Positions 1 through 64,000 of a DNA stretch of 64,000 nt are shown here, piece after piece. Location: contig JAZGAL010000012.1 in NCBI GenBank assembly GCA_036475815.1, positions 1,969-65,968 of the forward strand, given 5' to 3'. Positions within the stretch are counted from its first letter, which is position 1. Each line of letters starts with the position of its first letter. This DNA is from Gemmatimonadota bacterium. GTDB taxonomy: Bacteria; Gemmatimonadota; Gemmatimonadetes; Palauibacterales; KS3-K002. The notes under the pieces were generated by a model that was not told where the DNA came from, did not search any database, and saw nothing but the letters and a program-made list of their open reading frames with translations. A program made the position numbers and the translations under genes.

Positions 1-2
1 CC

Positions 3-1877
3 CCGTCTACATTCTGGTCGGACTACCAGGGTGTAGGGTTCGATGGGGACGCGGTCTACGTCGTTCCCAACCAGTTTCCGTTCGACGACGGCTCGCCGTA
101 TGTCAAGCTCCGCATCATCCCGAAATCAGACCTCTACGATCCAGCCTGTCCCGCGGTCACCTATACCGATTTCTGGGACCTCCGCGATCCGGACTTCCCG
201 GATGTCAGGGTGTTCACGGTGCGGCCGGCGGTCACCTTCGGGTCGCCGGGCGTGGAATATCTGATCAACGATGCGTCGTTCTTCACGGGAACCACGATGA
301 CCCTCTGGTCGCTTACAAACCCCCTGGATCCCAGTCCGATACTGACGGCGACCAACGTGCCGGTCACGCAAAGGCAACCACCACCCAACGCCGACCAATT
401 GGGAGGGTCGTCGATCTTGATCGATGTGGGTGGTCCCAGGGTCAGAAACCTCGTCTATCGAGACGGCTCGGTATGGACGGCGCAGAGCGTGGCCGATATG
501 ACCGGCAATTACGCGAGAGCGCGATACGTGCGGATCGACGTGGCCGGGCCGACGGTTCTGGAGGACGTGTCCTTCGGCAGCGATGGGTGCTGGCTCTATT
601 ACCCGGCGATCACCGCCGACGTCAACGACAACGTGACGATGGTCTACAGCCAGTCGTGTCTGGACACGTACATAGATATCCGCTACACGGGGCGCAGACC
701 GACGGATGCCGGCCTCCGACCCAGCGCCGGGTTGAAGATCGGCGAGGCGAACTATGTGAAGGATCTCGACAGCGGCAGGAACCGCTGGGGCGACTACAGC
801 GGCGTGGCGGTCGATCCCGCGAACCCGACTCGGGTCTGGATGTTCGCCGAGTATGCATCGTCGCCATCGAGCACGTGGGGCACCTGGTTCGGTGAGGTGA
901 TCGCGCGGGGAGAGGGCGACGTCAACGACGATGGGGATGTCAACGTGGGCGATGTGGTGCTGCTCGTGGACATCATACTGGAGCGGGCCACCGCCGACCC
1001 GGTCACAGCGGCCATCTCCGACTGCAACAGGGATGGCGTGCTCAACATCGGGGACGTCGTCTGCCTCGTTGACCTGATCTTGGGAGATGGCGGCGCCGCA
1101 CTCGTGGCTTCACGGACGCCTGCTAGCAGCCAGCGCTCGGGCGAAGCGCGTCTCAGCTTAGCTTCCGCCGGGCGGCTTCCCGAGGGGCGAACCGTGCTGC
1201 TCGAGGCCGAGCTGGGTACCGGGGTCGCCGGCGTGCAGGCGCGAATCAGCTACGATCCGAAGCGGGTCCGCCTTGGCACGCCCGAGCTGACACCGCGGGC
1301 GCAGGGCTTCAACCTTGCCTTCCAAGACAAGGGCGATGAACTGCTGCTGCTGATCTACGACGCGTCGGGTCGGACGCTCGCCGCCGGCGCCGGTGCGCTG
1401 GTGAGGCTGCCGGTCCACATCGGCCCGGTCGGGCCGGCGGGCGAGGATCTGGGGCTCGAGCTGAGACAGGTACTGCTTGCCCACAAGAGCGGCGGCGTCC
1501 GGTCGGCCAGGGTCGTGCGGGCGAATCTCACGACGCTACCCGTCGAGTTCCGGTTGAGCAACGCCTATCCCAATCCGCTGATCAGAGGAACTGGTACGAA
1601 GCTGGACCTGCAGATACCGGAGGCCATTGGGCCGGCATTGTCGGGAGAAGGCGGCCGTGGGGCGAACGGGGCTGTGCGTGTTGTGGTCGATGTCTACAAC
1701 GTGCGAGGTCAGAGGGTACGTCAGCTGATGGACGTCTATCTCTTGCCGGGTCAGCACATGCTCGAATGGGATGGGCGTAACGATCGCGGTGAGCACGTGG
1801 GTACGGGCCTGTACGTGCTGCGTCTGCGGGCCGGGTCGTTCGCGGCGACCCGCAAGCTGATTGTGCCCGGGGGTTAG
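3..1877 (+). CDS. Secreted multidomain protein, 5' end cut by the window edge: beta-propeller-like region, dockerin-like repeat pair, cohesin-like module, T9SS-type C-terminal sorting domain
   Basis: The reading frame of the 210..1877 ORF stays open back to nt 3 (PSTFWSDYQGVGFDGDAVYV...), so the ATG at 210 is internal. RWGDYSGVAVDP motif in the N-region. Dockerin-like and CTD-like segments are listed separately. Confidence 0.75.
   Translation, partial: PSTFWSDYQGVGFDGDAVYVVPNQFPFDDGSPYVKLRIIPKSDLYDPACPAVTYTDFWDLRDPDFPDVRVFTVRPAVTFGSPGVEYLINDASFFTGTTMTLWSLTNPLDPSPILTATNVPVTQRQPPPNADQLGGSSILIDVGGPRVRNLVYRDGSVWTAQSVADMTGNYARARYVRIDVAGPTVLEDVSFGSDGCWLYYPAITADVNDNVTMVYSQSCLDTYIDIRYTGRRPTDAGLRPSAGLKIGEANYVKDLDSGRNRWGDYSGVAVDPANPTRVWMFAEYASSPSSTWGTWFGEVIARGEGDVNDDGDVNVGDVVLLVDIILERATADPVTAAISDCNRDGVLNIGDVVCLVDLILGDGGAALVASRTPASSQRSGEARLSLASAGRLPEGRTVLLEAELGTGVAGVQARISYDPKRVRLGTPELTPRAQGFNLAFQDKGDELLLLIYDASGRTLAAGAGALVRLPVHIGPVGPAGEDLGLELRQVLLAHKSGGVRSARVVRANLTTLPVEFRLSNAYPNPLIRGTGTKLDLQIPEAIGPALSGEGGRGANGAVRVVVDVYNVRGQRVRQLMDVYLLPGQHMLEWDGRNDRGEHVGTGLYVLRLRAGSFAATRKLIVPGG
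915..1085 (+). other. Dockerin-like module (two Ca-binding-loop/helix repeats) inside the CDS 3..1877
   Basis: GDVNDDGDVNVGDVVLLVDIIL and DCNRDGVLNIGDVVCLVDLIL both match the DxNxDGxxNxxD + hydrophobic helix pattern of type I dockerins. Confidence 0.6.
1542..1868 (+). other. T9SS type-A / FlgD-Ig-like C-terminal sorting domain of CDS 3..1877
   Basis: FRLSNAYPNPLIRGTGTKLDLQIPE...VYNVRGQRVRQL...GQHMLEWDGRNDRGEHVGTGLYVLRLRAGSFAATRKLIV, the typical '..NYPNPF...l.vyd..Gr.V..l....g.h...wdg.d..G..v.sGvY..rl..g....t.Kl.l' layout. Confidence 0.55.
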
Positions 1878-1885
1878 GCCGGATC

Positions 1886-2878
1886 ATGAACGTCACCTGG
1901 CAGGCAGCAGGAACGCGGCTGGCCTGGCCGCGCATGGCCGTCGCGATTGCGGCGCTTGCCGTCGTCCATCCCGCGATCGCCGCGGCGCAGGATTTCGACC
2001 GTGAGGTCGCGTTCCTGACGATCCCCACAGGCGCCCGTCCAGTCGGCATGGGCCGGGCCGCGGCCGCTCTGGGAGGTGACCTGCAGAGCGTTCGGTGGAA
2101 CCCCGCCGTCCTGAGCACCATCAGCGATTTCGTGCCGCTCGTATCGAGCTACGATGGGCCACTCGACTTCGGCGTGAACCAGTTTGCCGCCGCCTTCCCC
2201 GTCTCGCGTCTGGGCGTGCTCGCCGTCTCGGTCGAGGTACAGAGTTTCGGGGACATACCGCTCACCGGCTCGGGCTCGCCGGACGCGGAGGCCGGCGCGA
2301 TCTCTCCCACTAACCTGATCCTTGGTGTCGGGTTCGGTCGCTCGTTGGTGCAGCGGCTGTCGTTCGGGATATCGGCGAAGTGGATTCACAGCGAGCTGTT
2401 CGGCAGCCTGCAAGGGAGCACGTTTGCGCTGGATGCCGGTCTATTCTGGACCCCACTTCGGCAGGTGCCGTTCCACCTGGGAGTGAGCGCTCTGAACCTC
2501 GGGCCCGGACTGCGCCTGGACGATCAGCCCGGGGCGCAGAGCGCCCCCTTGCCGGGCCGGATTCGCTTAGCGGCGGCGTACGATGTTCTGGGCCATCTGG
2601 CGCCCGGGGAAGAGCTGCACTTTCTCGTCGCGATCGACCTGGAACACGCCGTCCGCGATCCGGGGACGGGGAGCCAATACCTGGGTGTCGAGCTGGGCAT
2701 CCGCGAGATTCTCTTCGTGCGCGGCGGTTTCGTCGCCGAAACGCTGATCGAAACGAATACGGGTGTGACGCTGGGACTCGGACTTGGGCTGGGTCTCTTC
2801 CGCTTCGATCTGGCGAGGGAGCTGGGTGTGAATCAGCTGGGCGACGAAACGCAATTGTCGCTCAGCGCGCGTCTCTGA
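1886..2878 (+). CDS. PorV/PorQ-family-like outer-membrane beta-barrel protein
   Basis: Signal-like N-terminus (MAVAIAALAVVHPAIAAAQD; the true start may be the ATG at 1934). FLTIPTGARPVGMGRAAAALGGDLQSVRWNPAVL is the family-typical N-terminal motif. Alternating beta-strand pattern, ends ...QLSLSARL. Lies 9 nt after the T9SS-CTD cargo gene. Confidence 0.6.
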   Translation: MNVTWQAAGTRLAWPRMAVAIAALAVVHPAIAAAQDFDREVAFLTIPTGARPVGMGRAAAALGGDLQSVRWNPAVLSTISDFVPLVSSYDGPLDFGVNQFAAAFPVSRLGVLAVSVEVQSFGDIPLTGSGSPDAEAGAISPTNLILGVGFGRSLVQRLSFGISAKWIHSELFGSLQGSTFALDAGLFWTPLRQVPFHLGVSALNLGPGLRLDDQPGAQSAPLPGRIRLAAAYDVLGHLAPGEELHFLVAIDLEHAVRDPGTGSQYLGVELGIREILFVRGGFVAETLIETNTGVTLGLGLGLGLFRFDLARELGVNQLGDETQLSLSARL

Positions 2879-2933
2879 GGCCGGTAGCCGGCCTCGCTCG
2901 AGTCGATGATAGTTGCTTGGAAGGGAGAACTTG

Positions 2934-4082
2934 ATGGTCTCACGCTATCGGGTGTTACTAGCTCTACTGGCAACCCTACTGGGAGCTGCCGCTCTGTCGG
3001 CCGGTTGTTCCGATTCCTCCGGGCCAAGCGATACCACGATCGTTCTGTTCATCGACTCGGTGCCGAACCCCACCAACCAGCTCGATGTGACCATCAGCGG
3101 AACGACGGACCCAGGTGCCGCGGTGACGGTCGCGGGCCCACGGGACACGCTCTCCGACCTCGCCAGCGCTCAGGGGACATTTTCGCTCACGGTCTCGCTG
3201 CTTGCCAACGCAATCAGCGAAGTGACGGTGGTGGCGCGGGATTCCGCGGATAATGAGATTGGCGACACGCTCGCTCTTGCGCAGGACGGCAAGAAGCCCG
3301 CTGCTGGCTTCACGTCGCCCCTGGGGGGCAGTACTACTCAAAGCCAGTCGGGATTCCCCATCGCTCTCGATTTTGCCGACGAGACCGCATTTGTGGAATT
3401 CGCGAGTGGTGTGGATCCCGGCAGCTTCGCGATCGAGAGCAGCCAGCCGGTAGGCGGCGTGTTCAGGCAGAATGGCACGTTCTCGACGGTCTATCCGGCC
3501 GGCACCAACCTGGCGCCGCTCTTCACTTCAGTCACCCAGTCGGGTGCGAATTGGGTCGTGCCCGATAGCGCGGCGTTTTCGCCGGGCGTCAACCAGATGC
3601 TGGCACGGATCAGCGACGTGGCGGGCAACCAGTCCTCGCCCGCGGTCGTCAGCTTCAACGTGACGGCAGACCCGGACAGGCTGATCGTGGTCGATGCCGG
3701 AGGAAGCGCCGGCTCGACCGGGAACCCGCAGGTCATCGGCCTGGCCAATGGGGACACGATCGGCGGGGTCCAGTTCGACTTCACCTACAGCACGGCGATC
3801 ATCTCCTCAGTGGATTCGGTGACCGTCGCGCTGCGTACATCAGCGTTCGATGGGATCGCTTTCAACGAGATCGCCCCGGGCCAGGTCCGGGTGCTCCTCT
3901 TCGATTCGAGCGGCGACCTGTTGCCACCCGGCCAGGGCCCGATTATCACCCTCTGGCTCACCGTGGACGCCGCCGCTGCCCCGGGCGATTACACCGTAGT
4001 CTTGGAGCAGATATTCCTGTCAGACAGGCTCGGCGTCACCCGGGCGATCCCCGGGGCGACAGGGACGTTCCGCGTGCCCTAA
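2934..4082 (+). CDS. Lipoprotein with Ig-like regions and a C-terminal cohesin-like domain
   Basis: GGAAGGGAG SD precedes the ATG at 2934 (the ORF-track start at 2913 has no SD). Lipobox LSAGC in MVSRYRVLLALLATLLGAAALSAGCSDSS. C-terminal 135 aa (nt 3675-4079) GNPQVIGLANGDTIGGVQFDFTYSTAII...GQVRVLLFDSSGDLL...ITLWLTVDAAAAPGDYTVVLEQIFLSD resembles cohesin modules. Confidence 0.65.
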   Translation: MVSRYRVLLALLATLLGAAALSAGCSDSSGPSDTTIVLFIDSVPNPTNQLDVTISGTTDPGAAVTVAGPRDTLSDLASAQGTFSLTVSLLANAISEVTVVARDSADNEIGDTLALAQDGKKPAAGFTSPLGGSTTQSQSGFPIALDFADETAFVEFASGVDPGSFAIESSQPVGGVFRQNGTFSTVYPAGTNLAPLFTSVTQSGANWVVPDSAAFSPGVNQMLARISDVAGNQSSPAVVSFNVTADPDRLIVVDAGGSAGSTGNPQVIGLANGDTIGGVQFDFTYSTAIISSVDSVTVALRTSAFDGIAFNEIAPGQVRVLLFDSSGDLLPPGQGPIITLWLTVDAAAAPGDYTVVLEQIFLSDRLGVTRAIPGATGTFRVP

Positions 4083-4316
4083 CGGCGCTCAGCGCCGCTG
4101 AACGCCGAAAATCGGCGAATTCAGTGAGACTGCGCCTTTTCGGGGTTCGCAAGTGATGCAGGTTACATCCATGCGGCGGGGCGATCCGAAGGAAAGGCTA
4201 TAACGCTAAGTATATAAAGAGGTTATGACGATGTGGCCCAAGTGACCGATCGAAGGCAGCGATCGCTCGCGCGGGGGCCGAACCCGTCAGAATCCGCTTC
4301 CTGCCTAGCTTTTCCC

Positions 4317-4346
4317 TTGACGTTTCAAGGGTTTGCGTTTTACAGT
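4317..4346 (+). promoter_or_regulatory. Candidate sigma70-type promoter for the HU gene
   Basis: TTGACG (4317-4322), 18-nt spacer, TACAGT (4341-4346). About 55 nt upstream of the HU start, in a locally AT-richer 320-bp intergenic region. Confidence 0.35.
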
Positions 4347-4402
4347 AGATTCGGCTTCGCCCTTTCCTATTCAGGTTCCAACCACCTTCCCGAAAGGAGC
4401 AT

Positions 4403-4693
4403 GTGGTGAACAAGACCGAACTCGTTGACCAGCTGGCAGCAACGACTAGCCTGAGCAAGGCCGATGCTGGCCGTACCATCGACGCCCTGTTCGACGTGCA
4501 CAAGGGGATCATTGCTACCGCGCTCAAGAGCGGCAGCAAGGTTCAGATCACCGGGTTTGGGACGTTTGAGACCCGGCAGCGCGGGGCGCGTATGGGCCGG
4601 AATCCACGCACAGGCGAGCGGATCCAGATTCCCGCGTCGGTGTCGCCGGCGTTTCGTGCAGGGAAGGGTCTGAAGGACGGCGTGAAGCCGTAG
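4403..4693 (+). CDS. hup: Nucleoid-associated DNA-binding protein HU
   Basis: 96 aa. NKTELVDQLA...ITGFGTFETRQRGARMGRNPRTGERIQIPASVSPAFRAGKGLKD is the canonical HU/IHF signature. AAAGGAG SD at 4394-4400. Start is the GTG at 4403 or 4406. Confidence 0.95.
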   Translation: MVNKTELVDQLAATTSLSKADAGRTIDALFDVHKGIIATALKSGSKVQITGFGTFETRQRGARMGRNPRTGERIQIPASVSPAFRAGKGLKDGVKP

Positions 4694-4762
4694 CTCTCGG
4701 GGCTTGGGGGAGGGAGGCCTTCGCCTTCGCAGGAACGGTCTCCATCCCCTGATCCTGATCTT

Positions 4763-6208
4763 CTACTCTCTGAACACCCGCACGCTGGCGGGCCGCCCCC
4801 GTATCGTCGCAGTCGCCAGGCTCTTGATCACCTGATCGGCGGCAGAGGCGGCGACCTCCACCGAAGAATGAGTGTCCCTAATCTCGATGCGGCCGATCCG
4901 GTCGCCGCTCACCGATGATTCGCCGGTGATGGCGCCGACAAGATCGGCCGGCCGCACATCGTCCCGACGTCCCACAGCGAAATAAAGACGTGTCCAGGCC
5001 GGGAGTGGCTCGGTAGCCGCCGCGGGAGAGCGCTCCCGGAAAAGCGCCGTCGCTGCAGCGGCAAGCTGGATAGGTGTGAATTCATCCAGCAAAGGCTCCA
5101 GGATCAGCATATAGGGCTCCAGATCCCGTCCTGCAGCCGCATCCCGCAGCTGCTCCCGTGTCAGTTGAGCGGAACGGAGCGCTTCCACGGGCAGCGCGGT
5201 CTTGAGAGCTGTCAGCCGCGCACCCAGCGGGCCGGCCAGACGTTGCAGGTGAGCCAGCTCGCCCGGCTCCAAGAAGACGATGGTCCGGGCCGCCCCCTCG
5301 ATCCGCCTCGAGAGACTCTGCAGGTCCGCTGGAGAGCCCCAGGAGATCGTGGAGGTGCCCGGCTCGATCTCGGCTTCGTCCCCGCACTCGACTTGTACCC
5401 TGGCGCCTCTACCAATCGCGCCGGCATCGACGCCACGGGCGGTCAGTCGATCCACCAGCGTTGCCGCGTCCTCTTCCAATCTGCAACGAATGGTGCAGCG
5501 GTTGCGGCTCTTCGCCGCCATGGAATCCAGCAGCCGCAAGAGGACAGGCAGCCACAGCTGTTGCGGAGCAGCCCAGTATTCCACCGTCGCATCGCGCAGT
5601 GGCTGCACGTCTGCCGGAATATAGGCCAGGCGTCGGGCGCGCCGGGCATGCCGCTCGATCATATCCTCGACGTGCCGGGTCAGGTGTGAAGTCAGGAAGA
5701 CGCGCTGCGCGTCCTTCGGGATCTGAGCGGTGAGGGTCTCCAGCGCCTCCGCAGCGCCGAGCTCTACCATGGCCGACGCTCCATCCACGACCAGCGCGCT
5801 CAGAGCGTCCAGCTTGATCGCCGAGTGCTCGACCGCCGCTAAAACGGCGCTCGGGCTGGCTACGGCCACGTCGGCGGCCACCGGCGATCGCGCCTGCACG
5901 ACGGCGACCGTCAGTCCCCGCGCCTGCATCAGGCTCAACAAGGCGTCGGCTGTGGCCGCCGCTCCATCGTCGGTGGGTCGCAGTATCAGTGCCTGTGGGC
6001 CTTTCGACGCCGGCTCGAGGCGCGCGGCGAGACCCAGGCCATAGGCCAACGTCTTGCCGCTGCCCGCGGAGGCGATGCCCATGACCGTGGTTCCCCGGGC
6101 GATCACCGGCACCGCTTCCTCCTGTAGAGCGGTCGGCCGACGATAGCCGAGCTCGCGCAGGCGCTCTAACAGATCACTACCCAGCTTGAGATCCTCAAAA
6201 GTGCTCAT
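4763..6208 (-). CDS. DEAD-box-helicase-like protein with DbpA-type C-terminal RNA-binding domain; several catalytic motifs degenerate
   Basis: Q-motif/motif I intact (RPTALQEEAVP, ASAGSGKTLAY). Motif II position reads VVDGAS instead of DEAD, and SAT position reads TSH. C-terminus LYFAVGRRDDVRPADLVGAITGE...IGRIEIRDTHSSVEV...IRGRPASVRVFRE matches the DbpA RBD pattern. Confidence 0.7.
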   Translation of the reverse strand: MSTFEDLKLGSDLLERLRELGYRRPTALQEEAVPVIARGTTVMGIASAGSGKTLAYGLGLAARLEPASKGPQALILRPTDDGAAATADALLSLMQARGLTVAVVQARSPVAADVAVASPSAVLAAVEHSAIKLDALSALVVDGASAMVELGAAEALETLTAQIPKDAQRVFLTSHLTRHVEDMIERHARRARRLAYIPADVQPLRDATVEYWAAPQQLWLPVLLRLLDSMAAKSRNRCTIRCRLEEDAATLVDRLTARGVDAGAIGRGARVQVECGDEAEIEPGTSTISWGSPADLQSLSRRIEGAARTIVFLEPGELAHLQRLAGPLGARLTALKTALPVEALRSAQLTREQLRDAAAGRDLEPYMLILEPLLDEFTPIQLAAAATALFRERSPAAATEPLPAWTRLYFAVGRRDDVRPADLVGAITGESSVSGDRIGRIEIRDTHSSVEVAASAADQVIKSLATATIRGRPASVRVFRE

Positions 6209-6332
6209 GGCCCCAATTTAGCATGTAGATCCAATTTACGAAGAGGTTAGACCTCGGCTTGACGCTGTCCCTGGCAGCCGCCTATGATCGCTTCCGGGTT
6301 AAAGTTGGCTCGACTGTCTTACCAGAGGGTTC

Positions 6333-7058
6333 ATGAAGAAAGCGATCGTCATCGGGTCCAGCACGGGCATCGGCCGGGCTCTCGCGAAGGTGTTGGCTGG
6401 GAATGGCTATGAGGTGGGTCTGGCGGGCCGGCGGACCGAGCTGATGGAAGAGCTGAGCGGCGAGATCGCCACTCGAACCTACATCCAGGCTCTCGATCTC
6501 GCCCGGCCGGAAGACGCGAGGCGGGCGCTGAGACGGCTGATCGACGAGATGGGCGATGTGGATCTCATCGTCATCAACTCGGGGGTCGGCTCCTCTGATC
6601 CCACTTGGGAGGAGGAGCTTCAGATCATCGCCGTGAACGTGACGGGCTTCGCGGCTATGGCCAATCTGGCCATGGAGTATTTCGTGGGGCGAGGATCGGG
6701 CCACATCGTCGGCATCTCGTCGATCTCAGCGCTGCGAGGGGTGACGACGAGCTACAGCGGCTCGAAGGCCTTCGACTCGACCTACCTGGAAGGACTGCAG
6801 TTCAAGGCGGACCGGCTGGGCTTGGACATTCGGGTCACCGACGTGAAGCCCGGCTTTGTGGACACACCCATGACCGAAGGCCGCGAGGACATGTTCTGGG
6901 TGGCACCCGTTGATAAGGTGGCCCGGCAGATCTACGATGCGATCCGCAAGCGGAGGCGGCACGTCTACGTCACTAAACGGTGGCGGTTGATGGGATGGTT
7001 GATGAAGCTGCTCCCCTATCGGGCCGCGTCCTGGCTGCAGGGCCGGAGACGTGGCTAG
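6333..7058 (+). CDS. Short-chain dehydrogenase/reductase (SDR) family oxidoreductase
   Basis: MKKAIVIGSSTGIGRALA (TGxxxGIG NAD(P)-binding motif), NSGV, and YSGSKAF (YxxxK catalytic motif). Confidence 0.85.
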   Translation: MKKAIVIGSSTGIGRALAKVLAGNGYEVGLAGRRTELMEELSGEIATRTYIQALDLARPEDARRALRRLIDEMGDVDLIVINSGVGSSDPTWEEELQIIAVNVTGFAAMANLAMEYFVGRGSGHIVGISSISALRGVTTSYSGSKAFDSTYLEGLQFKADRLGLDIRVTDVKPGFVDTPMTEGREDMFWVAPVDKVARQIYDAIRKRRRHVYVTKRWRLMGWLMKLLPYRAASWLQGRRRG

Positions 7059-7078
7059 GCCGGCCGTGCAGCGCCGCT

Positions 7079-7369
7079 CTATCCGTCGAAGGGGGCCGGG
7101 TGGTCCACGTCGTAGGGCCGCAGCGAGATCACACCGCCGTCCGGGACATCCAGGTCGGCCAGCGTGCGGGATTCGTCCAGCACCTCCTTCTCGAAGAACT
7201 CGACGTAGTAGCCTGAAGGATCGACGTCGGCTGCTCCCAGCAGTTCCGGCAGCGCCTGCTCCTTGATCGTGCCCACGGGTGTGGCCGGCGCGAACTCCAT
7301 CTTCCTCTCGCGCCAGAGGTCGGGGACGATCACAGTGATCTTCAGCATCTCTCCGGCCATCGTCTCCAT
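7079..7369 (-). CDS. Hypothetical small protein, possibly beta-grasp/ubiquitin-like fold
   Basis: 96-aa ORF with GGAGAGG SD region and coding-like GC3. ...LKITVIVP...TLADLDVPDGGVISLRPY is reminiscent of Ubl C-terminal strands but does not end in GG. Start uncertain (M1/M4/M8). Confidence 0.5.
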   Translation of the reverse strand: METMAGEMLKITVIVPDLWRERKMEFAPATPVGTIKEQALPELLGAADVDPSGYYVEFFEKEVLDESRTLADLDVPDGGVISLRPYDVDHPAPFDG

Positions 7370-7384
7370 CCTCTCCGCTTTTTC

Positions 7385-7645
7385 CTAGATGTGGGGGATC
7401 GCGTAGAGAAACCGGAGCGTCAGGTCGGTGACATCGAATCCGGCGCCGCGGTCCGTCTCGACGTGCACGGTCGTATGGCCGTGTTCCCGGTGCGCCGAGA
7501 TCTTTGCGATGCCGATAGCACCGGAATACTCAAGCCGGTTGTTCCCTCGCTCCTGCACCTCGAGGCCGCTGTTCTCGCGGTAGTACTCCTCCGCCCTCCG
7601 GATCACTTCCTCGGGTGAAAGATGAGTCGCTAGCTCGTACTTCAT
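7385..7645 (-). CDS. Hypothetical small protein
   Basis: 86-aa ORF, 15 nt upstream of and co-directional with 7079..7369. No recognisable motif. Confidence 0.5.
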   Translation of the reverse strand: MKYELATHLSPEEVIRRAEEYYRENSGLEVQERGNNRLEYSGAIGIAKISAHREHGHTTVHVETDRGAGFDVTDLTLRFLYAIPHI

Positions 7646-7731
7646 CGCAGTCTCTTACCTTGCTTTCAGTTCCGGGGCCGCGGCGAATATCTCGAACGAC
7701 AGCCGGAACGTCAAGGACGTTCAGGTCGTGC

Positions 7732-8949
7732 TCAGATCTGCGAGACCCGGGTGCTCAATACCTCGAGTCCGTTTTCCCGGACGACAAGATCGTCCTCGAT
7801 TCGCACGCCCCATTCATCCGGCAGATAGATGCCCGGCTCGATGGTGAAGACCATCCCCACCTCCAGCTTGCGGCGGTTCCCGTTCACCAGATACGGGGGC
7901 TCGTGGCCATCCATCCCGATGCCATGGCCTAGCCGGTGTGTGAAGTACTTCCCGTAGCCCCCCTGTGTTATGACGGTGCGAGCGATATGGTCGAGCCGCT
8001 GGCACTCCGTACCCGGCCGGGCCGCCTCATACGCCGCCGTCTGCGCGGCCAGTACGGTGTTGAACACCTCCCGGTACTTCGGCGAAGGGTCATCTCCGAA
8101 GAAGTGCATGCGCGTGATGTCCGAGGCGTAACCGTGCACCCGGCAGCCGCCGTCTATCAGCACCGGCGTGCCGTGCTCGAGCGCCCGGTCACCTGGACCG
8201 CCGTGAGGGAGCGCGCTGTCGGGCCCGAACTGGACCAGGCCACCGCCGCGCGCGCCGCGCTGGCTCATCTGCTCGCTCAGATAAGCGGCAACCTCGCGCT
8301 CGGTGACGCCCGCCTCGAGGCTGGCGAAGGTCGCGGCAATAGATGTTTCCGTGATCGACACGGCACGGCGGATGAGAGCGATTTCCGCGTCTGACTTGAT
8401 GATCCGGAGTTGCGTGAACAGGTCGCCGGCATCGAGGAACTCCCAGTTGGTCATCACTTTCCGGAGCTTGACCACCGTCCCGTAGCGCGTGCTCGGCTCG
8501 ATTCCCAGCCTGGCGGGTCCCAGCGTCCATAGCGCGCTGTAGATAAGCCCGTAGGGGCTTTCCTCCTCCGCCCATCCCCGGACGTCGGCGAGCGAACCGA
8601 CGGCCCGCTTGATACGCTCGACCTCGAAGCCGGGCGCGACCACGAGCGGTTGGCCGTTCTTGGGGATGACCAGCGCGATCAAGCGCTCGCTGCGCCCGAA
8701 GTTGGCATTCTGCAAGTACGAGAAGTTGGTGGAAGGCTCACTGAAGAGGGCGGCAAAGCCATAGCTCGGCATGAGATCCAGAGCCCTCTCCAGCCGCTTG
8801 CGGTAGACCGAGATCGGCAACGGATCGATGCCCTGGCCGGTGGCCGGCGGGTCGAGCAGTGAATCGGCCAGACTCCTCCCTCCGAAGCTGGGAAACGCCA
8901 CGACAGCGCCCGTGGAGCTTGCGTATTTTAGGAAATCACGTCGTTTCAT
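7732..8949 (-). CDS. M24-family metallopeptidase (Xaa-Pro dipeptidase/aminopeptidase-like), Tat-exported
   Basis: Twin-arginine N-terminus MKRRDFLKYASSTGAVVAF. C-terminal pita-bread motifs DITR, HRLGHGIGMDGHEPPYL, FTIEPGIY, RIEDDLVV. Confidence 0.85.
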   Translation of the reverse strand: MKRRDFLKYASSTGAVVAFPSFGGRSLADSLLDPPATGQGIDPLPISVYRKRLERALDLMPSYGFAALFSEPSTNFSYLQNANFGRSERLIALVIPKNGQPLVVAPGFEVERIKRAVGSLADVRGWAEEESPYGLIYSALWTLGPARLGIEPSTRYGTVVKLRKVMTNWEFLDAGDLFTQLRIIKSDAEIALIRRAVSITETSIAATFASLEAGVTEREVAAYLSEQMSQRGARGGGLVQFGPDSALPHGGPGDRALEHGTPVLIDGGCRVHGYASDITRMHFFGDDPSPKYREVFNTVLAAQTAAYEAARPGTECQRLDHIARTVITQGGYGKYFTHRLGHGIGMDGHEPPYLVNGNRRKLEVGMVFTIEPGIYLPDEWGVRIEDDLVVRENGLEVLSTRVSQI

Positions 8950-9022
8950 GATGCCGCCCTGTCTAGAGTCGGATTTGGGCCTACATTATGTCCCGGTTCG
9001 TGCGCCTACAACCCTCACCAGG

Positions 9023-10825
9023 ATGCCACCGATGCGTAGCTCGCTGTTGCTCATGGCCGTGGCTGTGGCGGCGGTTGTGATTGCCGTGTGGACGATGGGG
9101 TCGGGACCGCGCCATGGCGACGCTGACTTGATCCTCACCGGCGGCGAAATCTACACCGTCGAGCCCGACCCGCCTCGCGCCCGGGGGGTGGCCGTGCGCG
9201 GTGGGCGGATCCTCGCGGTGGGATCGGAGAAGGAGGTCTCGCGCTACCGGGGCCCGAACACCGTTGTGGTCGAGCTGGATGAGGCCTTCGTGCTTCCGGG
9301 CTTCATCGACAACCACACGCACTTCAACCGTGCGGCCCAGCTTCTGCTGGGGATCAACCTCCTCGATGTGGCCGACTCCACTGTGTTGGCGGAACGCGTG
9401 GCGGCCGCGCGGGATCGTCTGCCCGGGGGAGCATGGATATTGGGCGGCGATTGGGGCGCCTATGAGGAATGGGCCATGGGTTCGACGGGTCGTGGAGGCG
9501 AAGCGGCCTCGGGCGAGCGATTCAAGCCCCACCGCAGCATGATCGACCCGCTGACGCCGGAGACCCCGGCCCTGCTCAGCCGCTGGGACCGCGGTGAGTA
9601 CCTGGCCAACGGCGTCGCCCTCGAGCTTGCCGAGATCACCCGCGACACGCCCGATCCGGCAGGAGGAACGATCGAGCGCGACCCCGAGACGGGCGAGCCC
9701 ACAGGAATCCTCACCGGCACGGCGGTGGAGTTGGTCCAGCGCGTCATCCCGCCCAAGTCGTTCGAGCAGCGGGTGCTCGAGGCGCGGGTGGCGCTCCGGC
9801 GCCTGGCGGAGAACGGCGTCACGGGAATCCACGACATCACCGGCGATCATCAGATGCGGGTGTTTCAGTACTTGCGGGACCGGGATGAACTGACCGCCCG
9901 GGTGTACGCCCGGCCCACGCTGGACAAGTGGTCCGACTTGGCCGCGGTGGGGATCCACTCCGGCTTCGGGGACGATTACCTCAAGATCGGTGGGCTGAAG
10001 GGATTCGTGGACGGCATCATGGGAAACTCCAGCGCGCGTTTCCGGGAGCCGTACGACCACCAGCCCGACCAGAGCGGCAGCTGGCGCACGATGGTGCTCG
10101 AGCCGCCCGGCATCGCCGAACTGATCCGCGCCGCGGACTCGGTAGGCCTGATTCCCCAGGTCCACGCCATCGGCGACCTGGCGGTGGACACGCTGCTCGA
10201 CTGGTTCGAGCTGGCCATCGAACGGAACGGGCCCGGCGACCACCGCTTCCGCATAATCCACGCACAGGTTGTGGAGAAGGATGACTTCGAGCGGTTCGGG
10301 AAGCTCGGGATCATCGCCGAGGTCCAGCCGTACCACGCCATCGATGACATGCGCTGGATGGAAGAGCGGATCGGCCACGAGCGCAGCAAAGGGGCCTACG
10401 CTTTCAAGTCGCTGCTCGAGGGCGGAGCGCTGCTTTCCTTCGGGTCAGATTGGCCCGGCACGAACGCAGCCTGGTATCCGGCGAAGCCGCTCCTCGGCAT
10501 CTATGCGGCGGTGACCAGGCGGACGCTGGACGGCCGGCCGGAGGAGGGTTGGTTCCCGGAAGAGCGTGTCGATGTGGAAACAGCGATCCGCGCCTACACG
10601 ATCAACAACGCCTACGCCGCCGGAGAGGAGGACCTGAAGGGGAGCATCAAAGTGGGCAAGCTGGCCGACTTCACCATCCTGGACCGTGACCTGCTGGAGA
10701 TAGACCCTTCGGAGATCAAGGACGTCAGAGTGCTCGCCACCATCGTGAATGGTCGCATGGTCTACGCGGCTGCCGAGCTGGCCGGCGCCCAGGAGCGGAT
10801 CGAGGTAGCGGCGGAGGCCGGATGA
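9023..10825 (+). CDS. Amidohydrolase-family (amidohydrolase 3 / YtcJ-like) metal-dependent hydrolase with N-terminal membrane anchor or signal
   Basis: FIDNHTHF, HAIGD, IIHAQV, GSDWP motifs. The ORF-track start at 8828 overlaps the convergent M24 gene, so the start is placed at the ATG at 9023 (or 9032), before MRSSLLLMAVAVAAVVIAVW. Confidence 0.85.
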   Translation: MPPMRSSLLLMAVAVAAVVIAVWTMGSGPRHGDADLILTGGEIYTVEPDPPRARGVAVRGGRILAVGSEKEVSRYRGPNTVVVELDEAFVLPGFIDNHTHFNRAAQLLLGINLLDVADSTVLAERVAAARDRLPGGAWILGGDWGAYEEWAMGSTGRGGEAASGERFKPHRSMIDPLTPETPALLSRWDRGEYLANGVALELAEITRDTPDPAGGTIERDPETGEPTGILTGTAVELVQRVIPPKSFEQRVLEARVALRRLAENGVTGIHDITGDHQMRVFQYLRDRDELTARVYARPTLDKWSDLAAVGIHSGFGDDYLKIGGLKGFVDGIMGNSSARFREPYDHQPDQSGSWRTMVLEPPGIAELIRAADSVGLIPQVHAIGDLAVDTLLDWFELAIERNGPGDHRFRIIHAQVVEKDDFERFGKLGIIAEVQPYHAIDDMRWMEERIGHERSKGAYAFKSLLEGGALLSFGSDWPGTNAAWYPAKPLLGIYAAVTRRTLDGRPEEGWFPEERVDVETAIRAYTINNAYAAGEEDLKGSIKVGKLADFTILDRDLLEIDPSEIKDVRVLATIVNGRMVYAAAELAGAQERIEVAAEAG

Positions 10826-12198
10826 GCGCGGCCCTCGAACAACAGCAACTGGAAGGGCGGCCGCGTAAACCGGCCCCGGCCCTTCGACCTAACCCCTGGC
10901 TCGTCGCGACTCCGGCCTTTCTCTTCGTCGTGGCCGCAGCGGTACTGATGCTGCGCCAGGTAGAACCGTTCGTGAATTGGTTCTACATCTTCGCCTGGTA
11001 TCCCACGATCCTGATTCTGGATGCCGCGCAGGCTCGCCGCAGCGGCGAGTACTATCTCATCACCCGGCCTCGCTTCGCCCTATCGGTGCTGGGCTGGTCG
11101 GCGGTGCTCTGGTTCTTCTTCGAGCTCGTCAACTTCCGTGTGGCGAACTGGTACTACGTTTTCCTGCCACACGCCCGGCCGCTTCGCTGGTTGGGAACTG
11201 CAGTGGCCTTCGCGACCGTACTGCCGGCGATCTTTCTGGCCGAACGCTGGTTGGCGGGTCGGGGTGTCTGGAACGGAGCACGGTCGCCCACATTCACGGT
11301 CACGCGGCGGACCCTGCGCGGTCTCTTCCTGACAGGAATCATCTTCGCCGCCCTGAGCCTGGCCTGGCCGAAGCTTTTCTTCCCCATGATCTGGGGTGCG
11401 CTCACCCTCTTGCTCGAGCCTTGGAATTACAAGCGTGATCCTAGCCGCTCGCTGCTCGGCGATCTCTCTATGGGGCGGCCGGGCCGGCTGCTTCGCTTCC
11501 TGGCCGGTGGCATGGCCATCGGCTTTCTGTGGGAGATGTACAACATCGAGTCGCGCAGCAAATGGATCTACACGGTTCCCGGGCTCGAGAACTTCAAGCT
11601 GTTCGAGATGCCTCTGCTGGGCTTCTTCGGCTTCCCGGTCTTCGCCATCGATTGCTTCGTCGTCTACCAGTCGCTGGTGTTGGCCGGCATCGCCGTGCCG
11701 GAGAAGCGGCCAGCCACCGGCGGACGGCAAGCGCTGCGACCCGGACGCACAATCGCCGCGATAGGGGCGGCGGCCGTATTCTCGCTGGCTGTGTTGCTGG
11801 GCATGGACCGCTGGAACACCGACTCGTTGGGGCCGCGACTCGAGGAGCTGTGGGTGGTGCGCTCGGCTGATAGGGCGAGCCTGACCGCGACTCCCTATCG
11901 CGATCTGTTCGTACTCGCAGAGGCTGAACCCGAGGATGTCGCGCGGGCGACCGGCGCCGGGATCTCGGCGGCTGAGGAGTGGGTTACAGCCGCACGGCTC
12001 TCCACCTTGAGAGGCGTGGGGACGGAAAACGCCCGACTCATATGGGAGGACGGCACAAGATCGCTGGCCGAGCTCGCGGCCGCCGATCCCGAAGCGCTCA
12101 GCGAGCGGCTGAGAGCCCGGACGGTGCGGCCGCGGACGGCCACCCCTCCAAAGGTCAGAGGCTGGGTTAGGGCCGCGCGGCGGGCCACGGCGGACTAG
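10822..12198 (+). CDS. Polytopic membrane protein with internal duplication and C-terminal helix-hairpin-helix (DUF4332-like) region
   Basis: Start overlaps the upstream stop (ATGA). Many hydrophobic helices. Repeated ELVNFRVANWYYV / EMYNIESRSKWIYTV segments. C-terminus ...LSTLRGVGTENARLIWEDGTRSLAELAAADPEAL. Confidence 0.7.
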   Translation: MSAALEQQQLEGRPRKPAPALRPNPWLVATPAFLFVVAAAVLMLRQVEPFVNWFYIFAWYPTILILDAAQARRSGEYYLITRPRFALSVLGWSAVLWFFFELVNFRVANWYYVFLPHARPLRWLGTAVAFATVLPAIFLAERWLAGRGVWNGARSPTFTVTRRTLRGLFLTGIIFAALSLAWPKLFFPMIWGALTLLLEPWNYKRDPSRSLLGDLSMGRPGRLLRFLAGGMAIGFLWEMYNIESRSKWIYTVPGLENFKLFEMPLLGFFGFPVFAIDCFVVYQSLVLAGIAVPEKRPATGGRQALRPGRTIAAIGAAAVFSLAVLLGMDRWNTDSLGPRLEELWVVRSADRASLTATPYRDLFVLAEAEPEDVARATGAGISAAEEWVTAARLSTLRGVGTENARLIWEDGTRSLAELAAADPEALSERLRARTVRPRTATPPKVRGWVRAARRATAD

Positions 12199-12264
12199 CG
12201 ACGCCGGCAAGCCCGTCTTCGCCCCGAAGCCCTGCATGTTGTTATCTTTTGTTACTGCGGCGTT

Positions 12265-12909
12265 ATGGACGAGAAGAGCAGAGAAGCGTGTGCGCGCTAT
12301 GTGGCGGATCTCTTCGCTCCCGAGGACGAGATTCTCACGGATTTGCGCCATGAGATGTCGGAAGCAGCTCTGCCTGAGATCTATATCGACGCGGAGGAGG
12401 GCCGGCTGCTCCAGGTCCTGCTTCGGGCTGTCGGTGCCAGGCGGGTCATCGAGCTGGGCACTCTGGGAGGCTACAGCGCCATCTGGATGGCGCGGGCCCT
12501 ACCGGCGGACGGCCGGCTGATCACGCTGGAGCGGGAGCCGGATCGTGCGGAGCTGGCGCGCCGTTACATCACCCGCGCCGGCTTGAGCGATCGGGTCGAG
12601 GTTCGCGTGGGCGAGGCGGCAGAGTTGCTTGAGGAACTGGTGAGCGAGGGCCCCTTCGACGCCGTGTTCATCGACGCGGACAAGGAGAACTATCCCCGTT
12701 ACCTCGACTGGTGCACAGCGAATGTGCGCCGCGGCGGTCTGGTTATCGCCGACAACGCATTCAAGAAGGGGCAAGTCCTGGATACCGCGACGCGAGATCC
12801 TCAGGTGATGGGGATTCAGGAGTTCAATCGTCGGGTCGCTCGGGATTCAAGATTCACGTCGATCGTCGTGCCGACCCGGGATGGTGTGGCGATCGCACTC
12901 GTCAACTAG
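12265..12909 (+). CDS. Class I SAM-dependent O-methyltransferase (family 3, caffeoyl-CoA OMT/YrrM-like)
   Basis: VIELGTLGGYSAIWMARAL (SAM motif I), FDAVFIDADKENYPRYL, GGLVIADN. Confidence 0.85.
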   Translation: MDEKSREACARYVADLFAPEDEILTDLRHEMSEAALPEIYIDAEEGRLLQVLLRAVGARRVIELGTLGGYSAIWMARALPADGRLITLEREPDRAELARRYITRAGLSDRVEVRVGEAAELLEELVSEGPFDAVFIDADKENYPRYLDWCTANVRRGGLVIADNAFKKGQVLDTATRDPQVMGIQEFNRRVARDSRFTSIVVPTRDGVAIALVN

Positions 12910-12912
12910 GGT

Positions 12913-13764
12913 GTGGCCGTGCGTATCAACTACCACCTTCACAACCAGTATTCCGCTGATGGACGGGGCAGTACCAAAGAAACCTGCCAGGCTGCCCTCG
13001 AACTCGAGTTCGACGAGATCTGCCATAACAACCACGTCGAGACGTTCAACCCGGAGTCGGGCGACTGGGTCGTTGACTTGGTGGAGGCGAGAGAACGGTT
13101 CGAGCAGATTCAGCACGAGATCGAACGGCTGCAGCCCGAGAACCCGGAGCTGCGGATTCTGTTCGGCGCCGAGTTCGAGTACCGCCGGGAGTGGGTCGAG
13201 ACTCTGGACGCGCTGATCGATTCCGTCGATTTCGACCTGATCATCGGCTCGGTGCACGTCGTGGACGGCCATCAAGTGTCGGGAGGGTCGATCGGCGACT
13301 ACTTCAAGGACCGCGATATCTCCGATACGTATGGCCGGTACTTCGAGGTGGTCGAAGAGATGCTGGAGTGGGGCGGATTCGATGTCGTCGGCCACTTCGA
13401 CATGGTGAAGCGGTTCGGCGCCAAGTACTACGGACCCTTCGACGCCGGGCCTTTTGAATCGCAGGTCCGGGGTGTGCTGGAGAAAATGGTCGACAAAGGG
13501 TTCGGGCTCGAGGTCAACACCTCGGGCGTGGTTCAGGCGCCTGCGGAGCCGTATCCGGGCCTCGACATCCTGAAGTGGGCGAAGGAGGCCCACGTCGCGA
13601 CGGTGACTATCGGTACAGACAGTCACGTGCCCACCAGCTTCGAGCAGGGCTGGGAAGTTGGAGATCTACTGCTCCGGCGCGCCGGGTTCACGGAGATCAC
13701 CCTGTTCAGCCACCGGATCCGCAGGAACGTGCCGCTGGTAGAGAAGCCGGACGAGGGAGAGTAG
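12913..13764 (+). CDS. PHP-domain phosphoesterase (HisJ-family histidinol-phosphatase-like)
   Basis: GTG start. INYHLHNQYSADG (HxH), ICHNNH, GSVH, GHFD, IGTDSH metal-ligand motifs. Confidence 0.8.
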   Translation: MAVRINYHLHNQYSADGRGSTKETCQAALELEFDEICHNNHVETFNPESGDWVVDLVEARERFEQIQHEIERLQPENPELRILFGAEFEYRREWVETLDALIDSVDFDLIIGSVHVVDGHQVSGGSIGDYFKDRDISDTYGRYFEVVEEMLEWGGFDVVGHFDMVKRFGAKYYGPFDAGPFESQVRGVLEKMVDKGFGLEVNTSGVVQAPAEPYPGLDILKWAKEAHVATVTIGTDSHVPTSFEQGWEVGDLLLRRAGFTEITLFSHRIRRNVPLVEKPDEGE

Positions 13765-13776
13765 CGCGGGCCAGCG

Positions 13777-14523
13777 ATGAAGCGGATCATTCCGAGCCTG
13801 GCGGTTGGCCGGGAAGGTCGATTGCTGGAGACGGTGCGATTCCACCGGCTCGAACGTCCCGACGACCCGGTGGAAGCGGCCGCCGCTTATGCGGATGCGG
13901 GCGCCGACGAAGTCATGCTCGTGGGTCGGGGGGCGCCACTTGAAGCTCTGGTATCGCTCTCGAGCCGAATCGCGCCTTCGCTCTCCATCCCCCTCGCCGT
14001 GGAAATCGATCTGGCCGAGCCGCAGGAGGTGGAGCAACTGCTGGTTGCCGGTGCCGCTCGAGTGGCTATAGAAGTTCCCGCCCTCCGGGACCCCGCACTC
14101 GTCGCGCTTCTGGCCGGTGCGTTCGGCTCCGGGGCAATCGCCGTCAGGCTCACCGCGTCGCGCGAAAGCGGGAGCTGGCGCGTTGTGGAAGGAGGTGCCG
14201 GGGTGCCCACCGAGTGGGACGCGGCCATCTGGGCAAGTGTCGTCCAAACGCAGGGGGCGGGAGAGATCGTGGTGGAGTCCACGGGCCGAGGGGCTAGCGA
14301 CGAACCCCTCGACCTCGAGCTCCTCGCAGCCGTTAGCTCGGCTGTGACGATGCCGGTGGTCGCCGCGGGAGAAGCCGAACAGCTCGAGGACCTCTTCGAC
14401 GCCCTGATGATCGGCAACGCGGATGCTGTGCTGGTGGGCTCGCTGCTGCACTCGGGCCGCGAGACGGTCGGTACGGTGAAGTCCTACCTCGCCGAGCACG
14501 GTCTGGAGACGGGGCCGGTCTGA
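13777..14523 (+). CDS. HisA/HisF-family (beta/alpha)8-barrel protein, catalytic and phosphate-binding residues not conserved
   Basis: MKRIIPSLAVGREGRLLE..., GAGEIVVESTGRGAS..., AVLVGSLLHSGRETVGTVKSYLAEHG are collinear with HisF. The canonical CLDV, DxxxLDI, GGG, SIDRDG and SGG positions read SLAV, VGRG, EID, STGRG and AGE. Confidence 0.75.
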   Translation: MKRIIPSLAVGREGRLLETVRFHRLERPDDPVEAAAAYADAGADEVMLVGRGAPLEALVSLSSRIAPSLSIPLAVEIDLAEPQEVEQLLVAGAARVAIEVPALRDPALVALLAGAFGSGAIAVRLTASRESGSWRVVEGGAGVPTEWDAAIWASVVQTQGAGEIVVESTGRGASDEPLDLELLAAVSSAVTMPVVAAGEAEQLEDLFDALMIGNADAVLVGSLLHSGRETVGTVKSYLAEHGLETGPV

Positions 14524-14530
14524 GGGCCCG

Positions 14531-16744
14531 CTAGCGGCTTGCCGATGGAAGCTGGGATCCAGGATTCACGTGACGGTCAAAGAACTCGAGAATGCGCAGG
14601 AGCCGGTCTATACGCTGAAGCGGTTCCCCTGTGCGCGATAGATCGTGTCCCGCTCGTGGGTAGCGCACGTACTCCACGGGCCTCCGCAGGACCATAAGCG
14701 TGCGGTACAGCATCTCCGATTGCGAGACCCCGGTACGCAGATCGCGGTCGGAATGCATGATCAGCAACGGGGTCTGAATCAGGTGAGCGTGGGTGATCGG
14801 CGACTCCGCACGCAGGATCTCGTAATCTTCCCACGGGTACGTGTCGAATTCCCACGGTACCAGCCGCCACGCGTTGCCTTCACCGAAGAAAGTGGCTAGG
14901 TCGTAGACCCCGCGCTGGGCTACGGCTGCCTTGAAGCGGTGGTCGTGGCCGACCAGGTAGGCGGTGAGGTAGCCGGCGTAGCTGCCGCCGGTAACGACCA
15001 TCCTGTCCTCGTCCACCTGGCCGAGCTGGACCACGGTGTCGACCGCGGTGAGCACGTCCCGCATCGGCCCCTCACCCCACTCCCGCTGGATCGCGAACTT
15101 GAAATCGTGGCCGTACCCTCCGCTGCCCCGAGGATTCGTGTACAGCACGAAGTAACCGTTCGCGGCTAGCAGCTGAAACTCGAGCCACATCGTGGACTCG
15201 CCCGGTCCCCACATGGCATGGGGGCCACCATGGATTTCCAGCGCCAGCGGGTAACTGTTCCTCGAGTCGTAGTCTAGGGGCTCGATCAGCCAGCCCTGGA
15301 TGCGACGGCCGTCGTAACTTCGGTAGTAGAAGCCACGGTGAGCCTGGACGTGAACATCGGAGAGCCAGTCGGTATTCAGGTCGGTGACCCGGCGTTCGCC
15401 GTCACCTGCAGGGTCGGAGATGTAGATCTCCGATGGGTTCGCCGGCTCGGTCACCACGTAGGCAAGGCTCTCGCTCCCCAGGTCAAAGCCGAGCACTCCC
15501 CGCTCACCGGAGACCATCTGCCTGATCTCGCCATCGCTCACCCGGACACGGTAGATCGGCACCGTTCCGTGCACACCTGCCGTGAAGTAGATAGCGGCGC
15601 CATCGGGCGACCAGCAATACTGGCGCGCGCTGCGATCCAGCGCCCGGGTCAGCCAGGTCACCTCCACTGCTTCTTCGCCGCTGGGGAATTCGATCACGCC
15701 GATCTCGGTGTTGGCTGCCGACCGGTCCGCCGTGTCACGGCCTGCGAAAGCGATGCTGCTGCCGTCGGGCGACCAGGACGGCTCGGAGATGGCGCGCTCG
15801 GGGATATCGAGCTTTCGCGGTTCTCCTCCGTCCATGTCCATGACGTAGAGATCGGTCTTCACCGAGTAATCGGGCGGGATGTCCCCGGTGATCTTGGCGA
15901 CGAAGGCGATTCTCTTACCGTCGGGTGAAAAGCTGGGGTCGCGGAAGTCGTAGGGACCGTCCGTCAGTCGGCGCGGTTTCTTCTCCCTGAGATCGATGAT
16001 GAAGATGTGCGCCCAGCTCTCGATTGGGTTGAGCTGCCGCTCGCCCTGGAAGTCCAGCCGCGTGATGACGGCCGGCTCTTCGTTCTCAGCGTTCTTCGCA
16101 AGCCAGTTTCTTATCGCGTCGATCGACCCCCACATGGCCGTGTCGGCCGCCGCCCCCTCCACCGCGGATATCGACGTGTCAGACCGGCCTGCCGCCGCCT
16201 CCAGCTCGCGGGTCGTCAATTCGGAGCCGAATAGCAGCTTGTCGCCATCGGGCGACCAGACCGGGTCGAAGGCGCCGTTCTCCATTTCTGTGAGCGCCCG
16301 GGCTTCGCCCCCGTCGACGGGGATGACGTAAACCTGCGGGTCATCGCCACTGCGGTCTGACACAAAGGCGATCGTCGTGCCGTCGGGAGACCAAACCGGG
16401 TGCCGGTCACGAACCTTGCCGCGCGTGTGCTGGCGGGGCGGCCCGCCGCTCACATCAGTCAGCCAGATGTGGCTGTAGTAAGCGTTCTCGACCGAGTCGA
16501 TTTGCGTGACCACAAAGGCGAGCTGCTGCCCGTCCGGTGAGAGGGCTACGCTGCTCGCCGTCCGAATTCGGTAGAGATCGTTCGCCTGGATGGGCCGCTT
16601 CGCTTGAGCGGCGGCTTCGTGAGTCCAGGCGAAGAGGGTGAAGAGCGACAGGGCCGCGATGGCTGAGCCGCGCAGGGTGCGGCTCGGTTCCGGGAGTTTG
16701 GACGATGCGTGCATGCTGTGACTCGGGCCGGGTTGTTTCGGCAT
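14531..16744 (-). CDS. S9-family serine peptidase (prolyl oligopeptidase/acylaminoacyl-peptidase type) with TolB-like beta-propeller
   Basis: Repeated WSPDG propeller motifs (PVWSPDGTTIAFVSDR, PVWSPDGDKLLF, PSFSPDGKRIAFV, PSWSPDGSSIAFA). Catalytic GGSYAGYL (GxSxGG). Signal peptide. Start could be the ATG at 16714. Confidence 0.9.
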   Translation of the reverse strand: MPKQPGPSHSMHASSKLPEPSRTLRGSAIAALSLFTLFAWTHEAAAQAKRPIQANDLYRIRTASSVALSPDGQQLAFVVTQIDSVENAYYSHIWLTDVSGGPPRQHTRGKVRDRHPVWSPDGTTIAFVSDRSGDDPQVYVIPVDGGEARALTEMENGAFDPVWSPDGDKLLFGSELTTRELEAAAGRSDTSISAVEGAAADTAMWGSIDAIRNWLAKNAENEEPAVITRLDFQGERQLNPIESWAHIFIIDLREKKPRRLTDGPYDFRDPSFSPDGKRIAFVAKITGDIPPDYSVKTDLYVMDMDGGEPRKLDIPERAISEPSWSPDGSSIAFAGRDTADRSAANTEIGVIEFPSGEEAVEVTWLTRALDRSARQYCWSPDGAAIYFTAGVHGTVPIYRVRVSDGEIRQMVSGERGVLGFDLGSESLAYVVTEPANPSEIYISDPAGDGERRVTDLNTDWLSDVHVQAHRGFYYRSYDGRRIQGWLIEPLDYDSRNSYPLALEIHGGPHAMWGPGESTMWLEFQLLAANGYFVLYTNPRGSGGYGHDFKFAIQREWGEGPMRDVLTAVDTVVQLGQVDEDRMVVTGGSYAGYLTAYLVGHDHRFKAAVAQRGVYDLATFFGEGNAWRLVPWEFDTYPWEDYEILRAESPITHAHLIQTPLLIMHSDRDLRTGVSQSEMLYRTLMVLRRPVEYVRYPRAGHDLSRTGEPLQRIDRLLRILEFFDRHVNPGSQLPSASR

Positions 16745-16772
16745 CCACAGGCAGCCCGCAGCCGGGGGCCGG

Positions 16773-17015
16773 CTAGCCGATCGGGCAGTAGACGTTTAGA
16801 TGACCGCAGCGACTGCAGTGCCAACCCACCCATTCAGGTGGCAGGGCGGCATCGTTTCGGCGGAGCGACCTGAAGCGCAGATGGTGGCCGCTGCGGCCCA
16901 GGACGGCGTGGCAACCGGGCAGCTGGCAACGAACGCGATGGCCGGGAGCGATGCACTCGGGGTAGAGCCACTCCCTCAGCATCACGACCTGCTGGTTGAT
17001 GCGATCTCTAATCAT
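16773..17015 (-). CDS. Hypothetical Cys-rich small protein (zinc-ribbon-like)
   Basis: Coding-like GC3. CQLPGC ... CSRCGHLNVYC cysteine pairs. The ATG at 17015 has a GGAAG SD (ORF track uses the TTG at 17024). Confidence 0.45.
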   Translation of the reverse strand: MIRDRINQQVVMLREWLYPECIAPGHRVRCQLPGCHAVLGRSGHHLRFRSLRRNDAALPPEWVGWHCSRCGHLNVYCPIG

Positions 17016-17090
17016 GACTTCCAAAATGTAAGGCGGCCGGGGGTTTCGGAAAGGGCCGCCCCCAGGGCTGCGACGATACGCAGTATGCTC

Positions 17091-17525
17091 TTACTCACCG
17101 ATGATCTTGAGGACGACTCGCTTTGGCCGTCGACCATCCCACTCTCCGTAAAACACTCTTTGCCACGGTCCAAGGTCCAGCTTCCCCCCGGTCACCGGAA
17201 GGATCACCTCATGACCTATTGTCAGGTTGCGGAGGTGCGCCGCGCCGTTGTCCTCGCCGGTCCGATTATGAAGGTAGTCATCGCCTCGCGCCGGATGCCC
17301 CTCCCAGGGGGCCAGATCACCCTCCAGCCAGTCAAGGATGTCCTGGTGCAGGCCGGACTCGTTGTCGTTGACGAAGACCGATGCGGTGATGTGCATCGCG
17401 CTCACGAGGCACAGGCCTTCCCGCACACCGCTCTCTCCTACCTCGTCTTCGACCCAGGGAGTGATGTGAACGATCTCCTGGCGCCCCTTGGTACTGAATG
17501 TCCTGTATGCCGTGTGCGATTTCAT
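17091..17525 (-). CDS. yjbQ: YjbQ/UPF0047-family protein (secondary thiamine-phosphate synthase family)
   Basis: [20 protein letters not shown]...[53 protein letters not shown] is collinear with YjbQ. Confidence 0.85.
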
Positions 17526-17561
17526 CGGCCTCCCTCGCTGCTGATGCGTCTACTGGTGTGG

Positions 17562-18302
17562 CTACCGCGGCCCATGCTCCTGCAGGTAGGCGCGTGCCGT
17601 TTCACGCCGCGCCGGTAGCGCTCGCCCGTGATCGATGTACTCGGGCCGGGACGCTGCTGCATCGGGCGTATAGGCGTCCAGGAACCGCTGAAAGAACTCG
17701 ACCGCCAGGTCCGTACGACCCAGGCGGTCGTAAGAGCGCGCGGCGGCGGACAGGCCGAGAAGATGGTCAGGGACCTCCGCCAGGATGGTGTCGGCCTGCG
17801 CCAGGGCGTCCTCAGGCTGCTCAGCCGCCAGCATCAGGAGGGCCAGGTGGTACCTGGCGTCGAGGTCGAGCATATCGAGATCCTCGTAGGCGGCGATCGC
17901 CATGGGGATGAACCGCCGCGCGGCGTCGGCGTCGCCCGTCTCGTATGCGGCCATCGCCTGGTTGAACAGTCCGTCGGCGGCGGCCCGTGGCGACAGGGTC
18001 GCCGGGGCCCCTCCGGTTCCCGCCCCGATATCGGTGATGGAGATGCGCTGGGACGGGACGGCATCGGTGCCCGCCCCGCTCTTCCCGTAGTGCAGGAAGG
18101 CATAGAGAGCGGCTAGGGCGACGAGCGCCAGCCCGAAGGCTCGCAGCCCGGGGATGCCACGCATGCCGCCGTTCGTCTTGGCATCCGGCGATAGCGCGGC
18201 ACCGCATTTCCGGCAGAACCGATCGCTGGCATCGCTTGGAGTTCCGCAGCTGGGACAACGAAGCTGCTCTCCGGCTGATTTCCTGGTGCGTTCCTTACTC
18301 AT
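17562..18302 (-). CDS. Zinc-ribbon / single-TM / TPR-repeat protein
   Basis: N-terminal CPSCGTPSDASDRFCRKCGAAL, hydrophobic helix LRAFGLALVALAALYAFL, then TPR-like helical repeats. Confidence 0.7.
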   Translation of the reverse strand: MSKERTRKSAGEQLRCPSCGTPSDASDRFCRKCGAALSPDAKTNGGMRGIPGLRAFGLALVALAALYAFLHYGKSGAGTDAVPSQRISITDIGAGTGGAPATLSPRAAADGLFNQAMAAYETGDADAARRFIPMAIAAYEDLDMLDLDARYHLALLMLAAEQPEDALAQADTILAEVPDHLLGLSAAARSYDRLGRTDLAVEFFQRFLDAYTPDAAASRPEYIDHGRALPARRETARAYLQEHGPR

Positions 18303-18432
18303 ACGTTGTCGAACCGCTGCGCTGGGTGTTGCGTTGGGATAGGAACGGGCGGTAATCTAGGGGCGGTTTACAAAGCGGGGAAGGGCGGGCTCAACGGTTG
18401 TTACCTTCATAACCAGAATCCACACAACAGCA

Positions 18433-19533
18433 TTGTCCAGCTTCGGCAGTTACTTTCTCCCGGGACCGACCGAGGTCAGGCCTGAAGTCCTGGGTGCGAT
18501 GGTACGGCCGGTCATCGGTCACCGTGGCCGGGAGATGGAAGAGTTGATGGAGCGCGTCGCGCCACGGTTACGGCATCTGTTCCGCACCCAGCGGCCGGTG
18601 TATGTGTCGACTTCGTCTGCCACGGGTCTGATGGAAGCGGCTATCCGCAACTGTGTGAGTCTGCGGGTCCTGTCGCTGGTGTGCGGCGCCTTCAGCGAGC
18701 GCTTCTACAGGATCGCCCGGGCCTGCGGTCGAGAAGCGGACCGCCTCGATGTCGAGCTTGGCGAGTCCAACGAACCGGGTCGGTTGGTGGACGCGCTTGC
18801 GCGTAGAGAGTACGATGCGGTCACGGTCGTTCACTCCGAGACCTCGACGGGGGTGCTCAACCCACTGCGAGAAATCGCCGCGGCCGTGCGCGAGGTATCG
18901 CCGGACACTCTGGTCCTTGTGGACTGCGTGACCTCTCTGGCAGCAGCGCCGGTTGAGGTCGATGCCTGGCGGCTCGACTTCGCCCTCACCGGTTCGCAGA
19001 AGGGCATGGCGCTGCCGCCGGGCCTCGCCTTCGGGGTTGCCTCACAGCGTGCCTACGATCGATCGCTGGGGGTCGCGGACCGGGGGCTCTACTTCAGCTT
19101 TGAGGCGTTCGAGGCGGCGGTCGCGGGCAACCAGACGTCGAATACGCCTGCCGTATCGCTGCTGTATGCGCTCGATGCCCAGCTCGAGCGGATCGAGGCG
19201 GAGGGATTGGAAGCGCGCTGGGCCCGGCATCGGGCCATGGCGGAGCGCACCTGGCGATGGGTCGACGAAATGCGCGCGCGCCACGGCGTCGACCTGCAGG
19301 TGCTTGCGGCGGAAGACCGACGTTCGCCTTCGGTGACTTGCGTCGTTCTGCCGGATGAGCTGAACGGTGTCGAGATCACACGTCGCATGGCGGAGCTCGG
19401 ATACACTATCGCGTCGGGCTACGGGAGGCTCAAGGAAAAGAGCTTTCGCATCGGCCATATGGGTGATCATACTATGGGTGAACTGGAGGGGCTTCTCGAG
19501 GTCCTTGCTTCCGTGATAGTAGATAAACGCTAA
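18433..19533 (+). CDS. Class V pyridoxal-phosphate aminotransferase (serine-pyruvate/phosphoserine aminotransferase-like)
   Basis: TTG start. FLPGPTEV, VHSETSTGV, TGSQKGMALPPGLAF (PLP-lysine motif). Immediately upstream of the SerA-like dehydrogenase. Confidence 0.8.
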   Translation: MSSFGSYFLPGPTEVRPEVLGAMVRPVIGHRGREMEELMERVAPRLRHLFRTQRPVYVSTSSATGLMEAAIRNCVSLRVLSLVCGAFSERFYRIARACGREADRLDVELGESNEPGRLVDALARREYDAVTVVHSETSTGVLNPLREIAAAVREVSPDTLVLVDCVTSLAAAPVEVDAWRLDFALTGSQKGMALPPGLAFGVASQRAYDRSLGVADRGLYFSFEAFEAAVAGNQTSNTPAVSLLYALDAQLERIEAEGLEARWARHRAMAERTWRWVDEMRARHGVDLQVLAAEDRRSPSVTCVVLPDELNGVEITRRMAELGYTIASGYGRLKEKSFRIGHMGDHTMGELEGLLEVLASVIVDKR

Positions 19534-19542
19534 GAAACGGAG

Positions 19543-20511
19543 ATGGTCGTGTCAGAATACAGCTTCCGCGTGGTGCTGGCTGATGAGATCGCGCCCGAAG
19601 GCGTTCGGCTACTCGAGCAGACCGAACGTCTGCAGGTCGACGACCGGGCGGGGATCAGCGCTCCCGAGCTCGTGTCGGTCATCGGCGGTTACGATGCTCT
19701 GATAGTGCGTAGCCGGACGAAGGTCACTGCCGAAATCCTCGAGGCTGGCGACCGCCTCAAGGTTGTGGGCAGAGCGGGAGTCGGAGTCGACAACATCGAC
19801 GTCGATGCCGCGCGCCGGCGTGGAATCCGGGTGCTGAACGCGCAAAGTGGTAACGTGATCTCTGCGGCGGAGCACACGCTCGCTCTCATGCTGGCCCTTG
19901 TCCGCCACATACCCCAGGCCGACGCGTCTCTCAGAAGGGGGGAGTGGGAGCGCAGCCGCTTCAGAGGGATCGAACTGCACGGCAAGACCCTGGGTCTGCT
20001 GGGCGCGGGGCGTATCGGTTCCGAGGTGGCCCGGCGCGCCGCGGCGTTCGGAATGCAGGTAGTGGTGTATGATCCCTATCTATCTGTGGAGCGTGCCAGG
20101 GAGGTGGGTGCGGAGCTGACGACGCTGGCTGATCTGCTCGAGCGGGCTGATCTGATCACGGTTCACGTTCCGCTCACCGACGAAACGCGCGGGCTCATCG
20201 GCGCTGAAGCGATCGCCGCGATGAAGCCCACAGCCTACCTGATCAACGCTGCCCGGGGCGGTGTAGTGGACGAGATGGCGCTGGCGGCGGCGCTCGAGAG
20301 CGGAAAGCTGGCGGGCGCGGCCCTGGATGTGTTCGAAGAGGAGCCGGTGCGGGCGGACCATCCCTTGTTGAGTCTCGAGAACGTGGTCGCGGTGCCGCAC
20401 CTCGGCGCCGCGACGAAGGAAGCGCAGGCGAACTCGGGACTCGAGATCTGCAAGGCCGTACGGGACGCGCTGATCGCCAGTGATACTCGCTCCGCCGTGA
20501 ACGTGTCGTAA
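19543..20511 (+). CDS. serA: D-3-phosphoglycerate dehydrogenase-like D-2-hydroxyacid dehydrogenase (short form, no ACT domain)
   Basis: GLLGAGRIGSEVARRA (NAD motif), TVHVPLT, NAARGGVVDE, PHLGA. 322 aa. Confidence 0.8.
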   Translation: MVVSEYSFRVVLADEIAPEGVRLLEQTERLQVDDRAGISAPELVSVIGGYDALIVRSRTKVTAEILEAGDRLKVVGRAGVGVDNIDVDAARRRGIRVLNAQSGNVISAAEHTLALMLALVRHIPQADASLRRGEWERSRFRGIELHGKTLGLLGAGRIGSEVARRAAAFGMQVVVYDPYLSVERAREVGAELTTLADLLERADLITVHVPLTDETRGLIGAEAIAAMKPTAYLINAARGGVVDEMALAAALESGKLAGAALDVFEEEPVRADHPLLSLENVVAVPHLGAATKEAQANSGLEICKAVRDALIASDTRSAVNVS

Positions 20512-20576
20512 CTGGCGTTCATTCGTACGCCCGGCCCGGTTGATCGGCCGCGCCTGGTGCATGACTCGGAGCTTTG

Positions 20577-20837
20577 CTACTCGCCAGAATACTCGCCCGG
20601 TTCCGGCGCACCTGTGCGTGCACGATCCTCCAGCGGTCCGTAAACAGCCGCTGCCCAGATCTCTTCAGCCAGCCACTCGACCCGCATGCGCGCCTTGTCC
20701 AGCTCCTCACGCGGCATGGTTGTGCCGTCGTGGCTGAGAGTTCTGGCGAGCAGCACGATTTCATCCAACCGCTCTCTCAGTTCATGATTTCGCCGCCGGT
20801 CGCCACTCGCAGGGTAATCTCCCCGGGTTTCAGACAT
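20577..20837 (-). CDS. Hypothetical small protein
   Basis: 86-aa ORF. The ATG is 4 nt after the DmpA-like stop, with an AAGGGA SD. Coding-like GC3. No motif recognised. Confidence 0.5.
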   Translation of the reverse strand: MSETRGDYPASGDRRRNHELRERLDEIVLLARTLSHDGTTMPREELDKARMRVEWLAEEIWAAAVYGPLEDRARTGAPEPGEYSGE

Positions 20838-20841
20838 TCCC

Positions 20842-22089
20842 TTATCTCCTCAGGCCGTGCTTGGTGAGTATCTCCAGTGTCTCGTCGATGGGCAGCGCTT
20901 CGACGGTGCCGCGATGGCCGCTCACCGTGACAGCCTTGAACAGCGAGTTGTAGATCGCCTCCTCGGTGGCCTCCACAACCGCCTGGAAGAGCGGTGACAT
21001 CCCCTGATTGGGAAGGTCGGCGATCGAGAGCGGCTCCCTCGTGCCACCCCGTCGCCTCACGGACTCAGCGGTCGAGAAAGCGATGACATAGTCACCGCTT
21101 CCGTTCGTGCTGGGCGAGCCGGTTCGAGCCAGCCCGTGGATCGCACGGGCTGCCAGACGTTCGAGGTTACGGTGGGAAAGTGGAGCGTCGGTCGCGACGA
21201 CTATCATGATGGACCCGTCGCCGGGGTCGTCTTCGGCGCCCGCTTCCTCGGACTCGACGTAGTCGCGGAAGATATAGCGGCCCAGCTCTATGCCGACCGG
21301 CGCCCCGAGGATTTGGAGCGTACCGCCGAAGTTGGATTGGACCAGGACGCCGACGGTCCAGCCTCCCAGCGCTTCTGGTAGCACGCGCGAGCTGGTGCCG
21401 ATCCCGCCTTTCCAACCGAAGGCGCGCGTGCCCGTTCCGGCACCCACCGCCCCCTCGGCCACCGGGCCGGAACTGGCGGATTCCAGGGCGCTGATGACGT
21501 GCTCCGCCAGGATCGGGCGGGCGCGGATGTCGTTCAGGAAGCCGTCGTTGGTTTCGCCCACAACCGGGTTGATCGACCGTACTGTCTCCATATCCGGCTG
21601 ACGGAGCAAGTACTCCGCCAGGGCATCGGCGACGCGCCAGACGCAAAGCGTACAGGTGAGAGCGATGGGGGTCTCCAGTTCACCCAGCTCCTGCACCTGT
21701 GTCGAGCCCACCAGCTTCCCGAAAGCGTTGGCAACGTATATGGCGGCCGGAACCCGTTCCCTGTAGATATTGCCTCCGTGAGGCACGACGACGGTGACGC
21801 CGGTGCGGATCGAGTCGCCCTCCCAGACGGTTGTCTGTCCTACCCGAACGCCGGTGACGTCGGTGATCGCGTTGAGCGCTCCGGGCTGGAAGATTCCCGG
21901 GGCGATGCCGAGCTCCCGTGCCCGTGGTCTGTTGTTCTGAGCGGTCATCTCTGTCGCTATAAGCGTCATGAAGATCGGAATGGCGAGCACGCGGAGCAGA
22001 TGTGCGACGCGCAATGGCATGGCAGTCGAGAGCTTGATCATCGACGCTGGATTCCGGAACGCACTCTCCCAGGTTCGACTACTCGCCAT
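20842..22089 (-). CDS. DmpA/P1 (S58) family aminopeptidase, secreted
   Basis: NAITDVTGVRVGQTT, GTGTRAFGWKGGIGTSSR, VVATDAPL. Signal-like MPLRVAHLLRVLAIPIFMTLIATEMTAQ. Start ambiguous (22089, 22041 or 22020). Confidence 0.8.
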   Translation of the reverse strand: MASSRTWESAFRNPASMIKLSTAMPLRVAHLLRVLAIPIFMTLIATEMTAQNNRPRARELGIAPGIFQPGALNAITDVTGVRVGQTTVWEGDSIRTGVTVVVPHGGNIYRERVPAAIYVANAFGKLVGSTQVQELGELETPIALTCTLCVWRVADALAEYLLRQPDMETVRSINPVVGETNDGFLNDIRARPILAEHVISALESASSGPVAEGAVGAGTGTRAFGWKGGIGTSSRVLPEALGGWTVGVLVQSNFGGTLQILGAPVGIELGRYIFRDYVESEEAGAEDDPGDGSIMIVVATDAPLSHRNLERLAARAIHGLARTGSPSTNGSGDYVIAFSTAESVRRRGGTREPLSIADLPNQGMSPLFQAVVEATEEAIYNSLFKAVTVSGHRGTVEALPIDETLEILTKHGLRR

Positions 22090-22870
22090 GGAGGCGAGCT
22101 CTGGCCTTCACGGCCAGGTCTGGCTTCTTGGTGATGATGCCGTCTACACCCCAGCCAAGCAACCTGTCCATGTCGGCTTCGCTGTCGACGGTCCAAACGT
22201 GGATGCGCATCCCCAGTTCGTGCACCCGCTCCACCAGTCGCGGCGTCACCACGCGCAAGCCCCAGTGCGTCTCGGGCACCTGCAGGGCATCCACCTTCGC
22301 TCCCCAGAGGCCGTCGAGTCGTGTCCAGTGGAGCAGGATGAAGACGAGCATCTGGTCCATGGTGATGCTGCGAGGTCCCGAGTAGCCGCGCAGCGCTGGG
22401 GCGCGTTGCCAGGAGTACCATGAGGCGAGCAAGACACGATCGTTGGCACCATGTTCGTCGATGAGGCGGCGCGTGGCCCGGGCGACACGTCGTTCCTTGA
22501 TGTCGAGGTTGAAGCGTGCCTCGGGAAACGCCTCGAGCGTTTCCGCCAGCGTCATCACTCGCTGGCCCTTGCCTCGGTAAGGGAATGATATGCCACCGTC
22601 AGGCGACCAGCGGTACCCGGCGTCAAAGCTCCTTAGCTCGTCGAGAGTGTATTGATTGAGAGGGCCACGGCCGTCCGTGTTCTCCGAGAGGTCGCCGCTG
22701 TGATGTAGGACGGGGTGTCCGTCTCGGGATAGATGGACGTCAGCCTCGATCGCGTCCGCGCCCTGCTCGAATGCCAGGCGCATGGCATCGAGGGTGTGCT
22801 CGGGCGCGTAGCCCGAAGCGCCGCGGTGCGCCATGACCAGAGGCTCGCCGGAGAAAAAGATGTGCGGCAT
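22079..22870 (-). CDS. Glycerophosphodiester phosphodiesterase
   Basis: MAHRGASGYAPEHTLDAMRLAFEQGADAIEADVHLSRDGHPV. The ORF-track start at 23032 would overlap the upstream gene, so the start is placed at the ATG at 22870 (MPHIFFSGEPLVMAHRG). Confidence 0.85.
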   Translation of the reverse strand: MPHIFFSGEPLVMAHRGASGYAPEHTLDAMRLAFEQGADAIEADVHLSRDGHPVLHHSGDLSENTDGRGPLNQYTLDELRSFDAGYRWSPDGGISFPYRGKGQRVMTLAETLEAFPEARFNLDIKERRVARATRRLIDEHGANDRVLLASWYSWQRAPALRGYSGPRSITMDQMLVFILLHWTRLDGLWGAKVDALQVPETHWGLRVVTPRLVERVHELGMRIHVWTVDSEADMDRLLGWGVDGIITKKPDLAVKARARLHGE

Positions 22871-22899
22871 GTATGCAAGTATTGGAATACCAACCCTCC

Positions 22900-24357
22900 T
22901 TAGTACTTGGGCATGGATGGGTCGACTTCGTCCGACCAGGCCAGGAGGCCGCCCGTCAGGTTGTATGCCCGTCGGAACCCTGCTTCCTGCAACAGCCGTA
23001 CGGCGCGCGCGCTTCGCGCGCCACTCCTGCAAAGCACGACGATATCCTCGGTGCTGTCCAGCCCGTTCATCTGGCCGGGTAATGACGCCAACGGGATCAG
23101 TTCCGCCGTTTCAAGGTTGCAGATGTTCCACTCGTGCGGTTCTCTCACGTCGATGATTCGAATCGGATCACCAGCATCGAGACGAGCTTTCAGATCGGTG
23201 GCCGTGATAGTGGGCACCTGTCCCTGAAGACCCTGCTGTTCCAGCGCCGCCTCGGTCACCCCGCAGAACGCTTCGTAGTCGATCAACTCGTGGATGGTGG
23301 GATTCTCCCCGCAGATCGGGCAATCCGGATCCTTGCGCAGGCGTAACTCACGGAACTTCATGCGTAGGGAATCGAAGAGAAGCAGGCGACCGATGAGCGG
23401 CTCACCCTGACCGAGTATCAACTTGACCGTCTCGTTGGCCTGCATGGTGCCGACTATGCCGGGCAATACGCCGAGAACACCCCCCTCGGCGCACGAGGGA
23501 ACGAGGCCTGGCGGTGGCGGCTCACGGAACAGGCAGCGGTAACACGGCCCCTCACGGGCATAGAAGACCGATACCTGGCCTTCGAACCTGAAGATTGAGC
23601 CGTAGACGTTCGGCTTCCCTAGAAGCACGCAGGCATCGTTCACGAGGTATCGCGTTGGAAAGTTATCTGTCCCGTCCACGATAATGTCGTAGTCTTTCAG
23701 TATCTCCATGGCGTTGTCGGACAGGAGCCGAACCTCATGCCTCTCGACGGTGATCTCCGGGTTTATGTCGAGCAGGCGCTCGCGCGCTGAAGCCAGCTTG
23801 GAGCGCCCGACATCCCCGGTGCCGTGGATGATCTGACGTTGGAGATTGCTGTAGTCGACGACATCGAAGTCCACCAGCCCGATCGTTCCGACACCGGCCG
23901 CCGCCAGGTATAGCGATGCGGGCGAGCCTAGGCCTCCGGCGCCGATGAGGAGAACGCGGGCTTGCTTGAGCTTCTTCTGCCCCTCGAGGCCCACCTCGGG
24001 CATGATGATGTGGCGGGCGTAGCGCCGGATTTCGTCGCGGCTCAGTTCCACTTGATCCGCCCCCAAGACCGTTGCGGCACCGCCGGCGATGGACGGGACG
24101 ATTCTGATCTCGTCGCCGTCTCCCACGCCGGTCTCCTCCCCGTCTTCAAGGTAGCGGATATCCTCGTCGTTAAGATAGATGTTGACGAAGCTGCGCAGAC
24201 TCCCGTCTTCCGTGTAGAGGTGCCGCCTGAGCGCCGAGTGGCGACTTGTCAGCTGGCCAAGCGCTTGCGCCACGGTGCCCGCCTCGACCTCTATCTTATC
24301 CCGCCCCTCGGTGTACTGCCTGAGGGGCGTAGGTACTATGACTGAGATGGTCTTCAT
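22900..24357 (-). CDS. moeZ: Fusion protein: CysO/MoaD-like ubiquitin-fold sulfur carrier + MoeZ/MoeB-type adenylyltransferase (E1) + rhodanese
   Basis: One uninterrupted 485-aa ORF. aa 1-93 ...FVNIYLNDEDIRY...GDEIRIVPSIAGG. Then RYARHIIMPEVGLEGQKKLKQARVLLIGAGGLGSP, NLQRQIIH, CYRC/CPIC zinc motifs. C-terminal rhodanese with CRSGARS. Confidence 0.9.
   Translation of the reverse strand: MKTISVIVPTPLRQYTEGRDKIEVEAGTVAQALGQLTSRHSALRRHLYTEDGSLRSFVNIYLNDEDIRYLEDGEETGVGDGDEIRIVPSIAGGAATVLGADQVELSRDEIRRYARHIIMPEVGLEGQKKLKQARVLLIGAGGLGSPASLYLAAAGVGTIGLVDFDVVDYSNLQRQIIHGTGDVGRSKLASARERLLDINPEITVERHEVRLLSDNAMEILKDYDIIVDGTDNFPTRYLVNDACVLLGKPNVYGSIFRFEGQVSVFYAREGPCYRCLFREPPPPGLVPSCAEGGVLGVLPGIVGTMQANETVKLILGQGEPLIGRLLLFDSLRMKFRELRLRKDPDCPICGENPTIHELIDYEAFCGVTEAALEQQGLQGQVPTITATDLKARLDAGDPIRIIDVREPHEWNICNLETAELIPLASLPGQMNGLDSTEDIVVLCRSGARSARAVRLLQEAGFRRAYNLTGGLLAWSDEVDPSMPKY
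22903..23211 (-). other. Rhodanese domain of the fusion protein
   Basis: IIDVREPHEWNICNLETAELIPL...IVVLCRSGARSARAVRLLQEAGFRRAYNLTGGLLAW, with active-site Cys in CRSGARS. Confidence 0.85.
24079..24357 (-). other. CysO/MoaD/ThiS-like beta-grasp domain ending in Gly92-Gly93 (internal to the fusion ORF)
   Basis: Codons GCC GGC GGT (A91 G92 G93) read directly at 24087-24079, followed in frame by GCC GCA ACG (AAT...). Closely resembles, from memory, M. tuberculosis CysO (FVNIYVNDEDVRF...ILPAVAGG). Confidence 0.8.
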
Positions 24358-24848
24358 CTGTCTTGCGTCCCTATTGTCGCTCGATTCTCATCCCCCACCA
24401 ACAGCGATATGAAACCCCGTCGATCGTCAGCCAGTCGCCAGGCCTCGGCACGGGCCATACGCCCGTTCTCGACGCTGACGATCAGATAGATATACCAGGG
24501 CCAGGCATGCTCCCGGTCGAAGGCCGAGGGCACGGGCGCAGCGTCCGGGTGAGAGTGGTAGTATCCAACAACCTGGACGTTCGCCGCCTCGGCCCGGCGC
24601 TCGAGTTCCACAACGGCACCTGGCCCGATCAAATAGCGCCGGCGACGCTCCTCCTCTCGAGCGTTCGCGAGCGATACGGCGTCCGCGACCTCGATGGCGC
24701 GCTCGTCCCGCACCAGGCCCAGCAGGCCGCCACAAGCTTCCTCTGGATAAGCGCCTTCCACGTGCGCCCGAATCTTCGCCAGGATGTGTCGGCTCAGGAT
24801 CAGGTTTATTCTCCTCTCGGCAACTTCCCGTGAGCGCTCTTCTTTCAT
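24354..24848 (-). CDS. mec: JAB1/MPN/Mov34 (JAMM) metallopeptidase, Mec+-like
   Basis: EEACGGLLG and YYHSHPDAAPVPSAFD (E...HxHx7Sx2D JAMM motif). Stop overlaps the fusion-gene start (ATGA). Confidence 0.85.
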   Translation of the reverse strand: MKEERSREVAERRINLILSRHILAKIRAHVEGAYPEEACGGLLGLVRDERAIEVADAVSLANAREEERRRRYLIGPGAVVELERRAEAANVQVVGYYHSHPDAAPVPSAFDREHAWPWYIYLIVSVENGRMARAEAWRLADDRRGFISLLVGDENRATIGTQDR

Positions 24849-24870
24849 TTCATTTCATTTCATCGTCTGC

Positions 24871-25830
24871 CTACCACAGTCCCAGGCTCGAATAGCGCAT
24901 CCCGCTGTCGGGGAAAATGGCTACGACGCGTCCTTCGCTAAGTTCCGCCGCGATGGTTCGGGCGACGAACGCCGCGGCACCCGATGACGGGCCTACCAAC
25001 AGTCCGAGCTCACGCGCCAGGTGTCGCGTCATGTCGTAGGCATCCTCCGTCCGCACCCGCTGCGTGCGAGTTGGGATGGCCGGGTCGTAGAGACCGGGAA
25101 CGATAGAGGTAGGCAGGTGCTTGAGCCCTTCGATCCCGTGAAACCCGTCGTCCGGCTCGACGGCGATGAGCTGAACGCCGGGGTTGCGCTCCTTCAGGTA
25201 GCGTCCGGTGCCCATCAAAGTTCCGGTTGTGCCCAATCCGCAGACCAGGTGAGTGATCCTGCCTCGCGTCTGCCACCAGATCTCCGGGCCGGTCGTCTCG
25301 TAGTGGGCCCGCGCGTTGGCCGGATTGCTGTACTGGTCGGCGTAGAAATATCGATCCGATCTCTCGCCGGCTAGCTGCCGAGCGCGCAAGATGGCACCGT
25401 CCGAGCCCTCCAGAGGGTCCGTCTCGAAAACCTCAGCCCCGTAGGCGTGGAGCAGCGCCTTACGCTCCTCGCCGGCGTTCGCCGGTAGGCAGATTGTTAC
25501 GCCGAACCCGCGCGCAGCGCCCAACATGGCGTAGGCGATGGCGGTGTTGCCGGAGCTGGCGTCCAGCAGGCGCCTAACCGGAAGCTCGCCCGCCAGCTCG
25601 GCATCGAGGACGATGGCGCGGGCGGCCCGGTCCTTTACGGAACCTCCCGGGTTCAGCCACTCGGCCTTTGCCAGTACGCCGATTCGGGGAGGGAGCCCGG
25701 GCAGCGGCAGCGGAACGAGCGGGGTTCCGCCGATCAGCTCTGTAATCCCCTGCGGCGACCTGTCACCAATTTTCCTATGCAGGCGGGCTTCCGGCGACCG
25801 CCTCAGGCCTGACTGACTTACGGCTACCAT
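24871..25830 (-). CDS. cysM: Cysteine synthase, CysM type (PLP-dependent)
   Basis: NPGGSVKDRAA (PLP lysine), SSGNTAIAYA, GLGTTGTLMGTGRYL, SSGAA. The ATG at 25869 lies inside the loop of the upstream hairpin, so the ATG at 25830 is preferred. The start remains ambiguous. Confidence 0.9.
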   Translation of the reverse strand: MVAVSQSGLRRSPEARLHRKIGDRSPQGITELIGGTPLVPLPLPGLPPRIGVLAKAEWLNPGGSVKDRAARAIVLDAELAGELPVRRLLDASSGNTAIAYAMLGAARGFGVTICLPANAGEERKALLHAYGAEVFETDPLEGSDGAILRARQLAGERSDRYFYADQYSNPANARAHYETTGPEIWWQTRGRITHLVCGLGTTGTLMGTGRYLKERNPGVQLIAVEPDDGFHGIEGLKHLPTSIVPGLYDPAIPTRTQRVRTEDAYDMTRHLARELGLLVGPSSGAAAFVARTIAAELSEGRVVAIFPDSGMRYSSLGLW

Positions 25831-25841
25831 GATCGTATCGA

Positions 25842-25886
25842 TAGAAAATGAAAAGCCGGCCGTGACCATCTGGGCCGCGGCCGGCT
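25842..25886 (-). terminator. Intrinsic-terminator-like hairpin between the poly-Cys uORF and cysM (candidate attenuator)
   Basis: Minus-strand RNA AGCCGGCCG-(15 nt)-CGGCCGGCU gives a perfect 9-bp GC stem (plus coordinates 25878-25886 / 25854-25862), followed by UUUUCAUUUUCU. Confidence 0.55.
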
Positions 25887-25903
25887 GGTACTGCCTGGGT
25901 GCT

Positions 25904-26011
25904 TCAGATCTGGTCCACGACCCGCTTCCGATGCACCTGTACCTTCGGCACGGCCACGTTGGTGACGTGACGACAGATACAGCGGCGACAGATGCAAACG
26001 CGAGGAGTCAT
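25904..26011 (-). CDS. 35-codon poly-cysteine upstream ORF (candidate leader peptide of the cys operon)
   Basis: Read by hand: ATG ACT CCT CGC GTT TGC ATC TGT CGC CGC TGT ATC TGT CGT CAC ... ATC TGA = MTPRVCICRRCICRHVTNVAVPKVQVHRKRVVDQI. In-frame stop 36 nt upstream of the ATG. Too short for the ORF track. Stop is 17 nt before the hairpin. Confidence 0.5.
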   Translation of the reverse strand: MTPRVCICRRCICRHVTNVAVPKVQVHRKRVVDQI

Positions 26012-26086
26012 ATGCTTTCGGTCGTGATATGAACTAACACCCGGCTATCATAGATATGTCATCGGGGCCGTTTTGGTTCCCGGCGG

Positions 26087-26752
26087 TCAAACGTCCACTG
26101 CCAGGCTGCGGCGCAGCGCCTGAACGTTTTCCCGGATCGAGCCTTCGGAGAACACGGCTGAGCCCGCCACGAGCACGGTCGCGCCGGCGGCGACGGCGGC
26201 GGGGGCCGTCTTGGGGTCGATGCCACCGTCGACCTCGATCTGGATGTCCTGGCGCCCTTGCGTTTGCAGGCTCTGCGAGAGCCGGGCGATCTTCGGCAGG
26301 CACTCGGAGATGAATCTCTGGCCTCCGAATCCCGGATTCACCGTCATCACGAGAACCAGATCGACGAAGGGAATGATGTCGATCAACGATTCCACCGGTG
26401 TCGCCGGATTCACGGCGACGGCCGGACGAGCGCCGAGCTCGCGGATCCTCTGGATCGTGCGGTGTAGGTGCGGGCAGGTCTCCCGGTGCACGGTGAGCCA
26501 GTTTGCGCCCGCGCTGACAAAATCATCCAGGTAGCGATCGGGAGTCTCGATCATCAGATGAACGTCCAGGGGCAACTCGGTCACACGCCTTGCCGCCTCG
26601 ACGATCATCGGTCCAATGGTGATGTTCGGCACGAAGTGCCCGTCCATCACATCGACGTGAATCCAGTCAGCGCCACCGGCCTCGGCCTCGGCGATCTGTT
26701 CGCCCAGGCGCGTGAAATCGGCACTGAGTATGCTTGGGGCGATCAATGCCAT
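26087..26752 (-). CDS. rpe: Ribulose-phosphate 3-epimerase
   Basis: MALIAPSILSADFTRLGEQIAEAEAGGADWIHVDVMDGHFVPNITIGP, TVNPGFGGQ, VDGGI. Start placed at the ATG at 26752, 10 nt after the kbl stop, with a GAGG SD. Confidence 0.9.
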   Translation of the reverse strand: MALIAPSILSADFTRLGEQIAEAEAGGADWIHVDVMDGHFVPNITIGPMIVEAARRVTELPLDVHLMIETPDRYLDDFVSAGANWLTVHRETCPHLHRTIQRIRELGARPAVAVNPATPVESLIDIIPFVDLVLVMTVNPGFGGQRFISECLPKIARLSQSLQTQGRQDIQIEVDGGIDPKTAPAAVAAGATVLVAGSAVFSEGSIRENVQALRRSLAVDV

Positions 26753-26762
26753 CGTAGCGGCC

Positions 26763-27950
26763 TCAGAGTATTCCCAGTTTGGCACCCACCTTCTTCATGG
26801 CGTCGAGCACCGCGTCCAGGTGCTCGATCTCATGAGCGGCGGAGACCTGACAACGGATGCGCGCCGTGCCATGCGGTACCACGGGGAAACCGAAACCTAT
26901 GACGAAGACGCCTTCGTCGAGGAGCATCTGGCTCATCTTGATGGCCTCGGCGGTTTCGCCGATGATGATGGGCACGATGGGTGTATCGCCCTCGATGGGA
27001 TTGAACCCCGCCTCGAGCAGCTTCTTGCGGAAATACGCCGTGTTTCTCCTCAGCTTCTGTATCAACTCCGGGTGTTCGTCGAGGTACTCGATGGCCGCCA
27101 GCGAATGGGCTGCCGTGGCGGGCGGAAGCGCGTTCGAGAACAGCATCGGCCGTGAGCGCTGCGTCAGATAGTCGGTCAGTTCCCGGGGGCCGGCGGTAAA
27201 ACCGCCGGCGGCACCGCCCAGCGCCTTTCCGAGGGTGCTGGTGATAACGGGTATCTTCCCGTGGAGTCCGAAATGCTCGGGCGTGCCGCGGCCGGTATCG
27301 CCCAGCACGCCGGTGGAGTGCGAGTCGTCGATCGCCACGGTGGCGTCGTATTTTTCGGCCAGATCGAGAATATCGGGAAGCTTGCAGATGTCGCCTTCCA
27401 TGGAGAAGACGCCGTCTGTAATGATGAACCGGTGTCTGGAGCCGGCCGAGTCCTTCAGCGCCTGTTCCAGATCCGCCATGTCCGAATGCTTGTAGATCTT
27501 CCGCTTCGCCCGTGTCATTCGCACGCCATCGATAATCGAGGCGTGATTCAGCTCATCGGATATGAGCGTGTCCTCCTCTTCCAGGAACGTGGGCATCAGA
27601 CCGGTGTTCGCATTCCAGCACGAAACGTATGTGAGCGCCGACTCGAGGCCGAGGAAGGCAGCGATCTTCTCCTCGAGCTTCTTGTGGAGGGTGAACGTTC
27701 CACAGATGAACCGCACCGACGATGTCCCGGCCCCGTACTCCTCGTACGCCGCCGCGCCGGCCGCTACGACCGCCGGCGTGTTGCAGAGGCCCAGATAGTT
27801 GTTTGAGCATAGGTTGATCACCTCGCCGCCGGTCTCTTCGATTCTCACTACCGCGTCCTGCGGCGAATCAAGGTGGATAAGTCGCTTGTATACCCCCTGC
27901 TCCTCCATCTCGCGGAGCTCGCTTTGTAGCCGCTCGAACAGCCCGTTCAT
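26763..27950 (-). CDS. kbl: Glycine C-acetyltransferase (2-amino-3-ketobutyrate CoA ligase)
   Basis: 395 aa. INLCSNNYLGL, DELNHASIIDG, DDSHSTGVLG, STLGKALGG (PLP lysine). Typical Kbl/BioF-family layout, with the Kbl-like N-terminus ...EEQGVYKRL. Confidence 0.9.
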   Translation of the reverse strand: MNGLFERLQSELREMEEQGVYKRLIHLDSPQDAVVRIEETGGEVINLCSNNYLGLCNTPAVVAAGAAAYEEYGAGTSSVRFICGTFTLHKKLEEKIAAFLGLESALTYVSCWNANTGLMPTFLEEEDTLISDELNHASIIDGVRMTRAKRKIYKHSDMADLEQALKDSAGSRHRFIITDGVFSMEGDICKLPDILDLAEKYDATVAIDDSHSTGVLGDTGRGTPEHFGLHGKIPVITSTLGKALGGAAGGFTAGPRELTDYLTQRSRPMLFSNALPPATAAHSLAAIEYLDEHPELIQKLRRNTAYFRKKLLEAGFNPIEGDTPIVPIIIGETAEAIKMSQMLLDEGVFVIGFGFPVVPHGTARIRCQVSAAHEIEHLDAVLDAMKKVGAKLGIL

Positions 27951-27986
27951 GTAGCCTCCCGCTCGGGTGGGGCTTAGAGTGAGGAT

Positions 27987-28127
27987 CTAATCCTTGACTC
28001 CGAGTGTGTCGTCCCGGCGGCGCGCCTCCAACTGGCGCGCCCGGGCCGACCTCAGGCCGTAATAGATGATCGTTGCGGATCCGAGAATCAGAATAGGAAT
28101 TAGAACCGCGCCTTCAAGCCCCATCAT
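27987..28127 (-). CDS. Hypothetical small membrane protein
   Basis: AGGGAG SD 8 nt before the ATG at 28127. MMGLEGAVLIPILILGSATIIYYGLRSARARQLEARRRDD has one TM helix and a basic tail. Confidence 0.45.
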   Translation of the reverse strand: MMGLEGAVLIPILILGSATIIYYGLRSARARQLEARRRDDTLGVKD

Positions 28128-28417
28128 GGCTATGATCTCCCTTTCAAGGAAACTCCGAGGAACCGGCTGGTCACATATCAAGCGCTGGCTAACTTGGCCG
28201 GCATCACGCACTTGGGCAAGGGTCCCGGGCAAGCAGCGCCGCATCGGCGGGCACGGATGCTTCCTCGAGACGCCCGGCGGGGGGCTGCAGGAGCTAAGCC
28301 TATGATATGTTTGAAGTTGCTGCAGTGGTGCACAGCAACCCTTTTCCTTTCCGATTCGCCACCCTAACTTTAAAAGGCGCGGGTTCTCGACAGCTACAAC
28401 GACAAAGGACCGCAGCC

Positions 28418-30637
28418 GTGAAGCATCTCATCCCTCTCCTGCTATCGGCTCTGGTGGTCGTTTCGGCGCAAGCCGCTTCGGCCCAGGAAGATGTGGCCCG
28501 CGCTTACATCACGCAGGGCCTCGCCGCCGCCTCCGCCGGTGATACGACGCTTGCATTTGCTGAGTTCGAGAGAGCCCGCGATGCCGCGCCCAAGCTGGCC
28601 GACACGTACTACCAGATCGGTCGTTTGTACGTCGAGATATCCTCCGCCGTCGAGACCGATTTCCGCGACCGACGGAAGGCGGAGCGGAATCTGCTGAAAG
28701 CCTTGCGGCTCAAGCCGTCCGATCCCCGCTACCTGCTCGAGTTGGCGCGCCTTCGCTTGAAGCAGCACATGAAGGTGGATGCTTCGCGGCTGTTCGGCCG
28801 TGCTCTCAAAGAAGCGGAGAAACAGTCTGATCCCCGCATCCTGGCGGAGGTTCACTTCAACCTCGGCTACATCAAGGAGCTGTGGTATCGGTCGATAGAG
28901 TATCGACGCTTTAATCCGCTGCTCAGGGGGCCGCCCCAGGACCAACTCGACCCGACCGGCGTGAATGGCTTCATGGGCGTTCAGGGCCCCATCCGCTATG
29001 GCAACGAGTACATGGAGCAGACTCCCGCGATCCAGGGATCGGGCCAGGTCACGAAGGAGGAGATGATAGAGCACTACCGCAAGGCGTTGCGGTACGACCC
29101 CAAGCATGTCGGTGCGTCGATTCGGCTGATGGGCCAACTGCTCGATGAGTACAGGATGGGCGAGTACCTATCGATCGCACGCAGGCTGAGCGCGGCGCAC
29201 CCCGAGCGGCCGCTGCCCTATCTGTACCTGGGGCTCGGACTTCACGCCGCCGGCCGGGAAGAGACAGCGTCCGAGGCATTCGATGAGGCGCTCATGCGGC
29301 TGCCTGACGAGGAGCGGGCTCAGGTGGAGAGCCTGGCTGAGGTGATGCGGCGGGATGATGCGAGGGACTATCTGGGGCTCTCCGATGAGACGCGGGCCGA
29401 GTTCAACGATCGCTACTGGCTCTTGTCCGACCCGCTGTACCTCACAGTGGCAAACGAGAGGCGCCTCGAGCACCTTTCGCGGGTCGCGTATGCCGACCTT
29501 CGCTTCTCGGCGCCTGAGGCAGGTTTGCGTGGGTGGCAGACGGACCAGGGAATTATCTACACCCGCTACGGCCCGCCTGAATCGATCGCATCGTTCGGCG
29601 CGGAGCCTTACGTTCGCGGCAATCCTTACGCGGTAGGTCGCAGATCGATCATCTGGAGCTATGGCGTCGACGGCCCGGTCTTCATCTTCCGTCAGATGCC
29701 AGGCTATCTGAACGCGCGCTTCGCGGGGGATTACAAGTTCATCGCCGACAACTACCGTTATCTCCAGCCGGCGCGGTATGCCAACATCCCCTCGCTTCCC
29801 GAGCTGCTGGACTTGCCGGTCCAGCTTGCCCGGTTCCGTGGTGACACTCCGGATGAGGTGGTCGTCGAGGTCCATGCGGCACTGCCTCTGGAAGGCCTGG
29901 CTCAGGGCCTCGATCTGCGGACGGGCCAGATCGAGACCGGCATGTTCCTGCTGAACGAGTATGGCGAGACAATCGTTCGTCGCGTGAACACCGAGACTTT
30001 GAACTACGCCGAGTCGCCGGATGTCGACGAATTCAGGAGCTGGCGGCTTGTCCTCGCGCCTGCCGGCCCGCTGGTGGCGGCGGTGGAGGTGCGTGATGCG
30101 GTGACCTGGCGCGCTGCGGCGGCGCGCGAGACGTTCACTGCGTATCGGTTCCCCGAGGATTCCTTGAGCGTGAGCGACATACTTGTGGCCGACTACGTGA
30201 AGCCGCTGGTCGAAGATCCGAAGAAACGATCCGACTACGAGGTCTGGCCGAATGCGGCGTTGGAGTACAGGTCGGGCGAACCCGTACACATCTATTACGA
30301 GATCTATGGATTGCAGAGCGACGCGGAGGGCTTCGCCTCGTACGACGTGTCGATCCAGGTCAGAGTGAGGAGCCTCACACGCGGGGGAGGCCTCGCAGCG
30401 CTGATCGGGGTCCTGGCTGATGCCTGGGGGTTCAGCATCGTGGGGGACGACAGGCTGGAGCTGCGCTACTCCCGCCTGGTGAAGATGGAGGGCCGTGACC
30501 GGGTGACGGAGTACCTCTCCCTGGATCCACAGGAGGTGCCTGCCGGCCGGTACGAGATCAGACTGAGAATCTGGGACAATCTCGGCGAGCGGATGGCCAG
30601 CAGCTTGCGCACCTTCGAGGTCGTTGATGAGGAGTAG
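28418..30637 (+). CDS. TPR-repeat + GWxTD-domain protein, secreted
   Basis: GTG at 28418 with an AAAGGA SD yields the signal peptide VKHLIPLLLSALVVVSAQAASAQ (ORF-track start 28307). TPR-like helices. RGWQTDQGIIYTRYGPPESI is the GWxTD motif. Confidence 0.8.
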   Translation: MKHLIPLLLSALVVVSAQAASAQEDVARAYITQGLAAASAGDTTLAFAEFERARDAAPKLADTYYQIGRLYVEISSAVETDFRDRRKAERNLLKALRLKPSDPRYLLELARLRLKQHMKVDASRLFGRALKEAEKQSDPRILAEVHFNLGYIKELWYRSIEYRRFNPLLRGPPQDQLDPTGVNGFMGVQGPIRYGNEYMEQTPAIQGSGQVTKEEMIEHYRKALRYDPKHVGASIRLMGQLLDEYRMGEYLSIARRLSAAHPERPLPYLYLGLGLHAAGREETASEAFDEALMRLPDEERAQVESLAEVMRRDDARDYLGLSDETRAEFNDRYWLLSDPLYLTVANERRLEHLSRVAYADLRFSAPEAGLRGWQTDQGIIYTRYGPPESIASFGAEPYVRGNPYAVGRRSIIWSYGVDGPVFIFRQMPGYLNARFAGDYKFIADNYRYLQPARYANIPSLPELLDLPVQLARFRGDTPDEVVVEVHAALPLEGLAQGLDLRTGQIETGMFLLNEYGETIVRRVNTETLNYAESPDVDEFRSWRLVLAPAGPLVAAVEVRDAVTWRAAAARETFTAYRFPEDSLSVSDILVADYVKPLVEDPKKRSDYEVWPNAALEYRSGEPVHIYYEIYGLQSDAEGFASYDVSIQVRVRSLTRGGGLAALIGVLADAWGFSIVGDDRLELRYSRLVKMEGRDRVTEYLSLDPQEVPAGRYEIRLRIWDNLGERMASSLRTFEVVDEE

Positions 30638-31862
30638 CACAGTCTTCGGAGGCGGCTTCGGGTCGACACGTCTGCGAGGGTCGCTTGCATTCACGCTTGC
30701 GCTCGCCATCGCTCTGGTCGTCACCTTGCCGACTGCCGGGGCCGCGCAGTATGCGCCCAAGAGCTATAAGAAATGGTACCTCAGTATCGGCACCGCACTC
30801 CTTGTCGGCATACCGGCCTACGCCTTCACCGCCGAGGGCGGGTTTAACTCGGCCTGCAGCAGCAAGAATTGCGTCGGATTGGTCGCCGGGCTCATCGGTT
30901 TCACGATCGGGTTCCTGGTCGGGGCGGAGATGGACAAGAACTATGTCCGGCGGATGGCTGCGGGCCCCTCGCTCAATTACAGCTACCGGGACGTGCCGCT
31001 CGACTTGGTGCCGGACCGCATAACTCAGTTTCCCGGCGGTGCAGCGGTGGTCGGTGTGGGTGGGGCGCGCATCGTGATGCGGGACGGCACGGTGGTTCCT
31101 CGCGGGAGTGGCGTACGCGGCATCGAGGACGTGGCCGTGATGCCCGGTCTCGATCTGCTGATCATGAGTACGTTCTCGAATCTGATCAGCTTCCCTGTCG
31201 AAAACGACTCGGCTCAGGGCCAGGTGATCGACGAGCGGGGCGGCGGTGCCCTGGGGGTTTTCGAGAACAGGCTGGCCGTCGCGGGACTGGACTCGCTCCG
31301 CTTGCTGCAGGTCACCGACAGCGGAGGTGAAGTAGACGTCGAAACGCTGGCCGCTTTCCAGAACCTCGATTTTGTCACGGATATGGCGTTCGCCAGTCAC
31401 GGGCGTGTTGGCTGGATCTTGATGGAGGACAAGCTGGCCTCCTACAATTCCAGGCTCGAGAAGATCGGGGAAGTGATCCTCCCGGCGGCGGGGCGTAGTG
31501 TGCGAGCGCGCGGCAACCGTTTGGCTGTGGCGGCCGGGAGCGACGGGGTGTACGTGCTGGACGCAACGGATCCTGCAGTGCCGCGGGTTGTACAACATTA
31601 CACTGGAGTGAGGTTCGCATACGCCGCTGACCTCCAGGGTGATCGCCTGTACGTAGCGGCAGGCACGGAGGGTGTAGCGCTGGTTGACATCGGCGGCGAG
31701 GAGGCGAAAGTGATAGGCGTGGCGCGGCACTCGCGTTTTGCCAGCGACGTCTTGGTTTCCGGTTCCGGCGAGGTGTGGATACTGGACCGTGAAGGGCAGA
31801 GCGTCCTGATCGCCGATTTCGGCATTGAAAGCGCCGACGGTAGTGCGAATGTCGGTCGCTAA
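30624..31862 (+). CDS. Membrane-anchored LVIVD-repeat (beta-propeller) protein
   Basis: Overlaps the upstream stop by 14 nt. N-terminal signal plus hydrophobic helices. Repeats RLAVAGLDSLRLLQV, RLAVAAGSDGVYVLDATDP, RLYVAAGTEGVALVDI, EVWILDREGQSVLIADF. Confidence 0.65.
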   Translation: MMRSSTVFGGGFGSTRLRGSLAFTLALAIALVVTLPTAGAAQYAPKSYKKWYLSIGTALLVGIPAYAFTAEGGFNSACSSKNCVGLVAGLIGFTIGFLVGAEMDKNYVRRMAAGPSLNYSYRDVPLDLVPDRITQFPGGAAVVGVGGARIVMRDGTVVPRGSGVRGIEDVAVMPGLDLLIMSTFSNLISFPVENDSAQGQVIDERGGGALGVFENRLAVAGLDSLRLLQVTDSGGEVDVETLAAFQNLDFVTDMAFASHGRVGWILMEDKLASYNSRLEKIGEVILPAAGRSVRARGNRLAVAAGSDGVYVLDATDPAVPRVVQHYTGVRFAYAADLQGDRLYVAAGTEGVALVDIGGEEAKVIGVARHSRFASDVLVSGSGEVWILDREGQSVLIADFGIESADGSANVGR

Positions 31863-31883
31863 ACGGCAAGGAATCGTGATTCG

Positions 31884-32564
31884 ATGGCAGTGGAGCACGT
31901 TGAACAGCGAGTGCGCCGGGAGCGCAAGCTCTGGCGTGTCGGACTGCTCCTCTCCCTCCTCTTCCACCTGAGTCTTCTTCTCTTGTTTCAGAGGGAACCG
32001 GAGCGGTTGACTCCGTATGCCGCGGCAGGACCCGGCAGCGGTGACCCCACGGCCGCGCCGGGCGGCGGCGGGATGCGGGCCATCGTGCTGCGGCCTCCGG
32101 TGAAAATCCCGATACCGCCGCGTCCCGAGACTCCCGTGATCGAGCCCGTGCCTGTCGAGGTACAGCTGGAGGAGCCGATATTGGCCCTGAACGAAATCGA
32201 GCTTCGGAATCCGGGGGAGGGAAGGCGTGAAGGCCAGGAAGCGGGCGCTGGCCTGCCGGGGGGTGAAGGCCGCGGCGACCGGGGTAACGCCATGTCGGGG
32301 CTGCGCAGGCTCATTCCCCCCACTCCCCGCGGCGTGATCATGGCGCCTCTGAATCGGCCGTCGACCGTGCGCGGAAAAGAGGTTACCGTCTGGGTCTTCA
32401 TCACCCAGGCGGGTGCCGTGGACAGTGTCCGGCTGGACCCCCCGACGCCGGACTCGAGGTACAACGAGAACCTGATGCGCGACGCGCGGGACTGGGTGTT
32501 CGAGCCGGCCGAACGAGCCGGCAGGACTGTTGCCACCTGGTACAGCTACACCTGGAAGCTCTGA
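31884..32564 (+). CDS. TonB-family energy-transducer-like protein
   Basis: N-terminal TM LWRVGLLLSLLFHLSLLLLF. Pro-rich spacer PPVKIPIPPRPETPVIEPVPVEV. C-terminal VTVWVFITQAGAVDSVRLDPPTPDSRYNENLMRDARDWVFEPAERAGRTVATW. Confidence 0.6.
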   Translation: MAVEHVEQRVRRERKLWRVGLLLSLLFHLSLLLLFQREPERLTPYAAAGPGSGDPTAAPGGGGMRAIVLRPPVKIPIPPRPETPVIEPVPVEVQLEEPILALNEIELRNPGEGRREGQEAGAGLPGGEGRGDRGNAMSGLRRLIPPTPRGVIMAPLNRPSTVRGKEVTVWVFITQAGAVDSVRLDPPTPDSRYNENLMRDARDWVFEPAERAGRTVATWYSYTWKL

Positions 32565-34147
32565 TGGTAGTGAAGAAACCGGCCAAAGGGCGGATACTGT
32601 GGGTCGATGACGAGGTGGATCTCCTTCTGCCCCACCTCCTGGTCCTCGAGCAGCGCGGGTACACAGTGGACACCCTGCCCAACGGCGATGATGCGCTCAG
32701 CCAGCTTCGCCGCTCCAGCTACGATCTGGTTCTCCTGGACCAGGAGATGCCGGGCCGCTCCGGGACCGAGATGCTGAAGGAGATTCGCAGTGTCGATCCA
32801 CGTATTGCTGTGGTGATGGTAACCAAGAGCGAGGAGGAGACGACACTCACCGAAGCGATCGCGCGCCGCGTCGACGACTACATCGTCAAACCGACGAGTC
32901 CCCGGCAGGTGGCGTCGGTGGTGACACGAATCTTGGAGGGTCCGGGGCTCCGTCACGAGCAGATGGCTCGTGACTTCGTGCAGGCCTACTCAGATATGCT
33001 GGCGCGAATCGAAGCTGCGACGGACTGGCGCGACTGGACCGAGCTCTATTCTGATCTCGTCGACTGGGAACTCCAGCTCGGCGCCGCCCGGGAGAGCGGA
33101 CTGCTCGATTCATTGCGCACGCTCATGGCCGACGCGCGGCACCGGTTCTCTGATTTCGTGGTCCGGGGATACGCTGAGTGGGTGGCGGAAGGGCAGGGGG
33201 CTCGCCCGTCGCTGTCGGTCGATGTGGTCCCGCGATTCTTCCTTCCGCTGCTGGCCCGGGAAGAGCCCGCCGTCCTGATAGTGGTGGACTGCTTGCGGCT
33301 CGATCAGTGGCGAGCGCTGCAGTCGATCATCGATGAGGACTTCGAGATCGAAGAAGATCTCTACTTCTCGATCCTGCCGACGGCTACGCCGTACTCGCGC
33401 AATGCGATCTTTGCCGGCGTTTTTCCCGATCAATTGGCCGAGCGTCGACCCGGCTGGCCGGAGGCCTTTGAGAAGGCCGGTCCCAACTCCTTCGAGGGCG
33501 AATTGTTCGCCGAACAGATCGGGCGGCTCACTGATGGAGCGGTGCCGACCCACTACGAGAAGGTGAATATGGCGAGTGACGGCGAAGCAATGCTCCGGCG
33601 GTTGCCGGCCTTGCTCGACGAGCGTCGCGCCATCGCCATCGTATTCAATTTCGTGGACCTCCTGACCCACGGCCGCGGGGAGTCGCAACTGCTGTTCGAG
33701 ATGGCGCGTGACGCCGAGGCGCTTCGCCGGCTGACCACCACGTGGTACGAGGGTTCATTCCTGCGCCAGGCATTGAAAACCCTCAGTTCGCGTGGCGTGC
33801 GTGTGCTTCTGACAACGGATCACGGTTCGGTTCACTGCCATCGCCCGACCACGGTCTTCGCCAAGCGCGACGCCACTCAGGGCCTGCGTTACAAGTACGG
33901 TGACGACCTCCGGGCGGAAACGCCGTCCAACGTGTTCGCTGTTGCCGACGGAGCATCTATCCGCCTGCCGGCAGGCGGGATGAATACGAACTACCTGCTG
34001 GCTCGCGATGATTACTTCTTCGTGTATCCCACGAAGTTGAGGGAGTACCAGTCGCGTTATCGCGACAGCTTTCTGCACGGTGGCGTAAGCCCGGACGAGA
34101 TGATCCTACCGGTGGCCCTGCTCAGGCCCCGCGGTGAAGCCCTTTGA
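32564..34147 (+). CDS. porX: Response regulator with receiver + PglZ (alkaline-phosphatase-superfamily) domains, PorX-like
   Basis: ILWVDDEVDLL...YDLVLLDQEMPGRSG...DDYIVKP (REC with phospho-acceptor Asp). Then VLIVVDCLRLDQW, TATPYSRNAIFAG, LLTTDHGS (PglZ motifs). 527 aa. Start overlaps the TonB-like stop (TGATG). Confidence 0.7.
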   Translation: MVVKKPAKGRILWVDDEVDLLLPHLLVLEQRGYTVDTLPNGDDALSQLRRSSYDLVLLDQEMPGRSGTEMLKEIRSVDPRIAVVMVTKSEEETTLTEAIARRVDDYIVKPTSPRQVASVVTRILEGPGLRHEQMARDFVQAYSDMLARIEAATDWRDWTELYSDLVDWELQLGAARESGLLDSLRTLMADARHRFSDFVVRGYAEWVAEGQGARPSLSVDVVPRFFLPLLAREEPAVLIVVDCLRLDQWRALQSIIDEDFEIEEDLYFSILPTATPYSRNAIFAGVFPDQLAERRPGWPEAFEKAGPNSFEGELFAEQIGRLTDGAVPTHYEKVNMASDGEAMLRRLPALLDERRAIAIVFNFVDLLTHGRGESQLLFEMARDAEALRRLTTTWYEGSFLRQALKTLSSRGVRVLLTTDHGSVHCHRPTTVFAKRDATQGLRYKYGDDLRAETPSNVFAVADGASIRLPAGGMNTNYLLARDDYFFVYPTKLREYQSRYRDSFLHGGVSPDEMILPVALLRPRGEAL

Positions 34148-35982
34148 AGGCCTACGCTAGACTGCTCCGTTACCTCCGCCCATACAAGCGGGCCTTCATC
34201 TTGAGTCTTGGGGCGATGGTTCTCGGCTCGCTCCTCGACGGATTCACGATGATTCTCCTCATTCCGTTCCTGCGCTCGCTCTTCGGCGAAGCGGCGCTGA
34301 TGTCGACCGGGGGGAGTCTGGTGGAGCGAGTCCTCGATGCCACCGTTGGCCCCTTCATCAACCAGGGGAGCCCCAGCGCGTCGTTGCGCAACGTCGTGAT
34401 CGTCGTGATGGCCGGTTTGCTGCTGAAGAACGTCTTCTTCTATTCGGCGGATGTTCTGGGCGTAAAGGTGCGGGAAGGCATCGTGCGCGATATGCGGGAC
34501 CAGCTGTACGAGCATGTGCAGAGGTTGCCCTTGGGCTTCTTCGATCGGAACAAGGCCGGTCAGTTGGTGGCGAGGGTGTTCTCGGACACGAACCAGGCGA
34601 AAGAACTCATCACGCACACCGTCACCGATGTCGTGAAGCACACGGTGTCGTTGTTCGCCTTCGTCCTGATGCTCTCTCTCATCTCCTGGAAGCTGACCCT
34701 GATCGTTCTGGTCGTCGCGCCCCTCTTCCTGGGCTTCCTGAAGCCGATGCTCTGGCGACTGCGACACGGCTTCCGCAGGGCTTATGATGCCCAGGGCGAG
34801 CTGACGAGCATGCTTCAGGAGACAGCGTCCGGGGCCAGGCTCGTGAAAGCATACGGCGCCGAAGGATACGAGAAACGGCGTTTTGCGGAGACGAACCGGT
34901 TGCTCTACAAGAGCTTCTACCGTGCGGAGCGGATCCGCCGGCTCGGATCGCCGCTCTCCGAGATACTCGGCAGCGTGGTCACGCTCGTGCTGGTGTGGGT
35001 GGGCGCCCAGTTTGTGTTCGCCGGTGAGCTCAGCGCCGCGGCGTTCCTCGCGTTCTTGACCATATCCCTGCGTGTGCAATCCCCGATCAAGGCGCTGACA
35101 AACCTCCCGATCAATGCGCAGTCATCGCTCGCCGCCGCCGATAGGTTCTTCGAGATTCTGGACACGGCGGCTGAGTCGGATAGCGCCGACGGGCGCCGGA
35201 TCGAAGGGCTCGAACAAGGGGTGGCCTACGAGGACGTTCACTTCGCCTACGACGGCGATGAGAAGGTGCTCAGGGGCGTGAGCTTCACAATGAAGCGGGG
35301 AGAGGTGGTGGCGCTCGTCGGTCCGTCGGGTGCCGGTAAGAGCACCATCGTCGACCTGCTGCCCCGGTTCTACGAGCTGTCGAGCGGTCGGATTACGATA
35401 GACGGCGTGGACATCCGCGAGATCAGGCTCGATTCTTTGCGCGATCTGCTCGGGGTCGTCTCCCAGGAGACGGTGATCTTCCATGATACGGTTCGGGCCA
35501 GCATCGCCTACGGCGAGCCCGATCGATATAGCCAGGAAGAGATCGAGTCTGCGGCGGAAGCGGCGAATGCCCACGGCTTCATCACGCAGCTTCCGGACGG
35601 CTACGATACGGTGCTTGGTGACCGGGGCATTCGCCTCTCCGGCGGCCAGCGCCAGCGGATAGCGATCGCCCGGGCGATTCTGCGGGACCCGCCGCTATTG
35701 ATCTTCGACGAAGCCACTTCGTCCCTGGATACCGAATCGGAACGTCTCGTTCAGCAGGCGATCGATCGGTTGATGGCCAACCGCACCGTCGTCGTCATCG
35801 CGCATCGCCTGTCGACGATTCAGGGCGCACACCACATCGTCGTGCTCGACGACGGTCGGATCGTGGAGTCGGGCCGGCATGAGGATCTTCTCCGGCGTAA
35901 CGGCGTCTATCGGCGCCTGTACGATCTGCAGTTCAGTAACCTGGACGACGCGGTGGCCCGTAGAGGAGTGACGGTCCGCTGA
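34144..35982 (+). CDS. msbA: ABC transporter permease/ATPase, MsbA-like lipid exporter
   Basis: Six-helix TMD, then GPSGAGKST (Walker A), LSGGQRQR (signature), LLIFDEATSSLD (Walker B). TTG start overlaps the PorX-like stop (TTGA). Confidence 0.85.
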   Translation: MKAYARLLRYLRPYKRAFILSLGAMVLGSLLDGFTMILLIPFLRSLFGEAALMSTGGSLVERVLDATVGPFINQGSPSASLRNVVIVVMAGLLLKNVFFYSADVLGVKVREGIVRDMRDQLYEHVQRLPLGFFDRNKAGQLVARVFSDTNQAKELITHTVTDVVKHTVSLFAFVLMLSLISWKLTLIVLVVAPLFLGFLKPMLWRLRHGFRRAYDAQGELTSMLQETASGARLVKAYGAEGYEKRRFAETNRLLYKSFYRAERIRRLGSPLSEILGSVVTLVLVWVGAQFVFAGELSAAAFLAFLTISLRVQSPIKALTNLPINAQSSLAAADRFFEILDTAAESDSADGRRIEGLEQGVAYEDVHFAYDGDEKVLRGVSFTMKRGEVVALVGPSGAGKSTIVDLLPRFYELSSGRITIDGVDIREIRLDSLRDLLGVVSQETVIFHDTVRASIAYGEPDRYSQEEIESAAEAANAHGFITQLPDGYDTVLGDRGIRLSGGQRQRIAIARAILRDPPLLIFDEATSSLDTESERLVQQAIDRLMANRTVVVIAHRLSTIQGAHHIVVLDDGRIVESGRHEDLLRRNGVYRRLYDLQFSNLDDAVARRGVTVR

Positions 35983-36032
35983 CTCGCCTTCGGTACCTTC
36001 TCGAGTACGGGTTCGCGCGCCTCATCTTCGGC

Positions 36033-36893
36033 GTGCTCGCACGCACTCCACCGGGAGTGGGTGAACGGCTGGGTCAGGGACTTGGCGGACTGGCCTACCG
36101 GCTCGGCTGGCGCCGCCGGGTCGTGGAGGACCAGCTCGCCCGGGCGTACCCCGAAGAGCGGGACGAATGGATCCAGGACACGGCGAAGGCCTGCTTCCGG
36201 CACGTGGGTCGAGAATGGCTCAGTGTCCCCCTCGTCACGCATCGCGGGGTGGACGAGGTGCGCCGGCGTATCGTCGTGTTCGAGGGCCTGGAGGTGCTGA
36301 AGGCCGCCTACGAGGAGGGACATGGCCTCGTTGTGGTGAGCGGCCACTTCGGGAACTGGGATCTGGCGGGTTCGGCGCTGGCGGCGCTCGGCTACCCGGT
36401 TGACGCCGTGATGCAGGGGCTCAAGAATCCGAAGCTGACCCGATTCGTCAGGGATTTCCGGCGCCGCCTGGGCATGGGGCTGATCGATCGGGCCAGCGCA
36501 TGGGACCGCCTGACGGAGAGCGTTGCGGCTAAGCGCGTGGTCGGCTTCGTCGCGGACCAGGATGCCCGCAGCAGTGGAGTGTTCGTCCCCTTCTTCGGTA
36601 GGCCGGCCTCGACCCACAGGGCTCCGGCGCTTCTGGCGTTGCGGATGGGCGCGCCGTTCCTCGTAGGTGGGGCTCACCGAACCGGCCCGCAGGAGTACTA
36701 CGCCTGGATTGTCAGGATCGACCTCCCGGAGGGAACCGATGTGAAGCAGCAGGTCTTCGAGCTCACGAGACGGTGGGTCGCCGAGCTCGAGCGTCGCGTC
36801 AGGCTTTACCCGGAACAGTACTTTTGGCATCATAGGCGGTGGAAAACTGTCCCGCCGGGAACCGACCCTGCGATTGGCGGTAGTAGAGCTTAG
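36033..36893 (+). CDS. Lysophospholipid/lipid A late acyltransferase (LpxL/HtrB family)
   Basis: SGHFGNWD (HX4D acyltransferase motif), VADQDA, PFFGRPA. The frame is open from 35964 and encodes a hydrophobic LTRLRYLLEYGFARLIFGVLA with only a CTG (35979) before the GTG at 36033, so the true start is uncertain. Confidence 0.8.
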   Translation: MLARTPPGVGERLGQGLGGLAYRLGWRRRVVEDQLARAYPEERDEWIQDTAKACFRHVGREWLSVPLVTHRGVDEVRRRIVVFEGLEVLKAAYEEGHGLVVVSGHFGNWDLAGSALAALGYPVDAVMQGLKNPKLTRFVRDFRRRLGMGLIDRASAWDRLTESVAAKRVVGFVADQDARSSGVFVPFFGRPASTHRAPALLALRMGAPFLVGGAHRTGPQEYYAWIVRIDLPEGTDVKQQVFELTRRWVAELERRVRLYPEQYFWHHRRWKTVPPGTDPAIGGSRA

Positions 36894-36898
36894 GAATC

Positions 36899-37687
36899 TT
36901 GCGGCTCCCCGCTTCCCTGGTGTATCCACCCGGCAGCGGAAAGCGCATACGCACCCATAAGGCTGTGATATATTTCTGTATTCCTGCGCACAATGAGGAG
37001 CGCACGGCAGGCGTTCTTCTGTGGAAGATCCGGCAGGTCATGTCGGACTTCAAGCGTGACTATCAGGTGCTTCTGCTCGATGACGCCTCCACCGATCGCA
37101 CGGGCGAGGTCGTCACGCCCTACACGCAGGTCATGCCGGTCGAAATCCTGCGCAACGAGCGGCGGGCAGGCCATGGGGCCGCATTGGAAAGACTCTTGAG
37201 GGAGGCGGTGTCCCGTTCGTCTTACCCGCGGCGGGACATGGTGATCACGCTCCAGGCGGACTTCACGGAGGAGCCGCTGGCGATTCCGGGCATGATAAAG
37301 CGGGTGGAGGGTGGAGCTGACCTGGTCGTGGCCGCGCAGCCGCCCAACGGCAGATCGGCTCCGCGCGCCGTTCGTTGGGTGCGCAGAGGCCTTCCGTGGT
37401 TAGAGCGGAAATTCGAGCTGCCGGTTGAGATCAGTGACCCTATCTCCGGGCTTCGAGCCTACCGGGTGGGCCTGCTCAAGAAGGCGCTGAAGGAAGGCGA
37501 GGGCGGCCGGTTGCTGAGCCGCGACGGATGGGCTGGGAGCCTGGAATTGTTGCTGGCGGTAGCGCCACACGCACGCCGGGTGGAGGAAACGCAGGCCGAG
37601 ACGCGCTACGACCGGCGGGTACGACCCAGCCGGCAGTCGCTGTGGCGTGCTGCGCGTGACTACGTGGGCTTGCTGAGGGGACGATGA
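36899..37687 (+). CDS. Family 2 glycosyltransferase
   Basis: FCIPAHNEERTAGVLL, VLLLDDASTDRTGEV, and a downstream DxD-like region. Start uncertain. Confidence 0.8.
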   Translation: MRLPASLVYPPGSGKRIRTHKAVIYFCIPAHNEERTAGVLLWKIRQVMSDFKRDYQVLLLDDASTDRTGEVVTPYTQVMPVEILRNERRAGHGAALERLLREAVSRSSYPRRDMVITLQADFTEEPLAIPGMIKRVEGGADLVVAAQPPNGRSAPRAVRWVRRGLPWLERKFELPVEISDPISGLRAYRVGLLKKALKEGEGGRLLSRDGWAGSLELLLAVAPHARRVEETQAETRYDRRVRPSRQSLWRAARDYVGLLRGR

Positions 37688-38529
37688 TGAGGATCTCGGT
37701 GCTCGTGCTGATGCTTCTGGCGGCGCCTTTGAGCGCCTTCGCTCAGGACGGCTCGGTGGGAATACGTTCAAAGGTGCCCGCCGCGGTGCCGTTCGGCGTA
37801 GGCGAGCGCTTCGACTACCGGGTGAAGTTCGGTCCGATCAAGGTTGGCCAGGCCTACATGCAGGTCGTTGGGATCGACACGATAGCGGGCTGGCCCACCT
37901 ATCACCTGCAGTCGCTCATCAAGGGTTCGACATTTTTCTACAAGCTCGAGGACAAACAGGACTCGTGGCTCGACGTGTACCAGCTGGCAAGCCGCCGCTA
38001 TGTCCAGGACTCGCATCAGGGCGACTACGAGCGGTATCGGGATTACCGCCTCGACCTCGAAAACCTCGTCTACGAGCGCAACGATGGCGAGACCGATTCG
38101 ATACCCGAAGGTGCGCTGGACGACGCGTCGTTCGTCTACTTCGTTCGATCGATCCCGCTCGAGGTGGGCGAGACTTACGAGTGGAATCGCTACTTCCGCT
38201 GGGACCGCAATCCGGTGATCCTCAAGGTATTGCGTCGCGAAAAGGTGAAGGTGCCGGCTGGCCAGTTCTCCACCATTGTCGTCCGTCCCATCATCAAGAC
38301 CGGGGGGCTCTTCTCCGAAGGTGGGGAAGCCGAGATCTATATGACCGACGACGACCGGCGGCTGCTGGTCAAGCTTGTGACGAAGCTGAAGGTGGGCTCG
38401 GTCATCTTGGAGCTGACGGAGTACACGCTCGGCCAGGAGCTGACGGCGGAGATGCTGGTGGGGGGTAGCGGGGGTAGCTCAGCCTTCGTCGGCGACGGTC
38501 GAGGAGCTGCTTCTCAGTTCTTCCCTTAA
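37684..38529 (+). CDS. DUF3108-like secreted protein
   Basis: ATGA overlap with the GT2 stop. Signal MMRISVLVLMLLAAPLSAFAQ. GERFDYRVKFGPIKVGQAYMQVVGIDTIAGWPTYHL and ...AEIYMTDDDRRLLVKLVTKLKVGSVILEL fit the DUF3108 pattern as I remember it. Confidence 0.6.
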   Translation: MMRISVLVLMLLAAPLSAFAQDGSVGIRSKVPAAVPFGVGERFDYRVKFGPIKVGQAYMQVVGIDTIAGWPTYHLQSLIKGSTFFYKLEDKQDSWLDVYQLASRRYVQDSHQGDYERYRDYRLDLENLVYERNDGETDSIPEGALDDASFVYFVRSIPLEVGETYEWNRYFRWDRNPVILKVLRREKVKVPAGQFSTIVVRPIIKTGGLFSEGGEAEIYMTDDDRRLLVKLVTKLKVGSVILELTEYTLGQELTAEMLVGGSGGSSAFVGDGRGAASQFFP

Positions 38530-39303
38530 GAACGTCACCACGAGTCGCGCCGTAGTGCCGGCGTCACTCACCATGGGCAAGTGCCGGGCCCGGGGTACCA
38601 CCTCCAGGTGTCCTTGGGGCAGTGCGGCGACGATCTTCCGCCCGCTCTCCAGCGGCGTCAGGCTGTCTCTTTCGCCCCAGATGACCAGGGTTGGTGCCCG
38701 GATGCGTTCGAGCGCGGGCCGGATGTCATAGCGACGTAGCTCTCGCACGCCGGCGCGCATGTTGCGCGGCCCGGCCCTCAAAACGTCCACGAGCAGCGTT
38801 CCATAAAAACCGGGTGGGCACCAGGACCAGGGCTGGGCGAGGCGTCCTAGCCAGCGCCCCGATACTCCGGTCGGCATGCCGGCGCTGTCGATGAGCACAA
38901 GCCGGCGTACCCGTCCCCCGAAATCAGCCGCCAATTGAGCCGCGATGGCACCTCCCATGGAATGCCCGGCGAGGAAGAAATGGGCAAGCTTCAGGTGGTC
39001 CGCCAGGTCGATGACGGCTCGTGCCGCCCCGGGGATGGACAAGGCCGGTCCGGGCGTGCGACCGAAGCCGGGCAGGTCCGGCGCTACAATACGGAGGTTG
39101 GCCGAGGTGAGCTCAGGGAAGAGCGGGAACCACCAACGGCTCGAGGCACCGAGCCCGTGAATCAGTAGCAGAGGCGCGCCTACGCCACCCTCGCAGTAAG
39201 ACAGGCGCCGCCGCCCCAGTTGGGCCTCTCGCGTCATGACGATACGCGTGGTCCGCATCCCCAGTCGCGGACCTTTCGCTGTCAGGATTCGTCGCTTCCC
39301 CAT
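38479..39303 (-). CDS. Alpha/beta-fold hydrolase
   Basis: PLLLIHGLGASSRWW and GHSMGG (nucleophile elbow). The ATG at 39303 has a strong GGGAGG SD (alternatives 39258/39237). Overlaps the hyuB 3' end by 22 nt. Confidence 0.8.
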   Translation of the reverse strand: MGKRRILTAKGPRLGMRTTRIVMTREAQLGRRRLSYCEGGVGAPLLLIHGLGASSRWWFPLFPELTSANLRIVAPDLPGFGRTPGPALSIPGAARAVIDLADHLKLAHFFLAGHSMGGAIAAQLAADFGGRVRRLVLIDSAGMPTGVSGRWLGRLAQPWSWCPPGFYGTLLVDVLRAGPRNMRAGVRELRRYDIRPALERIRAPTLVIWGERDSLTPLESGRKIVAALPQGHLEVVPRARHLPMVSDAGTTARLVVTFLREELRSSSSTVADEG

Positions 39304-40892
39304 CCCCCGCCTCCCGGGGTCCGGATGCTGATCACGTCGCCCGGATCGGCATCGAGCGTGAGTTTCCCCGGGAGCTCGGACCATTCGCCGGCCCTGCGCA
39401 ACCAGTTTTCGCCGCGCGCCCCGGGTCCGCCGCCGGCCGCTCCGCAGGGAGCGAAGCGGCGGCGGTCCGACAGGATGCAGACGCGAGCCGCGGTGAGCAG
39501 TTCGATGTCGCGTCGCAGTCCGTCTCCGCCATGCCGGATCCCGTCGCCGCCCGATCCCGGGCGCAGCGAATAGTGGCGGACGCGCACCGGAATCTCGTGC
39601 TCCAGCGCCTCGATGGGTGTGTTGAGCGAGTTGGTCATGTGGGTGTGGACTCCGGAGAGCCCGTCACGATCGCGACCCGCGCCCATCCCCCCCGCTACCG
39701 TCTCGTAATACGCGAACGGCTCAGCCGTCGTCGGGTCGACACCGCCGACGGTCAGGTTGTTCATCGTCCCGCTGGAGCACGCGGGAATGAGATGGGGCAT
39801 GGCGTGCGCCAACGCGCGGAATACCACATCGACGATCCGCTGAGAGGTTTCGACGTTCCCGGCCGCCACCGCAGCGGGCGGACGGGCGTTCACCACGGTT
39901 CCCGGCTGCGTCACGATCTGCACGGCCCCCAGCGCACCTCCACCAGCGGGCAGCGGAGTTCCGAGCACGGCTTCGGCCACGCAACGCAACACGTAACGGA
40001 CCGCCGACTCGGTGATCGCTACCACGGCGTTGATGTTCCCCGCGCATTGGGCAGCCGACCCGCTGAAATCGACACGCATCTCCTGGCCACGCACCCGGAT
40101 TGCTGTGGCGATTCGCACCGGACCGGAGCCGGCGCCATCGTCGTCCATGAACTCTTCTGCCCGGTATTCGCCGTCGGGGATCAGCTCGATCACGGCGCGC
40201 AGTAACCGATCTGCGTACGCGGAGAGCGCGGCGAAAGCCGTGCGGAGGGAGTCCACGCCATGTCGTCCGGCCAGTTCCTGTAGCCGGCGGACGCCGACAT
40301 CGAGCGCCGCGAGCTGGGCGTGCAGATCCCCCTCACGCTCCACCGGGGTTCTTACATTCGTGAGCAGGATACGCCACACGTCGGACTGCATCTCCCCGCG
40401 CCGGACCAGGAGAACCGGCGGGATCCGGATACCCTCCTGGAAGATCTCCTTGGAAAGTGGCATCGAGCCCGGAGCGCTCCCTCCGACGTCGGCGTGGTGA
40501 GCGCGTGAAGCGACAAAACCGATAGGGTCGTCGGATCCATCCACCCACACTCCGCGCACGGTGGTGAGGTCTGGGAGGTGGGTGCCGCCATGGAAGGGAT
40601 CGTTCAGCACCACAACGTCGCCATCCGAGAGGCTTCGTTCGGCGACGGCGGCCTCCACGCTCCGGGGGATGGCGCCGAGATGTACCGGCATGTGGTCACC
40701 CAGGGCCACCGGGTTCGCCTCTACATCGCAGATGGCGCAGCTATAATCGCGGCGCTCTTTGATGTTGGGGGAGTACGAGCTGCGTCGCAGCGCGGCCCCC
40801 ATCTCTTCGGCGATGGCGAGAAGCAGCGAGCGGTAGATCTCCAGGCGAATAGGGTCGAGCGGCCCAGAGCCGCGGGTCGTGGACGTTTGCAT
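39282..40892 (-). CDS. Hydantoinase B/oxoprolinase-family protein (HyuB-like)
   Basis: DPIRLEIYRSLLLAIAEEMGAALRRSSYSPNIKERRDYSCAI, NDPFHGGTHLPD, and 536-aa length are typical of HyuB. Confidence 0.85.
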   Translation of the reverse strand: MQTSTTRGSGPLDPIRLEIYRSLLLAIAEEMGAALRRSSYSPNIKERRDYSCAICDVEANPVALGDHMPVHLGAIPRSVEAAVAERSLSDGDVVVLNDPFHGGTHLPDLTTVRGVWVDGSDDPIGFVASRAHHADVGGSAPGSMPLSKEIFQEGIRIPPVLLVRRGEMQSDVWRILLTNVRTPVEREGDLHAQLAALDVGVRRLQELAGRHGVDSLRTAFAALSAYADRLLRAVIELIPDGEYRAEEFMDDDGAGSGPVRIATAIRVRGQEMRVDFSGSAAQCAGNINAVVAITESAVRYVLRCVAEAVLGTPLPAGGGALGAVQIVTQPGTVVNARPPAAVAAGNVETSQRIVDVVFRALAHAMPHLIPACSSGTMNNLTVGGVDPTTAEPFAYYETVAGGMGAGRDRDGLSGVHTHMTNSLNTPIEALEHEIPVRVRHYSLRPGSGGDGIRHGGDGLRRDIELLTAARVCILSDRRRFAPCGAAGGGPGARGENWLRRAGEWSELPGKLTLDADPGDVISIRTPGGGGWGSDES

Positions 40893-40975
40893 GTCGTAGG
40901 CCGGCCAGTATTATTATGTCGGTCGTCCAACCAGAGTCTACATGTCTCAAACATCATCAGAGGGCCCGTCAGGGC

Positions 40976-40993
40976 GCTGTAATTGCTGTAATT
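40976..40993 (+). repeat. Tandem 9-mer GCTGTAATT x2 in the divergent promoter region
   Basis: gctgtaatt gctgtaatt read directly, 20 nt upstream of the TTG start at 41013. Each copy contains a TGTAAT (-10-like) hexamer. Confidence 0.8.
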
Positions 40994-41012
40994 GTAGGTA
41001 GAGGAGGGCACG

Positions 41013-41288
41013 TTGGGCAAACGTAAGAAGGAGGGTAGGCAGGAACCTTCTGTGTTCGACCGCGCACGAAACGAATTGTTCGGTCAGATAAGGCATTGCG
41101 GTGTGCTGCAGGCCACAGAGGACCAGCGGGATATCTGGTTCAAGGAAACGATGGAGTACATGGCCAAGCGGTATCCCGGGGTTTCCGAGGAGGAGTTGTC
41201 CCGGCTCAACGCCCTGGGTCGTCGCTATTGTGAGCCGGTCAGACCGCACGGTAGCCAAGTTGGCGGGCTTGCCGAGGATAGTGGCTGA
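41013..41288 (+). CDS. Hypothetical small protein
   Basis: 91-aa ORF. GAGGAGGG SD 4 nt before the TTG. No motif recognised. Confidence 0.5.
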   Translation: MGKRKKEGRQEPSVFDRARNELFGQIRHCGVLQATEDQRDIWFKETMEYMAKRYPGVSEEELSRLNALGRRYCEPVRPHGSQVGGLAEDSG

Positions 41289-41312
41289 GGGCCCGCGACA
41301 TGTTTTCGCCCT

Positions 41313-41336
41313 GGCCGGTCCGCCGGGGCCTTTTTT
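41313..41336 (+). terminator. Candidate intrinsic terminator after 41013..41288
   Basis: GGCCGG-tccg-CCGG(GG)CC hairpin followed by TTTTTT (41331-41336). Confidence 0.5.
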
Positions 41337-41355
41337 CTCGTTGCCGTTCTCATAG

Positions 41356-42678
41356 ATGACGACAGTTGAGATCTTTGGGTGGCTGTTGGCGGTCCTGGTT
41401 CTTTTGGCCGCCAACGGCTTCTTCGTTGCAGCGGAATTCGCGCTCGTCAGCGCAGACGACACAAAGCTTGTCAGCTTGGTGAAGGCCGGTGATCGTCTGG
41501 CCGGGTCTGTCCGGACTGCGCAGGCGAAGCTGAACCTCTACCTCTCTTCCTGTCAGGTCGGTATCACGCTGGCCTCCCTGGGCCTGGGTTGGATCGGTGA
41601 GAGAGCGATCGCCGACACCCTGGTCGCGTTGTTTTCGGGTTTGCCGAGTCCGCTGGACTGGATGGCCCGTCACAGTGTGGCGGTGGTCATCGCTTTCGCC
41701 CTCATCACCTTCCTTCATGTCGTATTGGGGGAGGTGGCGCCTAAGGCGCTGGCGATATTTCATCCGGAACAGGTCGCTCGCTGGCTCGTCGGGCCGTTGG
41801 TCCTCTTCACCCGCGCTGGTGCACCCCTCATCTGGTCGATCAATGAATCGGCCAACGGACTACTGCGCATCCTCGGAGTCCGGCTCCCCACAGAGGCCGA
41901 GCGAGTGCACACGCCGCAAGAGATCATGCTGCTGGTGAGGCGCAGCAGGGAGATGGGCAAGGTGGAACAGGACGAGCAGGCCATGATCTCGGGTGTCTTC
42001 GAATTGACCCGCACTGTGGCTCGAGAGGTCATGACGCCGAGACCGGATATCGTGGCGGTGCCCGAGGATGTGACGTTCGACGAACTGGTCGAAACGACGA
42101 GACATTCCGGTTACTCGCGCCTGCCGGTCTACAAGGAGAACCTGGACGATGTTGTGGGGATTGTGCTGGCGAAGGACCTGCTGTCACGCGCCGCTTCGGG
42201 GGATATCGGGGATTTCCACGTGTCCCAGATCATGCGCGAGCCCTATTACGTGCCTGACACCAAATCGGTGGACGATCTGCTGGCGGAATTTCGCCGTCTA
42301 AAGATTCACATGGCGATCGTAGTAGACGAGTTTGGCGGTACCGACGGGCTGGTCACCCTGGAAGACCTGATCGAAGAGATTGTCGGCGAGATCTACGACG
42401 AGCACGATGTCGCGCGCCCGCTGTTCATGAAGACCGCGCGGGGCGAACCCCTCATCGACGGCGGTGCACCGCTCGATGAGGTCAACGAGCAGTTCGGTAT
42501 CTCGCTGCCGCTGGAAGACTATGATACCCTCGGCGGATTCATTCTGGGTGAGATCGGGCATGTGCCGCAGCCCGGCGATGTTGTGGAGGTCGCCGGTGCC
42601 GAGCTCGTGGTAGAGAGAGTCGACGAGCGCCGGGTACGGCTGGTACGGCTGTTAAAAAGGATGAAGGATGAAGGATGA
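41356..42678 (+). CDS. CNNM/DUF21 + CBS-pair + CorC_HlyC domain membrane protein ('hemolysin-family', probable divalent-cation transport mediator)
   Basis: N-terminal 4-TM DUF21 (ANGFFVAAEFALVS...GEVAPKALA), the CBS pair, and a C-terminal transporter-associated domain (EDYDTLGGFILGEIGHVPQPGDVVEV...VERVDERRV). Confidence 0.85.
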   Translation: MTTVEIFGWLLAVLVLLAANGFFVAAEFALVSADDTKLVSLVKAGDRLAGSVRTAQAKLNLYLSSCQVGITLASLGLGWIGERAIADTLVALFSGLPSPLDWMARHSVAVVIAFALITFLHVVLGEVAPKALAIFHPEQVARWLVGPLVLFTRAGAPLIWSINESANGLLRILGVRLPTEAERVHTPQEIMLLVRRSREMGKVEQDEQAMISGVFELTRTVAREVMTPRPDIVAVPEDVTFDELVETTRHSGYSRLPVYKENLDDVVGIVLAKDLLSRAASGDIGDFHVSQIMREPYYVPDTKSVDDLLAEFRRLKIHMAIVVDEFGGTDGLVTLEDLIEEIVGEIYDEHDVARPLFMKTARGEPLIDGGAPLDEVNEQFGISLPLEDYDTLGGFILGEIGHVPQPGDVVEVAGAELVVERVDERRVRLVRLLKRMKDEG

Positions 42679-42707
42679 AGGATGAAGGATGAAGGATGAA
42701 GGATGAG
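42659..42707 (+). repeat. Heptanucleotide tandem repeat (GGATGAA)x6 plus one 6/7 copy
   Basis: Read directly: ggatgaa x6, then ggatgag. The stop codon of 41356..42678 (TGA 42676-42678) lies inside copy 3. Confidence 0.95.
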
Positions 42708-42787
42708 AGCTCGACGCGGAACCGTAGTATCAGGCCTCATGAGGCTGCCGCTGCGGCACCGAGTGCAACCATAGAAGAGGAGGACCC

Positions 42788-43885
42788 ATGAATCGTCCGA
42801 CGCGCCGCGAGTTTCTGAAGGCGGGAGCGATGGTGGGGTTGGGCGCGCTGGGCAGCGACCTGGTAGGGGCGCCGCCTCTGGTGGCGAACGTGCTTGGTGC
42901 CAGGCGCGGACAACAGGGTCAGGGTCGCCCCGTCGTGGTCGCCAGTGCCAATGGGCTACGAGCTACGGAGCGGGCGATGCAGCTATTGCAGGATGGTGCG
43001 GACACGCTCGACGCCGTGGTGGAGGGTGTCGGCATCGTCGAAGCGGATCCCGAAGACCGGAGCGTCGGCTACGGAGGACTCCCAAACGCACTGGGCGTTG
43101 TTCAGCTCGACTCCTCAGTGATGCACGGACCCACCCGGGGCGCTGGGGCGGTTGGCGCGCTGGAGGGCTTCAAACATCCTGCACAAGTGGCGAGGGCGAT
43201 CATGCAGTACACCGATCACGTCTTCTTGGTCGGCGTCGGCGCCGCTGCCTTTGCGGACGAGATGGGTTTCCAGAGAGAGGATCTACTGACGGATGAGGCG
43301 CGGCGGATCTGGCTCCGCTGGCGGGCGGGTCTGAGTCCGAATGACGACTACCTGACGCCGGAACAGTCAGAGGAGGAGATCGGCGGGTTCGGGCTGCTGG
43401 ATGCGTGGGAGGGAAAGCGGCATTACGGTACGATCAACTGTTGTGCGTTGGACGCGGCGGGCAACCTGTCCGGCACGACCACGACGTCCGGTCTTGCGTT
43501 CAAGGTGCCGGGCCGAGTAGGAGACAGCCCTATCATCGGTGCCGGCCTTTACGTCGATGACGATGTCGGTGCGGCGGGATCGACCGGGCGCGGCGAGGCG
43601 GTGATAAAATCCTGCGGATCCATGCTGGTGGTTGAGCAGATGCGGCGTGGCGCCAACCCTGTCGACGCTTGCCTGGAAGCACTGCGTCGAATTGTGCACT
43701 ATACCGTGGAAAAGCGACTGCTCGACGATGAAGGGCAGCCCAACTTCAACGTCAACTTTTACGCCGTGAACAAGCGTGGCGAGCACGGCGCGGCCGCTAT
43801 CTGGTCCGGAGCCCGTTACGCCGTGTATGATTCTGAAGGTAACCGCCACGAGGACAGCGCTTATCTGTTCGAGCGGGAAGGCTAG
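42788..43885 (+). CDS. Ntn-hydrolase of the asparaginase-2 family (glycosylasparaginase/isoaspartyl peptidase-like), Tat-exported
   Basis: MNRPTRREFLKAGAMVGLGALG twin-arginine signal. HYGTINCCALD (autoprocessing Thr), GRVGDSPIIGAG, GRGEAVIK. Confidence 0.8.
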   Translation: MNRPTRREFLKAGAMVGLGALGSDLVGAPPLVANVLGARRGQQGQGRPVVVASANGLRATERAMQLLQDGADTLDAVVEGVGIVEADPEDRSVGYGGLPNALGVVQLDSSVMHGPTRGAGAVGALEGFKHPAQVARAIMQYTDHVFLVGVGAAAFADEMGFQREDLLTDEARRIWLRWRAGLSPNDDYLTPEQSEEEIGGFGLLDAWEGKRHYGTINCCALDAAGNLSGTTTTSGLAFKVPGRVGDSPIIGAGLYVDDDVGAAGSTGRGEAVIKSCGSMLVVEQMRRGANPVDACLEALRRIVHYTVEKRLLDDEGQPNFNVNFYAVNKRGEHGAAAIWSGARYAVYDSEGNRHEDSAYLFEREG

Positions 43886-43902
43886 CCTGTAGAGAGGATA
43901 AG

Positions 43903-44643
43903 ATGGACGAGCTTGATCGCCTCTACTTCGAGCTTGTGGAAATCCTTCGCCGTGAGCGCCCACAGGCGTTGAGCGAGCCCTTCACCGTCCTCGAACTGCA
44001 CGATTCATTGATCCCTTACCGTCGCGTTCGTGATCCGGCGGGTTTGCGGTCCAACGACGACTACGAGGCCGCCCTCTCGCACTTCCTCGCCGGCGAGCGC
44101 GGCTACCTGCTGAGCGACGGCAATATGCAGGAGGAGGTGCTTGCGGGCCTCGACGAGACGCTGCCTGACATCCGCCGCTACCGGGCCTTTCCCGACACAC
44201 GCATCTGGCTCAACTCAGAAGTGATCCCGCCGCCGGGTGATATACGCTACGCGCCTCCAGAACTGCGTGAGCAGAGCGCATGGGCGGCCCCGGAGGCCGG
44301 AGCCACGCATGAGGCTCCTGAACCGGCCGAGCGGGAAGAGCAAGAGGTCGAGATCGACGCACAGGGAGAATTCTCGGCGGAGCCTGAGGCCGTTCCGGAA
44401 CCCGAGCTTCATGCCGAGGGGACGGTACTGGAGCTCCATCCACTGGTGGAACCGCCGACCGCTCTGGAGATCTGTCCCCAGTGCGATGCCGCTCTTCCTG
44501 AGGATGTCTCGTTCTGCCCGTTCTGCGGCTCCCGCCTGTCACCTGAGACCTGCCAGACCTGTGGCGCCGAGATGGACGCGGCCTGGCGCTTCTGCGCGGT
44601 GTGCGGAACGCCCAGGGTGGTAGGACCTCCCGATCCTGCTTGA
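43903..44643 (+). CDS. Hypothetical protein with C-terminal double zinc ribbon
   Basis: CPQCDAALPEDVSFCPFCGSRL and CQTCGAEMDAAWRFCAVCGTP. GAGAGGA SD. Confidence 0.6.
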   Translation: MDELDRLYFELVEILRRERPQALSEPFTVLELHDSLIPYRRVRDPAGLRSNDDYEAALSHFLAGERGYLLSDGNMQEEVLAGLDETLPDIRRYRAFPDTRIWLNSEVIPPPGDIRYAPPELREQSAWAAPEAGATHEAPEPAEREEQEVEIDAQGEFSAEPEAVPEPELHAEGTVLELHPLVEPPTALEICPQCDAALPEDVSFCPFCGSRLSPETCQTCGAEMDAAWRFCAVCGTPRVVGPPDPA

Positions 44644-44809
44644 CGGGCGCTGGGCCGCCAGGTATCATTTGCACCCGTATCTCCCAAGTATTCTGAATCG
44701 GCAACCAGCCAGCTACAGGCCCCGACCGTCTGACGTGTGCTTGAGTTGGTCTGTGCGCGGGGTCGCGCCCTTGAAGGCGGGCCTCTGATAATCACGATGG
44801 AGGAGTAAG

Positions 44810-45295
44810 ATGTTTCGGATTCGTAGTATGACGGCACTTGGCCTCATGATCGGCCTCTCGGCCGTGTTCGCCTGTGGCGGTGGCGAGGCAGGTCAGCAGC
44901 AAGCGGCCGCCGGTGACGTGGCTTCCGGCGAGACGTCCGGGTCGACCGCTATGGCGGAAACCCAGGATACGGTCGCTCAGCAAGGTGATGCACTGCCCGA
45001 GGGTGTCACGGTAGAGATGGTTGCGCAGGGCAAGGATATCTATGCCGGAGCCGGACTTTGCTTCGTTTGCCACGGAGCGGATGGATCGGGGCTGCCCGGC
45101 CTCGGCGCCGACCTTACGGATGACGAGTGGATCCACAGCGACGGCTCCTACGAGGGCATCGCTGAGACCGTGATGACCGGCGTGGACGCCAGCAAGGCGA
45201 CGACGGGAACGGCGATGGCTGCGAAGGGTGGCAGCGGCATCACGGATGACCAGGTAAAGGCTGTAGCCGCTTACGTTTACACGCTGCGCAACTAG
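44810..45295 (+). CDS. Class I c-type cytochrome, probable lipoprotein
   Basis: GGAGGAG SD. LSAVFACGGG lipobox-like. CFVCHGADGSG heme-binding CxxCH. A distal Met ligand region is present. Confidence 0.8.
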   Translation: MFRIRSMTALGLMIGLSAVFACGGGEAGQQQAAAGDVASGETSGSTAMAETQDTVAQQGDALPEGVTVEMVAQGKDIYAGAGLCFVCHGADGSGLPGLGADLTDDEWIHSDGSYEGIAETVMTGVDASKATTGTAMAAKGGSGITDDQVKAVAAYVYTLRN

Positions 45296-45384
45296 AGCGT
45301 TTCCTCGGTAATAAGAACGCGTACTTGGCGGGTCGGGTACGGCCCCTCGCTTCATGTCGCGGTGGGGGTTCGGCACGGCGTGAG

Positions 45385-45408
45385 CCCCCGCCCCCCCCGC
45401 CCCCGCCC
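45385..45408 (+). repeat. C-run tract C5-G-C8-G-C5-G-C3 (G-quadruplex/i-motif-type sequence)
   Basis: Read directly: cccccgccccccccgcccccgccc. On the minus strand this gives four G-runs of 3 or more separated by single C loops. Confidence 0.9.
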
Positions 45409-45660
45409 AACCTCCGCTTCTTGCCGGTTGGCCGCTAGCCATTCGACGATCTCCGGATTGGACGGGTCTTATCCCCACTCCCGGCTCGCGCGAGCATGTC
45501 TCGACGGCTAACTTTAAGAGCCAGAAATAATCGCCGGTGTGAGCCGCGCTGAGTGGTGCCGTCGGTAACACTTGGCCCACGTGTCGCGGAGGTGGGGCCG
45601 AGGCGGGGCTTGGCCGCTCAAATTGCTCGACGTTCCCGCACTATCCGGGGGGAGGTTGAT

Positions 45661-46545
45661 TTGGAGATCTTACTAGGAGCACTCGCGGTGGCCGGCGCCA
45701 CAGCCTTGGCCACCAGTCTGAGGGTCCTTTGGGAGTACGAGCGGGCGGTGGTGTTCAGGCTGGGCCGTCTGCGCAAGGAGCGGGGGCCCGGGCTCATCTT
45801 TCTCGTGCCTTTCGGCATCGAGCGCATGCAACGGGTCAGCCTGCGCATCATTGCGATGGACATACCGCCGCAGGACGTGATCACAAAGGATAACGTGTCG
45901 GTGAGGGTGAACGCGGTCCTCTACTTCCGCGTGAACGTGCCGGTGAAAGCGATCGTCGTGGTCGAGGATTTTCTGTTCGCCACATCGCAGCTCGCGCAGA
46001 CGACGCTTCGGTCGGTGATCGGGCAGGCGGAACTGGACGAACTGCTCACCGAGCGCGAGAAATACAACGAGATGATGCGCGAGTCCATCGATGTGCAGAC
46101 GGACACCTGGGGCATCGAGGTCACCGCGGTCGAGGTGAAAGACGTCGACCTGCCTCAGGAGATGAAGCGGGCGATAGCCCGGCAGGCCGAGGCCGAGCGC
46201 GAGCGACGCGCCAAGGTCGTCAACGCGCTGGGTGAGTATCAGGCGTCGCGCAAGCTCGTGTCCGCCGCGAAGATCATGAGCGCCGACCCCGTGGCTCTGC
46301 AGCTTCGCTTCCTGCAGACGGTCGCTGAGATCGCGACGGAGAACAACTCGACGACGCTGTTCCCGATACCGATAGATCTCTTCAAGCCCTTCATGCGGGC
46401 CGCGGCAAGGGGTTTGCCGGAGGAGGAGGCCGAGCAGGAAGAGGAGGGTGTAGAGGAAGAGGTCCCGGAATTGCCGGCCCCCGAGCAAGTGCCCGGGCGG
46501 CTCGCGTCCGGCGAGCCCGTTCGGGTCGAGAAGAAGCACAGCTGA
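45661..46545 (+). CDS. SPFH/Band 7 (stomatin-like) protein
   Basis: In-frame TTG at 45661 preceded by a GGGGGGAGG SD (ORF-track start 45553 is unsupported). [12 protein letters not shown]...PGLIFLVPF...[20 protein letters not shown], then [10 protein letters not shown]. Confidence 0.85.
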
Positions 46546-46580
46546 TGTTCCGAGGGAAGTGGCGGGACTGAGAGTCGGTC

Positions 46581-47387
46581 ATGGACGAGGCTGGGCAGGG
46601 GCGCTATCTGACGCAGCGGGACCTCGAGGTCGTCATCCGGCGCGCGGCCGAGCTCGACTTACAGACCGGCGGCGCGACGCCGGAGCTCAGTGAGGGGGAC
46701 GTGCTCCGCATCGCCAGCGAGGTAGGTCTGTCAGAAGCCAGCGTGCGCCGCGCCCTGGCGGAGTACGACGCCGGCGCGAGCGGTGGTCTGCTGGTTGACA
46801 GGGGCTGGGTCTCGCGCGTGTGCGGACCTGGGCTTCTGACGGCGACGCGCACGGTCCCCCGCCCGGCGGAGGAGGTGCGACACGAGCTCGAGTCCCACTT
46901 CCAGACGAACGAGAGCCTGCGACTGGTCAGGCGGATCCGGTCCGCATCGATGTGGGAGCCGGATCGTGGCGTGGTGGCTTCGCTGATGCGGGGCCTGGAC
47001 CTGCTCGGGCGAGGTTATCAGCTGGCGAAGAAGGGCCAGGCCGTCGAGCTGCAGGTGGTCCCATTGGGCGAGGAGTCCAGCCAGGTATCGCTGACCATGG
47101 ACCTGGCCAACCAGCGCGCGGGCTGGTTCTGGGGGCTGGGTATCGCGGCAGGCGGTTCCGCGATGGCGGCGGCAAGCGTCTTCATCCTCGGTCTGCCAGC
47201 GGGACCTCCCGATTTTGTGGCTCTGGGTACGCCGCTCTTGCTGGGCCTCTCAATCACACTCGCCCGGGCCGGTTACCGGCGCGCGGTTGGAAAGGTGCGC
47301 TTGGTCCTCGACGGTCTGCTGGACCGCATGGAGCACGACGAGCCTCTGGAACCACCCAGGCCATCATGGCGGGACTTGCTGAGGTAG
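46581..47387 (+). CDS. Hypothetical membrane protein downstream of the SPFH gene
   Basis: 268-aa ORF. Soluble N-half and two C-terminal hydrophobic helices (WFWGLGIAAGGSAMAAASVFILGL, ALGTPLLLGLSITLA). No NfeD motifs recognised. Confidence 0.55.
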   Translation: MDEAGQGRYLTQRDLEVVIRRAAELDLQTGGATPELSEGDVLRIASEVGLSEASVRRALAEYDAGASGGLLVDRGWVSRVCGPGLLTATRTVPRPAEEVRHELESHFQTNESLRLVRRIRSASMWEPDRGVVASLMRGLDLLGRGYQLAKKGQAVELQVVPLGEESSQVSLTMDLANQRAGWFWGLGIAAGGSAMAAASVFILGLPAGPPDFVALGTPLLLGLSITLARAGYRRAVGKVRLVLDGLLDRMEHDEPLEPPRPSWRDLLR

Positions 47388-47467
47388 ACTCTGTCTGACG
47401 AGCATTGCGAAACCCGTACCGCCGTACCGCCGTTGCTCAGGAGGATGATTAGCGGGACCGATCAGCT

Positions 47468-47932
47468 ATGCTACGCTATCGAGCCACGATCCTGACGTTT
47501 CTGGTGGCGCTGCTTATGGCCGCCGGCGCTCTGGGCCAGGCCGGGTGCGACTCTTCTCGTGACCGCCCGACCGGGCTGGGTAGCGCCTTGCCGCCGACCA
47601 GCGTTACGGTCGTAGAGCCGCAGACCAACAAAATGGTTCCCGCGGACTCGATCGAGACCATAGTCATCCAGGCCACAGGCAGCCTGGTTGCCGTGGAGTT
47701 CTTCCTCAAGCGAAGTTCGCTGCCCGATACGCTGGCCAGGGGACGGAGGGATTTCGGGAGGACGCAGGAGTCCATAGAGGTGGAGTTCGATGTGAGGATC
47801 CCCGACCTGGTGACCGGCACGCATCTGGTGATACGCGGGGTCGCAGAGGACCTGGCAGGCGAGCTGCACTTCTCCGAGCCGGTTGTGGTTCAGGTGATCG
47901 AGTGCGACCTCTTCCCGACGGCCTGTGAGTAG
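47468..47932 (+). CDS. Hypothetical lipoprotein
   Basis: LLMAAGALGQAGCDSS lipobox. Beta-rich 154-aa body. Confidence 0.6.
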   Translation: MLRYRATILTFLVALLMAAGALGQAGCDSSRDRPTGLGSALPPTSVTVVEPQTNKMVPADSIETIVIQATGSLVAVEFFLKRSSLPDTLARGRRDFGRTQESIEVEFDVRIPDLVTGTHLVIRGVAEDLAGELHFSEPVVVQVIECDLFPTACE

Positions 47933-47979
47933 CCGGAGCGGCGTGTAGGTGCTTTTCCATCGCGAAAAAACGTACGAAA

Positions 47980-47994
47980 TTGACCGCCGGTCAA
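47980..47994. promoter_or_regulatory. Perfect 7-bp inverted repeat TTGACCG-c-CGGTCAA upstream of the recF promoter (candidate operator)
   Basis: Read directly. Lies 14 nt upstream of the -35 element. Confidence 0.4.
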
Positions 47995-48007
47995 ACGGCG
48001 GCCGACC

Positions 48008-48035
48008 TTGAAAGAGCCGCTATATCACCTATATT
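48008..48035 (+). promoter_or_regulatory. Sigma70-type promoter positioned for a leaderless recF transcript
   Basis: TTGAAA (48008-13), 16-nt spacer, TATATT (48030-35). The recF GTG begins at 48042, 6 nt after the -10, and no SD is present. Confidence 0.5.
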
Positions 48036-48041
48036 TTCTAG

Positions 48042-49184
48042 GTGTTTCTCCAGAGGTTGGCCCTCCGGAATTTTCGGAATTTCGAGGACGAGGTCGTAGA
48101 GTTCCCAGAGCGCGGCGCCGCCTTGATCGGCGACAACGGTCATGGCAAGACCAACCTGCTCGAGGCTGTCTACTATCTCGAGATCTTCCGCTCGTTCCGG
48201 GGGGCGCGCGATGAGCAAATCATAAGCTTCGGGAGCGAGCACTTCCGGGTCGAGGGGCGGCTCTCAGGTGGTGACTCGGGCGAGGATGTGGCGGTGGCGG
48301 CGGGCTACGCGCGCGAGGGTCGCTGCAAGAAGGTCACTCTTGATGGCAAGGAGCCCGCCCGGGTGGGCGAAGCCATCGGACGGCTCGGCGCCATCGTGTT
48401 CACGGCCAGCGACGTCGAGATCGTCGCCGGCGGGCCCGGCGCGCGGCGACGCTTCCTGGACATCACGCTCTCACTGGTCGAGCCTGGGTATCTGCCGCTA
48501 CTGCAACGCTACCGGCAGATTCTGTCGCAGCGCAACGGGCTGTTGCGCGACGGAGCGAGCGCGACCGAGTTGGCGGCTTGGAACGAGGGACTCGTGGACG
48601 CGGGCAGCCGCATATCCGAGGCGCGTGCTCGCTGGGTCTCATCCAGGCAGGCCGCCTTCTCGCGCTATTATTCCGCGATCTCGGGCGGCCAGGCGGGCGG
48701 GTTGGAATACGTCCCCTCGATTCCCGAGCCTGCGCGCGGCACGGTAGCGGAGACCGCACAGGTGGAATTGTGGGCGGAGGCATTCAGCGACCAGCTCGAG
48801 CGACTCGCGGAGAGGGAACGGCGTCGGGGCCTAACGGTTGTCGGACCGCACCGGGACGACCTCAGCTTCTGGGTAGCCGGCGGCCTCGAGTCCGTGCGGT
48901 TGAGAAGCTTCGGCTCGGCCGGGCAGCAGCGCACGGCTGCCGTCGCATTGCGGATGGTGGAGGCGGAGACGCTGCGGGTATCGCGGGGCCGGCGGCCGAT
49001 CGTGATGCTGGACGACGTCTTCGCCGAACTCGATCCGCAGCGAGCTGAGCGGGTGGTCGAGCTGTTGACTGCGGAGGAGTGGGGTCAGATTCTCGTGACT
49101 TCCCCCAAACCGAGCGAGTTCGCGTTCATGGGCGATGTCCTCGCTCCTTACCGGATCGAGGGCGGTAAGGTGCGCCCGGTATGA
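48042..49184 (+). CDS. recF: DNA replication and repair protein RecF
   Basis: MFLQRLALRNFRNFEDEVVEFPERGAALIGDNGHGKTNLLEAVYYLE (Walker A), SAGQQR (signature), VMLDDVFAELD (Walker B). The N-terminus aligns residue-for-residue with the E. coli RecF start. Confidence 0.9.
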   Translation: MFLQRLALRNFRNFEDEVVEFPERGAALIGDNGHGKTNLLEAVYYLEIFRSFRGARDEQIISFGSEHFRVEGRLSGGDSGEDVAVAAGYAREGRCKKVTLDGKEPARVGEAIGRLGAIVFTASDVEIVAGGPGARRRFLDITLSLVEPGYLPLLQRYRQILSQRNGLLRDGASATELAAWNEGLVDAGSRISEARARWVSSRQAAFSRYYSAISGGQAGGLEYVPSIPEPARGTVAETAQVELWAEAFSDQLERLAERERRRGLTVVGPHRDDLSFWVAGGLESVRLRSFGSAGQQRTAAVALRMVEAETLRVSRGRRPIVMLDDVFAELDPQRAERVVELLTAEEWGQILVTSPKPSEFAFMGDVLAPYRIEGGKVRPV

Positions 49185-49495
49185 GCGAGAAGCGCGGCGG
49201 AGCTCCTGAACGCGTCGGCACACTGCTCGAGGGTCTGCTGCGGTCGCATGATCTGGTGGAGGGCGTAGAGCGAGCCTCGGTTTTCCCGGAGTGGGCCGAC
49301 CTGGTGGGTCCGCAGATCGCCCAGGTCGCTACACCGGTGGGTTTTCACCGCGCCACGCTGTTTGTCGAGGTGCGATCGTCGGCCTGGTTGATGGAATTGG
49401 AGATGATGGAGCGCCGCATGTTGGCGCAGTTGAACGCCGGCCACCGGCGCGGCAAGTTCCAAAGGATCGTGTTCAGGCTCGCCGCGGGCGACTAG
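49181..49495 (+). CDS. DUF721 (DciA-family) protein
   Basis: ATGA overlap with the recF stop. VFPEWADLVGPQIAQVATPVGFHRATLFVEVRSSAWLMELEMM pattern. Canonical recF-DUF721-gyrB position. Confidence 0.75.
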   Translation: MSEKRGGAPERVGTLLEGLLRSHDLVEGVERASVFPEWADLVGPQIAQVATPVGFHRATLFVEVRSSAWLMELEMMERRMLAQLNAGHRRGKFQRIVFRLAAGD

Positions 49496-49538
49496 CGCCG
49501 GACTTGGGGATAGAGTTGCACGGCATTCGCAGAGATGA

Positions 49539-51602
<2,064 letters not shown>

Positions 51603-51634
51603 TCCGTTACAGGTAGACGCGGATCGGGTGCGGC

Positions 51635-52909
51635 TTGGCCATGACGTACCTCAGACCCAGGGCGATCCGGCGCGCCTTTCTCGCGCTGATCGTCCTCTAT
51701 CTTGCGCTGGGCTACATCTCTCCGCGCCTGCACTGGCTTCCCACGGGAACGACCGCCGGCTCGCGTCCGGGCGACACGCCGCTTCCCGGGCCCGCAGGCC
51801 GCACGATCGCCGGTGTCCTGGGCGTCCATACGCAGCGCTCCCACGATGCCCTGGGGACCGAACTGGAGGTCGCGCGGGCCGCTCGGGCGTCCGGCCTCGA
51901 CTTCGTTATCATCACCGACCATCGCTCGGACGGCGCGCCTGACAGCCTCTGGAATCAACAGGCCCGTTACGAGGAAGGCGTCCTGCTGGTGCGGGGACAG
52001 GAGATCCCACTGGGCCACGATGTGGGGCGGCTTCTCGTCTTCGGGCTGGACACCACCATCACCCGCTGGGACGGCGAGCTCCGGACCTTCACGCAGCAGC
52101 TGATCGACGACAGCGCCACCGCCATCGTCGCCCATTCGCGCAGCCCGAGGACACGGGACAGCTGGCGGCCCCGGGAGACGCCAGGCATCGTGGGCTGGGA
52201 GGTCTTCGATCTGGCTGATATCGGCCGCGCCCGTCTCGCCGATCCATGGGTCGTCTACCACCTGCTCGCCCTCGCCGCGAGCGCTCCTATCGGTCGCACG
52301 CATGAGAGCCTCCTGCGGCTTCACCGCGAAGGCTTCGATCAGCCGGCGGTGGTGGCCTACGATTCGCTTTATGCTCGCGCACCCCTCATCGCACTCGCTG
52401 CGCTCGACGCTCATCCCAAGAAACGTATCGGCGGGCGCCTTCTGCCCGCCTACGAGCCGTTCTTCAAGAGCATGGTCAATCATATCAGGCTGGACGGGCC
52501 GCTGCCGGGTGAGCCGGAGGAAGCGATGGGCGTCCTCGCGGCAGGCCTGCTGGCTGGCCGCGTCTTCATCTCCTTTGGAGACACCGAAGCCGCAAGGGAC
52601 TTCGTGCTTGCCCTGGACGCGGGTAGAATGCCCGCAGTGTGGCCGGAGGAGCAGTTCCCGTGGGAGCGGGGGTTGCGCCTGCGGGCAGGGTTCCCGGGCG
52701 ACCCTGGCAAACGCTTTATCTACAGGGTCGTGCGCGATGGTACGACCCTGACCTGGCTGCGCGGGAGAGAGCTGGATCGGGAGGTGGAGGAGCCCGGTGC
52801 CTATAGAGTGGAGGTCTACCGCTACACGCTGCGCGTCGGTCCGCTGATCTGGAACCTGCGTCCCTGGATCTTCTCGAACCCCATCCGGGTCGCACCGCCC
52901 GCCGGGTAG
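51635..52909 (+). CDS. PHP-domain (CehA/McbA-like) metallo-phosphoesterase, membrane-anchored
   Basis: N-terminal TM AFLALIVLYLALGYI. GVHTQRSHDALG...GLDFVIITDHRS, VAHSR. Confidence 0.7.
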   Translation: MAMTYLRPRAIRRAFLALIVLYLALGYISPRLHWLPTGTTAGSRPGDTPLPGPAGRTIAGVLGVHTQRSHDALGTELEVARAARASGLDFVIITDHRSDGAPDSLWNQQARYEEGVLLVRGQEIPLGHDVGRLLVFGLDTTITRWDGELRTFTQQLIDDSATAIVAHSRSPRTRDSWRPRETPGIVGWEVFDLADIGRARLADPWVVYHLLALAASAPIGRTHESLLRLHREGFDQPAVVAYDSLYARAPLIALAALDAHPKKRIGGRLLPAYEPFFKSMVNHIRLDGPLPGEPEEAMGVLAAGLLAGRVFISFGDTEAARDFVLALDAGRMPAVWPEEQFPWERGLRLRAGFPGDPGKRFIYRVVRDGTTLTWLRGRELDREVEEPGAYRVEVYRYTLRVGPLIWNLRPWIFSNPIRVAPPAG

Positions 52910-53009
52910 CGAACGGTCCCCGGTGCCGCATTCTAGCGCTGCTCTGGAGGTGCGGCGATTGGCCTGACATGGAACATTGGCATACGGTCGGGCGTTTCAT
53001 ATAGCGTAC

Positions 53010-53037
53010 AGACGTACTGGGTCGGAGCTGAAGTTCC
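53010..53037 (-). promoter_or_regulatory. ECF-sigma-type promoter look-alike on the minus strand
   Basis: Minus strand reads GGAACTT (53037-53031), 16 nt, CGTCT (53014-53010). An ATG follows at 53000. Roughly one such match is expected by chance in 128 kb of double-stranded sequence (my rough estimate). Confidence 0.25.
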
Positions 53038-53239
53038 CGGCTGGCGGAGGGATATCCGCGAGCAGTGGGACCGATGAGCAGGCTCGCGCTGAGCGGACCG
53101 GCGACCTATCTTGAGAAGCAAGTAGCGATGCCGTATCGCCGTGGCTTTCCGGAGCCGGAGGCCCGTCAAGTCGTGTCCGGGCGCGGGTGACTTCTAGCCT
53201 CCGTATCCGACGTAGTAGCTGGGTTGTCTGGAGGACCCG

Positions 53240-56200
53240 ATGAGAGTAGAGCGCGCTCGCCCGTATTTTGTAGGCCTGATCGCAGCCCTGTTTCTGGGTC
53301 TGGGCCCGTGGGTGGAACAGGCCGAGGCGCAGTATTTCGGGCGCAACAAGGTCCAGTACGAGAATTTCGACTTCAAGACGCTGAAGACCGAGCACTTCGA
53401 TATTCTCTACTATCCTGAAGCGCGTGAGGCCGTAGAGGAGGCCGGCCGGATGGCGGAGCGCTGGTATGCGCGACTCTCCCGCCTCTTCAACCACGAGTTC
53501 AGCGGCCGCCAGACGATCATCCTCTACGCCGATCACCCCGATTTCGAGCAAACGACTGTGCTGGGCGGCGCGATCGACGAGGGCACCGGTGGTGTAACCG
53601 AGGCGTTCAAGCGACGCGTGGTGCTCCCGATGGCCGGCTCGCTGGCTGAGACGGATCACGTGCTCGGCCATGAGCTGGTACACGCCTTCCAGTTCGATAT
53701 CACGACGCAGACCCGCTCCGCGATTGGCGGCGGGTTCCCCAACGCGCTGGCCATGCCTCTCTGGTTCATCGAGGGAATGGCCGAGTACCTGTCGCTCGGA
53801 CCGGAGTACCCGCTCACGGCGATGTGGATGCTCGATGCAGCGCGTCGCGACAAGCTTCCGAGCTTCAGAGAGCTCGCCAGCTTCCAGTACAACCCGTACC
53901 GCTACGGCCATGCGATGTGGGCTTACATCGGTGGGACGTGGGGCGACCCCGTGATCAGCGAGATACTGAAAGCGGCTTCGGCGACAGGGAACGTAGCGCA
54001 GGCCATCGCGACTGTCCTCGAGATCACGCCCGATGAGCTCATGGCTGGCTGGGCGGAATCGACCCGCGAGGCCTACGACAGCCTCCTGGCCAAGACGAAT
54101 TCACCTCTCGATTACGGTCGTCTCGTTGTTTCGCCGGAGACGGGAAGCGGCAGGTTGAACGTCGCTCCCGCTGTGAGCCCTGACGGGTCGCAGGTGGTCT
54201 TCCTGTCAGAAAAGGGCCAGCTCGCGATCGAGATGTTCCGAGCCGACGTCGAGACGGGCGAGATCCAGAAGAAGATTCTCAAGACGGCTGCCGATCCACA
54301 CTACGAGAGCCTGCAATTCATCAATTCCGCCGGCAACTGGCACCCGAACGGCCGAGATTTCATTTTTGCGGGGATCAGCAGGGGAAGACCGATCCTCACG
54401 ATCATCGACGCGGAGCGTGGCAAGGCCGTTCAAGAGATCAAGGTCGATGAGGTGGGTGAGATCTTCAATCCCGCCTGGTCGCCGGACGGCCGTTATATCG
54501 TCTTTTCCGCAAGCGTCGGCGGCTTGATGGACCTGTTCGTTCACGATGTCGAGACCGGTGAGAGGCGGCGACTGACCGCCGATGCGGCGGCCGACCTGCA
54601 GCCCGCCTGGTCACCCGATGGTAAGAAGATCGCCTTCGTCACGGATCGCTTCTCCACCGATCTTCGCAACCTGGCTTGGGGCAACTACGAGCTGGCGCTG
54701 ATCGACCCGGTGACCCGTGAGATCGAGCCGGTTCCCACGTTTACGAACGGGAAGAACATCAACCCGCAGTGGTCGAGGGATGGCTCGAGCCTGTACTTCG
54801 TGTCCGACCAAAACGGGATCGCCAACATCTATCGCGTGACTTTGGCGGACGGCGAGCTGTACCAGATCACCAACCTTCTCACTGGCGCAAGCGGTATAAC
54901 GGAGCTGAGCCCAGCGATATCGCTCGCGACAAACGCCGATCAGTTGATCTATAGCGCCTACGAGGGGGACCGCTACGCGCTGTACTCGATCGAGTCCGAT
55001 TCGGGCCTCGCGGGCGGGCCGGTCTTGCCGCCGCTCGCCGAGGTCAGTCCTGCGGTGCTGCCGCCCGCTGACCGTCCCGTCGGTGACGTGATGGCGCTGG
55101 TGCACAACCCGGAACTCGGGTTGCCGCCATCGGCGGACGACTTCGAGACGACCAAGTACAGCGCCGGTCTGTCGCTCGACTATATCGCTCCGCCGCAGGT
55201 CGCTGTGGGGAGCGACCGCTATGGGACCTTCGTGGGCGGCGGAACAGCTCTTTTCTGGAGCGACAGGCTTGGCGAGCACTCGCTCGCCACGGCCCTCCAG
55301 GTCAACGGCAGTTTCGCGGACATCGCTGCGCTGGTCAGCTACGTGAATCGCAAGTCCCGCTGGAACTGGGGCCTCGTCGGCGCGCAGACCCCCATTCTCT
55401 TCCGACAGCTCGGCTACGCTCAGGACCAGGCGACAGGGGAAATCATCGAGTTGGAGCTGAGGCGGCGGCAGACCAGCCGCCAGGTGAGCGGGCTTCTCGC
55501 CTATCCGATGAGCCGGGTGCAGCGTGTCGAGTTCAGCGGTCGATACACCAACATTTCCTTCGACACCGAGCTGATCGAGAGGACGCTGTCGCTCACCGGC
55601 CAGGTGCTGGACGAGACGAAGGAGAAGTTCCCCACCTGCGGCCTCGATGAAGATCCCATTTTCGGGCTTTGCACGCCGGAAGCGCTGAACCTCGGCTCCG
55701 CGACCGCCGCGCTGGTGTACGACAACACCTTCTTCGGGTTCACGGGACCGATACTCGGCCACCGCTACCGCCTGGAGGTCGCGCCGACGGTCGGCTCCAT
55801 CAACTACGTCGGAGCCCTGGTCGACTATCGCCGCTACTTCAGGCCCGTAGCACCGTACACCCTGGCGGGCCGCATCATGCACTTCGGCCGCTACGGTAGT
55901 GGCGGTGAGGATCCCCGGATCCAGCCGCTGTTCTTGGGATACCAGCAGATCATGCGGGGGTACGATTCAAGATCTTTCAATGTCGTGACTGAGTGCAACG
56001 TTCTCCAGGGCGAGGGCGGTTCGTTCGTAGGTACGAGCACCTGCCCTGTTTTCGATCAGCTGTTCGGCAGCCGACTCCTCGTCGGCAACTTCGAGTTGCG
56101 CACGCCGATTCCCCAGGGCTTCGGGCTACCCCCTGTCCCCGGGATGCCGCCAATCACGTTAGCCGCCTTCTTCGACGTCGGTGTAGCCTGGTGGACTAAC

Positions 56201-56377
56201 GAGCGGGCTCTCGTAATCGGAGGCAATCGGAATCCCTGGGATCCCATCAGCAGCTTCGGCATCGCGGCCCGCATCAATCTGTTCGGGGTCGCCCTGCTCG
56301 AGGTCGATTTCGTCCACCCGAACAACCGGCCCAGAAGAGGCTGGTTCTGGCAGTTCGGGTTCTCGCCGGGCTTCTGA
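53240..56377 (+). CDS. Large outer-membrane protein: zinc-metallopeptidase-like domain + TolB-like beta-propellers + C-terminal Omp85/D15 beta-barrel
   Basis: GGAGGA SD and signal peptide. HVLGHELVHAFQF...WFIEGMAEY (HExxH...E). Propeller motifs VSPDGSQVVFLS, PAWSPDGRYIVFSA, PAWSPDGKKIAFVTDR, PQWSRDGSSLYFVSD. C-terminus ...LLEVDFVHPNNRPRRGWFWQFGFSPGF with a terminal Phe, typical of Omp85 barrels. Confidence 0.8.
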   Translation: MRVERARPYFVGLIAALFLGLGPWVEQAEAQYFGRNKVQYENFDFKTLKTEHFDILYYPEAREAVEEAGRMAERWYARLSRLFNHEFSGRQTIILYADHPDFEQTTVLGGAIDEGTGGVTEAFKRRVVLPMAGSLAETDHVLGHELVHAFQFDITTQTRSAIGGGFPNALAMPLWFIEGMAEYLSLGPEYPLTAMWMLDAARRDKLPSFRELASFQYNPYRYGHAMWAYIGGTWGDPVISEILKAASATGNVAQAIATVLEITPDELMAGWAESTREAYDSLLAKTNSPLDYGRLVVSPETGSGRLNVAPAVSPDGSQVVFLSEKGQLAIEMFRADVETGEIQKKILKTAADPHYESLQFINSAGNWHPNGRDFIFAGISRGRPILTIIDAERGKAVQEIKVDEVGEIFNPAWSPDGRYIVFSASVGGLMDLFVHDVETGERRRLTADAAADLQPAWSPDGKKIAFVTDRFSTDLRNLAWGNYELALIDPVTREIEPVPTFTNGKNINPQWSRDGSSLYFVSDQNGIANIYRVTLADGELYQITNLLTGASGITELSPAISLATNADQLIYSAYEGDRYALYSIESDSGLAGGPVLPPLAEVSPAVLPPADRPVGDVMALVHNPELGLPPSADDFETTKYSAGLSLDYIAPPQVAVGSDRYGTFVGGGTALFWSDRLGEHSLATALQVNGSFADIAALVSYVNRKSRWNWGLVGAQTPILFRQLGYAQDQATGEIIELELRRRQTSRQVSGLLAYPMSRVQRVEFSGRYTNISFDTELIERTLSLTGQVLDETKEKFPTCGLDEDPIFGLCTPEALNLGSATAALVYDNTFFGFTGPILGHRYRLEVAPTVGSINYVGALVDYRRYFRPVAPYTLAGRIMHFGRYGSGGEDPRIQPLFLGYQQIMRGYDSRSFNVVTECNVLQGEGGSFVGTSTCPVFDQLFGSRLLVGNFELRTPIPQGFGLPPVPGMPPITLAAFFDVGVAWWTNERALVIGGNRNPWDPISSFGIAARINLFGVALLEVDFVHPNNRPRRGWFWQFGFSPGF

Positions 56378-56531
56378 TCCCGAGGGCTTCCCGAGGACGT
56401 AATCCCATTTGACGGCCTCGGCGTGATCCACCGCCACCTACGGGTTCCCAGCTCCTCCGTGCTCACCGGCCAGAAATAGGCCCTCGGGCCAGGCGACGGT
56501 TTGAGCCTCTCGCGCATCTATTACAGGTGGA

Positions 56532-57068
56532 ATGAAGAACTATGCTTCGGTGCTGGCGGGCGCGGAGGTAACCCGCGCACGGGCTGGTGACCGGGAGGCC
56601 CTGGAGACTGTCTACCGCGCCTTTCAGGCGCCCGTCTACAACCTCGGCCGCCGCATCTGCGGCAACGAGGAGGATGCGGAGGATGTGCTTCAGGAGACCT
56701 TCCTGGAGGTCTGCCGCTCCATCCGCGGGTTCCGTGGCGAGGGGTCACTCTGGGGTTGGGTCCGCCGGGTGGCGGTCAGCAAAGCGCTAATGCTGTTGCG
56801 TCGCGAGCGCGGCAGGGCCGCCCGGACGGTGGGAGGCGACAGCTTCTCTCTCGACGCGCTGGGCGCACCGCCGCCGGAGCCGACGGGGCCCATCGACCTC
56901 GAGGCTGCGCTGGGCCGCCTATCGCCGGTCAGTCGGGCGGTGCTGTGGCTGCACGACGTGGAAGGGTACACGCACGAGGAAATCGGCGAGATGTTGGGGA
57001 AGACGGCCAGCTTTTCTAAGTCACAGCTATCGCGGGCGCACAGGCGTCTGCGGGAGTGGCTGGAGTGA
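56532..57068 (+). CDS. ECF-type RNA polymerase sigma-70 family factor
   Basis: Region 2 DAEDVLQETFLEV...GWVRRVAVSKALMLLRR. Region 4 VLWLHDVEGYTHEEIGEMLGKTASFSKSQLSRAHRRLREWL. Confidence 0.85.
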   Translation: MKNYASVLAGAEVTRARAGDREALETVYRAFQAPVYNLGRRICGNEEDAEDVLQETFLEVCRSIRGFRGEGSLWGWVRRVAVSKALMLLRRERGRAARTVGGDSFSLDALGAPPPEPTGPIDLEAALGRLSPVSRAVLWLHDVEGYTHEEIGEMLGKTASFSKSQLSRAHRRLREWLE

Positions 57069-57691
57069 TGGAGAAGGTTCGGCATCTGACTATCGATGAG
57101 CTGCTCGCCTTGCGCGATGGCGAGGGCACGGCGTTCGCCCGTTCGCACGCGGAATCCTGCCACGCCTGTCGCCGGGAGCTGGAGCGGTTGTACCAGATAC
57201 AGGCGCGGCTCCGTGCCCTACCCACGTTCGAGCCGCCACGGGACTTGTGGCCGCGAGTGGCATCGGGCGTGAGCCGGAAACGCCTGCGCCGGCGAGTCGG
57301 CTACGGGGTGCTGGGGCTGGCCGCGGCGGCAACTCTGGCGGCGCTCGTGGTGCGGCACGGTCCGAACGCTCGGGAGACGCCCGCCGGCCCGTCGGATGTC
57401 TGGGTGGCTGAGGCCGAGAGCCCGGACCTGGGGCCCTTCATCCATCGCTCGGCGGAGCTCGAATCCATTCTCCGAGCGTATAGGCCGGCATATCAGGTCT
57501 ACAACGCTCCCACGGCGCTGGCGGTTTCGTTTCTCGAGGACCGGATCGTGCTCCTCGATAGGGTATTGCTGGAAGGTCGCGCTGCAGGCGCTGACCGCGA
57601 GGTGCTGGTCGACCTGTGGGGCGAGCGGGTGGAAGCGATGGAGACGCTCGTGGGTCTTCATGCGGTCCAGGAGGAGCGGCTGTGGCGCTAG
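57068..57691 (+). CDS. Anti-sigma factor (zf-HC2 type) with one TM helix
   Basis: ATG overlaps the sigma stop (TGATG). HAESCHACRREL gives Hx3Cx2C. TM VGYGVLGLAAAATLAALVV. Confidence 0.7.
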   Translation: MEKVRHLTIDELLALRDGEGTAFARSHAESCHACRRELERLYQIQARLRALPTFEPPRDLWPRVASGVSRKRLRRRVGYGVLGLAAAATLAALVVRHGPNARETPAGPSDVWVAEAESPDLGPFIHRSAELESILRAYRPAYQVYNAPTALAVSFLEDRIVLLDRVLLEGRAAGADREVLVDLWGERVEAMETLVGLHAVQEERLWR

Positions 57692-57759
57692 GCCGGGGAA
57701 CCGGTTCGATGTTCGGGAAGACGCAGTTGCTGCACACTGAACTGAACAGGAGGAAATCG

Positions 57760-58674
57760 ATGAGGTTGGCCAGGTTGCTGCTGACAGGCGCGCTGGTCTT
57801 GGGCGGTCTCGTCCAGCCGGCGCGCGCGCAGGAGGAGAAGCACGAAGAATGTCGGTGTCCGACACCGTGGACAACGCTCCGGGTACTTGCGCCCGAAGGC
57901 GGCTTGAGGACGCTGACGTGGATCGGTGGTCGCGCGCGTCTTGGGGTTCTCGTAAACATCGAGGCCAATCCCGAGACCGATCGCTACGGCGCTCTGATCG
58001 ACGGGGTCACCGAAGGCGGCCCGGCGGACAAGGCGGGCCTGAAGGAAGGTGATATCATCACGGAGCTCGACGGTGAGAGCCTGCTGAGCGGTGGAGAAGC
58101 GTTCGACGAAGACCAGTCCGCGCCGGGCATGCGGCTGATAGAACGGGCTCGCAAGCTGGAGCGTGAAGACACGGTGAAGGTCGAGTATCGCCGCGATGGC
58201 AAGACAAAGACCACGGAGCTCGTCGTGGGCGATTTCGATGATTGGACGTTGGCTGCCGCCTATTCCGGGGACTCGGACCGGATGCGCAGGCTTCTGGAGC
58301 GGGTCTATGTGCCTCAGGTCCATGTCACGGCGCCCGAGTCCTTCGCGCTCCGGGTCGGTGCGACCCTGCCCGGTCTGGAGCTGGTGTTACTGAACCGCGG
58401 GCTCGGCGAGTACTTCGGGACGGATGAAGGTGTGCTGGTCGTGAGCATCCCCGAGGAAAGCGAGTTGAGCTTGAAGGCGGGCGATGTGATCCAGACTATC
58501 GGCGGTCGCAAGGTGAAGAGCCCGAGCCACGCTATGAGGATTCTTCGTTCCTACGAGGGGGACGAAGAGGTGACCTTCGAGATTCTCAGGAAGAAAAAGA
58601 AGATGACGGTTAGCGGGAAGGCGTCCCGGCCGTTCGACGCAGAGAGCGTTTTCAGACTGGAACGACACAACTAG
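57760..58674 (+). CDS. Periplasmic protein with two PDZ domains
   Basis: AGGAGGA SD before the ATG at 57760. Signal MRLARLLLTGALVLGGLVQPARAQ. GALIDGVTEGGPADKAGLKEGDIITELDGESL and GVLVVSIPEESELSLKAGDVIQTIGGRKV. Confidence 0.75.
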   Translation: MRLARLLLTGALVLGGLVQPARAQEEKHEECRCPTPWTTLRVLAPEGGLRTLTWIGGRARLGVLVNIEANPETDRYGALIDGVTEGGPADKAGLKEGDIITELDGESLLSGGEAFDEDQSAPGMRLIERARKLEREDTVKVEYRRDGKTKTTELVVGDFDDWTLAAAYSGDSDRMRRLLERVYVPQVHVTAPESFALRVGATLPGLELVLLNRGLGEYFGTDEGVLVVSIPEESELSLKAGDVIQTIGGRKVKSPSHAMRILRSYEGDEEVTFEILRKKKKMTVSGKASRPFDAESVFRLERHN

Positions 58675-58689
58675 GAGAAGCGCCCGACG

Positions 58690-58711
58690 CCCGACGCGTC
58701 AACGTGTCGGG
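58690..58711. terminator. Hairpin between convergent genes (possible bidirectional terminator)
   Basis: CCCGAC-gcgtcaacgt-GTCGGG, with further partial pairing inside. No U-tract. Confidence 0.3.
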
Positions 58712-58757
58712 TAAGGCCGCGGTTCCGCGCGCGGCGGTCATCTGCCGGGTCTGCTAT

Positions 58758-59543
58758 CTAGATTCGACGCCAGAGGAATTCGGCACGGTCCATCCGCTGC
58801 TCGATCTTGGCGGCGTAGCTGCGGTACCAATCGCTGTCGCTCTGCGGGTTCCAACGCGACGGCCTGGGGAGGCCCGCCGCGAGTTGCGCCGCTTCCTCCT
58901 CGCTGAGCTCCGCCGCTGGCTTCCCGAAGTAACGACGCGCCGCGGCCTCAGCACCGTACACGCCGGGGCCGAACTCCACCACGTTGAGGTAGATCTCGAG
59001 GATCCGTTTCTTGGAGAGGTTGCGCTCCAGCTGACGGGTCAGGATCGCCTCTTTGACCTTGCGGAACGGGTTGCGTGACGGCGAGAGCCAGAGATTCTTC
59101 GCCAGTTGCTGTGTGATAGTTGACGCTCCGCGTAGCGATCGCTCGCCTCCCAGAGCGTCCCGGATCGCCTGTTTGATCTCCGCAAACTCGAACCCGCCAT
59201 GCGAGAAGAAGCTGATGTCCTCCGCCACCAGCACGGCTCGCTTCAGGTGCGGCGAAACCCGGTCGTAAGGAACCCAGTGCCACCGCACATCCCCTGGCTG
59301 GCCCGCTTCGCTTGCCCGCGCCCGGGACCGCTCGATGAACGCTGTGGTTTCCGGGTTCCGGCTCGAGAGGCTGGCCACGTCCGGCCAGGTCGCCGCCTGG
59401 TACAATCCAACCGCGAGTAGCGGCGCGGCTACGACCAGGCAGAGGCCCAACGCCAGCCGCTTCCAGGGCAGATGAGCCGTCCAGCCCCGCCAGGTGCCGG
59501 TTTCCTGCCCGGTGGTTCGCTGACCGACTTCGCTTTTCGCCAT
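58758..59543 (-). CDS. mtgA: Monofunctional biosynthetic peptidoglycan transglycosylase
   Basis: VAEDISFFSHGGF, GASTITQQLAKNLWL, RKVKEAILTRQLE, KRILEIYLNVVEFG, YGAEAAARRYFG (GT51 motifs). N-terminal TM helix. Confidence 0.9.
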   Translation of the reverse strand: MAKSEVGQRTTGQETGTWRGWTAHLPWKRLALGLCLVVAAPLLAVGLYQAATWPDVASLSSRNPETTAFIERSRARASEAGQPGDVRWHWVPYDRVSPHLKRAVLVAEDISFFSHGGFEFAEIKQAIRDALGGERSLRGASTITQQLAKNLWLSPSRNPFRKVKEAILTRQLERNLSKKRILEIYLNVVEFGPGVYGAEAAARRYFGKPAAELSEEEAAQLAAGLPRPSRWNPQSDSDWYRSYAAKIEQRMDRAEFLWRRI

Positions 59544-59916
59544 ATCTGAATCTACTTCCCTGGGTCAGACCTTGTGCCGGATGTTCTCGGCGGACCCCCG
59601 GCTTCCGCAGGCGGCTCACGCCGATGCACAGTTGAGAGAACGCAGAAAGAAAACCGGCCGACCGTTGCACTTCAAGGGGGCTGGTTTCGGCTCGGGTCCG
59701 CGCTGAATCGCCCGGGGCCTCAGAATTCGAAGGCCTGGAACTCCTGGAGCCAGTACGCGACCGGCATGCGGCGAGCGAACCGGTCGAGGTTTTCACCGGC
59801 TGGGAAATACTCGCATGGGTCGCTGGATCAAGCTCGGTTCCGTATGATTAAGCGCCTGCTCTTAGGGCGGACGTGGCCCCAACACGACAGTGAAGCAATC
59901 CAGCAAGGAGCGATCG

Positions 59917-61320
59917 ATGACGCGACCGGGTACGGACGCCCAGCCGCTGCGAGTTGCGGTGATCGGTTCGGGCCCCGCAGGCTTCTACACTGCCGAGAAG
60001 CTTCTCAAGCAGGAGAGCATCGCCGTTGAAGTGGACATGTACGACCGGCTGCCGGTGCCGTTCGGACTGGTGCGGTTCGGCGTCGCCCCCGATCATGAGA
60101 AGATCAAGAACGTCACTCGCGTATACGACAGGGTGGCGTCCAATCCGAACTTCCGCTTCTTCGGGAACATCGAGATCGGCACGCACGTCACACTCGACGA
60201 TCTCAGGCGGCACTACCACCAGATCTGCTATTCCACCGGTGCACAATCCGATCGGCTCATGGGCATCCCGGGAGAAGATCTGGCGCGCAGCCACGCGGCC
60301 ACCGAGTTCGTCGCCTGGTACAACGGCCATCCCGACTACCGCGACCGCCGGTTCGACCTGTCGGTGGAGCGGGTGGCGGTCGTCGGCGTGGGCAATGTGG
60401 CGGTGGACGTGGCCCGCATACTCTGCCGAACACGCGCGGAACTGGATACGACCGACATCGCCGACTACGCGTTGGAGGCCTTGAGCGAGAGCAACATCAA
60501 GGAGGTCTACATACTGGGCCGCCGCGGGCCGGCGCAGGCCGCCTTCACCAACCCCGAAGTCCGGGAGCTGGGCGAGCTGGCGGGCGCCGATGTTGTCGTC
60601 GTGTCGGAGGAAGTTCAGCTTGATCCGCTGAGCCGGAAGTCGGTCGAGGAGGGTGGGGATAAGAGCCTGCTCAAGAAGATCGAGATCCTGCAAAGCTTCG
60701 TCGATCGCACCAGCCGCGGTAAACCGAAGACGCTGACCCTTCGTTTCCTGGTATCTCCGGTGGAGTTGTACGGAAACGATGCCGGCCAGGTGAGCGGCAT
60801 GAAGCTGGTGAGGAATGAGCTGTACGTCAGCGACGACGGCTCGCTGCGGCCGAGGCCCACAGACGAGTTCGAGGAAATACCCGTGGAAATGGTCTTCCGG
60901 TCGGTCGGCTACAGGGGCGTGCCTCTGCCTGGCCTGCCGTTCCACGATCGCTGGGGCATCGTCCCCAACGAGAAGGGACGCGTGGTCGATCCCGAGACGA
61001 ACGAGCCTGTGGCGGGCATCTATGTCTCCGGCTGGATCAAGCGCGGGCCCACCGGGATCATAGGCACGAACAAGCCCGACGCCGGCGAGACGGTCGAGTG
61101 CATGCTGGAGGATGCTGCGGGCGGCGCGGTACTCGATGCACAGAGCCCGGATCCCGCCGGCGTGGTGGAGATGGTCCGCCGGGGCCAGCCGGACTACGTG
61201 ACCTGGGAGGACTGGAAGAATCTGCAGGAAGCGGAAGAGGAGAAGGGGAAACAAGTCGGCCGTCCGCGAGTCAAGTTCACGACGGTAGAGGAGATGCTCG
61301 CCGCATTGGGTCGCGGTTAG
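59917..61320 (+). CDS. FAD-dependent ferredoxin-NADP+ reductase of the adrenodoxin-reductase (FprA) type
   Basis: AAGGAG SD before the ATG at 59917. VAVIGSGPAGFYTAEKLL, DRLPVPFGLVRFGVAPDH, VVGVGNVAVDVARIL, GWIKRGPTGIIGTNK. Confidence 0.85.
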   Translation: MTRPGTDAQPLRVAVIGSGPAGFYTAEKLLKQESIAVEVDMYDRLPVPFGLVRFGVAPDHEKIKNVTRVYDRVASNPNFRFFGNIEIGTHVTLDDLRRHYHQICYSTGAQSDRLMGIPGEDLARSHAATEFVAWYNGHPDYRDRRFDLSVERVAVVGVGNVAVDVARILCRTRAELDTTDIADYALEALSESNIKEVYILGRRGPAQAAFTNPEVRELGELAGADVVVVSEEVQLDPLSRKSVEEGGDKSLLKKIEILQSFVDRTSRGKPKTLTLRFLVSPVELYGNDAGQVSGMKLVRNELYVSDDGSLRPRPTDEFEEIPVEMVFRSVGYRGVPLPGLPFHDRWGIVPNEKGRVVDPETNEPVAGIYVSGWIKRGPTGIIGTNKPDAGETVECMLEDAAGGAVLDAQSPDPAGVVEMVRRGQPDYVTWEDWKNLQEAEEEKGKQVGRPRVKFTTVEEMLAALGRG

Positions 61321-61405
61321 GCCCCAAGTACCGCGCTCGGCCGTCCGGGGGTATATTGTAAAATTCCGCGGCGACGAGACGGAGCGGCCCGAGCGGAGGG
61401 TGAAG

Positions 61406-62242
61406 ATGGATCTGTTCACTTCCATTTCCGCTGCTATACGGACCCGGCACGGACGGTTCAGCGGTACTTCGGCCAGGCCCTGGATAGTCGTCAACCAGTC
61501 GGGCGTTGACCTTCTCAACAACGCCATGCTGTCTACCGGGACCGTTGGCAGCGTGCGACGTGGAGAGAGCCTGTACTATTACCAGCCGCTCCCCGTCGAA
61601 AGGCGTGGCGATCTTAGTGACGACCGCATCGGACCGGCTGATCTGTACATCCGGCTCTCCACGACCAGCTCCGACTTGTGGGAACCGGAGCTGGCTATTG
61701 TGTGGGGGAGCTCGAAGCAACACGGCGCGGTCCCTCTCGCGCTGGATATGAGCCTGGTCCAGGGACTGAGTTGCGATCCCGCTGAGGGAGTCGTTTCGGT
61801 ACCGGTTCGGCGCGTGTACGCCGGAACGGATGACACGCTGATTCATAGCCTGCTGCTGGTACTGGTCACCTACGATGCGCCTTACGCGGGAACGGATGAC
61901 CCGATCTCGCTTCGCGTGATGACGCCCGAGGGAAAAGCCGTGGATCACATCATCAGTGACACTCCCCAGACCGACCTCGAGATTGACACCGCCAATATCT
62001 ATGAAGTGCCGGTGGATTCTCCCTTTAGCAGGGGAGAGCTGAGGAAGAGTGAGGCTGCGGAGATCAAGCTGTCGATCCACGGAAGCGACAAGTGGGTGCC
62101 AAAGAAGATATTCCTGTTCGGGCTGGACCACCCGCCTGAAAGGCCTGAGCATGTGGTTCTGCTATCCAGGATGTACGATCCCGGCCCATTGAGCGCAGAT
62201 CCCAGCGAAGGTGTGCCTTCCTTGATCTTGCCCGTGGAGTGA
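61406..62242 (+). CDS. Hypothetical protein with PLAT/LH2-like domain(s)
   Basis: GGAGGG SD 6 nt before the ATG at 61406. ...VTYDAPYAGTDDPISLRVMTPEGKAVDHII...FSRGELRKSEAAEIKLSIHGSDKWVPKKIFLFGLD fits the PLAT pattern (AGTDx.v.i.l.G...f.rG....f.....i.i.h....W....i.v). Noticeably more A/T-ending codons than its neighbours. Confidence 0.55.
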   Translation: MDLFTSISAAIRTRHGRFSGTSARPWIVVNQSGVDLLNNAMLSTGTVGSVRRGESLYYYQPLPVERRGDLSDDRIGPADLYIRLSTTSSDLWEPELAIVWGSSKQHGAVPLALDMSLVQGLSCDPAEGVVSVPVRRVYAGTDDTLIHSLLLVLVTYDAPYAGTDDPISLRVMTPEGKAVDHIISDTPQTDLEIDTANIYEVPVDSPFSRGELRKSEAAEIKLSIHGSDKWVPKKIFLFGLDHPPERPEHVVLLSRMYDPGPLSADPSEGVPSLILPVE

Positions 62243-62295
62243 AGTCTGAGCTCGCAGCCTTTTGACGTACGCCGGCGTGCGATTCATCTTGCGGC

Positions 62296-62883
62296 ATGAT
62301 CACCGGAATCGTGCTCGCCGGTGGCCGCTCGCTGCGTATGGGCCGGCCGAAGGCTCTGTTGAAGGTTGAGGATGAGACGTTCCTCGAGCGCGTCCTCCGT
62401 ACGCTCAGGGAAGGCGGCTGCGAGGAGGTCGTCGTTGTGTTGAACGTCGAGGATAGGGAAGCCAGCCAGATCATCTCCGGCGCCGGCGCCCGCTCGACTC
62501 TGGGTGCCGGAGCCGGCACAGAGCAGATCGAGTCCCTGCGCGCAGGACTGCGTGCGTTGTCGCCGGCGTCGGATGCGGCGGTGGTCCTCCCCGTTGACCA
62601 TCCGCTGGTCGAGCCCAGCACCGTGGCTGCCCTGATCGATGCGTTTCGAGCGAGAAGAGCACCGGTCCTCCGTGCGACCTGCGAGGGGCGGCACGGGCAT
62701 CCTGTACTGTTCAGTGCCTCGGTGTTCGAGGAGCTTCTTACCGGTGACACCCCGGAGGGAGCGCGGTCAGTAGTGCGCGGCCATGCCGGCGAAGTTGAAG
62801 ACGTGGAGGTGGAGGACCGCGGCGTGACCATCGACGTGGACACGCCGGACGACTACGAAGAGCACCTCGGGGAAGTCCCGTGA
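62296..62883 (+). CDS. Molybdenum-cofactor nucleotidyltransferase (MocA/MobA-like, NTP_transf_3)
   Basis: MITGIVLAGGRSLRMGRPKALL, VVLPVDHP, GHPVLF. Confidence 0.75.
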   Translation: MITGIVLAGGRSLRMGRPKALLKVEDETFLERVLRTLREGGCEEVVVVLNVEDREASQIISGAGARSTLGAGAGTEQIESLRAGLRALSPASDAAVVLPVDHPLVEPSTVAALIDAFRARRAPVLRATCEGRHGHPVLFSASVFEELLTGDTPEGARSVVRGHAGEVEDVEVEDRGVTIDVDTPDDYEEHLGEVP

Positions 62884-63725
62884 GCCAAAGAAAGGCTGAC
62901 CCCGTCTCAACCGTGGACGCTGTCGAGCGAGTGCTGCTTGCGCTGGAGGGAGGCTCGCCCGTGGCGGTGGTCACCGTCGTGACCGCGCCTGACCACGGAG
63001 CTGTGGGGCGACGTCTCCTGGTGACGGCCGGGGCGGTGACCGGGACGCTCGGTTCCAGCGAACTGGACCACGGGGCGGCCGAGCTGGCGAGCGAAGCGCT
63101 GGTTGCGCGTGAGCGCGGCCTGCGGAAGCTCGAGCTGGACGACGGGATCTGGGAGCTCTACGTGGAGTCGCAGTACGCACCCCCGGCGCTCGTCATCGTG
63201 GGCGCGGGCCACATCGCCCGGCCGCTGTGCCGGATCGGGGCGATGATCGGGTTCAGGGTGACCGTCATCGACGATCGACCCGAGTTTGCCAACGAGCGTT
63301 TGCTACCGGCGGCGGCCCGGGTTCTCGTTGTGGACTACAACGATCCGTTCAAGGAAATCACCGTCGACGCGAATACCTACATCGTCCTGGTGACACGCGG
63401 CCATAAGTACGACTACGATTGCATCCAGCAGTTGCTGGCTCTGGAGGCGAGCCCGGCCTATCTGGGTATGATCGGAAGCCGGCGGCGCGTGCGGGCCGCG
63501 TTCGAGGCGCTCGTCCGCGACGGCGTCGAGCCCGAACGGCTCGCCGATGTGCATGCGCCCATCGGCCTCGACATCGGCGCCGAGACGCCGGAGGAGATCG
63601 CCCTCGCCATCGCTGCGGAGATGGTCGCCGTTCGTAGAGGCGGCGGCGGAGGTACGCTCGCCCGGGAAGAAGGCGTGCTGGATCGAGTGGCCCGCGCACG
63701 CGAGGCGGAGCAGGGAGGAGGATAG
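62880..63725 (+). CDS. XdhC/CoxI-family molybdoenzyme maturation protein
   Basis: GTGA overlap with the upstream stop. LVIVGAGHIARPLCRIGAMIGFRVTVIDDRPEFA, VTRGHKYDYDC, YLGMIGSRRR, APIGLDIGAETPEEIALAIAAEMV. Confidence 0.8.
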   Translation: MSQRKADPVSTVDAVERVLLALEGGSPVAVVTVVTAPDHGAVGRRLLVTAGAVTGTLGSSELDHGAAELASEALVARERGLRKLELDDGIWELYVESQYAPPALVIVGAGHIARPLCRIGAMIGFRVTVIDDRPEFANERLLPAAARVLVVDYNDPFKEITVDANTYIVLVTRGHKYDYDCIQQLLALEASPAYLGMIGSRRRVRAAFEALVRDGVEPERLADVHAPIGLDIGAETPEEIALAIAAEMVAVRRGGGGGTLAREEGVLDRVARAREAEQGGG

Positions 63726-63729
63726 AGCT

Positions 63730-64000
63730 ATGTCGGAGGACCGCGAGGTCTACACCGCTGCGCTGGCGGCCGCGGAGGCAGGACGCCAGGCGGCCCTGGC
63801 CACGGTGGTGGGGGTCAAGGGCTCAACGCCACGGGATGTCGGCAGCAAGATGCTCATCGACGCCGATGGCGGGCAGGTGGGGACGATCGGCGGCGGCTGT
63901 GGGGAAGCGGAGGTGCTCGAGGCGGCTCGTGAGGTCATCGACACGGGCGTACCGAAGTTGATCCGGGTGGACCTGACCGATGACTACCTCTCCTGGAGCC
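63730..64000 (+). CDS. Second XdhC/CoxI-family protein, N-terminal part (3' end beyond the window)
   Basis: The ATG at 63730 is open to the window end: MSEDREVYTAALAAAEAGRQAALATVVGVKGSTPRDVGSKMLIDADGGQVGTIGGGCGEAEVLEAAREVIDTG, the XdhC N-terminal domain pattern (V..v.GS.PR..G.km.v...G...GtIGGG..E). Confidence 0.7.
   Translation, partial: MSEDREVYTAALAAAEAGRQAALATVVGVKGSTPRDVGSKMLIDADGGQVGTIGGGCGEAEVLEAAREVIDTGVPKLIRVDLTDDYLSWS

Follow-up and report, generated by a model that had tools for sequence, protein, structure and literature searches.

A CysO-type sulfur carrier encoded as the N-terminal domain of its own E1-rhodanese enzyme: a probable JAMM-cleaved precursor in a Gemmatimonadota sulfur-transfer cluster

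How can a ubiquitin-fold sulfur carrier be activated at its C-terminal Gly-Gly when that motif lies inside a longer polypeptide? This question is raised by a cluster of three genes on the (-) strand of a Gemmatimonadota genome (cysM-like, JAMM, and a carrier::E1::rhodanese fusion), which was analyzed within a window of 64,000 nucleotides, that is, the whole stretch of DNA under study. In the primary translation product of the fusion gene the Gly-Gly occupies residues 92-93 of 485 and is followed by 392 residues. It is considered probable that this product is a precursor which is cleaved by the neighboring JAMM peptidase and feeds a carrier-thiocarboxylate cysteine cluster. The features on which this reading is based are as follows.

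22900..24357 (-), fusion ORF, carrier-linker-E1-rhodanese, 485 aa (ORF listing and Pfam domain calls)
22930..23205 (-), rhodanese domain, residues 385-476, active-site loop C443-RSGARS (Rhodanese 9.9e-17)
23308..24048 (-), E1-type adenylation domain (MoeB/ThiF/MoeZ), residues about 104-350 (ThiF 113-347, 8.6e-85)
24049..24078 (-), linker or predicted pro-sequence, residues 94-103, AATVLGADQV (hypervariable, with indels)
24079..24084 (-), Gly92-Gly93 codons GGC GGT, predicted scissile bond Gly93|Ala94 (sequence and conservation)
24079..24357 (-), CysO-type ubiquitin-fold sulfur-carrier domain, residues 1-93, ending IVPSIAGG (Pfam ThiS 5.2e-11, residues 6-93)
24354..24357 (-), ATGA, the JAMM stop over the fusion-gene start (...GAC AGA TGA / ATG AAG ACC)
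24354..24848 (-), JAMM/MPN+ (Prok-JAB) zinc metallopeptidase, 164 aa (Prok-JAB 1.7e-22)
24843..24863 (strand not assigned), pentanucleotide tandem repeat (ATGAA/TTTCA) x4.2 in the CysM-JAMM spacer (TRF: period 5, 4.2 copies, 100% match)
24871..25869 (-), CysM-like PLP-dependent cysteine synthase, first gene of the cluster (PALP 1.1e-65, residues 42-321)

The first-pass annotation had described a single unbroken ORF of 485 aa, and this was confirmed at 22900..24357 (-). All of the motifs quoted there were found in the translation (FVNIYLNDEDIRY, IVPSIAGG, LLIGAGGLGSP, CYRC, CPIC, and CRSGARS), the Gly-Gly codons at 24084-24079 do read straight into GCC GCA ACG (AATVLG), and ORF coordinates and sequence bear out a JAMM gene upstream with an ATGA overlap and CysM ahead of it. 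The overlap is read as translational coupling of the JAMM gene and the fusion gene. The neighbors of the fusion gene in the window are CysM, JAB, GDPD, and Rpe. A protein identical to the fusion product is present in NCBI (P0001, annotated 'MoeB', from a Gemmatimonadota MAG), and the AF2 model of the product (mean pLDDT 86.5) predicts the three domains confidently.

Judged by sequence, the N-terminal domain is a true CysO homolog. It aligned end to end with free-standing, crystallized CysO proteins (4N6E_B, 4e-17; M. tuberculosis CysO 3DWG_C, 6e-15), with its Gly-Gly coinciding with their C-termini, and these were its best matches among solved structures, ahead of MoaD, SAMP1, and ThiS; the NCBIfam SAMP1 model scored 52 bits, below its cutoff. 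A beta-grasp-like E/H pattern was seen at residues 3-88 of the AF2 model. In the homolog alignment PSIAGG was invariant, with Gly92 present in 120/120 sequences and Gly93 in 119/120.

The E1-rhodanese part is a clear member of the MoeZ/MoeB family by its sequence features, though not an exact equivalog: of the NCBIfam models compared, NF005902 (MoeZ equivalog; 529.8 bits, cutoff 647) and NF005646 (MoeB; 542.7, cutoff 633) were not reached, and only NF006444 (MoeB, PRK08762) was passed (488, cutoff 449). The E1 domain matched Uba4 (1.8e-67) and MoeB (2.9e-61), with TM scores of 0.93-0.95 to MoeB/ThiF, and the rhodanese part aligned with that of Uba4. An N-terminal Arg helix (R112/R115), GAGGLGSP, D228, a Zn site (C272/C275 and C346/C349), and a crossover-loop Cys (C289) were recognized; these residues, including G139, G141, G142, and G144, were invariant in 111 homologs, as were C443, G446, and R448 of the rhodanese domain (111 sequences). 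Since all of these catalytic residues are invariant, the enzyme part is probably active and would need a substrate with a free carboxylate.

Between the two parts lies a segment of very different character. The linker was 4-37 residues long (median about 10) in the 58/62 fused loci where it was measurable, and in relatives it was hypervariable in both sequence and length and rich in Ala, Pro, Ser, and Thr; the residue following the Gly-Gly (P1') was Ser, Ala, Thr, or Val in 57/62. Residues 89-101 of the AF2 model had pLDDT below 50, and the linker is predicted to be disordered and exposed. An invariant Gly-Gly followed by a hypervariable linker is what would be expected of a functional Ubl C-terminus and a discarded spacer, and not of a fixed interdomain interface.

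The JAMM motif of the upstream gene is complete, with a catalytic Glu (E37) in EEACG...HSHPDAAPVPSAFD and an exact HxHx7SxxD (H98, H100, S108, and D111). Its closest structural match was the MPN protein 2KCQ of Salinibacter ruber (1.7e-23), PfJAMM1 was matched at 4e-7, and the NCBIfam desampylase model scored 80 bits, below cutoff. In the related loci described below, HxHx7SxxD was intact in 71/72 neighboring JAB genes. In about 58/62 fused loci a JAMM gene with an intact motif lay directly upstream, no more than about 200 nt away, and in 11/16 split loci a JAB gene was found at that distance; most related loci had either an overlap, which was frequent, or a gap of at most 200 nt. L074 had its JAB gene 1.8 kb away, and in two fused loci no JAB or CysM gene was found within 3.9 kb upstream (L070) or 6 kb on either side (L081). 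L070 adjoins MnmA, and L081 adjoins a class-V aminotransferase.

The CysM-like protein carries a GGSVKDR motif and the PLP cysteine-synthase fold with its Schiff-base Lys; it fell below the cutoff of TIGR01138 cysM (308 bits against 394). It was nearer to E. coli CysM (2V03, 1.1e-61) than to the O-phosphoserine enzyme of M. tuberculosis (3DWG_A/3DKI_A, 5.6e-48), and reference to a route of the M. tuberculosis type is therefore an analogy. CysM was the commonest third partner, occurring within 1 kb in 49/62 fused and 11/16 split loci, and in most related loci it lay upstream of JAB. CysM was not adjacent in four fused loci that did have JAB, and one of the four (L001) stands beside an isc Fe-S operon (Rrf2-IscS-IscU-IscA). 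A Cys_Met_Meta_PP (MetY/CGS-family) gene is inserted between CysM and JAB in L016 and L019.

The first-pass annotation had proposed that conservation of the fusion and of its JAB neighbor be checked in related genomes, and both were borne out. A fused query gave more than 600 hits, and the loci compared come from the best 80 of these, a biased sample in which 78 loci were informative at the species level. The carrier::E1::rhodanese architecture was present in 62/78, mainly in Acidobacteriota and Gemmatimonadota, and all 62 fused loci retained AGG. Among the best 120 protein clusters (63-83% identity), 118 had the same three Pfam domains at near-full length. That cysO and moeZ are in truth separate genes joined by a lost stop or a frameshift, whether from sequencing or assembly, has next to no probability: the unbroken fusion recurs in more than 110 clusters from NCBI, JGI, ENA, and Logan assemblies and in 62 independent species-level genomes, closed chromosomes included, and the artefact is refuted by this conservation. 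What lends the idea some substance is that three split loci (L034, L065, and L025) differ from the fused state solely by an in-frame stop in the linker, so that one base change interconverts the two.

The 16 split loci, with separate carrier and E1-rhodanese genes, retain the order CysM-JAB-carrier-E1, and in 16/16 the separate carrier bears a tail of 1-27 residues after the Gly-Gly, which would make C-terminal processing the rule in the subfamily. The nearest Ubl representatives with a recognizable motif numbered 124, of which only 5 had GG-terminal ends; many of the short representatives probably stem from contig ends or frameshifted reads. Two tail-bearing carriers (P0121 and P0145) were found in a JAB-carrier-E1 context, preceded by an unannotated 328-aa gene and a PALP gene, respectively. 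On the tree of E1 sequences the fused and split states were interleaved, which points to four transitions or more, as is expected if the sequence after the Gly-Gly is removed anyway. Di-Ubl relatives of the carrier exist, and the subfamily also occurs in Ubl-TusA, Ubl-rhodanese, and Cys-rich-tail forms. Carriers of this subfamily would usually be made as precursors, with the E1 fusion as the extreme and commonest case.

The proposed maturation starts from the 485-aa product as the precursor. The translationally coupled JAMM would cut the Gly93-Ala94 bond in the exposed, disordered linker, splitting the product into a CysO-type carrier of 93 residues, whose Gly-Gly carboxylate is now free, and an enzyme of the MoeZ type comprising the other 392. 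The carrier C-terminus would be adenylated by the E1 domain so released, and the persulfide of rhodanese Cys443 would turn the adenylate into a thiocarboxylate, possibly via Cys289 of the crossover loop. The CysM-like enzyme would then take the carrier thiocarboxylate as sulfide donor to give carrier-Cys after an S-to-N shift, and the JAMM would hydrolyze the Gly93-X bond again, X now being Cys, to release cysteine and recycle the carrier. Both release of Cys from CysO-Cys and trimming after the Gly-Gly fit one JAMM, since each is hydrolysis of a Gly93-X peptide bond. The claim made at the outset, that the carrier must be freed after Gly93 and that the adjacent JAMM is the likeliest protease, is supported by the conserved Gly-Gly, the variable linker, the JAMM linkage, and the tails of split carriers, and we infer cleavage at this position by the JAMM from these features and from analogy with characterized enzymes. 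The thiocarboxylate chemistry, the acceptor (O-phosphoserine or O-acetylserine), and any benefit of the fusion are likewise deduced; equimolar synthesis may be such a benefit, as may an E1 that is blocked or pre-loaded until processing. The 1:1 ratio of carrier to E1 suggested in the first-pass annotation would be a reasonable consequence of the fusion.

Among the closest known counterparts is the CysO/MoeZR/CysM/Mec+ pathway of M. tuberculosis (Rv1334-1336 and Rv3206c; Burns 2005, O'Leary 2008, and Voss 2011, the last being PMC3227635), in which Mec+ hydrolyzes CysO-Cys (PMC3227635). The same four functions are seen here, namely those of a CysO-type carrier (3DWG_C matched at 6e-15), an E1 that ends in a rhodanese domain, a PLP-dependent cysteine synthase, and a JAMM enzyme, with those of carrier, JAMM, and CysM clustered in both. 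In M. tuberculosis, however, CysO is a separate protein of 93 aa that ends at the Gly-Gly, moeZ is unlinked, and the order is mec-cysO-cysM, whereas in the present cluster the carrier forms the N-terminal part of the E1 polypeptide and the order is CysM-JAMM-carrier::E1. Because of this fusion a maturation cut would be needed before the first turnover, unlike in M. tuberculosis. The 'Row 4c/4d' operons of Iyer, Burroughs and Aravind 2006 (PMC1779556) combine ThiS/MoaD, E1-rhodanese, JAB, and cysteine synthase and belong to the same operon class; among the organisms named there are Acidobacteria (Solibacter usitatus), Salinibacter ruber, the source of the closest match to the JAMM of the window, Chloroflexus, and Rubrobacter. 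They are described there as three or four separate genes, with no mention of a carrier-E1-rhodanese polypeptide or of carrier tails after the Gly-Gly.

Residues after the Gly-Gly, as here, are known in QbsE (GG-CF), CxnE, and MoaD-MoaE (PMC5925218, PMC8832034) and in MoaX (PMC3227635). QbsD removes CF after the GG of QbsE, CxnF has been proposed to trim 10 residues after the GG of CxnE (PMC5925218), and DR0402 and HvJAMM1 cut linear MoaD-MoaE and SAMP1-MoaE fusions, exposing the C-terminal Gly (PMC8832034). In JAMM-matured precursors a cluster-encoded JAMM/MPN+ enzyme bares the C-terminal Gly, and the same is proposed here by analogy. In MoaD-MoaE the GG is followed by an entire partner enzyme, the downstream acceptor MoaE, whereas here the partner is the activating E1 itself, and, unlike in such precursors, the JAMM would also be expected to act in each turnover of the pathway. 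The doubt expressed in the first-pass annotation as to novelty was settled in part: no paper describing a CysO-type carrier::E1::rhodanese fusion was found in the literature, but a general prediction that JAB may cut ThiS/MoaD fused to other proteins dates from 2006 (PMC1779556), and experiments have shown that JAMM enzymes process both MoaD-MoaE fusions and carriers extended beyond the GG (PMC8832034, PMC5925218).

Cleavage after the Gly-Gly might instead be due to another protease, such as a housekeeping peptidase, with the JAMM only releasing Cys in the manner of Mec+. A CysO pathway would in any case be expected to have its JAMM gene close by for Cys release, a role which suffices to explain the linkage, and linkage alone is thus no proof of a maturation role. 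L070 and L081 have the fusion with no JAB gene nearby, and for M. tuberculosis MoaX the cleavage is inferred, with the responsible system not identified and absent from E. coli (PMC3227635). This explanation is nevertheless held to be improbable. The JAMM gene adjoins about 58/62 fusion genes and often overlaps their start, precursor trimming is the same bond hydrolysis as product release, related JAMMs have been shown to cut linear carrier fusions (PMC8832034), and the absence of JAB in L070 and L081 concerns local DNA only. Equally, there is little likelihood that the Ubl is never released and stays tethered in a regulatory or structural role, for instance occupying or gating the Ubl-binding site of the E1, with a separate carrier encoded elsewhere. 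An N-terminal beta-grasp Ubl is found, as here, on the E1-like enzymes of Campylobacter-type Ubl-ThiF (PMC1779556) and of Ubl-E1-TBP of Thaumarchaeota and bacteria (PMC2948915); those domains are described as distinct from ThiS, occur together with a solo ThiS and with thiamine genes, and are considered to differ in role, as Iyer et al. 2006 inferred for the Campylobacter-type operons, which also encode a solo ThiS (PMC1779556). The domain studied here is a bona fide CysO by sequence, orthologous in position and sequence to the separate carriers of split operons, and followed by a disordered, unconstrained linker; a tethered regulatory domain would not need an invariant PSIAGG. Its neighbors are JAMM and CysM, no thiamine genes were found in its neighborhood in the window, and neither the window nor the DNA up to 6 kb from each fused gene was found to contain a second ThiS- or CysO-like ORF. 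Membership of the Campylobacter-type Ubl-ThiF group was rejected on the latter two grounds.

A third explanation accepts the thiocarboxylate and questions its destination: cysteine by the O-phosphoserine route of M. tuberculosis would be not the output or not the sole output. This is doubtful, though a real possibility. Candidate outputs are an O-acetylserine-type CysM reaction, homocysteine or methionine, and Fe-S, tRNA, or Moco sulfur transfer; like TtuB, SAMP, and Urm1, the carrier might also become attached to proteins, from which the JAMM would remove it. Such outputs are favored by the closer similarity of the CysM to the E. coli enzyme, by the fused loci lacking an adjacent CysM, and by the genes noted above in L016 and L019 (Cys_Met_Meta_PP), L001 (isc), L070 (MnmA), and L081 (class-V aminotransferase). 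In addition, all three components are matched below cutoff by NCBIfam models (SAMP1, UbaA, and desampylase), and mycobacterial MoeZR serves CysO and MoaD alike (PMC3227635). Against this, CysM is the commonest third partner, the best solved structures for the carrier are CysO and not MoaD, SAMP, or ThiS, and no E2/E3-like or tRNA-thiolation (TtuA/NcsA) gene was found in the cluster of the window. The precursor reading with cysteine as product is preferred, and on this reading the fusion would represent a widespread, uncharacterized form that an established route to cysteine takes in soil bacteria.

A bolder extension of the precursor reading, which we regard as rather unlikely, is that the fusion is a zymogen-like control device, with the JAMM cut as the regulated, committing step, and that the carrier subfamily represents a bacterial 'Ubl polyprotein plus JAMM' logic directly antecedent to ubiquitin-precursor processing. 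Were this true, the tethered carrier would dock on its own E1 and block or pre-load it, and the cut would turn on thiocarboxylate-dependent sulfur assimilation; the released carrier might, by analogy with TtuB, SAMP, and Urm1, become attached to proteins as well.

The ubiquitin precursors of eukaryotes and archaea (polyubiquitin and Ub-ribosomal protein fusions) are likewise N-terminal Ubl fusions cut by a peptidase after the Gly-Gly, and the Caldiarchaeum Ub precursor is processed by Rpn11, a JAMM enzyme (PMC6043591); in contrast to these, the present system is read as one of sulfur carriage and not of protein conjugation, with no E2/E3 present.

Two minor observations concern the start of the cluster. 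An internal Met of the CysM-like ORF may be its true start, and the tandem repeat at 24843..24863 yields three 'ATG AAA TGA' mini-ORFs followed by the JAMM start codon.

The genes under study lie next to one another on the reverse strand of the window, with the following features:

24871-25869, reverse strand, PLP-enzyme ORF of 332 aa preceding the JAMM gene (ORF list)
24354-24848, reverse strand, JAMM ORF of 164 aa upstream of the fusion gene (ORF list and sequence)
24843-24863, perfect (ATGAA) x4.2 tandem repeat across the JAMM start codon
22900-24357, reverse strand, single carrier-E1-rhodanese fusion ORF of 485 aa (ORF list and sequence)
24084-24079, reverse strand, Gly-Gly codons GGC GGT, reading on into AATVLGADQVELSRDEIRRYARH... 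(sequence)

The first-pass annotation had claimed an uninterrupted 485-aa ORF with these Gly-Gly codons, an upstream JAMM (Prok-JAB metallopeptidase, JAB) gene overlapping it by ATGA, and a preceding CysM gene. The ORF list and sequence bore out the first of these, the overlap was found where the AGA TGA of the JAMM gene runs over the ATG AAG of the fusion gene, and the preceding gene is CysM-like, with a Pfam PALP match (1e-65). Residues 1-93 of the fusion protein, the carrier (Ubl), terminate in ...EIRIVPSIAGG, and the JAMM ORF contains EEACG as well as HSHPDAAPVPSAFD, which fits the JAMM motif HxHx7SxxD exactly. Pfam placed ThiS at 6-93 (5e-11), ThiF at 113-347 (9e-85), and Rhodanese at 385-476 (1e-16) of the 485-aa polypeptide, and Prok-JAB (2e-22) on its 164-aa neighbour. 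In NCBIfam, the E1 part matched MoeB/MoeZ/UbaA models, the Ubl SAMP1/MoaD models, and the peptidase a desampylase model, all of which fell short of the curated cutoffs except one MoeB model.

At the ATGAA repeat, three out-of-frame or abortive ATG AAA TGA mini-ORFs precede the true ATG of the JAMM gene, and the repeat is possibly a slippage or translational-coupling element. No Rfam match to a riboswitch or leader RNA was obtained anywhere in the window and no terminator-like site was found for the operon, so control by such elements was rejected; promoter-like sites were at background level only. The genes flanking the cluster are housekeeping genes, with Rpe and an aminotransferase on one side and GDPD, peptidase S58, a 2-hydroxyacid dehydrogenase, and a class-V aminotransferase on the other. 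This arrangement is syntenic with that of L003, a 77%-identical relative; in both, the operon has a D-2-hydroxyacid (SerA-like) dehydrogenase gene and a class-V aminotransferase gene some 3 kb away (window 18433-20511, forward strand; L003 10538-12579). The pair could supply phosphoserine, or its position may be mere synteny of close relatives.

Comparison with solved structures aligned the carrier domain end to end with the free-standing CysO proteins of Amycolatopsis (4N6E_B, 4e-17) and M. tuberculosis (3DWG_C, 6e-15), its Gly92-Gly93 coinciding with the C-termini of both, and matched the E1 and rhodanese part to Uba4, MoeB, and ThiF. AlphaFold2, run with a 111-sequence alignment, returned three confident domains (mean pLDDT 86.5), and the model of the E1 part superposed on MoeB and ThiF with TM 0.93-0.95. 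The nucleotide-binding glycines, R112, R115, D228, both CxxC zinc motifs, the crossover-loop Cys289, and the rhodanese Cys443 were invariant in the 111 sequences; with its catalytic and zinc residues thus conserved, the enzyme part is intact. For the JAMM protein the best match was the Salinibacter ruber MPN protein 2KCQ (2e-23), with PfJAMM1 more distant. For the cysteine synthase, E. coli CysM (1e-61) was a better match than M. tuberculosis CysM (6e-48), so its designation as an M. tuberculosis-type CysM is not established. Beyond domain identity, we infer all functions. A solved carrier structure with a post-Gly-Gly extension, PDB 1V8C (Thermus thermophilus 'MoaD related protein', 168 aa), has Gly-Gly at residue 87 followed by an extra domain of about 80 residues and could be used as a comparison.

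The first-pass annotation had asked whether the fusion is conserved in related genomes, and it proved to be so. Near-full-length proteins with the same three Pfam domains and 63-83% identity made up 118 of the 120 best clusters (NCBI, JGI, ENA, and Logan); ThiS was absent from one of the 120. Loci were then scanned in one genome per species with a query running from the Ubl through the linker into the E1 N-terminus, and the best 80 of at least 600 matches were analysed by ORF calling and phmmer together with three loci obtained earlier and the window (84 in all), a sample biased toward sequences resembling the fused query. An uninterrupted carrier-E1-rhodanese ORF was present in 62 of these 84 loci and separate carrier and E1-rhodanese ORFs in 16, while six ended at contig edges and were incomplete (best 80 of at least 600 matches plus four). 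Conservation across clusters and species-level loci excludes the rival that the fusion is an artefact of a lost stop or frameshift. The main hosts in the same sample (best 80 of at least 600 plus four) were Gemmatimonadota and Acidobacteriota, the latter including Vicinamibacteria, Blastocatellia, Pyrinomonadaceae, Chloracidobacterium, Bryobacterales, Thermoanaerobaculia, and Terriglobia. Closed genomes bearing the fusion include CP070815.1, CP070722.1, and OZ252219.1; the candidate genera for a cultivable host, all represented in the sample by MAGs, are relatives of Chloracidobacterium, Pyrinomonas, and Bryobacter/Solibacter. A few bins were labelled Chloroflexota, Armatimonadota, Eisenbacteria, Verrucomicrobiia, or Rubrobacteraceae, and some carried implausible labels such as Thermoplasmata, Clostridia, and Bifidobacteriaceae. 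Six loci with odd labels (L007, L009, L017, L022, L038, and L080; Clostridia, Thermoplasmata (archaeon), Bifidobacteriaceae, Cyanobacteriota, Acetobacteraceae, and Heliomicrobium) have genes that group with Acidobacteriota sequences on the tree, and their labels probably reflect mis-binning, not lateral transfer.

At the junction, conservation among 120 homologs was nearly complete up to the Gly-Gly (P88 119/120, S89 120/120, A91 120/120, G92 120/120, G93 119/120), residues 94-102 were hypervariable with indels, and conservation returned at the E1 N-terminal helix (L105, E109, R112, Y113, R115, H116). The motif P(S/A)(I/V)AGG was present in all 62 fused loci (best 80 of at least 600 matches plus four). 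The linker of the fused loci is rich in Ala, Pro, Ser, and Thr, measured 4-37 residues (median about 10) in 58 of the 62, and begins with Ser, Ala, Thr, or Val in 57 of the 62. In the AlphaFold2 model, residues 89-101 had pLDDT <50, with a ten-residue block averaging 31. Judged from the alignment and the predicted model, this pattern marks a Ubl C-terminus that is functional, with a spacer behind it that is exposed and free of constraint.

In a neighbour-joining tree built from the E1-rhodanese part, fused genes were found in all deep clades. Split genes were concentrated in Terriglobia, where they enclose two fused genes, and three isolated split genes lay inside fused clades; this distribution implies four or more fusion or fission events. 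For some split genes, the sole difference from the fusion is a stop codon in frame within the linker. Interconversion this easy would be expected if all sequence after Gly-Gly is removed post-translationally. The carrier and E1 ORFs share a reading frame in 16/16 split loci, with spacers of 18-180 nt in multiples of 3, several of which hold two or three stops. The shared frame was rejected as evidence of recent fission or stop-codon readthrough, because tblastn ranking with a query spanning both parts favours same-frame loci and because carriers retrieved with the frame-unbiased Ubl-only query are mixed (cluster representatives P0121 and P0211 out of frame with the next gene, P0145 in frame); it is most likely ascertainment bias.

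The most telling result is that the split carriers also have post-Gly-Gly tails. All 16 split loci retained the order CysM-JAB-carrier-E1, and in every one the carrier ran past Gly-Gly, by as little as one residue (GG-R, GG-D) and as much as about 27; among the tails are GG-AA, GG-APN, GG-VAVVR, GG-LRGENIGD, GG-CCPCGCCCCPR, and GG-SSCCR. A Ubl-only search of 1.84 billion representatives yielded 1,241 proteins at E<=1e-10, and tails were tabulated for the 124 best matches with a recognisable motif, a set that includes fragments. Tails of up to 30 residues were found in 61 of the 124, and 19 visibly ran on into E1. A further 39 had tails of more than 30 residues lacking an E1 motif; many of these are probably frameshifted or contig-end fragments, and they were left out of the tail evidence. 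Five, P0211 among them, stopped exactly at Gly-Gly, so the statement that the carrier is always a precursor is too strong.

Whether the fusion always neighbours a JAB gene had also been raised in the first-pass annotation. A JAB gene lay directly upstream, often overlapping, in about 58 of the 62 fused loci, and a CysM-like gene lay within 1 kb upstream in 49 of the 62 fused and 11 of the 16 split loci (best 80 of at least 600 matches plus four). JAB was present at L021 and L048. Of the 72 neighbouring JAB genes, 71 carry an intact JAMM motif. The exceptions were L070 (5337-6560, reverse strand) and L081 (4583-5890, reverse strand), the only fused loci in this sample (best 80 of at least 600 plus four) with neither JAB nor CysM in the locus DNA examined; their fusions neighbour an MnmA-type tRNA 2-thiouridylase and a class-V aminotransferase, respectively. 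Single long ORFs matching both CysM and JAB queries at L031 (168-1460) and L046 (3170-4798) may be CysM-JAB fusion proteins or could be first-start ORF-calling artefacts across overlapping genes.

E1-type enzymes act by adenylating a C-terminal carboxylate that is free; CysO is thiocarboxylated by MoeZR, CysM makes CysO-Cys, and Mec+ hydrolyses CysO-Cys (PMC3227635). The fused carrier would therefore be non-functional until the Gly93-Ala94 bond is cut, and since Mec+ cuts the same Gly93-X bond in CysO-Cys, a JAMM of such a pathway would already have the needed specificity. JAMM maturation of a carrier has experimental precedent in QbsD acting on QbsE (GG-CF) and has been proposed for the CxnF/CxnE pair (GG plus 10 residues) (PMC5925218); linear MoaD-MoaE and SAMP1-MoaE fusions are cleaved by DR0402 and HvJAMM1 (PMC8832034). 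E. coli is reported to have no system that cleaves MoaX (PMC3227635). Given this specificity and these precedents, the adjacent JAMM probably cuts the precursor after Gly-Gly, at the predicted scissile bond Gly93-Ala94, and the released carrier would then enter a CysO-type thiocarboxylate cycle. The fusion may serve equimolar synthesis, co-localisation, or auto-inhibition until processing.

Maturation by a protease other than JAMM would also fit the gene order, as linkage to JAMM is expected anyway for cysteine release; we regard it as improbable. Equally little weight is given to a Ubl that is permanently tethered and not a carrier, with a separate carrier encoded elsewhere in the genome, which is the model of Campylobacter-type Ubl-ThiF fusions (PMC1779556): the Gly-Gly does not vary, the split carriers are orthologs of the domain, and no solo or second Ubl ORF was found in the window or in the fused loci (12-13 kb per locus). 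Compatible with JAMM cleavage after Gly-Gly, and somewhat less doubtful than either, is a pathway output broader than M. tuberculosis-style cysteine synthesis, suggested by a CysM resembling that of E. coli and, at some loci, by nearby MetY-like, isc, MnmA, and desulfurase genes; we hold it as a tentative possibility. In two Pyrinomonadaceae/Acidobacteria loci (L016 3775-5061 and L019 4436-5575), a Cys_Met_Meta_PP gene (MetY/cystathionine synthase family) lies between CysM and JAB, which by analogy suggests that the carrier may additionally feed homocysteine/methionine synthesis, as in the Wolinella HcyS system. At L001 (5530-9956), JAB and the fusion occur without an adjacent CysM, and the two are directly followed by Rrf2 (IscR-like), class-V aminotransferase (IscS-like), NifU_N, and Fe-S_biosyn (IscA-like) genes, a context that links the fusion to the supply of persulfide and Fe-S clusters.

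Neither the parts nor the chemistry nor the principle of maturation by JAMM is new: the operon class was catalogued in 2006 (Table 1, rows 4c/4d) in a paper that also raised, in general terms, the possibility of JAB cleaving fusions of ThiS/MoaD with other proteins (PMC1779556), and different kinds of Ubl-E1 fusion are on record (PMC1779556, PMC2948915). A full-text literature search found no description of a CysO-MoeZ-rhodanese polypeptide, which Burroughs et al. 2009 (Proteins, E1-like superfamily) might mention, nor of post-Gly-Gly tails in the CysO-type carrier subfamily. Three elements are new: the carrier is fused to its own E1, this fusion dominates among the Acidobacteriota and Gemmatimonadota sampled, and the precursor habit extends across the subfamily.

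If the cleavage occurs, an activating enzyme is translated joined to its own substrate and needs a dedicated JAMM to start, the JAMM has two chemically identical jobs in one pathway (carrier maturation and product release), and the system would be, among bacterial sulfur carriers, the clearest parallel to the processing of ubiquitin precursors. The protein-thiocarboxylate cysteine route is known mainly from mycobacteria, and Acidobacteriota and Gemmatimonadota rank among the most abundant soil phyla. As the fused form is the majority among the loci sampled from these two phyla (best 80 of at least 600 matches plus four), the route may be a major one in soil sulfur assimilation. Databases hold hundreds of such proteins, named 'MoeB' or 'adenylyltransferase/sulfurtransferase', and an identical protein in NCBI, from a Gemmatimonadota MAG, is labelled 'MoeB'; under that plain name, current annotations and pathway reconstructions do not reveal the carrier. 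Frequent fusion and fission with varied post-Gly-Gly extensions offer a tractable natural experiment on the co-evolution of Ubl precursors and peptidases.

CysO-like modules were also found N-terminal to other partners, joined directly after Gly-Gly, with Pfam-confirmed domains; each is one metagenomic representative and possibly chimeric, and the di-Ubl form is polyubiquitin-like:

P0133, P0223, P0230, di-Ubl
P0178, Ubl-TusA
P0255, Ubl-rhodanese without E1
P0209, Ubl-DSP-like
P0189, Ubl-glyoxalase
P0136, a further CysO-like module fusion

Many free-standing carriers of the subfamily have Cys-rich tails directly after Gly-Gly (CCPCGCCCCPR, CCCCCCL, CCPPAACCCR, ACACYCPCRMNA, CCR, or a single C):

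Loci: L040 5547-5582; L075 2471-2488; L068 about 6277-6360; L057; L079
Cluster representatives: P0121, P0129, P0131, P0145, P0156, P0163, P0185, P0240, P0242, P0269

P0121 (GG-CCCCCCL) and P0145 (GG-ACACYCPCRMNA) are real genes, both in JAB-carrier-E1/rhodanese operons on their contigs, preceded by an unannotated 328-aa gene and by PALP, respectively. Possible roles of such tails are mimicry of the carrier-Cys product, metal binding, persulfide relay, and cysteine sensing.

Follow-up and report, generated by a model that had tools for sequence, protein, structure and literature searches.

To our knowledge, the textbook set of operons controlled by leader-peptide attenuation (trp, his, phe, leu, thr and ilv) does not include cysteine. 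In mycobacteria, polycysteine small ORFs (sORFs) that are leaderless act as attenuators (Canestrari et al. 2020, 10.1101/834739), as had been predicted earlier (Seliverstov et al. 2005, PMC1262725). Ms5788A, the one mycobacterial sORF that was dissected in detail, acts on translation by unmasking the Shine-Dalgarno (SD) sequence of the next gene; whether the remaining loci are controlled at transcription or translation was not decided in that study (10.1101/834739). No terminators were found at the mycobacterial loci in the earlier study (Seliverstov et al. 2005, PMC1262725). Also relevant is uORFC-8-2, a motif located ahead of cysS in Rhodobacterales and predicted to be a ribosome-mediated transcription attenuator (Brewer et al. 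2021, PMC8632094). At the level of initiation, transcription of mec-cysO-cysM and moeZ in Mycobacterium tuberculosis is SigH-dependent (PMC4803200; PMC8280819).

A Cys-codon leader lies before the cysM-mec-cysO::moeZ operon in a 64,000-nucleotide stretch of Gemmatimonadota DNA (the window). On the minus strand, rpe, the gene upstream of the leader, is followed by a 35-codon upstream ORF (uORF), a hairpin with a U-run and, after 11 nt, by the operon (Table 1). With good confidence, computational evidence predicts that the leader is a transcription attenuator of the ribosome-mediated, leader-peptide type. It would sense the charging of tRNA-Cys and set the readthrough into cysM-mec-cysO::moeZ; most likely, it switches this cysteine-synthesis operon on when cysteine is low. 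An earlier note on this DNA had proposed a Cys leader peptide and an intrinsic terminator at this position, in a non-actinobacterial lineage. The lineage is indeed Gemmatimonadota, and each element of the prediction is now supported by comparative data. Like the classical attenuators of E. coli and Salmonella (trpL, hisL, leuL, thrL, pheL, ilvL) and the M. tuberculosis ilvB1 leader (PMC13236596), the locus combines a short ORF containing clustered codons for the end product with four segments whose alternative pairings are 1:2 together with 3:4 (the terminator) or 2:3 (the antiterminator). The terminator likewise stands directly before the first structural gene, and a stalled ribosome would mask segment 1.

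Table 1. Features of the leader and of the operon in the window
Feature	Coordinates	Strand	Basis
cysO::moeZ fusion	22900..24357	-	Pfam ThiS, ThiF, Rhodanese; synteny kept in relatives
mec, JAB/MPN metalloprotease	24354..24848	-	Prok-JAB 1.7e-22; synteny kept in relatives
cysM, PLP-dependent cysteine synthase, first gene under the predicted regulation	24871..25830	-	PALP 1e-65 (Pfam); ATG 25830
Intrinsic terminator: 9-bp stem AGCCGGCCG/CGGCCGGCU and 4-bp inner stem, then UUUUCAUUUUCU	25842..25886	-	Fold; conserved helix
Element 3, GUACCAGCCGGCCGCGGCCC, 3' strand of antiterminator, overlaps terminator 5' arm	25872..25891	-	Fold and pairing counts
Middle hairpin, GGUGC (25937..25933) / GCACC (25902..25898), encloses uORF stop	25898..25937	-	Predicted by folding
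Leader uORF, 35 codons and stop, MTPRVCICRRCICRHVTNVAVPKVQVHRKRVVDQI (begins MTPRVCICRRCICRH)	25904..26011	-	ATG 26011, TGA 25906-25904; homologues in all 20 related leaders
Element 2, GUGGCCGUGCCGAAGGUAC, pairs with element 1 or element 3	25939..25957	-	Folds; conserved GCCGUGCCGGAG block in alignments A1 and A3
Element 1, UGUAUCUGUCGUCACGUCAC, 5' strand of 1:2 hairpin, holds Cys codons 11 and 13	25962..25981	-	Hairpin fold; would be covered by a ribosome stalled on the clustered Cys codons
Cluster of putatively regulatory Cys codons (6, 8, 11, 13 = TGC, TGT, TGT, TGT)	25973..25996	-	Sequence; TGT enrichment
GGGAACC, candidate ECF-type -35 element, 6 nt past the rpe stop	26075..26081	-	Nearly invariant in leader alignment

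The start of cysM corresponds to the ATG called in L161, a relative with 96% CysM identity; across the relatives CysM identity ranges from 61 to 96%, and some sources name these proteins cysteine synthase B. The earlier note had placed an alternative cysM start, ATG 25869, within the hairpin. This triplet does lie in the apical part of the hairpin, but it was rejected as a start codon because it is not conserved and the relatives begin at the equivalent of 25830. The 11 nt between the U-run and the cysM ATG leave no space for a promoter. The terminator thus stands between every possible promoter and cysM, and readthrough must be conditional.

The minus-strand uORF shows the Cys pattern C-I-C-R-R-C-I-C, in which, as the earlier note had read it, four of eight residues are Cys; none are consecutive. 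At least four Cys in eight residues occur at only five places in the 64 kb (six frames, 128 kb of translation). A second Cys-rich sORF, at 40942, lies in a region without a significant fold, upstream of an ORF without a Pfam family. Three of the four Cys codons are TGT, although the earlier note had found TGC to dominate elsewhere in the window; TGT makes up 15 of the 77 Cys codons in the long high-GC3 ORFs of the window. This preference is family-wide, with TGT at 28 of 47 positions in leader clusters (60%) against 43 of 283 in genes (14-19% in genes; Fisher p = 5e-10, relatedness not corrected for). The third position of the Cys codons varies between T and C in the leader alignment while the first two bases are invariant, which argues for selection on coding.

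An in-frame start (19 ATG, 2 GTG) and a stop codon are present in 21 of 21 family members. The clustered Cys codons of the relatives usually number 2-6 and fall in most at roughly codons 5-16, several including CC or CCC; L081, L009, L170 and L002 have few (1-2, with a single one in L081). By alignment, the last Cys codon is placed 5 nt before element 1 in the window and in about half of the family, and farther away or shifted elsewhere. The uORF stop precedes the terminator 5' arm by 20-45 nt in most members and the stem by 17 nt in the window. A Pfam search of the uORF gave no match, and gene finders annotated it in none of 10 looked-up loci that have the leader. No consistent Shine-Dalgarno motif precedes the uORF in the window or the relatives, and its translation is therefore only presumed.

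Downstream of the uORF, folding bears out the 9-bp GC stem and U-run that the earlier note described 17 nt past the stop. The arm AGCCGGCCG at 25886..25878 pairs with CGGCCGGCU at 25862..25854, UUUUCAUUUUCU ends at 25842, and the hairpin reaches -26.5 kcal/mol (z = -4.5), a value as good as which was found in 0 of 200 shuffles. A simple terminator scan missed the window hairpin because loops longer than 8 nt were excluded, and it also missed those of L031 and L026; all were then folded directly. This structure bears on the idea of translational attenuation as in mycobacteria, by which the uORF would govern access to the cysM start or mRNA stability and the hairpin would not be a terminator. 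The only experimentally studied poly-Cys sORFs do act in this manner (10.1101/834739), and Acidobacteriaceae-type Cys uORFs before cysM homologues lack canonical terminators. At the present locus translational control is nonetheless improbable: a GC stem of this stability directly followed by a U-run is a full intrinsic-terminator signature, the hairpin and U-run are kept in nearly all family members, and the hairpin, which stops 23 nt short of the cysM ATG, includes neither the start codon nor an SD-like sequence.

Competing structures are also predicted. A 1:2 hairpin (25981..25938; -18.3 kcal/mol, z = -2.6), absent from the earlier description, completes the classical four-element design; its helix is conserved, and five of its nine pairs show changes on both sides. 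The competing pairings that the earlier note had pointed out for GGCCGUG (25955..25949) hold, the segment being complementary to CACGGCC (25864..25858) and also, with one G.U pair, to CGCGGCC (25879..25873). The latter, 5'-arm pairing belongs to a conserved antiterminator, a helix of 12 or more bp between elements 2 and 3 that spans 25958..25871 in the window (-41.9 kcal/mol, z = -2.7). The arms of the middle hairpin can be recognised in about 13 of 21 relatives, as judged by eye and not formally scored.

A leader with so much structure could also be read independently of ribosomes, by a metabolite, protein or tRNA that binds it (a riboswitch, a T-box-like element or protein-mediated antitermination), the ORF being incidental. 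The sequence of elements 2-4 is conserved beyond what pairing alone would demand, and the RNA elements are kept in some relatives with few Cys codons, such as L081, both of which would suit such a mechanism. It is, however, quite improbable, as an Rfam cmscan of 25000..27000 with E up to 10 returned only a chance snoRNA match elsewhere in the region. A start codon and an open frame are kept in every member, the T/C variation of the Cys codons points to selection on coding, and about half of the family shows a fixed 5-nt distance from the cluster to element 1. Cys-cluster uORFs of unrelated sequence moreover recur in other phyla.

The leader was traced through the upstream regions of cysM in relatives, where a CysM metagenome scan gave one further usable Gemmatimonadota leader, L081, and a protein search, which listed about 120 CysM clusters with 61-96% identity, followed by contig look-ups gave more. 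The uORF and hairpin recur in 20 Gemmatimonadota relatives, in the same layout of uORF followed by four RNA elements, and almost all of these uORFs cluster their Cys codons; the terminator is likewise conserved, some 10-40 nt ahead of the cysM start codon. Pairing was counted over 21 sequences, comparing paired cells with those obtained when partners were slid (register-shifted) and with 500 shuffles. In the terminated form 82.7% of cells are paired against 27-50% when slid, with 14 double-change cells, and in the antiterminator (2:3) 84.1% against 31-48%, with 10 double-change cells; 0 of 500 shuffles reach either number of double-change cells, though this control overstates significance because the sequences are related. 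The terminator helix alone has 87% of its cells paired. For neither form do the 21 sequences exceed the shuffles in the number of pairs showing double changes or in the number of pair types, the covariation being modest because elements 2-4 are almost invariant. One compensation is specific to the window, where CCGGAG/CUCCGG of the relatives is replaced by CCGAAGGUAC/GUACCAGCCGG. A covariance model, R1, matches 25842..25982 of the window at 106 bits, without a second full-length copy there, and also detects the held-out L081 at 64 bits and L008 at 49.5 bits.

Conservation of the ORF and its Cys residues would also be expected of an independent small gene encoding a functional Cys-rich micro-protein, for example metal-binding or redox-active, with the hairpin as its own terminator or that of rpe; leader sORFs, it has been suggested, might also work as peptides (Canestrari et al., 10.1101/834739). 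This is highly improbable for several reasons. Such a gene would leave cysM promoterless, with 11 nt from U-run to ATG. The uORFs range from 17 to 36 codons, their lengths and C-termini varying freely, and the only conserved peptide segment outside the Cys cluster coincides with RNA element 2. The L169 uORF (MGSMICICRRCFCRHGA*) already stops after element 1 and ahead of element 2, but elements 2-4 are still conserved outside it, so that 'AVPE' is conserved as RNA and the C-terminal part of the peptide is dispensable. Nor would a plain gene be expected to show conserved alternative pairing of its ORF with the terminator arm.

For the attenuator, the effect of the ribosome was modelled by folding nascent RNA, that is, the leader truncated before element 4 with the ribosome footprint masked. 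In the window, element 3 pairs with the zone of element 2 at a probability of 0.21 when the ribosome is absent, rising to 0.87 when it sits on a Cys codon and falling to 0.03 when it sits on the stop. The direction is the same in L001 and L005; in most relatives, however, the antiterminator wins in every state of the truncated RNA and the states are not discriminated, so that the switch has to be kinetic. Equilibrium folding of complete leaders with masks was set aside as uninformative for a kinetic switch, since the terminator dominates in most of them whatever is masked.

From these features we infer a sequence of events in which the leader would be transcribed from upstream of the uORF, either from a promoter close behind rpe or by polymerases reading through from that gene, and the uORF would be translated by a ribosome close behind RNA polymerase. 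With plentiful Cys-tRNA, the ribosome would pass elements 1 and 2 and reach the stop, from which the terminator stem is 17 nt away. Either the ribosome would then occupy element 2 or this element would re-pair with element 1; 3:4 would form, and transcription would terminate at the U-run, which lies 11 nt from cysM. Under a shortage of Cys-tRNA, the ribosome would stall on the Cys codons, mostly the slow, wobble-read TGT, its footprint covering element 1. Element 2, left free, would pair with element 3 the moment the latter emerges, the terminator would be blocked and the operon would be transcribed. In the complete absence of translation, 1:2 and 3:4 should both form and lead to termination.

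A candidate promoter lies in the short interval after rpe. In 14 of 21 family members GGAACC is followed by N17-GTT, but the window has ATA where others have the -10 GTT, which makes the -10 and the transcription start of the window copy uncertain. No -10-like element stands directly before the ATG of the window uORF; the end of the conserved promoter-like motif is about 40-70 nt upstream of the uORF.

Beyond Gemmatimonadota, a Cys-cluster small ORF occurs on the sense strand upstream of cysM homologues at 32 of 145 loci from several phyla, compared with 1 of 145 on the antisense strand and 83 of 3040 other windows (2.7%), an approximately 8-fold enrichment (p = 6e-20). Spurious ORFs are many in GC-rich DNA, and three of the 32 matches (L014, L084 and L091) resemble chance ORFs by eye. 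That the window feature is itself a fortuitous ORF in a GC-rich spacer beside an ordinary terminator is nevertheless scarcely credible in view of this enrichment and of the scarcity of Cys-dense sites in the six-frame translation, and it is effectively refuted by conservation across 21 loci that differ as widely in CysM as stated above. Strong terminators end five non-Gemmatimonadota leaders, and in L031 14 nt of the uORF are complementary to the loop and 5' arm of the terminator; R1 matches no loci of other phyla. The Acidobacteriaceae-type uORFs show TATACT-N6-ATG.

These observations allow a broader proposal, held tentatively and at somewhat less than even likelihood, that Cys-codon leader uORFs before CysM/CysO-type genes are widespread and of several origins; among the loci sampled they occur in Gemmatimonadota, Acidobacteriota, Ignavibacteriota, Bacteroidota and Chloroflexota, alongside the known Actinobacteria. 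They might take at least two forms, one with terminator and antiterminator and one leaderless and without a terminator. In Gemmatimonadota the attenuator might be stacked on a SigH-like ECF promoter, so that an oxidative-stress signal would act at initiation and tRNA-Cys charging at elongation, with rare TGT codons tuning sensitivity. The leader, together with the unrelated uORFs before about one-fifth of sampled cysM homologues, suggests that ribosomal sensing of tRNA-Cys is a common, unannotated form of regulation. The promoter motif, in turn, hints that the CysO pathway is tied to ECF/oxidative-stress promoters outside Actinobacteria as well. The Gemmatimonadota leader, from a phylum that has received little study, offers a clean, conserved four-element design with Cys codons, and a covariance-model seed is available for annotating the element. 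The model is directly testable, since it specifies codons, helices and terminator nucleotide by nucleotide.

Compared with the SigH-controlled operon of M. tuberculosis, the locus encodes the same CysO-dependent cysteine pathway, and GGAACC-N17-GTT before most Gemmatimonadota leaders resembles the SigH consensus GGAAYR-N17-GTT, although the -10 GTT is missing in the window. The mycobacterial system differs in being initiation control by an ECF sigma factor, and no uORF attenuator has been described for mec-cysO-cysM in M. tuberculosis. With the mycobacterial polycysteine sORFs, the locus shares unannotated Cys-rich sORFs upstream of cysteine-metabolism operons; there, pausing on Cys codons relieves repression and induces expression at low cysteine, and the same is proposed here. 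Those sORFs, in contrast, are leaderless and were defined by consecutive Cys codons, often C-terminal, whereas the Gemmatimonadota leaders have a conserved intrinsic terminator and antiterminator, place the uORF about 35-60 nt downstream of the likely promoter and carry their Cys in the N-terminal half, non-consecutively in the window, where the hairpin, a terminator with its U-run, contains no SD.

The uORFC-8-2 motif, which could be compared by description only, is alike in its uORF Cys codons and terminal U-run. It belongs to a different phylum, controls cysteinyl-tRNA synthetase and not cysteine biosynthesis, and has two tandem Cys codons at 14-15, mostly UGC, in a two-stem motif, against codons 6, 8, 11 and 13 in the window. 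From the classical attenuators, the leader differs in that cysteine would be the amino acid sensed, in lacking sequence homology and an Rfam family, and in its occurrence in Gemmatimonadota. Most of its uORFs span segments 1 and 2, only L169 having a trpL-like stop between them, and the Cys codons are interspersed instead of forming a pure run. The leader-peptide attenuator is thus a known kind of regulator, and what is new is a predicted, conserved Cys-codon member of it, without an Rfam family, in Gemmatimonadota.

The leader between rpe and cysM in the window is supported, by computational evidence throughout, as a cysteine-sensing leader-peptide transcription attenuator. By Pfam, its upstream neighbours are an aminotransferase and rpe, and the genes downstream are cysM (cysteine synthase, PALP), mec (JAB protease), and cysO::moeZ, which fuses ThiS, ThiF, and Rhodanese. 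The relatives of its CysM assign the window to Gemmatimonadota, and the same gene order recurs among them: aminotransferase and rpe, then ~240-400 nt of spacer, then cysM, mec, and cysO::moeZ. What the earlier note read from the sequence is borne out in full on the minus strand, including the uORF, its Cys codons (TGC, TGT, TGT, TGT, none consecutive), the stem, the tract, and the ATGs. The stem begins 17 nt after the uORF stop, and its hairpin folds at -26.5 kcal/mol (z = -4.5); a loop limit of 8 nt is the sole reason it was missed by a consensus terminator scan. Across the six reading frames of the 64-kb window, only five sites have at least four Cys in eight residues.

Features of the cysM leader, its variants, and Cys-rich uORFs at other loci
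Feature	Coordinates	Strand	Sequence or remark
Window leader uORF (ATG to TGA)	26011 to 25904	minus	MTPRVCICRRCICRHVTNVAVPKVQVHRKRVVDQI
Window stem, 5' arm	25886..25878	minus	AGCCGGCCG
Window stem, 3' arm	25862..25854	minus	CGGCCGGCU
Window tract after stem	end 25842	minus	UUUUCAUUUUCU
In-frame ATG	25869	minus	top of hairpin
cysM start ATG	25830	minus	
R1 match	25842..25982	minus	106 bits
Window GGGAACC	26075..26081	minus	
Element 1 (alignments A1, A3)			CACGGCGCC
Element 2 (A1, A3)			GGCGCCGUGCCGGAG, GGUGC often next
Element 3 (A1, A3)			(GCACC...)CUCCGGCCGCGGC
Element 4 (A1, A3)			CGCGGCCG, then U-run
L169 uORF	1025-1078		MGSMICICRRCFCRHGA, stop; 17 codons
L081 leader	517-665		uORF V/MISRKCRPATEAARTHRCT, stop
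L171, no leader	1-1200		
L172, no leader	1-1204		
L040 uORF, Acidobacteriaceae/Terracidiphilus	3734-3826		
Cys-run uORF + terminator, L031, Ignavibacteria	3767-3960		
Cys-run uORF + terminator, L078, Ignavibacteria	3780-3945		
Cys-run uORF + terminator, L026, Bacteroidota	3734-3930		
Cys-run uORF + terminator, L046, Chloroflexota	2981-3205		
Cys-run uORF + terminator, L131, metagenome contig	1186-1355		
Second Cys-rich small ORF in window	40942..41001	plus	MSQTSSEGPSGRCNCCNCR, stop
91-aa ORF in window	41013..41288		TTG start

Automatic gene calls place no gene in the rpe-cysM spacer of any of the ten leader-bearing loci looked up (L161-L170), so the leader uORF is systematically unannotated. 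A small ORF on the cysM strand is present in this spacer in 11/11 genome relatives (L001-L011), in L081, and in eight further distinct leaders reached through protein look-ups. Within the resulting family of 21, uORFs span 17-36 codons, 19 start with ATG, and most contain two to six Cys codons clustered at about codons 5-16; examples are MAQLVCICCHCACCHG..., MVKLCCKCRHCICRHG..., MRYQDRSCCCPCICRQG..., and MAPRVCICRCCICRHV..., the last from L161, whose CysM is 96% identical to that of the window. No consistent Shine-Dalgarno sequence precedes the uORF. Between leaders, aligned Cys codons differ only in the third base (T or C), which, judged from the alignment, is a signature of selection on amino acid or codon identity. 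TGT accounts for 28/47 Cys codons in leaders, 15/77 in window genes, and 28/206 in relatives' genes (Fisher p = 5e-10, inflated by relatedness of the sequences). Conservation of the leader excludes a chance origin of its features. The synonymous variation in Cys codons weighs against a riboswitch or protein-mediated switch, as do the conserved reading frame, the recurrence of unrelated Cys uORFs elsewhere, and the absence of an Rfam match for the leader.

Four conserved RNA blocks lie 3' of the Cys cluster. Elements 1 and 2 pair as a hairpin and elements 3 and 4 as the terminator; alternatively, elements 2 and 3 form an antiterminator helix of at least 12 bp that uses up the terminator 5' arm. 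Across the 21 sequences, the terminated form has 82.7% of cells paired (slid partners 27-50%) with 14 double-change cells, and the antiterminator 84.1% (slid partners 31-48%) with 10, counts that 0/500 shuffles reach in either case. Both sides change in five of nine pairs of the 1:2 helix, and CCGGAG/CUCCGG is swapped in the window for CCGAAGGUAC/GUACCAGCCGG with the helix kept. Covariation is modest overall, and the sequences compared are related; in elements 2-4 it is limited because these blocks are nearly invariant across leaders, as expected where one strand needs two pairing partners. Predicted window energies are -18.3 kcal/mol for the 1:2 hairpin and -41.9 for the antiterminator region. 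R1, a covariance model of the leader element, has a single full-length match in the window, picks up L081 (64 bits) and L008 (49.5 bits), both held out of the model, and matches no locus of other phyla.

In the window, as in about half of its relatives, the last clustered Cys codon lies 5 nt 5' of element 1, and Cys codons 11 and 13 of the window fall within the 1:2 hairpin's 5' strand. When window RNA cut just past element 3 is folded, the probability that element 3 pairs with the element 2 zone is 0.21 without a ribosome; a footprint on a Cys codon raises it to 0.87, and one on the stop codon lowers it to 0.03. The same trend is seen in L001 and L005; for most of the other relatives, antiterminator pairing is favoured in every state. 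Folding with the full terminator included favours the terminator in most sequences, so the choice between the two folds has to be kinetic, as it is in classical attenuators; transcription-translation coupling in Gemmatimonadota is an assumption of this model. Only 11 nt separate the end of the U-run from the cysM ATG, leaving no space for a separate cysM promoter, and cysM expression is reachable only by readthrough of the leader terminator. Translational attenuation by the leader is disfavoured, as the hairpin carries a U-run and is clear of the start region. The conserved uORF, alternative helices, and terminator lend computational support to the Cys-sensing attenuator that the earlier note had proposed.

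GGGAACC occurs downstream of the rpe stop in most relatives, and the full motif GGAAC[CT]-N17-GTT in 14/21 Gemmatimonadota leaders (background 0.003 per 130 nt), 64-99 nt upstream of the uORF (32 nt in L081). Loci listed for an ECF-type motif upstream of the uORF are the window, L001-L011, L081, L165, L166, and L169. In the window, L161, and L162, GGAACC is retained and GTT is replaced by ATA or ATT, so the window promoter is undefined. An independent micro-protein gene is also disfavoured: it would leave cysM without a promoter, the peptide is shortened in L169, and pairing of the ORF with the terminator arm is conserved.

The L169 uORF stops between elements 1 and 2, like E. coli trpL, and elements 2-4 are conserved in this leader. 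The C-terminal peptide is therefore dispensable, and the 'AVPE' of other peptides reflects an RNA constraint (GCC GUG CCG GAG); by its sequence, L169 is a natural variant telling peptide constraint apart from RNA constraint. L081 keeps the promoter motif and the antiterminator and terminator blocks, has a single Cys codon at the cluster position, and may be an attenuator in decay or one tuned differently. The leader is missing at two more distant Gemmatimonadota cysM-mec-cysO::moeZ loci. In L172, an Rrf2-family regulator and a rhodanese gene overlapping the cysM start directly precede cysM, and in L171 the upstream gene is a divergent UDP-glucose dehydrogenase, which suggests protein-based regulation in place of the attenuator.

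Among 145 upstream regions of cysM homologues from many phyla, small ORFs with at least three Cys in six residues occur on the sense strand in 32, on the antisense strand in one, and in 83/3040 other windows (p = 6e-20); of the 32, three resemble chance ORFs. One family, M..C.CCCCRSFRACPVELSA..., belongs to Acidobacteriaceae/Terracidiphilus (L028, L040, L044, L063, L093, L104, L111, L112, L126, L127, L133, L134, L143, L148, L149). Its uORFs begin 6 nt past a TTGAC-N17-TATACT promoter and are thus probably leaderless. No canonical terminator precedes cysM in this family, whose conserved segment CGCUCC...GGAGUUGAGCG is suggestive of another kind of RNA switch. Five loci outside Gemmatimonadota have strong intrinsic terminators after uORFs with Cys runs (CCCC or CCC), again upstream of cysM homologues; in L031, the terminator 5' arm and loop (CUUCACCAGAAUAG) are complementary to a 14-nt stretch of the uORF (CUAUUCUGGUGAGG).

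The window holds a second Cys-rich small ORF, preceded by a promoter-like TTGCAT-N17-TATTAT. Its stop lies directly against AGGAGGG-N6-TTG, where a 91-aa ORF begins; this ORF has no Pfam family, and after it come a terminator-like hairpin and a gene for a CNNM/CBS/CorC transporter. This layout resembles that of mycobacterial C-terminal poly-Cys sORFs; its fold is not significant (z = -0.13).

The window attenuator is unannotated and of the classical kind, with signs of a much wider distribution; a literature search found no such elements for Gemmatimonadota, Acidobacteria, or Ignavibacteria. The ECF-type leader motif is similar to GGAAYR-N17-GTT, the consensus of SigH in M. tuberculosis, where mec-cysO-cysM and moeZ are driven directly by SigH (PMC4803200; PMC8280819). 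Cys leader peptides without terminators are predicted in Actinobacteria (PMC1262725), and translational attenuation by leaderless poly-Cys sORFs has been shown by experiment in mycobacteria (10.1101/834739). In Rhodobacterales, a Cys-Cys uORF with a terminator is predicted upstream of cysS (PMC8632094).
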